Below are positions 1 through 31,921 of a stretch of DNA of 31,921 nt, one piece after another; positions within the stretch are counted from its first letter, which is position 1, and every line of letters begins with the position of its first letter. A program made the translations under genes and the position numbers. This stretch comes from Candidatus Omnitrophota bacterium (GTDB lineage: Bacteria > Omnitrophota > Gorgyraeia > Gygaellales > Profunditerraquicolaceae). The DNA lies in the NCBI GenBank assembly GCA_028713875.1, contig JAQTNM010000001.1:1-31921 (forward strand). Reading direction: 5' to 3'. Below the pieces are notes generated by a model. That model saw only the letters and a program-made list of their open reading frames with translations, made no database searches and was not told the DNA's origin.

Positions 1-2337
1 AGGCACAATCAGAGAGGTCTCGCGCACGACAGAGGCTTTTTCTCCGAATATGGCGCGCAGGAGTCTTTCTTCGGGAGATAACTCCGATTCGGCCTTAGGG
101 GTAACCTTGCCTACCAGTATATCCCCCGGGCCGACTTCCGCTCCGATACGGATTATACCGTCAGCGTCCAGATTGCGCAGGGCTTCTTCGCTGACGTTGG
201 GTATGTCGCGGGTTATTTCCTCGTTGCCCAGGCGGGTTTCCGTAGCCTCGATTTCAAATTCTTCCACATGGATAGAGGTAAGCATATCCTCTTTGACTAT
301 CCTGTCGTTGATGAGTATCGCGTCTTCAAAATTATATCCTCTCCAGGGCATAAAGGCGCATAAAAGATTCCTGCCTAAGGCCAGCTCTCCTCCTCTGGTA
401 GCCGTGCCGTCTGCAATAACCTGCCCCTTCTCAACATGGTCGCCGAGCTTAACCAGGGGCCTTTGATTCAAACAGGTATCGGCATTGGTGCGCAGGAATT
501 TCTTCAAATGATAGATCTTTTTGCCCACCGTGATCGAGGATGCATCAACATTGGTAACCCTGCCCGAATCTTCCGCCACCACCACTGTCCCGGAATCAAG
601 GGCTACTTTCGCTTCCATTTGGGTACCTACAAGAGGCGACTCTGTCACCATTAAAGGTACAGCCTGTCTTTGCATATTTGAGCCCATGAGCGCACGGTTG
701 GCATCGTCATGCTCAAGAAAAGGGATCAGAGAAGCTGCTACTGAAACTAATTGTTTGGGAGAAACGTCCATATACTGGACCTGCTTGCCGTGCACTTTGG
801 GAAAATCGCCTTTATACCTGCAGGAAACCTCGCGCTCTTGAAATGTACCGTCGGTCTCCAATGGCACGTTTGCCTGGGCAATGATCTTGTCCTCTTCAAC
901 GTCCGCAGTCAGGTATTCAATCTTACGCGTGACTTTTCCATCTTCTGCCTTGCGGTAAGGCGTCTCCAGTATTCCTAATGGATTTACGCGGGCATATGTG
1001 CTTAAGGAGGCGATAAGCCCGATATTCGGGCCTTCGGGAGTCTCTATGGGGCATATCCTTCCGTAATGAGAAGGGTGTATGTCCCTGACTTCAAAACCTG
1101 CGCGTTCGCGGGAAAGGCCCCCCGGACCCAATGCGCTTAATCTCCTTTTGTGAGTCATTTCCGCAAGGGGATTAACCTGGTCCATAAACTGGGAAAGCTG
1201 GCTGCGGGCAAAGAAATCGCGGATCTGGTTGGACAATAATTTCGAATTAATCAGGTAATGCACGCTTAAGGCGGAGAAATCCCCCAATATGCTTAATCTC
1301 TCTATTATCGAACGCTCAACCCTGGCCAGGCCTATTCTGACCTGGTTCTGCACCAGTTCGCCTACCGTCTTTATGCGGCGGTTGCCCAGGTGATCGATAT
1401 CATCAAGCTTGCCTTCTCCGGATTTAAGCTTGATCATATACTCGATGACCCTGATGACGGTATCTGAATCCAGGATCCTTTTCTCCAAAGAGACGTCCAT
1501 GCCCAGTTTTCTATTTAGCATGAAACGGCCGACCCTTTCCAGGTCATATCTGCCGGGGTCAAAGAATAAACGGTAAAATAAAGCCTCTGCCGCCTCTTTT
1601 GTCACCGGTTCGGTAGGACGCACCTTGCGGTAAAAATCAATATAGGCCTCTTCTTTATTTTTGGTGTAATCTTTCTTCAGGGTATTTGCGATCTCGGGGT
1701 ATTCTTTTCCGAATGCGGCAATGATATCCTGGTCGGTAGAAAAACCCAGGATCCTCAATATCTGCGTGGCGGGGAAATTCCTGCGCCTGTCAACATAGGC
1801 GAGTATGGATTCGGTAAGGTCATATTTAAACTCAAGCCAGGCGCCGCGGTAAGGGATAATGCGGCCGTAGAATATCTTTTTGCCGGTAGGATGCTCTTCT
1901 TCTTCAAAAGATACGCCGGGAGAACGCTGCAGCTGGCTGACCACGACGCGTTCGTCACCATTGATGATAAAGGTGCCGGTGTCTGTCATTAAGGGGAGTT
2001 CTCCGAAATAGGCATCCTGTTCTTTGGTATCTCCGGGAGTGATCAACCTGAATTTAACCTTAAGAGGCGCCGCATAAGTCAGGCCCCTGCGTTTACATTC
2101 GGCAATATCGTATTTGGGCTTTCCCAGAGAATAGCTGATAAACTCCAGCTTTACCGAACGGTTGACATCCTCTATGGGGAAGATCTCCTCAAACACCTCC
2201 TGCAGCCCTATGCGCTTACGCTCTGAAGGGTTTATATCGGTCTGCAGAAATTCGCGGTAAGAGGCGCACTGCACATCCAGAAAGTGCGGCAAGTCATAAA
2301 CTTCTTTTAATTTTGCAAAGTTCTTGCGCTTAGTCAT
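1..2337 (-). CDS. rpoB: DNA-directed RNA polymerase beta subunit, 5' part (779 codons; runs off the left edge)
   Basis: Hand translation from ATG at 2337 ([17 protein letters not shown]). Contains [82 protein letters not shown], and ends [21 protein letters not shown] at position 1. Follows rplL. Confidence 0.99.
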
Positions 2338-2357
2338 TTTGATTAATTGATTAATGG

Positions 2358-2383
2358 GTTAATTTACCATCCCGTAAATTAAC
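2358..2383. promoter_or_regulatory. Perfect 10-bp hairpin between rplL and rpoB (possible attenuator or processing stem)
   Basis: GTTAATTTAC-CATCCC-GTAAATTAAC is seen directly. The function is inferred from position only. Confidence 0.45.
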
Positions 2384-2410
2384 AGCTCGCCAATTAGCCA
2401 CTCCCTGTAT

Positions 2411-2797
2411 TTACTTTAATTCTACGGTAGCTCCGGCTGTCTCAAGCTTCTTTTTCATCTCTGCGGCTTCTTCTTTTGTCGCGCCTTCTTTTACGGGCTT
2501 GGGTGCGCCGTCAACCAGATCCTTGGCTTCCTTCAGGCCGAGGCTGGTAATCGCCCTTACTTCCTTGATCACCGCGATCTTATTGGCGCCGGCATTAACC
2601 AGGACCACGGTAAAGGTGCTCTTTTCTTCAGCAGCAGCTGCTCCAGGAGCAGCGCCTGCGGCTGCGGGCATAGCCATCATCGGCATATTCGCCTTTACGT
2701 CAAACTTTTCTTCCAGGGCTTTGACTAAATCTGCCAGCTCCAGGACGCTTAAGTCCTCTATAGATTTAATCATACCTTCTAATTTCTCGTTTGCCAT
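2411..2797 (-). CDS. rplL: 50S ribosomal protein L7/L12
   Basis: [17 protein letters not shown], Ala-rich hinge, [27 protein letters not shown]. Confidence 0.99.
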
Positions 2798-2811
2798 TTT
2801 ATCTTCCTCCT

Positions 2812-3339
2812 TTAACTAGTCTTCTTTTGCCTTATCTGGTCCAAACAATAAACAAACTTCGCCAATACGCGGTTGAGCGTTACGGCTAATCCCGATATCG
2901 GCGAATTCAAAAGCACCACTAACTGGTGTCTTAAGACCTCCATGGGGGGTATTGTAGCCAGGGCTTCGATATCTTTCTGTCCCAAAACTTTATCTTCCAG
3001 GAATCCGGCTTCCAGCTTCAGCTGTTCGTGTTCCTTGGAAAAAGTACACAGCGCCTTGGAAGCAGCGATCGGTTCTTCACTTACAAAGATCAAGCCACAG
3101 GGGCCCTCAATGGTCTTAACCACCGTATCGAACCCTGAATCTTTTAGGGCGCGCCTGGCTACGCTGTTTTTTGCCACAAACAGATTCGCCCCGGATACTT
3201 TTAACTGCTGCCTCAATGCGCTAATGTCGGGGCTGGATAGCCCGGAGTACTTTACAATAAAAAATGCGCTCGCATTTTTAAGGTTATTCTTGATGCGGTT
3301 CTCTGAAGCTTCTTTGACTATAAGGCCGATTTTCTTCAT
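2812..3339 (-). CDS. rplJ: 50S ribosomal protein L10
   Basis: [41 protein letters not shown]. Sits between rplA and rplL. Confidence 0.96.
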
Positions 3340-4016
3340 ATCGCGATTTTTAAACCCGGGTTCATGGTTGAGGAAATAAACAAACTCTTGATGAACTTAC
3401 CCTTAACCGAAGCGGGCTTTGCTTCAGTCAGGGCATCAATGACCTTGGAGGCGTTATCGTGCAGCTTATCCGCCTCAAAAGAAATTTTGCCTACCGATAT
3501 GTGCACGCCGCTCTGCTTGTCTACCCGGAATTCCACTTTGCCTTTTTTTACGTCGCCGATTGCCTTGGCAATATCGTTGGTAACGGTGCCGGTCTTGGGG
3601 CTGGGCATAAGCCCGCGCGGCCCCAGGACTTTACCCAGGCGGCTTAAGTCCTTCATCATCTCGGGAGTGGCTATGGCGCAGTCAAAATCCAGGAACCCGG
3701 CCGCTACTTTCTCTATCAGCTCGGGGCCGCCGACATAATCGGCCTGGGCATCTTTTGCGATACTTTCGTGCTCGCCTTTACAAAAGACAGCAACCCTTAC
3801 TTTTTTCCCCGTCCCATGCGGAAGCACAACGGTACCGCGTACCATCTGGTCGGACTTTTTAGGGTCCACGCTTAAATTAAAATGCAGGTCAACCGAGCTG
3901 TCAAACTTGGGAGGGTTCATCTTCTTTAAAGATACGATCGCCTCGTTAAGCTGATAAACGGTATTTGCATCTATCTGCTTTAATGACTCCTTGTACCGTT
4001 TACTGTACGTTCTCAT
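3336..4016 (-). CDS. rplA: 50S ribosomal protein L1
   Basis: [45 protein letters not shown]. Confidence 0.99.
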
Positions 4017-4018
4017 TT

Positions 4019-4447
4019 TTAACCTTCCACGGCTATGCCCATGCTTCTGGCTGTGCCGGCGATGATCTTGACTGCCTCTTCCATATCCTGGGTATTTAAA
4101 TCCTTGGCTTTCAGCTTGGCAATCTCTTCAATCTGTTTCCTGGTTACCGTGCCTATCGTCTCCTTGCCGGCTATACCCGAAGCCTTTGCCAGATTAGCTG
4201 CGCGTTTCAGAAGAACTGATGAAGGAGGACTTTTAATAATAAAAGTAAAACTTCTGTCTTCGTATACGCTGATGACAGCCGGCAAGATCAATCCCTCGCC
4301 CTTTCCTTTAGTCTGGTCGTTAAACTGCTTGCAGAACTGCATGATGTTGACGCCGTGCTGGCCTAAAGCCGGGCCGACCGGGGGAGCGGGATTGGCGGCT
4401 CCTGCGGGTACGTATAATTTGATCTGTGCCACTACCTTTTTAGCCAT
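4019..4447 (-). CDS. rplK: 50S ribosomal protein L11
   Basis: [37 protein letters not shown]. Confidence 0.99.
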
Positions 4448-4448
4448 T

Positions 4449-4976
4449 CTATATTTTCTCTACCTGCCAATATTCCAATTCTACCGGCGTGGACCTTCCG
4501 AAGATAGAGACACTTACCTTTAATTTGCCTTTCTCCGGATGGATCTCTTCTATAGTGCCGTTGAAATTCAGAAAAGGCCCTTCGGTTATCCTGACCTGCT
4601 CTCCTCTTTCAAAAATTATCTTGGGGCTGGGCTTAACCTGTGTATCCTGGGCTTTCTTAAGTATATTGTCTATTTCGGCTTGCGGCAGAGGCATGGGCTT
4701 TTTCCCTAAACCGATGAAACCGGTTACTCCCGGAGTAGTCTTTATGAGGAGGTGCGTCTGCTCCGTCAATTCCATTTCCACCAGCAGATAACCCGGGAAA
4801 AACTTCCTCTGTGATATCCTGCGCCTGCCGGAACGGATTTCCGAAACCTGCTCGGTGGGGATGACCACTTTGGTAATGAGCTCGTTTAACCCCTGCCCCG
4901 AAATCCTGCTTTCCAGCAATGCCTTTACCTTATCTTCCGCGCCAGTCTGTGTATGCACCACGTACCAGTTCATCAT
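4449..4976 (-). CDS. nusG: Transcription termination/antitermination factor NusG
   Basis: [33 protein letters not shown] motif [23 protein letters not shown]. Confidence 0.99.
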
Positions 4977-5164
4977 CTAAATATGAAATTCAGCGTCCTG
5001 GAAAGAATGAAATCGGTCAGGAATATGAAGAGGGCCATTATTGCGGTTATCACTATAACCACAAAGGTAGAACCCAACACCTCTTGTCGCGTTGACCATG
5101 ATACCTTCCCTAACTCTGCCTTTACTTCTTTTAAAAAATTTGCCGGTTTTGCAAATACGCTCAT
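4973..5164 (-). CDS. secE: Preprotein translocase subunit SecE
   Basis: FLKEVKAELGKVSWSTRQE followed by one TM helix. Lies between tRNA-Trp and nusG. Confidence 0.97.
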   Translation of the reverse strand: MSVFAKPANFLKEVKAELGKVSWSTRQEVLGSTFVVIVITAIMALFIFLTDFILSRTLNFIFR

Positions 5165-5194
5165 TATGCCTCTTTTAGGTTCGACTCACACCAA

Positions 5195-5265
5195 CAGGAG
5201 CGGCAGGAGTCGAACCTGCAGTCACGGTTTTGGAGACCGTTGGTTTGCCATTAACCGACGCTCCT
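5195..5265 (-). tRNA. tRNA-Trp (CCA); 3' CCA not encoded
   Basis: Acceptor AGGAGCG/CGCTCCT, anticodon arm ACGGT-CTCCAAA-ACCGT, T arm GCAGG-TTCGACT-CCTGC. Confidence 0.97.
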
Positions 5266-5280
5266 AAGAAAACTAAAAAA

Positions 5281-5430
5281 CTACTTTATCTCTTTATGCA
5301 GACTGTGCTTGTGGCAATGCCTGCAGAATCTGCTTATCTCTAATTTTTCCTGGTGCGTCTTCTTGTTCTTGGTCGTGGTGTAATTCCGGTTCTTGCAGAC
5401 CGTGCATTCTAAAGTGATTATCTCGCGCAT
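5281..5430 (-). CDS. rpmG: 50S ribosomal protein L33, zinc-binding type (49 aa)
   Basis: Hand translation [49 protein letters not shown], with two CxxC pairs. Too short for the ORF track. Confidence 0.97.
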
Positions 5431-5470
5431 AAAATTAATCTTGAATGAGTGGTTGCGTCCGCTCCAAAAA

Positions 5471-5543
5471 AGCTGGAGACGGGAATTGAACCCGTGACCC
5501 CGTCCTTACCAAGGACGTGCTCTGCCAACTGAGCTACTCCAGC
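5471..5543 (-). tRNA. tRNA-Thr (GGT); 3' CCA not encoded
   Basis: GCTGGAG/CTCCAGC acceptor, TAGCTCAGTTGGCAGAGC D arm, CGTCC-TTGGTAA-GGACG anticodon arm, ACGGG-TTCAATT-CCCGT T arm. Confidence 0.98.
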
Positions 5544-5707
5544 GCTCAAAAAGATCACAGGCTTACTCGCTTTACCTATATATATACGTAGAGACAAAAA
5601 ACTCCTCCGCTTAAAGAATTCTTCAAAATTCTTTTTTTCGCCTTGAACCCTTAACGTTTTGCGAGAAAACGCGGTGAAGTTATTTTGCGGGTTACTGTAA
5701 AACAATA

Positions 5708-5736
5708 AGAATACATTAAGAAATGGATCTTGTCAA
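5708..5736 (-). promoter_or_regulatory. Sigma70-type promoter for the tRNA-Thr-rpmG-secE-nusG-rpl-rpoB operon
   Basis: TTGACA (5736-5731), 17-nt spacer, TATTCT (5713-5708). Confidence 0.7.
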
Positions 5737-5766
5737 CACTTTTTTACAAATTTTTTAGCATAACGC

Positions 5767-5834
5767 ATCTCATTTTTTTGGCCTCCGCACGCTGAAAATT
5801 TTCTAATGCGTGCTCCGGCCAAGAAGCCTGAGAT
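5767..5834 (-). repeat. Internally deleted copy of the ~170-bp hairpin element, inverted relative to the full copies
   Basis: Minus strand ATCTCAGGCTTCTTGGCCGGAGCACGCATTAGAAAATTTTCAGCGTGCGGAGGCCAAAAAAATGAGAT matches the left arm (GCTGGAGCGCGCATTAG / GCTGGAGGCTGCATAAGAAAAT) fused to the right arm (ATTTTCAGCAGCC / GCGCTGCGGAAGC) of the full copies. Confidence 0.7.
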
Positions 5835-6003
5835 ATCCTTTCCTGGAAAATTATCGTAATTTTAAGCCCCTGGGCGTCTTACGCTCGTTCGGAAACGGTA
5901 TTGAATTTAGGAGACCCTACTCAAAAACACTCGTTACAATTAATATCCGGTCAAATGAATTGTGTTGCTTATTGATAAATAACAGCCGGGTTAAGTTGTG
6001 GAA

Positions 6004-6026
6004 GACTTAAGGTAACTACCTTAGTC
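6004..6026 (-). terminator. Hairpin 8 nt after the pilin stop codon; weak terminator candidate
   Basis: GAC-TAAGGTA-GT-TACCTTA-A-GTC. The U tract is poor (TTCC) and the loop is very small. Confidence 0.3.
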
Positions 6027-6034
6027 AGAGAATA

Positions 6035-6481
6035 TTATCCGGAGCCCGGAAGGCCAAAGCACGGGTCAAACCCCTCAGTATAAAAGCAGTGCCAGTTGCT
6101 TTGGCCTGTGTCCAGATGATATTCCAGATAGTATTCATAACCCCTAGATGCGTTTGGGGTCTTGCCGCTACTGGTGCATCTGGTTGCTCGCAAGCGCAGC
6201 GAGTCTGACGTTATAGTCCCAATTTCATACCTATAGAAGTTTGTAGATACACAGGAATTAGTCGCCCCTACGTCGGCATTCACTATCCCGGTCAGCGAAC
6301 CATTTTTCCAATAATATTCTGTCGCCATCTGACGCATATTTCCAATACGTACTTTAGCTTCGGCAAGGCGGGTGCTTTCTACTTGTTTGCTGTATTGGGT
6401 AAAACCTAAGGTGGCCAGGATGCCTAAAATAACTATAACTACGACTAATTCCAACAGGGTAAACGCGCGGTTTTTGATCAT
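6035..6481 (-). CDS. Type IV pilin-like protein (prepilin N-terminal cleavage/methylation domain)
   Basis: Class III signal MIKNRA|FTLLELVVVIVILGILA with Glu at +5, amphipathic helix QYSKQVESTRLAEA, and four Cys in the C-terminal half. Confidence 0.92.
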   Translation of the reverse strand: MIKNRAFTLLELVVVIVILGILATLGFTQYSKQVESTRLAEAKVRIGNMRQMATEYYWKNGSLTGIVNADVGATNSCVSTNFYRYEIGTITSDSLRLRATRCTSSGKTPNASRGYEYYLEYHLDTGQSNWHCFYTEGFDPCFGLPGSG

Positions 6482-6488
6482 TGGTATT

Positions 6489-6516
6489 AGTTTACATCTG
6501 CACCTATTTTTGTCAA
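6489..6516 (-). promoter_or_regulatory. Sigma70-type promoter of the pilin gene (near-leaderless)
   Basis: TTGACA (6516-6511), 16-nt spacer, TAAACT (6494-6489), then 7 nt to the ATG at 6481. No Shine-Dalgarno. Confidence 0.6.
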
Positions 6517-6562
6517 CTTTTTTATGGAATAAATCTGAGGATGGATATCTTATCCTAATTAT

Positions 6563-6732
6563 GAAATTTTAGGTTTTTGCTGGAGCGCGCATTAGGATTT
6601 TTTCGGCAAGAGTGTGCAAGGATTTACGAGGAGTGGAAAACGCTAATCCGATACAGGCTACTCGCAGCGACGAAGTAAACCGTAGCACACGGCGAAAAAA
6701 TTAGAGCGCTGCGGAAGCAAAACCAAAAATTC
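6563..6732. repeat. ~170-bp imperfect-palindrome element, full copy 1 (REP/MITE-like or structured RNA)
   Basis: Nested inverted repeats and a 26-nt core AACGCTAATCCGATACAGGCTACTCG (6639-6664) identical to 30869-30894. Confidence 0.9.
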
Positions 6733-6770
6733 CTACTTGAGCAGAAAATTGACAGACTAAATGTATAACT

Positions 6771-7556
6771 TTATAGATTAGCTAAGTGGGCGAAATCGGA
6801 GAGGGCCAGGTCTTCGGGGCGGATGTTTGCATTTATATTGTAATTGCGGAAAAATTTTTCCAGCTTTTCGGATGGAACAGTCTCACGAAGGCTGTTCCTT
6901 AATGTCTTTCTCCTCTTGTTGAATGCCGAGCGGATAACCTTGAAAAAATATTCTTCGTCCTTCACTTTTACCGCGGGCTGGTCTCTTATCTCCAGTGACA
7001 GGAAAGACGAATCCACTTTCGGAGCGGGATTAAAACTCGTATTCTTAATGGAAAACATGACTCTGGGCAGGCAATAGTATTGGACAAAACAGCTGAATGA
7101 GCCGTAATCCTTGGAACCCGGCTTGGCGCAGATCCTGAGGGCAAATTCTTTCTGGACGGTGAGGAATATTTTTCCGATGATGTCGCGGTATCCCAACAGA
7201 TGCGCGATAATCGGGGAGGTAATGTAATAGGGCACGTTACCGATCACTTTTATTTTTTGGCGCAAGCTACCGAAATGACGCGCTAAATCAAGTTTCAATA
7301 TATCGGCTTTAATTATTTTTATGTTTTGGTGTCCCTGCGTAGAATCCTTTAATGCCTGCCACAGGTCCTTGTCAAACTCTACTGCATAGACGGTATCTAC
7401 ATGCTCGGCGATCAGATTCGTGATCTCTCCCCTGCCTGCTCCTATTTCCAGCACTATGTCTGTTTTCTGCAGCTGACAGGAAACGGCGATCTTTTTGCGG
7501 ATATTTTTGTCGGCGAGGAAATTCTGGCCTAGTCTTTTTTTAGGTTTAGGGTACAT
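6771..7556 (-). CDS. rsmA: 16S rRNA m6,2A1518/1519 dimethyltransferase RsmA/KsgA
   Basis: KKRLGQNFL, LEIGAGRG, GNVPYYITSPII, PAPKVDS, AFNKRRKTLRNSL. Confidence 0.98.
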   Translation of the reverse strand: MYPKPKKRLGQNFLADKNIRKKIAVSCQLQKTDIVLEIGAGRGEITNLIAEHVDTVYAVEFDKDLWQALKDSTQGHQNIKIIKADILKLDLARHFGSLRQKIKVIGNVPYYITSPIIAHLLGYRDIIGKIFLTVQKEFALRICAKPGSKDYGSFSCFVQYYCLPRVMFSIKNTSFNPAPKVDSSFLSLEIRDQPAVKVKDEEYFFKVIRSAFNKRRKTLRNSLRETVPSEKLEKFFRNYNINANIRPEDLALSDFAHLANL

Positions 7557-8512
7557 TGCAACGCCAGCTTCACAGCTTCAATAAACGATCCGGGATTGGC
7601 CTGATTAGTCCCTGCGATATCAAATGCGGTGCCGTGCAAAGGCGATGTCCTGATAAAATCAAGGCCCAGCGTAAGATTTACGCCTTTATCCCGGCCAAGT
7701 AGTTTCAAGGGTATCATTGCCTGGTCGTGATACATCGCAATCACGCAATCGTATTTACCGTCTTTGGCTTTTGCGATGGCCGCATCTGCAGGAAGCGGAC
7801 CCTCGATATATCTTATTTTGCTGCGCAGGCTTTCTACGGCCGGCGCGATAACTTGCGACTCTTCTCTACCGATAAGCCCGTTATCCGAGGCGTGCGGATT
7901 AAGGCCGCAGACTACTATGCGCGGCTCCTTGATCAAAAAGGCTTTTTTCAAAGAAGAATATGCCAATAACGTTGTCGCGGTTATTTTATGCGCAGTTAAG
8001 GCTTGCGGAACCTGCTTAACAGAAATATGCCTGGTAACCAGCGCAAACCTTAAACCATCGTTCAAAAGCATCATCCCGATCTTATCTGCGGCATTTTTTT
8101 CAGCCAAGTATTCGGTATGACCGGAGTAGCGATACCCGGCCAGGTTGATTGCAGTTTTTGATATCGGCCCGGTCACAAGGCAGTCGACCTTTTTATGCCT
8201 GATCATCTCCATCGCCTTATCCAGGTATTCCATGGAGGCACGGCCGTACTCCGGAGCGATCCTGCCGAATCGGAAATCGGCATGCGCTACGTTATCCAGG
8301 TCGATAAAATTCAGGCCTCCTCCTGCGGCTCTGGCCAGGCCTGAGGCCCGCTTAAAAACCCATCTATCTCCTATAATCGCAAATCTGGCCAGTCCGCAGA
8401 TGCGCGATAGCGCTTTTGCGATTATAAACGGGCCTATGCCTGAAGGGTCCCCAAAAGTAATGCCGACTTTAATTCTGGAATATTTTGATATAGGAACGGC
8501 TTTTGAGTTCAT
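7529..8512 (-). CDS. pdxA: 4-hydroxythreonine-4-phosphate dehydrogenase PdxA
   Basis: GDPSGIGP, metal His motifs GHTEYL / NPHA / YHDQ, RTSPLHGTAFDIAG. Confidence 0.97.
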   Translation of the reverse strand: MNSKAVPISKYSRIKVGITFGDPSGIGPFIIAKALSRICGLARFAIIGDRWVFKRASGLARAAGGGLNFIDLDNVAHADFRFGRIAPEYGRASMEYLDKAMEMIRHKKVDCLVTGPISKTAINLAGYRYSGHTEYLAEKNAADKIGMMLLNDGLRFALVTRHISVKQVPQALTAHKITATTLLAYSSLKKAFLIKEPRIVVCGLNPHASDNGLIGREESQVIAPAVESLRSKIRYIEGPLPADAAIAKAKDGKYDCVIAMYHDQAMIPLKLLGRDKGVNLTLGLDFIRTSPLHGTAFDIAGTNQANPGSFIEAVKLALQCTLNLKKD

Positions 8513-9395
8513 CTAGCCACTTGGTTAATCCCTCTTCCATTTTCTGATTAAACAGCATGGTGTAAGCTTTATCACGCACTTCAACGAGGCTTTGCTGGCG
8601 GGCGGGAATGATGCCTGTCAATTTAAAAATATAATATTTATTGCCTATTTTAACCGGAGCGGATACTTCCTGTTCTTTTAGCTTAAAAATAACCTCTTCA
8701 ATATCCCTGCGCAGCTGCCCCTTTACCACGTCCATTTTATCAAAGTATACCAGGCCGGCTTTAACCAAGCTTTCCGGATCCTTGCCGTTCCTCAGGTCTA
8801 AAAAGATCTGGCGGGCGCCGTCAGCATCTTCGGTAGACAGAGATTCCACTACCAGTTCCTCCGGATATTTAAACGCTTCCTTGTTTTCTTCGTAAAACTC
8901 CGTAACCTGCGCCGGGCTGATTATGACCTTACTGCGTATCTTTGCGTTAATAATGCCGTACATGAGCATCTGTTCCTTTATCCGCGATTCCAGGTCTGCC
9001 CGAACCAGGCCCTGCCTGACTAAATCCGCCTGAAAATCAGTTTCTGAACCGTAATATTTACGCAGCTCGTCTATGCGGGACTGGACCCTGGATTCGTCTA
9101 TCTTTATGTCGCTCTTTTTGGCTTCCTGTAAAATAAGTTTATCTTCAATCAATTTATCCAGCAGCTCACCTTTCATACTGTTGATCCTGTCTTCGATTTC
9201 CCTTTTATCGGCATGCCCCGAAGACATCTGCATACGGGTGAAATTAATAAAATCATTAAGGTCCTTTTGCGTAATTACATCGCTATTTACGATAGCCACG
9301 ATCTTATCTTCGGCCCGCGCGTACGCAAAGGCCAGGAAAAAAACAACCCCGGCCATAAGCATTACTTTTATCTTTTTTCCGGTATTTTTTGACAT
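8469..9395 (-). CDS. SurA/PrsA-like periplasmic chaperone with a degenerate parvulin domain
   Basis: Signal peptide, DKIVAIVNSDVITQKDL, LDKLIEDKLILQEAK and WLDELKSRSYIKI (SurA N/C core). Lies upstream of pdxA-rsmA. Start set at ATG 9395; the track extends it to TTG 9410. Confidence 0.85.
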   Translation of the reverse strand: MSKNTGKKIKVMLMAGVVFFLAFAYARAEDKIVAIVNSDVITQKDLNDFINFTRMQMSSGHADKREIEDRINSMKGELLDKLIEDKLILQEAKKSDIKIDESRVQSRIDELRKYYGSETDFQADLVRQGLVRADLESRIKEQMLMYGIINAKIRSKVIISPAQVTEFYEENKEAFKYPEELVVESLSTEDADGARQIFLDLRNGKDPESLVKAGLVYFDKMDVVKGQLRRDIEEVIFKLKEQEVSAPVKIGNKYYIFKLTGIIPARQQSLVEVRDKAYTMLFNQKMEEGLTKWLDELKSRSYIKIFQN

Positions 9396-9414
9396 AGTCA
9401 ACTTTTGCAAATTT

Positions 9415-11301
9415 TTAGACGGCTTTTCTGAGTGTGGCCACCGCTTCTCTCAATAACCTGCAGTAAAGGTCAAAACCTATCGCGGAAATAAAACCATGTT
9501 GTTCTATCCCCAGTATGTTGCCTGCGCCCCTCATTTCCAGGTCCTCCATGGCAATCTTAAAACCGGCGCCCAGATACGCATATTCCTGGATAGCATCCAG
9601 CCTCTTCCTGGCATCGGTATCCAATATCTGGCTCCTGGGGGTCAGAAAATAAGCATACGCCGTCCTGTCAAACCTGCCTACCCGGCCGCGCAACTGGTGC
9701 AGATCCGATAATCCGAAGGTATGCGCGTTATTTATAAGAATGGTATTGGCATTGGGCACATCTATCCCGGACTCAATGATCATCGTGCACAAAAGTACGT
9801 CTATCTTCGCTTTCAAAAAATCGAACATCACGCTCTCCAGGGCCCGGGAAGGCATCTGCCCGTGGGCGATCTCCAATCTGGTTCCCTGCGGGAGAACCCT
9901 GGATATCTTATCTTTTATTTTGTCAATATCATTGACGCGGTTGTGCAGAAAATAAACCTGCCCTTTACGCCTGATCTCCCTGGAGATCGCCTGCTGGATG
10001 ATATCTTCGTCATATTCTACCACAACCGTTTTTATTGGCAACCTATTTCCCGGCGGGGTATTTATCACGGACATATCCCTGGCATTCATTAAGCTCAGAT
10101 ACAGCGTCCTGGGGATGGGGGTCGCGGTCAGGGTAAGCACGTCGGTGGTAAGGCGCAGGCTCTTCAGTTTTTCTTTTGCCCTGACCCCGAAACGCTGCTC
10201 CTCGTCTATTATAACCAGGCCCAGGTCTTTGAATTTTATATCATCCGACAAAAGCCGGTGCGTCCCTATGACTATATCCACCGTGCCTGCGCTCAAGCCC
10301 TCCACAATATCTTCCTGCTGCGATCTGGTCTTAAAACGCGAAAGCATCTGGACATTCACGGGAAAATCGCTCAAGCGGCCCAGGAAATTCTGATAATGCT
10401 GTTCGGCCAGGATCGTGGTCGGCACAAGATAAGCGACCTGTTTGGCATCCATCACCGCTTTAAAAGCGGCGCGCATAGCCACTTCGGTCTTGCCGTAACC
10501 TACGTCTCCGCAAAGAAGCCTGTCCATGGGCTTGACCGATTCCATATCGCGTTTTGTTTCCTGGGCAGCTTTAACCTGGTCCGGCGTCTCCGTATAAGGG
10601 AAAGTAGCTTCAAACTGCTTCTGCCAGTCGGTATCGGCAGAGTAAGCAAAACCGGATACGCTCATACGCATCGCCTGAAGGGATAAAAGTTCCCAGGCGA
10701 ACTTCTGTATATGCTTTCTTACCCTTTCCTTGGTCCTGGTCCATTCGTTGCTGCCTAAACGGTAAAGTTTGGGCCTCCTGGCTGCAAAGGCGATATATTT
10801 CTGCACCAGGTGCATCGATTCCACCGGCACATAAAGCTTTTCCTGCCGGTCGTATTCAATAACCAGATGGTCTTTAACCTTATCCCGGACCTTAATCTTG
10901 CGTAACCCCAGGAACCTGCCTATGCCGTGCTGGTTATGCACGACGTAATCCCCGCTCTTTAAATCTACGAAATTTTCTATCGGGAATTCTTCTGTAAAGA
11001 CGGAAACGCCAAACTTATGCGTTGTTTTGATGGGCAGGATGATCGCCATTTGATGTTCCCACAGCGGCATGCCCGTGGAAGGATTAAAAGACCTGATGGA
11101 GGCGATCTTATCTATATTGAGCTCTATGCGTATGGGCAGCTCAAAGGTAAAGGGGAATATATCCACGATATTGCCGCGCCGGGAAAAATCCCCTTCTTGA
11201 GCACATTGCTCCTGGCGCCCGTATCCGAAATCCGTCAATACCGAAGATAAATCTTCCAATTCAAGCGCTGCGCCGGCATATAACTTAAGCGATTTAAACA
11301 T
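9415..11301 (-). CDS. mfd: Transcription-repair coupling factor Mfd, short form (628 aa)
   Basis: UvrB-homology D2 (GDFSRRGNIVDIFP), RID (GDYVVHNQHGIGRF), GDVGYGKT, DEEQRFG, TATPIPRT, QLRGRVGR, TRG motif DLEMRGAGNILG. Confidence 0.93.
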   Translation of the reverse strand: MFKSLKLYAGAALELEDLSSVLTDFGYGRQEQCAQEGDFSRRGNIVDIFPFTFELPIRIELNIDKIASIRSFNPSTGMPLWEHQMAIILPIKTTHKFGVSVFTEEFPIENFVDLKSGDYVVHNQHGIGRFLGLRKIKVRDKVKDHLVIEYDRQEKLYVPVESMHLVQKYIAFAARRPKLYRLGSNEWTRTKERVRKHIQKFAWELLSLQAMRMSVSGFAYSADTDWQKQFEATFPYTETPDQVKAAQETKRDMESVKPMDRLLCGDVGYGKTEVAMRAAFKAVMDAKQVAYLVPTTILAEQHYQNFLGRLSDFPVNVQMLSRFKTRSQQEDIVEGLSAGTVDIVIGTHRLLSDDIKFKDLGLVIIDEEQRFGVRAKEKLKSLRLTTDVLTLTATPIPRTLYLSLMNARDMSVINTPPGNRLPIKTVVVEYDEDIIQQAISREIRRKGQVYFLHNRVNDIDKIKDKISRVLPQGTRLEIAHGQMPSRALESVMFDFLKAKIDVLLCTMIIESGIDVPNANTILINNAHTFGLSDLHQLRGRVGRFDRTAYAYFLTPRSQILDTDARKRLDAIQEYAYLGAGFKIAMEDLEMRGAGNILGIEQHGFISAIGFDLYCRLLREAVATLRKAV

Positions 11302-11351
11302 ATCAAGAAAAATAAGGCCGCCGCTAAGTTCAGGTTTTTAGGTCTAGCTAT

Positions 11352-11379
11352 GCTAAGCCTTGAGCCTAAGCCTTAAGCT
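11352..11379. repeat. Short degenerate tandem repeat (TAAGCC-like units) in the secDF-mfd gap
   Basis: gctaagccttgagcctaagccttaagct. Confidence 0.5.
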
Positions 11380-11388
11380 TATCTGGCG

Positions 11389-13584
11389 CTACTTTTTTCG
11401 GGTCCAGGCAAGGACTAAAGGTGAGGCGATATAGATCGTAGAGTATACGCCGGAGATAAAGCCAACCAGCAACGTAAACGCAAAGTTGCTCAATACCTCT
11501 CCGCCGTAAAGAAAAATAGCGATGACCACAAACAATGTAACCCCGGAAGTCAGGATGGTCCTGCCCAGGGTCTGGTTGACGCTTAAGTTTATCAGTTCGT
11601 AAAGGCTGGCCTTTCGCGCAATGCGCATGTTCTCGCGCACCCGGTCATATATGACAATGGTATCGTTTATGGAATAACCTGCGATGGTAAGAAGAGCGGT
11701 AACGCTCAAAAGGTCGATCTGCCTCCCGGTAATAACCAGGAACCCCAAAGCTACCAGCATATCGTGCAGCAGCGCGATCACTCCGGCAAAGGCAAAATTA
11801 AAGTGTTTGAACCTGAAGGCCACGTAAACCAGAATACCCACCAATGACCAGATCAACGCATAAAAGGCCTTGGTCTTTAAATGCCTGCCGGCTATCGGCC
11901 CAACCTTCTCTATACGCAGCATCTGCACCTCTTCATCCGGAAAAGCCGCTTTTAATCTTCCGGTTAAAACCTCGCTTTTATTCTCCCCGGTACGGATAAG
12001 CACGACCCTGGGGTTATCCCGGAACTGCTGGATGGAAGCATCTACAAATCCGCTCTCTTTGAGCAACTGCCTGATCTTGTTTATCTGGGGCGGGTTCTTA
12101 AAACTGTATTCCTGGAGCTGGCCTCCTGCAAAATCTATTCCGTAGGCTCCGGGGCCTCTCTTAAAGAAAAACACCAGGCCGGTAATTATGATCACCAGCG
12201 ATATCACATAAAATATCCGGCGCTTGCCGATAAAATCGAATTTCGTCTCTTTGATTATCTTAAGCATATGCAGGGATTTGAGCCACCCTAAACTTAAAAA
12301 CACTTCAAAAATGGTACGGGTCACGACAATCGCGGTGAACAAGCTGGCGATCAAACCTATGGTAAGGGTCACTGCAAATCCCCTTATCGGACCTGTGCCA
12401 AACTGGAATAACAGGAACGCGGCGATGAGAGTTGTGATATTGGAATCAAAGATTGCGGTGAAGGCTTTGGAATATCCGTTAGCGATGGCAGTGCGCAAAG
12501 ACCGGCCGAGAGTCAGTTCTTCTCTTATGCGCTCATTGACCAACACATTGGCATCTACTGCCATACCCAAAGACAAAACCATGCCTGCAATACCCGGCAG
12601 GGTCAGCGTGGCGGATATGCCGGGGAATAAATGCGGCAGCATCCCCAAACACCCTAAAATTATAAGGAGGTTGAGCGCCAAAGCAACATCAGCTACGATC
12701 CCGGCAAAAAGATAATAAACAGCCATAAACACAAAAACCGCTGCGCAACCGATAAGGCTGGCCTTTACTCCTTTATTTATTGAATCCTGGCCTAATAACG
12801 GACCTATGGTCCTTTCTTCCTCTATATGCATGGGAGCGGGTAAAGCGCCGACCCGTAAAACCAGGGCCAGGTCCTGCGCCTGCTCAACGTCAAAACGTCC
12901 GGTGATCACCGCCTCGCCGGACAATATGGCGTCCCTTATGACCGGGGCAGACTGCACTTTCCCGTCTAAAACAATAGCCAGCCTCCTGCCGATATTGTTT
13001 TTGGTAACCTCGGCGAATTTCTTGGCGCCTTCGGCATTAAGTTCCAAAGCCACGACGGGCTGGTTAAATTCACTTTGACTGAAACGGACGCTGGCGTTGG
13101 AAATGGCATCGCCGGTTAAAGCCGTCTCCTTTTCCAAAAGCATGGGTTCATTGTTATCCTGGCTGTATTTGAGCTCATACCCTTCCGGAACGTCCCCGGC
13201 AATGGCTTCCTTTAATTTCTGGGGTTCGCCAGAAACAAGCTTGAATTCAAGGAGGGCGGTCTTACCGATCAGGTCCAGCGCCCTGTCTCTGTCGGTGACT
13301 CCGGGAAGCTGCACCACTATTTCGTCGGTACCCTGCTTCTGAATGGACGGCTCCCTTACCCCGAAAGCATCGATCCTGTTGCGGATGACTTCCAATGCCC
13401 TGTCGGCCGCCTCTTCCTTGGCCTTTTCAGGCAGATGACTCGTATCTACTTTAAGGAGCAGGTGCATACCGCCTTTTAAATCCAGGCCCAGGTTTATCCT
13501 TTTATCCAGCGGAAAAGCAAAATAGGCGCACAGGCCCAGAACGCCCAAGATCATAATTATTTTATAGGTAAGTCTTTTTTCCAT
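11389..13584 (-). CDS. secDF: Fused protein translocase subunit SecDF
   Basis: LGLDLKGG, RNRIDAFGVREP, GRRLAIVLDG, GMAVDANVLVNERIREE (SecD), then GIDFAGG and GYSINDTIVIYDRVREN (SecF) in one frame. Confidence 0.97.
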   Translation of the reverse strand: MEKRLTYKIIMILGVLGLCAYFAFPLDKRINLGLDLKGGMHLLLKVDTSHLPEKAKEEAADRALEVIRNRIDAFGVREPSIQKQGTDEIVVQLPGVTDRDRALDLIGKTALLEFKLVSGEPQKLKEAIAGDVPEGYELKYSQDNNEPMLLEKETALTGDAISNASVRFSQSEFNQPVVALELNAEGAKKFAEVTKNNIGRRLAIVLDGKVQSAPVIRDAILSGEAVITGRFDVEQAQDLALVLRVGALPAPMHIEEERTIGPLLGQDSINKGVKASLIGCAAVFVFMAVYYLFAGIVADVALALNLLIILGCLGMLPHLFPGISATLTLPGIAGMVLSLGMAVDANVLVNERIREELTLGRSLRTAIANGYSKAFTAIFDSNITTLIAAFLLFQFGTGPIRGFAVTLTIGLIASLFTAIVVTRTIFEVFLSLGWLKSLHMLKIIKETKFDFIGKRRIFYVISLVIIITGLVFFFKRGPGAYGIDFAGGQLQEYSFKNPPQINKIRQLLKESGFVDASIQQFRDNPRVVLIRTGENKSEVLTGRLKAAFPDEEVQMLRIEKVGPIAGRHLKTKAFYALIWSLVGILVYVAFRFKHFNFAFAGVIALLHDMLVALGFLVITGRQIDLLSVTALLTIAGYSINDTIVIYDRVRENMRIARKASLYELINLSVNQTLGRTILTSGVTLFVVIAIFLYGGEVLSNFAFTLLVGFISGVYSTIYIASPLVLAWTRKK

Positions 13585-13602
13585 AATCTTTATGCCCCGC
13601 AG

Positions 13603-13890
13603 TTACGCGACCTGTGTCTTTTTTACGTAAGCGATGCAGTTCTTTTCCACCTCGATCTTGACATTATCGTCTACCCGCAGGGTGAGGCTCTTGTCTTTGA
13701 CGTTAACGATAACCCCGTGGATGCCGCCGGTAGTGACCACCTCATCGTTCTTGGCCAATTTAGTGAGCATGTTCTGGTGCTCTTTTTCCTTGGCCTTCTG
13801 CGGCCGGATGAGCAGAAAATAAAAAACAATGAAAATAAGAATCAGGGGCAGGAAATTCAATAATGGATTTACTGTAGGTGCCTGTGGCAT
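13603..13890 (-). CDS. yajC: Preprotein translocase subunit YajC
   Basis: FYFLLIRPQK, GDEV-like NDEVVTTGGIHG. Directly upstream of secDF. Confidence 0.97.
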   Translation of the reverse strand: MPQAPTVNPLLNFLPLILIFIVFYFLLIRPQKAKEKEHQNMLTKLAKNDEVVTTGGIHGVIVNVKDKSLTLRVDDNVKIEVEKNCIAYVKKTQVA

Positions 13891-13894
13891 TGTC

Positions 13895-14140
13895 TTATTC
13901 CTCCTTCTTGGCTTTTTTGATTATATTTTTAAGCGCCTCCGAAACCTGGGCGCCGTTTTTAACCCAGTAATCAAGGCGTTCCTTCTTGATTTTTACTTCA
14001 CCCCTAAGCGGGCTGTAAAAACCCAGCTCTTCTATGCAGCGCGAGTCGCGCCCGGAGACCTCGTCAAAAACGCTGACGCGAAAATGCGGTCTTTTTTTTG
14101 GATTTTTGCCTATCCTTTTTAAACGTATGCGTACTGCCAT
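13895..14140 (-). CDS. rpsP: 30S ribosomal protein S16
   Basis: MAVRIRLKRIG, RDSRCIEELGFYSP, DYWVKNGAQVSE. Confidence 0.96.
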   Translation of the reverse strand: MAVRIRLKRIGKNPKKRPHFRVSVFDEVSGRDSRCIEELGFYSPLRGEVKIKKERLDYWVKNGAQVSEALKNIIKKAKKEE

Positions 14141-14155
14141 TTTACCTCCTCTGAT

Positions 14156-15652
14156 TTAGGGGCAACCGCCCCTGATGGCTTCGATTAAAGCCCTGGCTTT
14201 ATTTACCGATTCGTTATACTCTCTTATCGGGATAGAATCCGCCACAATACCTCCTCCCGCCTGAATATAAGCGGTCTTATCCTTTACCAATATTGTACGT
14301 ATGGTTATACACGTGTCCATATTATGCGAAAAACTGAAATATCCCACGCATCCTGCATAAGGTCCGCGTTTGGATATTTCCAGCTCATCAATAATCTCCA
14401 TTGCGCGGATCTTCGGGCTGCCGCTGACTGTACCCGCAGGAAAACAGGCCCGCAAAACACCGTAAATATCGTATTTTTTGTCCAGTTTTGCCTTTACTTC
14501 AGTAACCAGGTGCATTACGTGCGAATATTTTTCCACCGTCATAAATTCGCTTAAAGTTACCTGCCCGGATCTGGCAATGCGGCCCAAATCATTCCTGCCC
14601 AGGTCAACCAGCATGATGTGTTCGGCTCTTTCCTTGGCGTCATTTAAAAGCTCCTTCTCTAAGACCTCATCCTCGGCCTCGGTTTTACCCCTGGGCCTGG
14701 TGCCGGCAATAGGCCGCGTCTGGACCGTGCCGTCCTCGCAACGCACCAGCATCTCCGGCGAAGTCCCAACCAGGCTGATTTCTTTTAATTTGAGGAAAAA
14801 CATGTAGGGCGAAGGATTCAGGCTCCTTAAATTGCGATAAATGGAAAACGGCTCATGTGAGATCTTTATTTTGAATCTCTGCGATAAAACGACCTGGATG
14901 ATATCGCCTTTCCTGATATACTCCTTGGCCCTGGTTACGATATCACAGAAGGAACGCCTGGTAAAATTGGAACTTATTTTTATCCCGGTTGATTTTACTT
15001 TCCTGGCCTCTTGCGCCGCCTGCCTGCCAAATTGTTCCTGGATGGCTTCTATTTTCTTGACCGCAGCATCATAAACCCTGATCTTCTGTTTTAACGAAAG
15101 TTTTCCTGCCTTTTCAGGCAGCATAACATTAGCTACTATTTTTATGGTGTGATTGACATGGTCAAAGATCAGGATCGTATCGGTAAGGATAAATACGCAA
15201 TCCGGCACATTCAATTCATCCGGGTTTTTGTCCGGTATTTCTTCAAAGAACCTGACCGTATCATAACCTATATAACCTACCAGGCCGCCGTAAAAACGCG
15301 GCAGGCCGGCGCAGGGGGCAGCCTTGAAATCTTTCATCAGGTTCCTGATCTCATCCAGGGGGTCAGTGCCGGTGGTAAATCTTTTTACGGACTTCGCATG
15401 AGGATAGATGATCTGGATATCCCTGGCCTTGCTCCTAAAAATAAGCGCGGGGTTCGCCCCCAGGAAAGAATACCGGGCAGTCTTCTCCCGGCCCTCTACT
15501 GATTCCAGCAAAAACGCATAATCGTCGCTTTTAGCAATCTTTAAGAACGCCGATACCGGCGTATCCAAGTCGGCGTTTATCTGATTATAAACGGGGATGA
15601 CGTTTCCTTTTTTGCAAAGTTTTAGGAATTCCTTTAATGACGGTTTAATCAT
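14156..15652 (-). CDS. trpE: Anthranilate synthase component I
   Basis: AFLLES and NPSPYM (Trp-feedback motifs), GTSPEMLV, RPIAGTRPRG, EHIMLVDLGRND, GTVSGSPKIRAMEII. Confidence 0.9.
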   Translation of the reverse strand: MIKPSLKEFLKLCKKGNVIPVYNQINADLDTPVSAFLKIAKSDDYAFLLESVEGREKTARYSFLGANPALIFRSKARDIQIIYPHAKSVKRFTTGTDPLDEIRNLMKDFKAAPCAGLPRFYGGLVGYIGYDTVRFFEEIPDKNPDELNVPDCVFILTDTILIFDHVNHTIKIVANVMLPEKAGKLSLKQKIRVYDAAVKKIEAIQEQFGRQAAQEARKVKSTGIKISSNFTRRSFCDIVTRAKEYIRKGDIIQVVLSQRFKIKISHEPFSIYRNLRSLNPSPYMFFLKLKEISLVGTSPEMLVRCEDGTVQTRPIAGTRPRGKTEAEDEVLEKELLNDAKERAEHIMLVDLGRNDLGRIARSGQVTLSEFMTVEKYSHVMHLVTEVKAKLDKKYDIYGVLRACFPAGTVSGSPKIRAMEIIDELEISKRGPYAGCVGYFSFSHNMDTCITIRTILVKDKTAYIQAGGGIVADSIPIREYNESVNKARALIEAIRGGCP

Positions 15653-15655
15653 ACT

Positions 15656-15991
15656 TTAAATGATCCTTCGGTAAAAACAGGAGCGCATGCCCGTGTGGCA
15701 GGCTACCCCTACTTGACGCACTTTTATGACCAAGGCATCCATATCGCAATCGTAAGCGATCTGTTTTACATACTGATAATGGCCGGAAGTCTCTCCTTTA
15801 ACCCAGTATTCCTTGCGGGAACGTGACCAGAAACAGGTCTTTCCCAGTTTTAGCGTCCGGCGCAAAGATTCCCTATTCATATAAGCGAGCATCAGGACCT
15901 CTGCGTTCCTGTAATCCTGTATTACCGCCGGGATTAGCCCCCTTTTATCATATTTTAAGCTTTTCAGATCGAACTTATTCTTTTTGCTCAT
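15656..15991 (-). CDS. hisI: Phosphoribosyl-AMP cyclohydrolase (stand-alone, no HisE fusion)
   Basis: [32 protein letters not shown]. Confidence 0.97.
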
Positions 15992-16761
15992 AGACGTACA
16001 GGTACTCCTTTTCCTTTCAGGTATTCTTTAACCTGGCGTATCGAATATTCCCGGTAGTGAAAAATCGAAGCAGCCAAGGCCGCATCAGCTCGGGCTTTTG
16101 TCAATACATCGTAAAAGTGTTCTAATTTGCCCGCGCCCCCTGAAGCAATAACCGGGACATCCACGGCATCAGCGATCGCCCTGGTCAGCTCCAGGTCATA
16201 ACCGTCCTTGGTGCCGTCATAGTCCATGCTGGTCAGAAGTATTTCGCCTGCCCCTAAAGCTACTGCCTTCTTTGCCCATCCCAGGGCGTCTATGCCCGTA
16301 GGGGTCCTGCCTCCGTTTATATAAACTTCCCATGAAGCGGCTCTGTTGCCTGAATCCTGATTGCGTTTGGCATCAATTGCCAGGACTATGCACTGGCTGC
16401 CGAATTTACCGCAGGCTTTGGAGATCAGATCGGGATATTTGATTGCCTGCGTGTTCATGGAAACTTTTTCTGCGCCGGCATTCAATAAATCGCGGATGTC
16501 CTGGACATCCCTTATGCCGCCGCCGACAGTAAAAGGCATGAATATATTCTTGGCGATCCTCTCTACCAGACCTACAAGCGTTTTCCTGTTCTCTACGCTG
16601 GCAGTAATATCCAGGAATACCAGCTCATCCGCCTGCTGCCGGTCATACACTTTAGCTACTTCCACGGGGTCTCCGGCGTCGCGCAACCCCAGGAACTTTA
16701 CGCCCTTTACCACCCGGCCTTCTTTTATGTCAAGGCAGGGAATGATGCGTTTGGTCAGCAT
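15988..16761 (-). CDS. hisF: Imidazole glycerol phosphate synthase cyclase subunit
   Basis: [48 protein letters not shown]. Confidence 0.99.
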
Positions 16762-16773
16762 TTTTTAAGGAAT

Positions 16774-17226
16774 TTACTTTACCTTCCTATCCAGGTATCC
16801 TTTTAACAGGTTCCAGGTCTGCCTTCCCACTTTACCGTTTACCGTCAGGTTATTCGCTCTTTGAAAAGCCCTGACTGCTTCCCGCGTCTTCCTGCCCATC
16901 TTCCCGTCAATAGCGCCGGAATAATATCCCGCATTCTTCAGGGCGGTCTGGATCTGTTTAACTGTCGGGCGTGATTTCGTTTCGCGCATCGCCATGCGGC
17001 CTGTTGTTCTCTCTTCAAGGGCGCTCTGTTCTTCTGCTTTATTCAAAGACTCTTTTAAAGAATTGATCTCTTCGTCCTTAGCCTGCAGTTGCGTCTGTAA
17101 TACGCTGATCTGGTTCCTTAATCCCTGCATCTCCATATCCGTCTTTTTGCGGCCAGTGGCGCATCCGGACAGAGCTGTTACAAAACCTGCTAAAACAATC
17201 AGGAGTACCAACTTATTCTTCAGCAT
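16774..17226 (-). CDS. Lipoprotein with a coiled coil and a C-terminal PG_binding_1 domain (150 aa)
   Basis: Strong SD AGGAGGAGGT before ATG 17226, lipobox LSG-C, heptad segment, then QIQTALKNAGYYSGAIDGKMGRKTREAVRAFQRANNLTVNGKVGRQTW. Confidence 0.88.
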   Translation of the reverse strand: MLKNKLVLLIVLAGFVTALSGCATGRKKTDMEMQGLRNQISVLQTQLQAKDEEINSLKESLNKAEEQSALEERTTGRMAMRETKSRPTVKQIQTALKNAGYYSGAIDGKMGRKTREAVRAFQRANNLTVNGKVGRQTWNLLKGYLDRKVK

Positions 17227-17287
17227 CTTTACCTCCTCCTCCGTAGTAAACGGACACCGGCCTATCATTTAAGGCCAGGCGTCTTTT

Positions 17288-18010
17288 TTAACTTAATTTC
17301 AAGGCTTCGGATAAAGTAAACCTGCCCTCATACAAAGCCTTGCCTATAATTACTCCGGCTAATCCCTCTTTTTCCAGTTTCTTTAATTTTTTGATATCTT
17401 CGAGCGAAGACACGCCTCCCGAAGCTATCACTGACAGCCCCGTCTTAAGCAATCTCTTGGTGGCCTGTATATTGGGCCCGGATAAAGTGCCGTCCCTGGA
17501 TACATCGGTATAGATCACCTGTTTAAACCCCAGCTCTCTTAATGCGCAGGCAAACTCCAGGGCATCCATATTAGTATCAGCGCATCCCGCCTGCCAGCCT
17601 TTAGTCAGGACCTGCCCGTCTTTAGCATCAATGCTGACGACGATATTATCTTTAAACTTTTTAAATATCCGGCTCAAAAACGCCTCATCCTCTGCAGCCT
17701 TTGTGCCCAGGATAACCCTGGACACACCGCAATCAAGTAGCGTCTTTATGACTTCCTCCGTTCTTATCCCGCCTCCAACCTGAACAGGCGCTCCCGCGGC
17801 CTTGACGATCTCTTTGACCACATCTATATTACCGGGTATGCCGGTATTAGCGCCGTCCAGGTCAACAACATGGATAAGCCTGGCTCCCTGACTTGCCCAG
17901 TGCCGGGATGTCTTGACCGGATCTCTTGAATATACCTTTTTGTCTAACCTGCCCTGGATAAACCTGACCACGCATCCTTCCTGTATATCCACTGCAGGGA
18001 TAATCAACAT
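17288..18010 (-). CDS. hisA: ProFAR isomerase HisA
   Basis: IIPAVDI, IHVVDLDGA, QVGGGIR, YTDVSRDGTLSGPN, IASGGVS. Confidence 0.98.
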   Translation of the reverse strand: MLIIPAVDIQEGCVVRFIQGRLDKKVYSRDPVKTSRHWASQGARLIHVVDLDGANTGIPGNIDVVKEIVKAAGAPVQVGGGIRTEEVIKTLLDCGVSRVILGTKAAEDEAFLSRIFKKFKDNIVVSIDAKDGQVLTKGWQAGCADTNMDALEFACALRELGFKQVIYTDVSRDGTLSGPNIQATKRLLKTGLSVIASGGVSSLEDIKKLKKLEKEGLAGVIIGKALYEGRFTLSEALKLS

Positions 18011-18615
18011 AGCCGGACAAAATTTTTTAACATCTTCAAGCCATTTTCCTGGCTCTTCTCAGGATGGAACTGCGCGCCATAAACATTATCCTGCCAGGCC
18101 ACGCAGGCAAATTGCCTGCCGTATTCGCAACTGGCTGCAGCAACCGATGCCTTAGCCGGATCAGGATAATAGGAATGACAGAAATAAACATAGGATCTGT
18201 TATCTATGTCTTTTAGCAAAGGGCAGTTTTTATTTTTTATTTCCAGTTCATTCCAGCCCATATGAGGCACCTTAAGGCCTTTACTTGCCGAAAACTTCTT
18301 AACTACCCCGCCCAATACCCCTAAACCCTTTACGCCCGGAGCCTCCTGGCTCTCCCGGAATAAAAGCTGCATGCCTAAACAGATACCCAGGAAAGGCTTT
18401 TTTTTCTTTATCTGCCCCTTGATCAACGCGACCAGTCCCTGTTTTTTCAATTCTGACATGGCATCGCCAAAAGCGCCCACCCCGGGCAGGACCAGTTTCT
18501 GCGCATCCTCAATGTCTTTAATCCGGTTAGTAACAATTGCGGTTGCTCCGGCAAGCTCTAATGCCTTCTGCACGCTATGTATATTACCCATGCCGTAATC
18601 AATGATCGCAATCAT
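18004..18615 (-). CDS. hisH: Imidazole glycerol phosphate synthase glutaminase subunit
   Basis: IIDYGMGNI, LPGVGAF, GICLGMQ, PHMGWN, QFHPEKS. Confidence 0.98.
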   Translation of the reverse strand: MIAIIDYGMGNIHSVQKALELAGATAIVTNRIKDIEDAQKLVLPGVGAFGDAMSELKKQGLVALIKGQIKKKKPFLGICLGMQLLFRESQEAPGVKGLGVLGGVVKKFSASKGLKVPHMGWNELEIKNKNCPLLKDIDNRSYVYFCHSYYPDPAKASVAAASCEYGRQFACVAWQDNVYGAQFHPEKSQENGLKMLKNFVRLC

Positions 18616-19230
18616 CTAATCAATGACACCCTTCGTGGAAGGTATACCTTTCCTGCGGGGGTCGATTTGCGTAGCCTGGTCCAGGGCGAGCCCTAAGGCT
18701 TTAAATACCGGCTCCAGCGTCTTATGCACATCTGTGTTGACCGGATCGACTTTTATATTTAAATTCATCCCTAAATGCTTGGCAAGGGAATCAAAAAAAT
18801 GCTCTGCATCGCGAAGATTGTATTCTTCAAAATGTTCTTCTGTTAATTTTTGAGGAATTATAGATCCTGTTTTTATTTTTAATAGAAATGACCCCCTCCC
18901 GCTGATATCCACAACAGCATTAGCCACTACTTCTTCCATCGGCACGCTGGCAGAGCCAAACCTCCTGATGCCTTTTTTATCAGCCAGCGCCTTCTTAAAA
19001 GCCTGACCCAATACGATACCGATATCTTCGTTGGTATGATGCTTGTCGATCTCCAAGTCGCCTTTGCAGGAAATTGCCAGGTCGAAGAGTCCATGAAAGG
19101 CGAATAATTCCAGCATGTGATCTAAAATCCCTATGCCGGTATCAATCCTGGCCTGGCCGCTTCCGTCTATATTCAGCTTAACGGTAATATCCGTTTCTTT
19201 AGTCTTTCTCTTTAGTATGGCTTTTCTCAT
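18616..19230 (-). CDS. hisB: Imidazoleglycerol-phosphate dehydratase (monofunctional; second metal motif divergent)
   Basis: RKTKETDI, DHML, DKHHTNEDIGI, GIRRFG, DISGR, VFKALGLAL, PSTKG. Confidence 0.93.
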   Translation of the reverse strand: MRKAILKRKTKETDITVKLNIDGSGQARIDTGIGILDHMLELFAFHGLFDLAISCKGDLEIDKHHTNEDIGIVLGQAFKKALADKKGIRRFGSASVPMEEVVANAVVDISGRGSFLLKIKTGSIIPQKLTEEHFEEYNLRDAEHFFDSLAKHLGMNLNIKVDPVNTDVHKTLEPVFKALGLALDQATQIDPRRKGIPSTKGVID

Positions 19231-19244
19231 TTTCGTCCTCGCTA

Positions 19245-19279
19245 CCCCTATCTACTGTCTACTGCCTACTATCTACTGT
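19245..19279. repeat. Heptamer tandem repeat (CTACTRN x4) in the hisD-hisB gap
   Basis: cccctat ctactgt ctactgc ctactat ctactgt. Confidence 0.75.
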
Positions 19280-19281
19280 TT

Positions 19282-20505
19282 TTAAAAGCGCGCCTTTAAC
19301 GATTCCAAATGCTTCTCCAGCCCTTCTATCCCGGCGATCTTCTCCAGCGGTTCGCGCATGCGCTCAAGGGATTTTTTGGAATAACTTATTATATGGCTGC
19401 TTTTAATAAAGTCAAGCGTAGATAGCCCCGAAAAGAACCTGGCTGTGCCGCAGGTAGGCAGGACATGGCTTGGCCCCGCAACGTAATCGCCTACTGCCGC
19501 CGGGCTGTAAGGCCCCAGGAATATCGCCCCGGCATTCCTTATGTCTTTAACCAGCCTTTGGGGATTTTTGACCAGGATTTCAAGGTGTTCCGGAGCAATG
19601 CAGTTAGCAATCTCAACAGCCTCTTTAAGATTTCTGGCCAGTATAATAAAGCCGTTTGTGCCTTCTGTTTGTGATTTTATTTCCTTGGCCAGGCTTCTGG
19701 AATTGGTGATCAATATAGCCAGGCCTCCGGCATGCTCTGCCTGGGCCTTCAGATCAGCGATAATGAATTTGGGCTCGCTGTAACGGTTGGCAATGATCAC
19801 CAGTTCGGTGGGCCCGGCGATCATATCTATATCCACATAGCCGAATACCTGCCTTTTTGCCTCACTCACATACATATTGCCCGGTCCGACTATCTTATTT
19901 ACTTTAGGAACGGTCTTGGTCCCGTAAGCCAGGGCAGCGATCCCTTGAGCTCCGCCCACGCGGTAGATCTCGTCCACTTTCAAAAGGTCGGCTATAACCA
20001 GGATGTGCGGATTTATGCGGCCTTCTTTATCGGGCGGGCTGATCAAAGCTATTTTCTTTACCCCCGCTATCCTTGCCGGCAGCACGGTCATATAAACCGA
20101 AGAGACCAAGGGTGCAGTGCCTGCGGGTATATAGACACCTACGCGCTCCAAGGGTGTGTAATTTTCGCCTAAAACCACTCCTTCAGAGTCTTTCATCCTC
20201 CAGGATTTTTTAATGGTCTTACGGTAGAACCTGTTCACATTTTCAATGATCGTCTTTAAGCTGGAAACGAAATTCGGGGTAATATTCTGGTAGGCGCCGC
20301 TGATATCCATCTGCGAGACTTTCAGCTGTTTCGGGGTTAATTTAACGCCGTCAAACTTACGGGTGTATTTTATCAGCGCCTCATCCCCAAGGAGACGGAC
20401 ATCTTCAATGATCTGACGCACTCTTTCCTGCAGGCGCCTTGAACGGATGAACTGGCGGCCGTAGATCTTTTCTAACTGTTTACTGCCCGAACGTATGATT
20501 TTCAT
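19282..20505 (-). CDS. hisD: Histidinol dehydrogenase
   Basis: GVYIPAG, IVGPGNMYV, IDMIAGPTE, QAEH, APEHLE, GDYVAGPSHVLPT. Confidence 0.98.
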   Translation of the reverse strand: MKIIRSGSKQLEKIYGRQFIRSRRLQERVRQIIEDVRLLGDEALIKYTRKFDGVKLTPKQLKVSQMDISGAYQNITPNFVSSLKTIIENVNRFYRKTIKKSWRMKDSEGVVLGENYTPLERVGVYIPAGTAPLVSSVYMTVLPARIAGVKKIALISPPDKEGRINPHILVIADLLKVDEIYRVGGAQGIAALAYGTKTVPKVNKIVGPGNMYVSEAKRQVFGYVDIDMIAGPTELVIIANRYSEPKFIIADLKAQAEHAGGLAILITNSRSLAKEIKSQTEGTNGFIILARNLKEAVEIANCIAPEHLEILVKNPQRLVKDIRNAGAIFLGPYSPAAVGDYVAGPSHVLPTCGTARFFSGLSTLDFIKSSHIISYSKKSLERMREPLEKIAGIEGLEKHLESLKARF

Positions 20506-23180
20506 AGTTTAACTTTGGCAATAATCTCCTTTAATTCTTGCATCGCCTTCTCCAGATTTTCGGGTTTTGTGCCTCCTGCCTGAGCGAAATCTTTCCTGCC
20601 TCCGCCTGAACCACCGATAGTCGGCGCAATCTGACGGGCCAATGCCGTTGCATCCAGCCCCCTAGATACTAAATCCTGCGTAACTGCCACAACTAGATAC
20701 GCCCTATCTTGTTCATTATCCTGCGAACCTAAAGCAACTACCCCCTGCTTTAATCTTTCTTTTACCTTATCCGTCATAAGGCGCAAGGTATTCATATCTA
20801 AACCGGGCTCAAGCGAAAAAGCTACATTTATATCATTTATTTTTACTACTTTGTTTATAAGCCTGGGGATAGCGTCCTTCAGGCTGTTATTAATCTGGAG
20901 TCTATGTTTTTTTTCTTTTTCTTTCAATTCCTTTAACTGTTCCCCTTTTCTGGCTTCTTTGGCTGTTTTCTTCTCTTGATCTTTGATGAACTGTTCCGCA
21001 AAAATTCCAGTTACGCCTTCGATTCTACGGATACCGCTGGATACTGAACTTTCACTAATAATCTTTATCAGGCCTATATTATTAATATTATCTAGATGCG
21101 TCCCGCCGCACAACTCTTTTGAAATATCCCCAATGCCTACGACGCGTACATTTTCACCGTATTTTTCCTCAAAAAAGGCCAACGCTCCGATTTTTTTTGC
21201 CTCTGCCAAAGTCATTTCCTTGAAGTTTACTGCCTCGCCCTTAGAAACATAGCTATTAGCCACTTCTTCAACCCGGGCAATCTCTTCTTTAGATAAACCC
21301 TTAAAATGCGTAAAGTCAAAACGGAACTTCTCCACAGCTACCAAAGAACCCTGTTGTCGTACATGATCACCTAAAACTTTTTTTAAAGCTGCTTGCAATA
21401 TATGCGTGGCTGTATGGTTCTTGGCTATATTAAGCCTGCGTTCACTATTTATCTTGGCTGTTACACTATCACCTTTTTTAAAAGAACCGGAAATAAATTT
21501 GCCGATATGCAGGAAAACATTATCGGCCTTTTTCGTATCCAGGACCTCAAAGACATTTCCGGCATTGATGATTTTGCCGGTGTCGCCGACCTGGCCCCCG
21601 GATTCCGCGTAAAACGGGGTCTGGTCCAGAACAATTTCTAATTTATCCCCGGATAAAACCTCTTTTACCTCCTTGCCGCCCTTTAAAATAGCCAGGATTT
21701 TAGCTTCTGCGGAATTTTTCTCATAACCGATAAATCTTGTCTCATCCAGTTTTAAATCTAACTTCTTGGCGTCAAAGACATCGCCCTTCATCTTACTTTT
21801 TGCTTTGGAGAATTCCCTTAAATTATTAAGTCTGTCTTTCACTTTATCGGCTATAGCGAGGGGGTCATTTTTTAGCCCCCTCTCTTCTATCAAATTAGAA
21901 AAATGGTTAGTAGATATGTCTATGGGTATCCCGTTAGTTTCGTAAAGGCGGACGACCGATATCGCAACAGAGCTAGCCGTATTTGAACTAATATGAATGA
22001 CCCCATCATCACCTTTAGGTTGTGTTTGTAAATCTTCTTCAATGCGCTCCAATGCTGATTTTTCATTACTTTCGAGTATGTCATCACTGCATTCTAAAAT
22101 TTTAATAAAATTACTTTCTTCATTTAAAATAACCAGGGCAATATCCTCCTGCTTATCCTTGAGATCCGGATAAGGGACATGCATAACAAGCGCAACCAAA
22201 GGTACGAGTCTATTCAAAAACGGACTATTAATCCCCAATGCCCTCAAATGCAGCACGCTTTTGCGGATTAATTTACGGATTACGTATCCGCGGCCTTCGT
22301 TAGAAGGCAAGATCCCATCGTATATCGCTAAGGTAATCGCCCGAATATGATCAACTACGGCATAAACCAGGAGTTTATTCTCGCCTTCGTTGTTCTCTAT
22401 AGCAGAGGTAATTTCTTTTATCAATGGCCGGAACAAATCAGTCTCAAAATTATTCTCCGCTCCCTGCATTACCGCAGCCAGCCTCTCAAGGCCCATGCCG
22501 GTATCAATATTCTTCTGCGGCAGGGGCTCCAAAGCCCCTCCTTCTTTACGGTTAAACTGCGTAAAGACCAGGTTCCAGACCTCTACAAACCTTCCGCAAT
22601 CACAGGATGGGTCGCAAACAGCTTCACCGCACCCCAGTTCCTTGCCACGGTCAAAGAATATTTCCGAACAGGGGCCGCAGGGGCCGTTAGGGCCTTTTTG
22701 CTTTGCTTGCGAAGGCCAAAAATTCTCTTTATCCCCCAGCTTCAGTATCTTCTGCGCAGGAAAGCCAGCCTCATCTTTCCATATCTTATAGGCCTCATCG
22801 TCATCCTTGTAGACTGAGACCCAGAGCCTTTCTTTATCAATCTTGAGCTCTTGCGTAAGGAATTCCCAGGCCCAGAGGATCGCTTCCTTTTTGAAATAAT
22901 CCCCGAAGGAGAAATTTCCCAGCATTTCAAAAAAGGTATGGTGGCCGGAGGTTTTACCTACCTTATCCAGGTCATCCGTACGCAGGCAGCGCTGCGCGGT
23001 TGCCGCGCGCCGGTAGTCTGCGACCAGGCCCAAGAATTGTTTTTTGAACTGGTTCATCCCCGCCGGAGTAAACAACACCGTGGGGTCATCCCCGGGCACC
23101 AGAGAATCACTGGCAACTATCTTATGTTTCCTGGCTTTGAAAAACTCTAAAAATTTTTCCCTCAATGCGTCTGCGTTCAT
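20502..23180 (-). CDS. alaS: Alanine--tRNA ligase
   Basis: HHTFFEMLGNFSFGDYFK, EVWNLVFTQF, IDTGMGLER, PSNEGRGY, editing motifs NHTATH and ELCGGTH, C-Ala GGSGGGRKDFAQAGG. Confidence 0.99.
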   Translation of the reverse strand: MNADALREKFLEFFKARKHKIVASDSLVPGDDPTVLFTPAGMNQFKKQFLGLVADYRRAATAQRCLRTDDLDKVGKTSGHHTFFEMLGNFSFGDYFKKEAILWAWEFLTQELKIDKERLWVSVYKDDDEAYKIWKDEAGFPAQKILKLGDKENFWPSQAKQKGPNGPCGPCSEIFFDRGKELGCGEAVCDPSCDCGRFVEVWNLVFTQFNRKEGGALEPLPQKNIDTGMGLERLAAVMQGAENNFETDLFRPLIKEITSAIENNEGENKLLVYAVVDHIRAITLAIYDGILPSNEGRGYVIRKLIRKSVLHLRALGINSPFLNRLVPLVALVMHVPYPDLKDKQEDIALVILNEESNFIKILECSDDILESNEKSALERIEEDLQTQPKGDDGVIHISSNTASSVAISVVRLYETNGIPIDISTNHFSNLIEERGLKNDPLAIADKVKDRLNNLREFSKAKSKMKGDVFDAKKLDLKLDETRFIGYEKNSAEAKILAILKGGKEVKEVLSGDKLEIVLDQTPFYAESGGQVGDTGKIINAGNVFEVLDTKKADNVFLHIGKFISGSFKKGDSVTAKINSERRLNIAKNHTATHILQAALKKVLGDHVRQQGSLVAVEKFRFDFTHFKGLSKEEIARVEEVANSYVSKGEAVNFKEMTLAEAKKIGALAFFEEKYGENVRVVGIGDISKELCGGTHLDNINNIGLIKIISESSVSSGIRRIEGVTGIFAEQFIKDQEKKTAKEARKGEQLKELKEKEKKHRLQINNSLKDAIPRLINKVVKINDINVAFSLEPGLDMNTLRLMTDKVKERLKQGVVALGSQDNEQDRAYLVVAVTQDLVSRGLDATALARQIAPTIGGSGGGRKDFAQAGGTKPENLEKAMQELKEIIAKVKL

Positions 23181-23644
23181 AGTCCGGCTAAGGTATCGCT
23201 GATAATATCTGGGGAGAATCCGCGGCGTAAAAGATAGGAAAAAACCCGGTGTTTTGCTTTCTGCGGCTCAATTCCTTTGAGCCTGGCAAGCCTGCCTGCG
23301 GCGATCTCTGCTACCACTTTTTCTTCCGAATAATCCCGTCTTATGCGATTGACGTTGCTGTCGATTATGCTCTTATCAACGCCCTTTATCCGCAGTTCTT
23401 GCCTGATCCTTCTTAAGCCCAGCGGTTTTTTGAGCCGCGAATCAATCCAGGCCCTGGCAAAATCCGCATCGTTTATAAAAGAGTGTTCTTTCAAAAATGC
23501 GATGGTTTCTTTAATAACGGGCCCCTCAAAATGCTTCTGCTCCAGGCGCCGGGTCAGCTCTTTTGTGCTGCGCTGCCTGAATTTAAGCAAAAGGAAAGCG
23601 TAGTTTTTAGCCTTCTGCAGGGAATCGGATCTGTTTTTACTCAC
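23177..23644 (-). CDS. recX: Regulatory protein RecX
   Basis: LLKFRQRSTKEL, FINDADFA, GLRRIRQELRIKGV, YLLRRGFS. Confidence 0.93.
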   Translation of the reverse strand: MSKNRSDSLQKAKNYAFLLLKFRQRSTKELTRRLEQKHFEGPVIKETIAFLKEHSFINDADFARAWIDSRLKKPLGLRRIRQELRIKGVDKSIIDSNVNRIRRDYSEEKVVAEIAAGRLARLKGIEPQKAKHRVFSYLLRRGFSPDIISDTLAGL

Positions 23645-25166
23645 CAGTCTTTATTAAAAAGTACCCGCGGCTGGTCCTGACCAATGCATTATCTTTCAAG
23701 CCCTTGATCACCCTGTTATAATCGAATAGATTATTTACCTGGTTCTTATTGATATCAAGGATAACGTCTCCGGGCGCCATCCCGGCATCATCAGCAGGGC
23801 TGGCCGGATCAACTTCCACTACCACTACTCCTTTTTTATCTGCGATATCTAAATTCCTGGCTAACTCGGGAGTCAGGTCCTGGACAACTAACCCCCGCCA
23901 CCTCTCGGTGCTCTCTGCTTCCTGGGCCAGCCTATCCAGGTCTTTGGGCCTTTCGCCTACCTGTACCTCTAAAGTGAGCTCTTTTTTATCGCGGGTGATG
24001 ATTATCTTGACACGCTTGCCTACTTCGGTTTTTCCCACAATGCTCAGTAATTCCTGGGTATTATTTACGGGTTTAGCGTCAAATTGTTTGATTATATCCC
24101 TCTCTTTTATGCCGGCCTTCTGCGCAGGGCTGTTTTCCAGAACTTTTGCTACCAGCACCCCGTTCTTATCGGGGAGCCCGAAATACTCTGCCAGGTCTTG
24201 GTTCAGATCCTGCACGGTTATGCCCAGCCACCCGTAAATTATTTTTTTGCCTTCAATAAGCCTGGCCATTATCCTTTTTGCGCTATTAACGGGTATGGCA
24301 AAACCAATACCCTCGTATCCTCCGCTGGTTGAAAATATGGCCACGTTGATCCCCACTACTTCGCCTTTAAGGTTGACCAGAGGCCCTCCTGAATTCCCGG
24401 GGTTTATTGCCGCGTCTGTCTGGATAAGATCGCCATAGTCACGCTTGCGCGAAATGGCTCTTCCTAAAGAACGGTGCAGGGCTCCGATTACGCCTGCGGT
24501 AACGGTCGGCTCAGGGTTCTGCAACGCAAAACCAAAGGGGTTACCTATAGCTACTACCCACTCGCCGATCCTTAAATTATCGGAATCTCCTAAAGCTGCA
24601 ACCGGCAAATTTTGCGCGTTTATCTTAACGATTGCCAGATCTGAACGCTCATCCTGGCCCTTAACCGCTCCTTTAAACTCTCTGCCGTCGGGCAGAGTCA
24701 CGGTTATCTTGTCCGCCTCATCTACGACATGCTGGTTGGTTAAGATATAACCTGCCGGATCAATGATCACTCCTGAGCCAAGGCCAACCTGTTTATATTC
24801 CCTGTCAGGCATCTCCCCGAGGAAATCATTAAAGAACCTTCGTAAAGCATCGTTATCCCCAAACGGAGAGTTGCCGAAAGGATAACTGTAATAGTATATG
24901 CGCCTTCCCTTTAGCTTGGCAGTATGCTCTGAGCTTATGGAAACCACGGCTTTACCGGTGATATTGGCCACGTTAATTATAGCGTCTTGCATGCGCAGGC
25001 CCTCTGAAGGACCAGGCGCAGCAACGGGATTTGAAATCCGATTCTCTTTAGAGGCTGTATTTTGCCCCTGAGACGAAGAAAAAACGCCGGATTTTAAGGA
25101 TATCATAAAACCCAGGAATATCCCTATAACCAAAATAACCACTGAAAGCAATATCTTTTTCTTCAC
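23637..25166 (-). CDS. degP: HtrA/DegP (Do-family) serine protease with two PDZ domains (509 aa)
   Basis: GLGSGVII, TNQHVV, SDLA, IQTDAAINPGNSGGPL, two PDZ repeats and an N-terminal membrane anchor. Start set at GTG 25166 behind an AAAGGGG SD. Confidence 0.93.
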   Translation of the reverse strand: MKKKILLSVVILVIGIFLGFMISLKSGVFSSSQGQNTASKENRISNPVAAPGPSEGLRMQDAIINVANITGKAVVSISSEHTAKLKGRRIYYYSYPFGNSPFGDNDALRRFFNDFLGEMPDREYKQVGLGSGVIIDPAGYILTNQHVVDEADKITVTLPDGREFKGAVKGQDERSDLAIVKINAQNLPVAALGDSDNLRIGEWVVAIGNPFGFALQNPEPTVTAGVIGALHRSLGRAISRKRDYGDLIQTDAAINPGNSGGPLVNLKGEVVGINVAIFSTSGGYEGIGFAIPVNSAKRIMARLIEGKKIIYGWLGITVQDLNQDLAEYFGLPDKNGVLVAKVLENSPAQKAGIKERDIIKQFDAKPVNNTQELLSIVGKTEVGKRVKIIITRDKKELTLEVQVGERPKDLDRLAQEAESTERWRGLVVQDLTPELARNLDIADKKGVVVVEVDPASPADDAGMAPGDVILDINKNQVNNLFDYNRVIKGLKDNALVRTSRGYFLIKTGE

Positions 25167-25179
25167 GGTAAAAACCCCT

Positions 25180-26202
25180 TTAATCTGACAAGATCTTCTT
25201 GCGTACTTCCTTCTCCATGTCATCCTGAAGCTTGGGTTTTTCTTTTAAGAGCTTTATGGCTGCATCGCGACCCTGGCCTATTTTTTCGCCTGCGAAAGCA
25301 AGCCAGGCGCCGGATTTCTCGACCACCCCGGCCACAATTGCGGCATCCAGGATGCTGCCGGTCTTAGCTATGCCCTCATTGTGTAGAATCTCAAACTCCG
25401 CCTCTCTAAAAGGCGGAGCGACTTTATTCTTAACCACCCTGGCTCTTACGCGGTTGCCCACCACCTGCTCCGCGTTTTTTAAGGTAGCGATCTTTCTTAA
25501 ATCCAGGCGCACCGAAGAATAAAATTTAAGCGCCCTTCCGCCCGGGGTGGTTTCAGGAGAGCCAAACATCACGCCGATCTTCTCTCTTATCTGGTTAATG
25601 AAAATAACGCAGGTCCGGGATTTGCTGATGGCTGCGGTAAGTTTACGCAGGGCCTGGGACATAAGCCGCGCCTGCAGGCCGACATGGGCATCGCCCATTT
25701 CGCCTTCAATCTCCGCGCGGGGAGTAAGCGCTGCCACCGAATCTATCACTACTAAATCCACGGCATTGGAACGCACCAGGGTCTCGGCGATCTCCAAAGC
25801 CTGCTCTCCCGTATCCGGCTGGGATATCAGAAGGTCATCTAAATTAACCCCAATGATCTTGGCGTATGTGGAATCAAAGGCATGCTCCGCGTCAATAAAA
25901 GCCGCTACCCCGCCTTTTTTCTGTATTTCCCTGATTACGGTTAATGTAACCGTAGTTTTACCGGATGCCTCCGGACCGAATATCTCAATGACCCTGCCGC
26001 GAGGCATACCGCCTACGCCCAAAGCTAAATCCAGGGTCAGGGCGCCGGTCGGGATGGCTTCCACATTCGCCTTGACGCTTGAGCCCAACTTCATTATTGA
26101 GCCTTTGCCAAACTGTTTTTCTATCTGCGAAAGCGCCAGTTCCAACGCTTTTTGGCGGTCCGCAATATCTTTCGTTTCTTCTTTTTTCTTTTCAACAACC
26201 AT
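25180..26202 (-). CDS. recA: Recombinase RecA
   Basis: [57 protein letters not shown]. Confidence 0.99.
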
Positions 26203-26232
26203 TACGCCCTCCGATCTTTTTTTAAGGTTCTT

Positions 26233-26261
26233 ATTATAACTTACCTATATATAGCTGTCAA
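26233..26261 (-). promoter_or_regulatory. Consensus sigma70 promoter of recA
   Basis: TTGACA (26261-26256), 17-nt spacer, TATAAT (26238-26233): a perfect match. Confidence 0.9.
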
Positions 26262-26329
26262 ACAAATTAACAATAAAATCATCCCTCCTCTCTGCCGTAA
26301 ATAGACGCAAGCAGGGGGATAATCTAACT

Positions 26330-26378
26330 AAAAATGAAAAGGGGCACTCCCGGCTCAATCGGAAAGGTGCCCCTCTTT
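26330..26378 (-). terminator. Rho-independent terminator after the S74 fibre gene
   Basis: GGGGCAC...CCG-ATTGAGC-CGG...GTGCCCC followed by TTTTCATTTTT on the minus strand. Confidence 0.85.
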
Positions 26379-26405
26379 AAGCTCCTTGGCGTTCCTGCCT
26401 GTTTA

Positions 26406-27851
26406 TTATTTTTCCGCAATCTTGAATTTTAAGCTGGCTATTTCCGCCTTTAAGCCTTCAATCTCTTTTTGCTGCTCTTTGACCCCTTCTACCAAAAGAG
26501 CAGTGATTTTAGAATAGTCCATGCCGTTGGCAAATCCAGATGCTTTGGGGTCATAGCTGACTACTTGGGGAAGCACTTTACCCACGTCTTCGGCAATAAA
26601 GCCGATGTCTTGAGAGCCGCCGTATTTGGGCTTCCATTTAAAATATACGCCCTGCAACTTCATGATCAGCTGCAATGCATTAGGTATAGGCTTTATGTTC
26701 TCTTTCCAGCGTATTGAAGAACCATTATGCCAAGAATGGTCGCTGACTGAATAATAGCCGCCTCCGCTTGCTTCCATAGTCAGCAGATAACCGGGGCTGG
26801 TGTTTGCGATACCGACATAGCCGCTGGCATTAATTCTGATCCTCTCGGCATTGACTGTTCCGATTGCCAGCTGTTCACTGCCGCCTAATGTGCCGATATA
26901 GGTGGTAGGATTCGTAGTTGTCCCGTTTCTTATGCCGAATGAACCGCGCGAACCTGTATTCGAATAAAATCTTGCCAGTATGGCATTATCAGTATCTGCG
27001 CCCTTTATATCTAAAGGATAAGCCGGGGTAGTCGTGCCGACGCCGACGTTGCCGCCGAAGGGGTTCAACGTTAAATTCCTAGCCGTAGAAGCGCTTGATG
27101 CAGACTGCAATGCCGGCGTATACCCGCCATAAACATCCGTGAGCAAAAGGTAACCGTCATAGGTGGCTGAGGCTACCCTAAAGCGGGCAATTGGCGTATT
27201 CCATGCATCTGATAAAGAAGTTGCCGTCCAATCACCACCGGCAACATGCAATTTCGCTGCCGGACTGCTCATCCCGATACCAACATTGCCAGACGGGAAA
27301 CTGACAGTATCAACGGTTGTACCGGTCCTGTCTACAACCATCCAATTTGCGATAGTTCCTTTACCCTGTGGGTATGTTTGAAATAGAAACTGGCCTGCCG
27401 AGCTCGCCTGTATGCCCCAGGATTTTTCCTGATCCGGAGCGCCAGGGCTATATAGTGCCAAATAATGATCCTGTAGCTCAAACAGAGACGTTCCCGTTGC
27501 CAAACTTGCCTGCCTGGAAGTCCCACCTACAATAACGTCCCCGCCTACCACGCTAAGTTTTGCCCCCGGGGTCACCGTCCCAATGCCGACATTACCCTCA
27601 ACCACCAAATCAGCATCGGTATCAATGGTATTGGTACAGGTGCCTCCCCAGCAGTAGGAGCTGCCGCTGACGTAGTTATCTCCTACGGCCATACGCTGGG
27701 CTCTCATCTCACGGTAGACTCCATATGGGGATGGGTAATAGGTGGTTACGGTGATGGATTCGTCAGCGGCAAAGAGAGCACCAGGGAAAAATAACGCTAT
27801 AGCCAAAGCGCTGACAGATAAAGAAAGTAAAGCCGATTTTAACTTAAGCAT
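26406..27851 (-). CDS. Secreted fibre/adhesin-like protein with GNVGIG repeats and a C-terminal peptidase S74 intramolecular chaperone
   Basis: Signal peptide ending ALFA, N-terminal TTYYPSPYG, four G[NY]VG[IV][GA] units, SSIRWKENIKPI...GFIAEDV...MDYSKITALLVEGVKEQQ coiled coil. SD AAGGAGG. Confidence 0.85.
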   Translation of the reverse strand: MLKLKSALLSLSVSALAIALFFPGALFAADESITVTTYYPSPYGVYREMRAQRMAVGDNYVSGSSYCWGGTCTNTIDTDADLVVEGNVGIGTVTPGAKLSVVGGDVIVGGTSRQASLATGTSLFELQDHYLALYSPGAPDQEKSWGIQASSAGQFLFQTYPQGKGTIANWMVVDRTGTTVDTVSFPSGNVGIGMSSPAAKLHVAGGDWTATSLSDAWNTPIARFRVASATYDGYLLLTDVYGGYTPALQSASSASTARNLTLNPFGGNVGVGTTTPAYPLDIKGADTDNAILARFYSNTGSRGSFGIRNGTTTNPTTYIGTLGGSEQLAIGTVNAERIRINASGYVGIANTSPGYLLTMEASGGGYYSVSDHSWHNGSSIRWKENIKPIPNALQLIMKLQGVYFKWKPKYGGSQDIGFIAEDVGKVLPQVVSYDPKASGFANGMDYSKITALLVEGVKEQQKEIEGLKAEIASLKFKIAEK

Positions 27852-27864
27852 CGCAACCCTCCTT

Positions 27865-29367
27865 TTATTTTATCGCTGTCCCCAGTTGGTTCACTGGAGC
27901 GAAATTATCGGTGAAGATAGCAGCATTCAAGACATTGATAGGCATTAATGTACAACGGCTATCTTTCAAAATCTTACCCACATCAAGCGGCTTATCAGAC
28001 GCTATCAGCACAAAGAGAAATGAACAATCAAATGCGTAAACATTCTTAAAAACGGATTGAAGCGTAACATACTCGGATTTAAGAAAATTATCATTGTTCA
28101 CTACCATCATGACAAAGGTTCCGGGTTCTCTAAGGCGGGCCTTTATCTCCCGGAAAAACTCCTGAGTGGTAAGATGCGGCGGGATGCTGTAGGTACCCCT
28201 GTCATATTTGAATGCGTCCATCTCAATCAAGTCGTATTTTTTACCCGTCTTTTTTAAGAACATGCGCGCGTCCTCATTGAACAAATGCAGGTTTTTACCT
28301 GGCAAAAGCCCGAAATATTCCTGCGCTGCCTGTAAAACTTTATCATTTATATCTACGGCATCTACCTTCATATTGTCTTTTCCCGCAAGCCTTCCCGCGA
28401 CCAACCCTGGACCTACCCCGAGGTTGAGCACTTCTTTTTGTCGGCCATCCAACAACGCCAGCGCTTCAAAGCAATCGACATACCCCCAGGCAGGGACAGT
28501 CTTGAACTTATCCGCGATAAATATCTCGCCCATTACCCCGCCATTAATATACATTGAGCGTATGCCGCTATGGTCTCTTACTTCCACTGTGCCGTAAAGT
28601 GATTCTGCGGTAAAAGATATTTTTTGCTGAGGTACCCCGTTAATTTTTCCAAGGCGATGTTCACCGGTATTGACATTCGGCTTTAGCGATGTATCAATGC
28701 CTCCGGACGGCGCCTTGAATCCACCGGAAAATAACCGGAATAATAAAATAATGGCGAACGCACAGAAAATATAAATTCTGTGTTTTCTGGCCAGCAGTAA
28801 AGATACCATGAATAAACATGCGCTCAGCCCAAAAAAGATCGTACTAAGAGGCACCCAAAGAACAAGCCAGAACGTTGTAAAAAGGGTCCCCAAGACGCTC
28901 CCGAGAGTAGAGGTGGCATAAAGGTTACCCGATGTTTCTCCTATTTTTTCCAGTTTTTTCGCCATTAGTTTTATTGCAAAGGGAGAAACCGCGCCAAGCA
29001 AAATACTGGGAAGAAAAAAAAGCATCGTAACCGCGACCAAGGGAGCAATTACGGTAGGAACACCAGAGAAGAACGCTATGCCGTGCCTATAGAATAAGGG
29101 GACAAGCGCCACCAACAACCCCGCCAATGCAATAATTGCTGCTAAAAAATCCTCGCTCGGTTTTTTATCGGCGAGGTGTCCGCCGAAATAATACCCCAGG
29201 CTCAACCCCCCCAGCATAACGCTGATAATAGACCCCCAGACATAAACGGTGCCGCCGTAGTCTGCCGCCAAAAGCCTGCTGCCGGAAATTTCCAAAGCCA
29301 TCAAAACGGCGCCGCATACAAAAACAGCACTCTCCATTATTATATTTTTTAAAATTATTTTTTTCAC
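27865..29367 (-). CDS. Fused MFS-like membrane domain / spermidine-synthase-like SAM-binding domain protein
   Basis: About 7 TM helices (MALEISGSRLLA...GNLYATSTLGSVLGT), then VLNLGVGPG, VDIN, EDARMFL, YDLIEMDAF, IPPHLTTQEFF. Confidence 0.88.
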   Translation of the reverse strand: MKKIILKNIIMESAVFVCGAVLMALEISGSRLLAADYGGTVYVWGSIISVMLGGLSLGYYFGGHLADKKPSEDFLAAIIALAGLLVALVPLFYRHGIAFFSGVPTVIAPLVAVTMLFFLPSILLGAVSPFAIKLMAKKLEKIGETSGNLYATSTLGSVLGTLFTTFWLVLWVPLSTIFFGLSACLFMVSLLLARKHRIYIFCAFAIILLFRLFSGGFKAPSGGIDTSLKPNVNTGEHRLGKINGVPQQKISFTAESLYGTVEVRDHSGIRSMYINGGVMGEIFIADKFKTVPAWGYVDCFEALALLDGRQKEVLNLGVGPGLVAGRLAGKDNMKVDAVDINDKVLQAAQEYFGLLPGKNLHLFNEDARMFLKKTGKKYDLIEMDAFKYDRGTYSIPPHLTTQEFFREIKARLREPGTFVMMVVNNDNFLKSEYVTLQSVFKNVYAFDCSFLFVLIASDKPLDVGKILKDSRCTLMPINVLNAAIFTDNFAPVNQLGTAIK

Positions 29368-29456
29368 TATTTGTCCTGGGCAGGCTTAGTCGCCTATGGC
29401 AAGAAAAAGTCCAGAAAAATAAAGCTATCGCATCTTTTCATCATGTTAATAGTAAT

Positions 29457-29484
29457 AAAATACCTTGATATGTTGGTTTGTCAA
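29457..29484 (-). promoter_or_regulatory. Candidate sigma70 promoter of the two-gene accessory unit
   Basis: TTGACA (29484-29479), 16-nt spacer, TATTTT (29462-29457). Confidence 0.5.
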
Positions 29485-29491
29485 TAACAAT

Positions 29492-30775
29492 TTAATCGGC
29501 ATGCCGGGCTGATACGTAATCCTGGATTATTGTTTTTAATTTAACCGCAACTATCTTATTTTTAAGCTTGAGCCCTGACTTAAATAATACCCGGATGTAA
29601 TTACCGGTGTAGCCCTGCCAGAAACCTTCCCGCGTCTTGCCTTCAACCAACACCGGCATGTTTCTGCCTACAAAACGTCTTTTGTAATTGAAACTGCTGT
29701 CTTGGCTTACTTTCTGCAGGCGCTCAAACCTGTCTTTAACCAGCCGCGGATCAAGCTCTCCCCTGAATCTCCTGAAAGCAGCGGTTCCTTCTCTTGACGA
29801 ATACGGGAAAACATGCACTTTGAGGGGCGAGATCTTTTTAATTAACTGCGCCGTATTTTTAAAATGGGCCTCCTTTTCCTCCGGAAAACCCACTATGACA
29901 TCGGTGCTGATGGCAATTTCCGGGATGCGTCTTTTTATGCGACGGATAATTTCCAGGTAATCTTTTGCTGTATACGGCCGGTTCATTTTTTTAAGGACGG
30001 TGTCATCGCCGCTTTGCAAGGGGATATGCAAATGCCGGCATAATTTTTGCGAAGAAGATAATTTTGCAATCAACTTATCGGTAACATCATTGAGTTCTAT
30101 GGAGCTTAACCTTATACGCAATAGCCCTTCTATGTTTTCTAACTGCTCAATAACATCAACTATGTCCGCCTTAGGGTTAAGGTCCCTGCCGTATGCGCCC
30201 AGGCAGATACCGCATAAAACTATTTCCTGGAACCCGTTTTTTACCAACCCCCTTGCCTCCGCAACAATATACTCAAGCAGCCTGCTGCGCGAGTGGCCCC
30301 TGACTAAAGGCACTTTACAATATGAACAGAAATTATTGCAGCCGTCCTGTATTTTTAAAAAAGCGCGGGTGCGGCCGGAAAAACCGGATATGCCTTTACT
30401 CGCCGCGCTGGCCCCTTCCTTATGCCTTTTGAGGCGGAATCGGCCCTTAAGCTGCTTGAATAAATCACCCCTATCCTTATTTTTCACAATTAAGCTTACC
30501 CCGCCTATTTCTTTAATCCTGCCTGCGTCTAATTCAGTCAAACATCCGGTAACTATAATCTTTGCCTTGGGATTATTTTTTATTGCCTTGCGGATAATAT
30601 TAAGGGAATCAGAATCTGCGCGGTGGGTCACGGTGCAGGTATTGATGACACAGATATCCGCAGCCAAGCCGTTATCCAGCTCCCTAAACCCGTAATTAAT
30701 GAACTGCTCGCGGATAACCTGAGTATCATATTGATTAACCTTACAGCCTAATGTATAAAATTTTACTGTTTTCAT
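29492..30775 (-). CDS. mtaB: tRNA t6A37 methylthiotransferase MtaB
   Basis: LGCKVNQYD, INTCTVT, radical-SAM CNNFCSYC, HIPLQSGDD, DVIVGFP, C-terminal TRAM domain. Follows rsmE. Start set at ATG 30775. Confidence 0.93.
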   Translation of the reverse strand: MKTVKFYTLGCKVNQYDTQVIREQFINYGFRELDNGLAADICVINTCTVTHRADSDSLNIIRKAIKNNPKAKIIVTGCLTELDAGRIKEIGGVSLIVKNKDRGDLFKQLKGRFRLKRHKEGASAASKGISGFSGRTRAFLKIQDGCNNFCSYCKVPLVRGHSRSRLLEYIVAEARGLVKNGFQEIVLCGICLGAYGRDLNPKADIVDVIEQLENIEGLLRIRLSSIELNDVTDKLIAKLSSSQKLCRHLHIPLQSGDDTVLKKMNRPYTAKDYLEIIRRIKRRIPEIAISTDVIVGFPEEKEAHFKNTAQLIKKISPLKVHVFPYSSREGTAAFRRFRGELDPRLVKDRFERLQKVSQDSSFNYKRRFVGRNMPVLVEGKTREGFWQGYTGNYIRVLFKSGLKLKNKIVAVKLKTIIQDYVSARHAD

Positions 30776-30791
30776 AATCAATTTGCTTAAG

Positions 30792-30965
30792 TTGAATTTT
30801 AGGCTTTTGCTGGAGGCTGCATAAGAAAATTTTTGGCAAATGTCTGCGAGGAATTACGAGGAGCAGAGAACGCTAATCCGATACAGGCTACTCGGAGCGA
30901 CGAAGTAAGCCGAAGCAGACGGCAAAAATTTTCAGCAGCCGCAAGCAAAGCCTAAAATTACTCAA
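30792..30965. repeat. ~170-bp imperfect-palindrome element, full copy 2
   Basis: Termini TTGAATTTTAGGCTTTTGCT / AGCAAAGCCTAAAATTACTCAA. Core 30869-30894 is identical to copy 1. Confidence 0.9.
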
Positions 30966-30966
30966 T

Positions 30967-31701
30967 CTAACCCTGATACAGGAATTTTATGTAACTGGCA
31001 ACTGCTACCGCCGCCGTCTCTACCCGTAACACTTCTTTACCCAGCGAAACCGCCACGCATCCTGATTTTTTGGCCAACTCCACCTCTGCCGGAGAAAAAT
31101 CTCCTTCCGGCCCGATAAAAACCAGGATATTCTTTGCGCCTGAACCCCGCAGGACATCCTTCAGGCTTCTGCGCTCTCCTTCTAAAGTAGGAATCAATTT
31201 CAAGTCGTAACCTTTGGCCCCGGACAATGCCTCTTTTACGCTCTGCACCGGCTCAATAACCGGCAGCGAACTTCTCTGGCTCTGCTGGCTTGCGCTTTGC
31301 GCCACATTGCGCCAATGGCCAAGGCGCAGTTCTTTTTTTTTCTTATCCAGCCTGACTATCGTGCGTTCTGTTTCTAAAGGGATGACCCTGTCCACACCCA
31401 GCTGCGTAAGCTTATCAACAATATCGTCCATACTGGATTTTTTGGGTATGGCGCAGGCCAGGCTTAAAACCATATTCCGGGGTATGGCGCAGGCAGGATA
31501 AATCTTTTTTATATTCAAGGCAAGCGCGGGTTTAAGCTTTTCTACTGAGCAGAGATATTCGTTTGTTTTTTCATCAAAGACAATAACCTCTTGCCCGGCT
31601 TTAATCCGCAGCACGTCCTTGATATAATGCTGTTGTTTATTGTCCGCAATGGTTATTTTCTTGCCTGATATATTCTCTGAAGGCGCAAAGAATCTACGCA
31701 T
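30967..31701 (-). CDS. rsmE: 16S rRNA m3U1498 methyltransferase RsmE
   Basis: HYIKDVLR, KLTQLGV, AQSASQQSQR, FIGPEGDFS, LRVETAA. Start set at ATG 31701. Confidence 0.97.
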   Translation of the reverse strand: MRRFFAPSENISGKKITIADNKQQHYIKDVLRIKAGQEVIVFDEKTNEYLCSVEKLKPALALNIKKIYPACAIPRNMVLSLACAIPKKSSMDDIVDKLTQLGVDRVIPLETERTIVRLDKKKKELRLGHWRNVAQSASQQSQRSSLPVIEPVQSVKEALSGAKGYDLKLIPTLEGERRSLKDVLRGSGAKNILVFIGPEGDFSPAEVELAKKSGCVAVSLGKEVLRVETAAVAVASYIKFLYQG

Positions 31702-31705
31702 AGCC

Positions 31706-31921
31706 TTAATGTCTTGCAAATAATATTAAATTAATGCCCAGAAACACCATGATCAGCCCGCAAATAAAAGCAACTACCTTATAATAAGCCTCTTTCTGCT
31801 TCAGTAAAAAACGCGGGATTAGCCCGGAAAGTACCGCTAACACCAGCAAAGGCGATATGACCGTGCCCAGACCAAAAGCCAGGCAATAAACCAGGGCCTG
31901 CGCCCAGGTTTTGGAAACCAG
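31706..31921 (-). CDS. 3' end of a multi-TM protein, likely DsbD_2/TauE-SafE (cytochrome c biogenesis TM) family; partial
   Basis: Hand translation ...AQALVYCLAFGLGTVISPLLVLAVLSG...ICGLIMVFLGINLILFARH*. The AFGLGT motif is typical of the family. Confidence 0.65.
   Translation of the reverse strand: MVSKTWAQALVYCLAFGLGTVISPLLVLAVLSGLIPRFLLKQKEAYYKVVAFICGLIMVFLGINLILFARH

Follow-up and report, generated by a model that had tools for sequence, protein, structure and literature searches.

A gene-less hairpin repeat of about 170 bases in Candidatus Omnitrophota, apparently previously undescribed

Small hairpin repeats such as REP, MITE, ERIC and NTS shape operon expression, recombination and genome assembly, and we know of no mobilising enzyme for most of them. 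The stretch of DNA analysed here (31,921 nt, referred to below as the window) comes from a MAG of a Candidatus Omnitrophota bacterium (1.46 Mb in 207 contigs, 46.7% G+C, 88.5% complete, reported contamination 4.7%). An earlier note, made from the letters of the window alone, had described two dispersed copies of a palindromic sequence in it, lying in the same orientation and about 80% identical, and had left two readings of them side by side, a gene-less repeat mobilised in trans or an unannotated structured RNA. The locus thus raises the question of what such an element is, which of its parts are held constant, and how it came to lie between the genes that flank it. Both copies are real, at the positions and in the orientation given there, and their measured identity is 81%; they are not a pair, however, as the whole genome holds about 24. 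The members of the family and their parts within the window are as follows.

5765..5837, minus strand: mini copy of about 72 nt, internally deleted (E 1.6e-5)
6563..6735, plus strand: copy A, full-length hairpin repeat (R1 176 bits)
6624..6678, plus strand: inner module of copy A (TTAC-GAGGAG, a variable hairpin, CGACGAAG-TAA)
30792..30965, plus strand: copy B, full-length hairpin repeat (R1 199 bits)
30854..30908, plus strand: inner module of copy B, built like that of copy A

Copies A and B both lie in gaps flanked by minus-strand genes. Copy A has rsmA/ksgA (6771-7556, -) on one side and a type IV pilin-like gene (6035-6481, -) on the other, while copy B takes up the space from an mtaB/MiaB-like gene (29492-30781, -) to rsmE (30967-31719, -). 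In the inner module of copy A, two tandem G.A motifs enclose one covarying G-C pair. The mini copy consists of the outer arms joined at a self-complementary GAAAATTTTC segment, the inner ~100 nt being gone. It brackets the pilin-like gene together with copy A, and two tRNA genes (5195-5265 and 5471-5543, -) are found just downstream of it.

Distribution, fold and conserved sequence

The hairpin repeat is multicopy, patchily distributed and confined to one order of Omnitrophota. In the MAG, a search with iterated nhmmer and a covariance model (R1) yielded 19 full-length copies, four that are cut by contig ends, and five minis. The repeat is 165-190 nt long and contains no ORF, all copies in the MAG are intergenic, and the full-length ones are 74-88% identical to copy A. 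No identical or nearly identical copies occur in the MAG (the best match of copy A reaches 88%), and hence no recent burst is visible. A divergent copy was found on a small contig (C193:1084-1928), where it lies upstream of an additional tmk gene (69% identity to the tmk on contig C60); because of this additional tmk, the small contig probably stems from another related organism in the bin, perhaps another strain.

Outside the host MAG, R1 was run on 60 relatives from the same order and detected 1-15 copies in each of 29. Over the 61 genomes of the order, 30 of which are positive with the host MAG included, the copy number thus runs from 0 to 24, and several relatives of more than 94% completeness are without a copy. 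An exact-arm scan recovered the repeat from at least 120 metagenome contigs; among the matches listed, 79 are full-length and about 30 near-full, none of them being kilobases long. Full-length matches among 100 pattern-selected contigs, drawn from all phyla, were Omnitrophota-type records only. The earlier note had pointed to similar palindromes in Desulfobacterota, a link that found no support, the organism itself and all full-length relatives being Candidatus Omnitrophota. Phage records gave no match to the repeat with blastn, and neither the arm pattern nor the whole element matched in viral contigs; two viral-contig matches of the core pattern look like chance and were set aside.

In four metagenomes, the repeat has a summed contig depth of up to about 10-150 times the depth of its flanks. 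It also breaks the contigs in these data sets, as they are broken at the four MAG copies that lie at contig ends. The empty allele was not seen in the DNA contigs of the same four metagenomes. The repeat is apparently previously undescribed. In Rfam 15 it had no hit, either at gathering thresholds or at E<=5, so that the comparison with Rfam that the earlier note had proposed returned no existing family, and no description of Omnitrophota repeats was found in the searchable literature, where the motif letters matched unrelated primers only.

Each copy had been read as one long nested hairpin, in which selection acts on structure in the arms and on sequence at the tip. The first part of this reading is borne out. 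Copies A and B fold far better than shuffled sequences both as RNA (z = -3.4 for copy A and -6.3 for copy B) and as single-stranded DNA (z = -4.9 and -6.1, respectively), with the reverse strands folding about equally well, and the arm differences that had been listed between the two copies are real compensatory changes. For 18 MAG copies aligned with MAFFT, RNAalifold predicts a single rod of seven helices, in which 95% of cells are paired and 19 of the 45 pairs show double changes; none of 500 shuffles was as good, and slid controls were 30-51% paired. An alignment of 101 copies from 30 genomes, which was made to the model and favours structure somewhat, has 96.2% of its cells paired and compensatory double changes in 40 of the 45 pairs. 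Its covariation score is 0.517, compared with 0.146 in shuffles and 0.04-0.07 with the partners slid (35-47% paired), and again 0 of 500 shuffles did as well. Covariation in these alignments supports selected structure in the arms.

The second part of that reading is not supported. The 26-nt apex, which had seemed invariant, is identical in copies A and B and a few others only; indeed, no part of the element varies more than the apical loop (typically 22 nt), for which 101 copies have 84 different sequences. It is the internal loops that are conserved in sequence, together with the TTACGAGGAG/CGACGAAGTAA module below the tip. The near-invariant letters (>=90-97%), namely CATtAG, GGC, AGG, TTACGA, GA.G..GTAA, CCG.AG and ACGGC, sit in asymmetric internal loops and at helix junctions, where they face each other as CATtAG/CAG, GGC/ACGGC, AAGG/CCGnAG and TTAC-GA-G-GA-G/C-GA-C-GAA-GTAA. 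The single G-C pair between the tandem G.A motifs covaries to C-G (pair 89-133), and an extra branch of 16-19 nt follows GGC in about 29 of the 101 copies. Compensatory change preserves the pairing of the hairpin, while the asymmetric loops and the TTACGAGGAG/CGACGAAGTAA module are preserved as sequence. Since the loops are conserved and asymmetric and the tip is free, the pattern argues for recognition of sequence in the folded strand and against mere homogenisation of a palindrome.

Insertion sites, orientation and derivatives

The gap that copy B fills is hardly a gap in most relatives: both genes were found in 24 related genera of the family, and in 19 of these rsmE directly adjoins or overlaps mtaB or is separated from it by less than 15 nt. 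The hairpin repeat is found at this junction in none of the 24, its 174-nt element being present in the host MAG only. There, rsmE ends in a C-terminus and a stop codon that are new, acquired at the junction with copy B. Other sequences occur at rsmE|mtaB as well (loci L170, L174 and L184): two relatives have a hairpin of 44-53 nt (CCTTCGACT.CGCTCAGGG...), and in one, tandem and inverted units of 24 nt make up a block of 130 nt.

A second junction, cysS|tmk, is tight in 10 genomes (gap of -1 to 46 nt) and filled by the hairpin repeat in at least six (the host MAG, G011, G021, G025, G028 and G062), and the small contig C193 shows the filled state too. In about 10 further genomes, unrelated long hairpin families are found there instead; at least three such families, 80-340 nt in length, were seen at cysS|tmk (L283, L286, L287, L292-L294, L297, L299, L300, L307). 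For palindromic insertions, cysS|tmk is either a general hotspot or a site at which they are tolerated. Also in the metagenomes, tmk and cysS are the commonest neighbours of the repeat, and other sites that recur across genera are located upstream of ribF and in the MTHFR/CODH cluster. A GTAG tag in front of two of the cysS-tmk copies was considered and discarded, as it is only the context of the cysS stop codon. The repeat is inserted DNA, since the junctions at which it sits are tight in relatives, and the comparison of filled with empty sites, which the earlier note had recommended, found both states at rsmE|mtaB and at cysS|tmk.

Copies that share a site are usually closest to other copies of their own genome and not to each other, and their orientation is mixed at the ribF and MTHFR sites, which together point to repeated insertion or to homogenisation within genomes. 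Upstream of tmk, all 14 copies are in sense orientation and 13-56 nt from the gene. They could represent an inherited functional cis-element rather than repeated insertion; the arrangement fits inheritance with gene conversion, orientation-specific insertion set by the direction of replication, or selection at the site. No target duplication, consistent flanking direct repeat or terminal dinucleotide was found in 100 copies, in line with the earlier note, which saw no clear target-site duplication, and the ends of the hairpin vary in length between copies. The flanks, in which a target motif, a tag or a promoter was looked for, hold no more than 0.2 bits of information, and thus display no target motif, tag or conserved promoter.

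Most copies (81 of 91 classified) lie between co-directional genes, 51 of them antisense and 30 sense; of the remainder, five are located between convergent and five between divergent genes. For copy A, no promoter-like site is found on its own strand, within the element or before it. On the strand of the model, G.U (or G.T) pairs outnumber A.C pairs by 100 to 44. This asymmetry has the same direction in sense (30:10) and antisense copies (50:26), and consequently belongs to the element and not to host transcription. The outer stem, whose alignment is the least secure, contributes most of the excess (66:22), while the inner helices give 34:22, which is not significant, and the MAFFT alignment of the MAG copies 18:8; as a strand signal the excess is suggestive only.

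Derivatives of the full-length unit occur in two forms. Head-to-head dimers are present in two relatives (L042 and L044), and in the five minis of the MAG the 5' arm is joined to the 3' arm at GAAAATTTTC, which is present in both arms. The minis are thus deletions between two GAAAATTTTC segments, the expected product of slippage on a DNA hairpin. They do not represent one recent clone, because their stems differ.

Candidate enzymes and the inner module

The earlier note saw no transposase in the window, and we found none near the copies; its suggestion to look for a RAYT/TnpA(Y1) partner led to no candidate. The MAG has one Y1 transposase gene (C3:19996-20706, 236 aa; locus C3:19925-20700, L168:1390-2176), whose best match is the model of REP-associated tyrosine transposases, below the cut-off. 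On both sides of this gene stand inverted copies of another short repeat, GGGGACGTTTCTA, which has 13 copies in the MAG, and GGGGACGTTTCTA and the Y1 gene form a second, classical REP/RAYT-type system. Y1 genes do not track the hairpin repeat (18 of 29 element-positive and 26 of 31 element-negative genomes have one), which was found at 0 of 11 Y1 loci. The MAG also encodes one GIY-YIG protein of 85 aa, the size of an Ssn nuclease (C195:714-971). Its gene is not flanked by the hairpin repeat in the MAG or in 11 relatives, and Ssn-type GIY-YIG genes do not track the repeat either (19 of 29 element-positive versus 16 of 31 element-negative genomes); in G039 and G060, each with nine copies of the repeat, no homologue was found (these MAGs are 78-90% complete).

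The remaining enzymes of the MAG show no closer association. A group-II-intron-like reverse transcriptase of 289 aa, without the maturase/endonuclease part (C145:1-2895), adjoins a large serine recombinase gene on a 4.2-kb contig and is not linked to the hairpin repeat; it is present in 7 of 60 relatives and absent from the high-copy genomes G021, G003, G016, G039 and G060. Two tyrosine recombinase genes are likewise without linkage to the repeat, and TnpB, DDE_3, DDE_Tnp_1, rve and IS110 were not found in the 88.5%-complete MAG. Altogether, the repeat was found at 0 of 23 loci of candidate enzyme genes, and there is no enzyme candidate among the recurrent neighbours of 100 genomic and about 115 metagenomic copies. 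These neighbours are housekeeping genes (tmk, cysS, ribF and the MTHFR cluster) and, in the host MAG, pilin-like genes. Here a pilin-like gene lies within about 130 nt of six of the 19 full copies, in all six cases on the 5' side of the repeat, and of further partial and mini copies. The pilin-like family has roughly 40 members in the MAG, with mutual identities of 43-60%; its genes show an N-terminal methylation motif and match ComP_DUS weakly, with scores that stay below the cut-off. The enrichment of pilin-like genes beside the repeat was not seen in relatives, and the link may only mark tolerant, fast-evolving regions.

Within the MAG, the inner module is confined to the 170-nt repeat. In genomes at large, the pattern TTACGASGAG-N25-50-CGASGAAGTAA matches at least 109 genome contigs, compared with about 30 matches expected by chance in the whole collection (a rough estimate). 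Among the matches listed, about 25 are the Omnitrophota hairpin repeat, and some 45 share flanks that were not part of the query, GTCA before and TCTC after. The latter come from Bacteroidota, Gastranaerophilales, Brocadiaceae, Chloroflexota, Stahlbacteria, Patescibacteria and others; in many cases an inverted partner unit comes next, and the complete arrangement folds into multi-hairpin palindromes. The inner 21 letters of the module, TTACGAGGAG...CGACGAAGTAA, recur unchanged inside CGTCA-tagged palindromes from many phyla. About 20 of the listed matches are haloarchaeal and have T- and A-tract flanks, several abutting the 3' end of a tRNA gene. The haloarchaeal core, which consists of TTACGAGGAG, a GC-rich hairpin and CGACGAAGTAA, was seen at L057, L067, L069, L079, L082, L083, L094 and L096, and at the further loci L101, L103, L115, L117, L118, L138, L139 and L143. 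Rfam had no match for two haloarchaeal core loci and no hit for the cross-phylum units, and a tblastn search with the GIY-YIG protein of the MAG found nothing beside these units. Seven cyanobacterial matches of the module were rejected as relatives; they lie inside one conserved ORF of 334 aa.

The CGTCA-tagged palindromes have the layout CGTCA-ATT...AAT-C of two known groups, CGTC-tagged REPs and NTS of Neisseria. CGTC-tagged REPs had no known transposase (PMC3733652), and NTS, with the layout CGTC-ATT...AAT-C, are bound as ssDNA by the GIY-YIG nuclease SsnA, which cuts just upstream of the NTS hairpin and needs the trailing C (PMC11893778). Of such a unit, the Omnitrophota repeat retains the interior only: its module is preceded by AGGA(T/A), not by GTCA, and both the CGTC tag and the trailing C are absent. 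The published SRM pattern has no hit in the hairpin repeats and none in the cross-phylum units; its 8 hits in the MAG, against 4-12 in shuffles, are no enrichment. It is conceivable, if rather unlikely, that TTAC-GAGGAG, a free hairpin and CGACGAAG-TAA make up a docking site for a protein that binds or cuts single-stranded nucleic acid and that haloarchaea share with many bacterial phyla. In that case, one ancient recognition module would be carried by different vehicles, namely the Omnitrophota element, the palindromes with a CGTCA tag and the haloarchaeal hairpins next to tRNA genes.

Explanations and known systems

The explanation that we consider the probable one, though with considerable reserve, is that of a non-autonomous, structure-dependent mobile repeat of REP/MITE-like kind, which would propagate as a folded single strand and be recognised via its conserved loops by a trans-acting enzyme. 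In this respect the proposal of the earlier note, a dispersed repeat without genes that is mobilised in trans, gains support from the filled and empty junctions. The propagating strand would most likely be ssDNA exposed at replication, and a protein encoded elsewhere would recognise the unpaired or G.A-paired loops, as is the case for REP/REPIN and IS200/IS605-type elements. The repeat would then land without target duplication in short gaps between co-directional genes, its stems being free to drift as long as pairing holds and the tip loop being wholly free. Effects on the flanking operons, as an RNA hairpin or a processing site, would be secondary.

Alternatively, the repeat could be a structured RNA that the host uses, either as an ncRNA present in many copies or as a cis-acting element of operons (for instance a hairpin for processing, stability or decoupling), with the loops as protein-binding or tertiary RNA motifs. 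We regard this as possible but unlikely on balance. The very strong covariation over order-level divergence speaks for it, as do the tandem G.A loops, which are typical of RNA protein-binding motifs, and the tolerance of G.U over A.C on one strand; moreover, the copies between co-directional genes would be transcribed, and those upstream of tmk keep a uniform sense and spacing. Against a transcribed function, however, the operon-internal copies are antisense in 51 of 81 cases and, as copy A has no promoter-like site of its own and no flank is conserved, most copies would be transcribed as the other strand, while the G.U excess has the same sign in the antisense copies. Furthermore, about half of the related genomes do without the repeat, several of them nearly complete, orientation is mixed at two other shared sites, minis that lack the whole inner part persist, and no Rfam family matches. 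Less probable still is a palindrome that is passive and has no machinery of its own: illegitimate or homologous recombination would spread it, hairpin-templated repair would copy arm onto arm, and the covariation would not reflect selection. The missing enzyme, target duplication and target motif, the homogenisation of copies within genomes, the hairpin slippage products and the several unrelated hairpin families at the same junctions count in its favour. We nevertheless think it improbable, because arm-to-arm copying would erase the asymmetric loops and the polar module, which are the best-conserved parts in 30 genomes; the precise insertion of whole units into tight junctions also tells against it.

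Finally, the repeat might be the Omnitrophota version of the CGTC-REP/NTS-SRM elements, its module being bound as ssDNA and cut nearby by the Ssn-type GIY-YIG protein of the MAG, with effects on DNA uptake or recombination near pilin genes. The identity of the inner 21 letters to CGTCA-tagged palindromes, the ability of Ssn to cut ssDNA beside hairpins of NTS layout (PMC11893778), the orphan state of CGTC REPs, for which no transposase was known (PMC3733652), the single GIY-YIG gene and the adjoining pilin-like genes all suggested this reading. It appears very improbable all the same, given that the Omnitrophota repeat has neither the tag nor the trailing C that Ssn requires, that the SRM pattern hits no element and is not enriched in the MAG, that the GIY-YIG gene is nowhere flanked by the repeat, and that two nine-copy genomes have no homologue.

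The hairpin repeat offers an unusually clean case, in that more than 100 diverged copies tell apart the positions that must pair, those that must stay unpaired and those that are free; this is the information needed for a search for the partner protein. It also ties an element specific to Omnitrophota to a sequence module common to phyla, and possibly to domains. In practice, MAG assemblies break at the repeat, which can also be taken wrongly for an sRNA or a riboswitch.

Among known systems, REPs are short palindromes (20-40 bp) with a conserved 5' GTAG tag, and their RAYT gene is flanked by the same repeats. The hairpin repeat shares with REP/REPIN-RAYT a dispersed, extragenic and gene-less occurrence, hairpins formed by a single strand, the lack of a target duplication, head-to-head dimers, a copy number that varies between relatives, and mobilisation in trans, which for the Omnitrophota repeat is the presumed route. 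It differs in that it has five times the length, consists of several helices with internal loops that are conserved, and lacks the GTAG tag; the Y1 gene of the MAG, besides, is flanked by GGGGACGTTTCTA and not by the hairpin repeat, and Y1 genes do not co-occur with the latter among the related genomes. PATE, which derive from IS200/IS605, have different subterminal hairpins at their two ends and a conserved target of 4-5 nt 5' of the left end, whereas the Omnitrophota repeat is a single whole-length hairpin without a conserved 5' flank. Integron attC sites form arrays beside intI and have R''/R' boxes in the order RYYYAAC...GTTRRRY; the Omnitrophota copies, by contrast, are dispersed singletons, and their end motifs have the opposite order (TTTTAGG...CCTAAAA).

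The CGTC-REPs (dRS3/NTS, RPE-4/6) and SRM are similar in the identical letters of the module, in their polar hairpins and in their clustering near pilin genes (PMC3733652; PMC11893778), but the Omnitrophota repeat has no CGTC tag, trailing C, SRM match, or linkage to and co-occurrence with GIY-YIG genes, and its module sits atop a much longer hairpin. In size and build it comes close to ERIC/IRU and RU-2 of enterobacteria and the Correia elements of Neisseria, which are likewise imperfect whole-length palindromes of 100-200 bp, intergenic and co-transcribed, present or absent at conserved junctions, and accompanied by shorter deletion derivatives (PMC2229807, PMC3184786, PMC10969869). Like MITEs it is small, non-coding and multicopy, with insertion polymorphism between relatives, yet it has no terminal inverted repeats with defined ends and no TA or other target duplication, no related autonomous IS with the same ends was found, and its covariation spans order-level divergence. 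The hairpin repeat is thus not a member of the REP-RAYT, SRM-Ssn, MITE, PATE or attC groups, and what it has in common with such repeats is the form of a polar single-strand hairpin.

Follow-up and report, generated by a model that had tools for sequence, protein, structure and literature searches.

A HisB protein of an Omnitrophota bacterium that lacks one of the eight manganese ligands of imidazoleglycerol-phosphate dehydratase

The hisB gene, its operon and its product

The window, i.e., the whole 31,921-nucleotide stretch of a Candidatus Omnitrophota contig that was analysed, carries an operon with hisB, the gene for imidazoleglycerol-phosphate dehydratase (IGPD), as its third member (Table 1). 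Around hisB, the his operon is otherwise intact, as the first-pass annotation of this DNA had stated, with Pfam matches in the order hisD-hisB-hisH-hisA-x-hisF-hisI. The slot alaS-hisD-hisB-hisH-hisA is common to the variant gene described here and to canonical sister hisB genes, and the variant gene sits in the hisB slot of the hisD-B-H-A-F-I cluster in every relative with enough flanking sequence. The alaS stop and the hisD start overlap by 4 nt (20502-20505), and these two genes are kept next to each other in variant and canonical Omnitrophota loci alike; the peptidoglycan-binding (PG_binding_1) gene at 16774-17268 (-), between hisA and hisF, is kept in about 30 related loci.

Table 1. Features of the hisB locus, with positions in the window, strand and supporting evidence
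Feature	Position	Strand	Evidence or remark
Operon alaS, hisD, hisB, hisH, hisA, PG-binding lipoprotein, hisF, hisI, trpE	14156..23180	(-)	Pfam
hisB, imidazoleglycerol-phosphate dehydratase (IGPD), 204 aa	18616..19230	(-)	PF00475 match, AF2 model
His38 of DHML (Arabidopsis His47), Mn1 ligand, intact	19117..19119	(-)	Relatives, ligand list
Motif 1, His64-His65-Thr-Asn-Glu68 (Arabidopsis His73, His74, Glu77), intact	19027..19041	(-)	Invariant, 120/120
Glu99 (GAA) of PMEE, equivalent to Arabidopsis Asp108	18934..18936	(-)	Carboxylate that hydrogen-bonds the Mn2-bound water HOH1 in Arabidopsis
Variable loop, residues 113-136	18823..18894	(-)	Alignment gaps; pLDDT 59-70; lowest identity to close relatives
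His144 of EHFF (Arabidopsis His145), true fourth Mn2 ligand, intact	18799..18801	(-)	Residue counting
Asn158 (AAT), replaces the conserved LH His (Arabidopsis His159), non-ligand	18757..18759	(-)	Alignments, ligand lists
His169 (CAT), Mn1 ligand, intact	18724..18726	(-)	Invariant in 120 relatives
Lys170 (AAG), replaces Mn2 ligand His170 (Arabidopsis numbering)	18721..18723	(-)	Alignments, ligand table
Glu173 (GAG), Mn1 ligand and proposed catalytic residue, intact	18712..18714	(-)	Relatives, ligand list
Pro174, clade marker inside helix 168-187; canonical Ala/Ser/Thr	18709..18711	(-)	Variant versus canonical counts; AF2 helix limits

The window's genome (1.46 Mb, 88.5% complete) holds hisG and hisC on other contigs, and its HisI is the 111-aa cyclohydrolase alone; hisE (PRA-PH, PF01503) gave no match in this assembly, the completeness of which leaves the absence of hisE unestablished. 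A second hisB elsewhere, which the first-pass annotation had named as a possible refutation of its reading, was not encountered, for the genome contains a single IGPD match. Likewise, exactly one match is present in 57 of the 61 genomes from the same family and order, including all 27 of high quality, and the four genomes that have none are 74-85% complete. Using two independent metagenome contigs with Lys170 relatives (L117 and L118) for comparison, dN/dS amounts to 0.05-0.08 for hisB, 0.05-0.07 for hisD and 0.04-0.14 for hisH, ratios that are rough because synonymous sites are near saturation; hisB is under purifying selection.

The product matches PF00475 with 168.7 bits (gathering score 27) along profile positions 1-144 of 144, and among the NCBIfam HisB models it lies above the cut-off of NF002114 (191.7 versus 189 bits) and below those of the other 12 of 13. 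The IGPD fold is a four-helix bundle between two beta-sheets, and homo-oligomerisation, to an Mn-dependent 24-mer that dehydrates IGP, is a property of the family. This fold is recovered for HisB in an AF2 model (pLDDT 91.3, pTM 0.89) that superposes onto solved IGPDs with a TM of 0.82-0.87; a Foldseek search with the model returned IGPDs as all of its best 29 matches (query-normalised TM 0.74-0.87). The model is uncertain solely in the C-terminal loop and in an enlarged loop at about residues 121-140; relative to plant IGPDs, HisB has 8 additional residues in the loop that links the SGR motif to the EHFF helix. The substrate and catalytic residues Glu12, His46, Arg90, Arg112, Lys177, Ser198 and Lys200 are present, all of them invariant in a 90-sequence alignment except His46, which is nearly so; the one exception is Leu42 in place of Arabidopsis Gln51, a phosphate contact at a position that varies family-wide. 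HisB thus probably works like, and by most tests belongs to, IGPD / HisB (EC 4.2.1.19).

The 3' half of the gene contains the AT-rich tract noted previously, in which 62 of the 180 nt at 18721-18900 are G or C (34.4%), a value reached in just 1.2% of 180-nt windows against a mean of 47.2% for the whole window. Correspondingly, GC3 is 0.28 in codons 111-170, 0.54 before and 0.62 after them; a similar dip occurs in L118 and a weaker one in L117. These codons span the least conserved part of the protein, with 60-75% identity to two close relatives versus 82-97% elsewhere, and the variable loop of residues 113-136 forms the core of the tract. A recombinant or foreign origin of the tract was considered and rejected, since segment-wise identities give no switch of the nearest relative along hisB. 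The tract resembles a product of AT drift in the region under least constraint.

Manganese ligands of HisB

In Arabidopsis IGPD, Mn1 is held by His47, His74, His169 and Glu173, and Mn2 by His73, Glu77, His145 and His170 (PMC4509728, Table 2). The same eight ligands are listed for Medicago HISN5, with numbering offset by 68 and the Mn labels swapped, and they have the highest conservation rank across kingdoms (PMC10978614); a cryo-EM paper on IGPD gives an identical set. These ligands were mapped onto HisB by counting residues along phmmer alignments to the solved IGPDs 2F1D and 8QAV, anchored at Glu21, His47, His73/74, Glu77, Asp108, Arg121, His169/170, Glu173 and Lys177.

The C-terminal segment reads exactly as first quoted, with Asn at the LH position (18757-18759) and HK instead of HH (His169-Lys170, 18721-18726). 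In the alignment to solved IGPDs, Asn158 is matched with the TLHI His and Lys170 with the second of the two His in SHHIIEA, and the register is free of gaps from His169 to FKA. The remaining motif readings likewise stand: DHML (His38) and DKHHTNED (His64, His65, Glu68) are intact, and PMDE has become PMEE.

From these substitutions, the first-pass annotation had concluded that two ligands of one manganese site were lost, and here only half of the claim holds. The change from HH to HK removes a ligand of the site that had been named, but the LH His is not a ligand: the ligand set assumed in that annotation had one wrong member, and by residue counting the fourth Mn2 ligand, Arabidopsis His145, falls on the EHFF His, intact in HisB as His144. 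The LH His corresponds to Arabidopsis His159, which is in none of the ligand lists of the three structure papers, and no role for it is named in them. One ligand is therefore lost rather than two, and the proposal that both substitutions fall in the same site fails because the Asn158 position maps to no ligand. HisB accordingly retains the four Mn1 positions (His38, His65, His169, Glu173) and three of Mn2 (His64, Glu68, His144), i.e., seven of the eight residues His47, His73, His74, Glu77, His145, His169, His170 and Glu173 that define the family's metal sites. By this mapping, it lacks one of the eight manganese ligands, His170, and Asn158 appears as a separate relaxation at a non-ligand position.

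Other residues were examined as replacements for the missing ligand and rejected. Positions at which His is at least 80% conserved in the clade are solely 38, 46, 64, 65, 144, 152 and 169; His152 is not invariant, is present in canonical forms as well and is located at the distal end of helix 139-153, and His133 is private to the query. Asp167 is no novelty, since Asp or Asn is the family norm there (N in 82 and D in 50 of 150 representatives), and the co-occurrence of Lys63 with Lys170 is inconsistent.

With respect to solved enzymes, Arabidopsis thaliana IGPD2 / HISN5 (4MU0, 4MU3, 4MU4; PMC4509728) has the same fold (TM 0.83-0.86) at 42-43% identity, and shares with HisB the Mn1 ligands, three of four Mn2 ligands, the catalytic Glu21 and Glu173, the phosphate-binding Arg, Lys and His, and the C-loop. 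Going from Arabidopsis to HisB, the differences are His170 to Lys, Asp108 to Glu, His159 (LH) to Asn, Ala174 to Pro and Gln51 to Leu. Medicago truncatula HISN5 (8QAV-8QAY, 7OJ5; PMC10978614) is the best sequence match among solved structures (E 4.8e-46), and HisB departs from its eight-ligand conservation at His238, the equivalent of Arabidopsis His170.

Conservation and origin of the variant

Among the 120 best database relatives (69-86% identity; those named by source are mostly labelled Omnitrophica), His38, His64, His65, Glu68, His144, His169 and Glu173 are kept in 120 of 120, and so is Glu99. Position 170 is occupied by Thr in 105, Lys in 7, Ala in 7 and Val in 1, with Ser in further loci; Lys170 is fixed in the query's nearest relatives, and the 6 of the 119 other relatives that have it comprise these (P0002, P0004-P0006) and two others. 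This spread, together with the finding that no residue co-varies with Lys170, speaks against the earlier suggestion of a Lys amine taking the place of the cation. In the survey of relatives for the Asn/Lys pair that had been advised, Asn158 occurs in 112 of 120 (the rest being Ile, Ser, Ala or Val) and Lys170 in 7 of 120. Inside the clade as a whole, position 158 is variable (N/S/D/I/G/C/T/F/Y/H).

For the tree, 109 loci were taken from species-representative genomes, of which 71 are without His170; with the query added, the 72 non-His170 rows make up one side of one branch (SH-aLRT 91). Nearby tree groups are other Omnitrophota IGPDs with the canonical His-His, Asp99 and Ala174. The loss of His170 is thus reconstructed on this tree as a single change within Omnitrophota. 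The canonical sister Omnitrophota IGPDs (L040, L041, L043, L045, L051, L054, L055) are 54-60% identical to HisB, share the slot alaS-hisD-hisB-hisH-hisA-hisF-hisI-trpE and group with the variant clade on a branch with a support of 99, within which the order is unresolved. They differ from HisB in having kept His-His, Asp99, the LH His and Ala174, and in having Asp at position 144 where HisB has His.

Pooling 193 variant and 126 canonical sequences, position 99 is Glu in 192 of the former (the exception, L052, has Asp99) versus 5 of the latter, and position 144 is His in all 193 versus 39, the canonical sequences otherwise having mostly Glu, Asp or Gln. Pro174 occurs in 182 variant sequences and in no canonical one; early-branching variant lineages have Thr, Ser or Ala at this position, so that the change from Ala174 to Pro came later. 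The change from Asp108 to Glu, on the other hand, is placed by the tree together with the loss of His170. It is a shared derived state and not a statistical covariation, for the tree holds only one independent contrast between positions 99 and 170, on which no statistical claim can be founded.

Across the whole family, His170 is present in 138 of 150 representatives, and those without it, beyond two of this clade, are mostly fragments or degenerate copies; the LH His is found in 123 of 150. A DNA pattern for D-x-H-x-x-L-E-P-x-F-K, searched in 401 sampled genomes of the phylum, matched in 74, among them 58 of 60 in the window's own family, none with His at 170, and with 0 control matches. The pattern occurs in most sampled families of the window's order, and carriers elsewhere are sporadic. 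The sole match outside the class, G140:C6:37916-37948, comes from another class of the phylum; in its sequence, D-V-H-Q-P-F-E-P-V-F-K, Gln replaces His170 and position 174 is Pro, and it may have arisen independently or by transfer.

Among the family representatives, P0139 (197 aa) is a canonical IGPD except that Leu replaces His170, and P0137 (389 aa), in which two stretches matched, resembles a tandem IGPD whose ligands are degenerate. In a variant sub-lineage (L015, L022, L024-L027, L030, L031, L033-L036, L088, L089, L096, L101), the phosphate-binding His (Arabidopsis His55, query His46) is replaced by Trp. A canonical His-His clade of mostly Omnitrophota-labelled MAGs (L058, L062, L064, L065, L066, L078, L080) carries Glu in place of His145 and Val in place of the LH His, lacks three residues immediately ahead of the first HH motif and reads TMD in place of PMD; the Val indicates that certain canonical forms, too, can do without the LH His.

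Interpretation of the second manganese site

When substrate binds to Arabidopsis IGPD, a water leaves Mn2, which is then five-coordinate and goes on to capture an imidazolate nitrogen (PMC4509728). His170 lies in the Mn2 equatorial plane with His73, Glu77 and the water HOH1, the proposed base, which forms hydrogen bonds with Glu77 and Asp108. Since the loss of His170 is fixed across the clade, the variant enzyme is probably still functional, with its metal site rebuilt, and the reading that we favour, with moderate confidence, is that HisB is the organism's working IGPD in a lineage-specific form, active and with a remodelled Mn2 site. On the tree, His170 was given up once, near the base of the clade that takes up the whole of the window's Omnitrophota family and the greater part of its order. 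Mn2 would still be bound on a 2-His-1-carboxylate set (His64, Glu68, His144), as the conservation of these residues suggests, and water or the longer carboxylate of Glu99 would occupy the vacancy left by His170. The side chain of residue 170, Lys here and Thr in most relatives, would be a bystander, because the replacements are too varied to be functional. Pro174 would remove the amide that normally caps the residue-170 carbonyl in helix 168-187, which hints at local reshaping. Mn2 retention, the role of Glu99 and enzyme activity are what we infer from sequence, and there are points on the other side: His64, Glu68 and His144 could be kept for another purpose, e.g., hydrogen-bonding the substrate imidazole, and the link between Glu99 and His170 amounts to one evolutionary event, with Asp99 in L052 and Glu99 in five canonical sequences. 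The narrow pass at only one of 13 NCBIfam HisB cut-offs, the Leu in place of Gln51 and the lack of a hisE match also weigh on this side.

The alternative closest to the remodelled site is an IGPD with one metal, as the first-pass annotation had envisaged, in which Mn2 is lost and His64, Glu68, His144 and Glu99 hydrogen-bond the imidazole N3 proton; in the Lys170 sub-lineage, the amine may then supply a positive charge. A first-shell Mn2 ligand is missing in every member of the clade, Lys170 is constant among the query's closest kin, and, since it is Mn2 that switches coordination and takes up the imidazolate in Arabidopsis, a different solution would become visible at this site. Nevertheless, the three other Mn2 ligands are invariant in 193 sequences, with His144 kept more strictly than in canonical enzymes; the Thr, Ala, Ser or Val at position 170 of most members cannot mimic a cation, and, as nothing co-varies with Lys170, a Lys serving as the cation would fit a small sub-lineage only. 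We regard a one-metal enzyme as unlikely on balance, while giving it more weight than the two readings that follow.

A HisB of changed activity, or an inactive one, which would have drifted towards another substrate or a non-catalytic function in a cell that takes histidine from its environment or host, is considerably less probable. Omnitrophota are described (PMC10066038) as small cells with host-dependent traits, the protein scores below 12 of the 13 HisB equivalog cut-offs of NCBIfam, and the 88.5%-complete genome gave no hisE match. Set against this are the place of the gene in the his cluster of every relative with enough flank, the retention of all substrate and catalytic residues save the family-variable Gln51 (Leu42), a dN/dS equal to that of hisD and hisH, and the absence of any further IGPD from the genomes of all 27 high-quality relatives. 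A sequencing or assembly artefact, which the first-pass annotation had listed among its refutations, or a recently imported AT-rich patch would account for the unusual composition of 18721-18900, but the probability of either is negligible. The same residues, with the same AAG codon for Lys170, occur in independent contigs from other samples (L117 and L118), which excludes an assembly error; in addition, the variant state is clade-wide and the nearest relative stays the same along the gene.

In the literature searched, no description was found of an IGPD without His170 or of an Omnitrophota HisB, and PMC10066038, on Omnitrophota, mentions neither histidine nor manganese. The reach of the finding is moderate and lies in enzymology; it does not amount to a new system. 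IGPD is a herbicide and antibacterial target, and its published mechanism turns on Mn2. It is conceivable, though doubtful, that the whole order makes histidine by way of an IGPD with the second metal site empty or loosely occupied; if that were true, the two-manganese 'coulombic trap' and the Mn2 coordination switch would not be obligatory. As a natural, conserved, single-copy family without His170, these enzymes would offer a ready-made test of how much of the coordination sphere is required, in which the takeover of the vacant position by a neighbouring carboxylate and a shift in metal preference could be tested.
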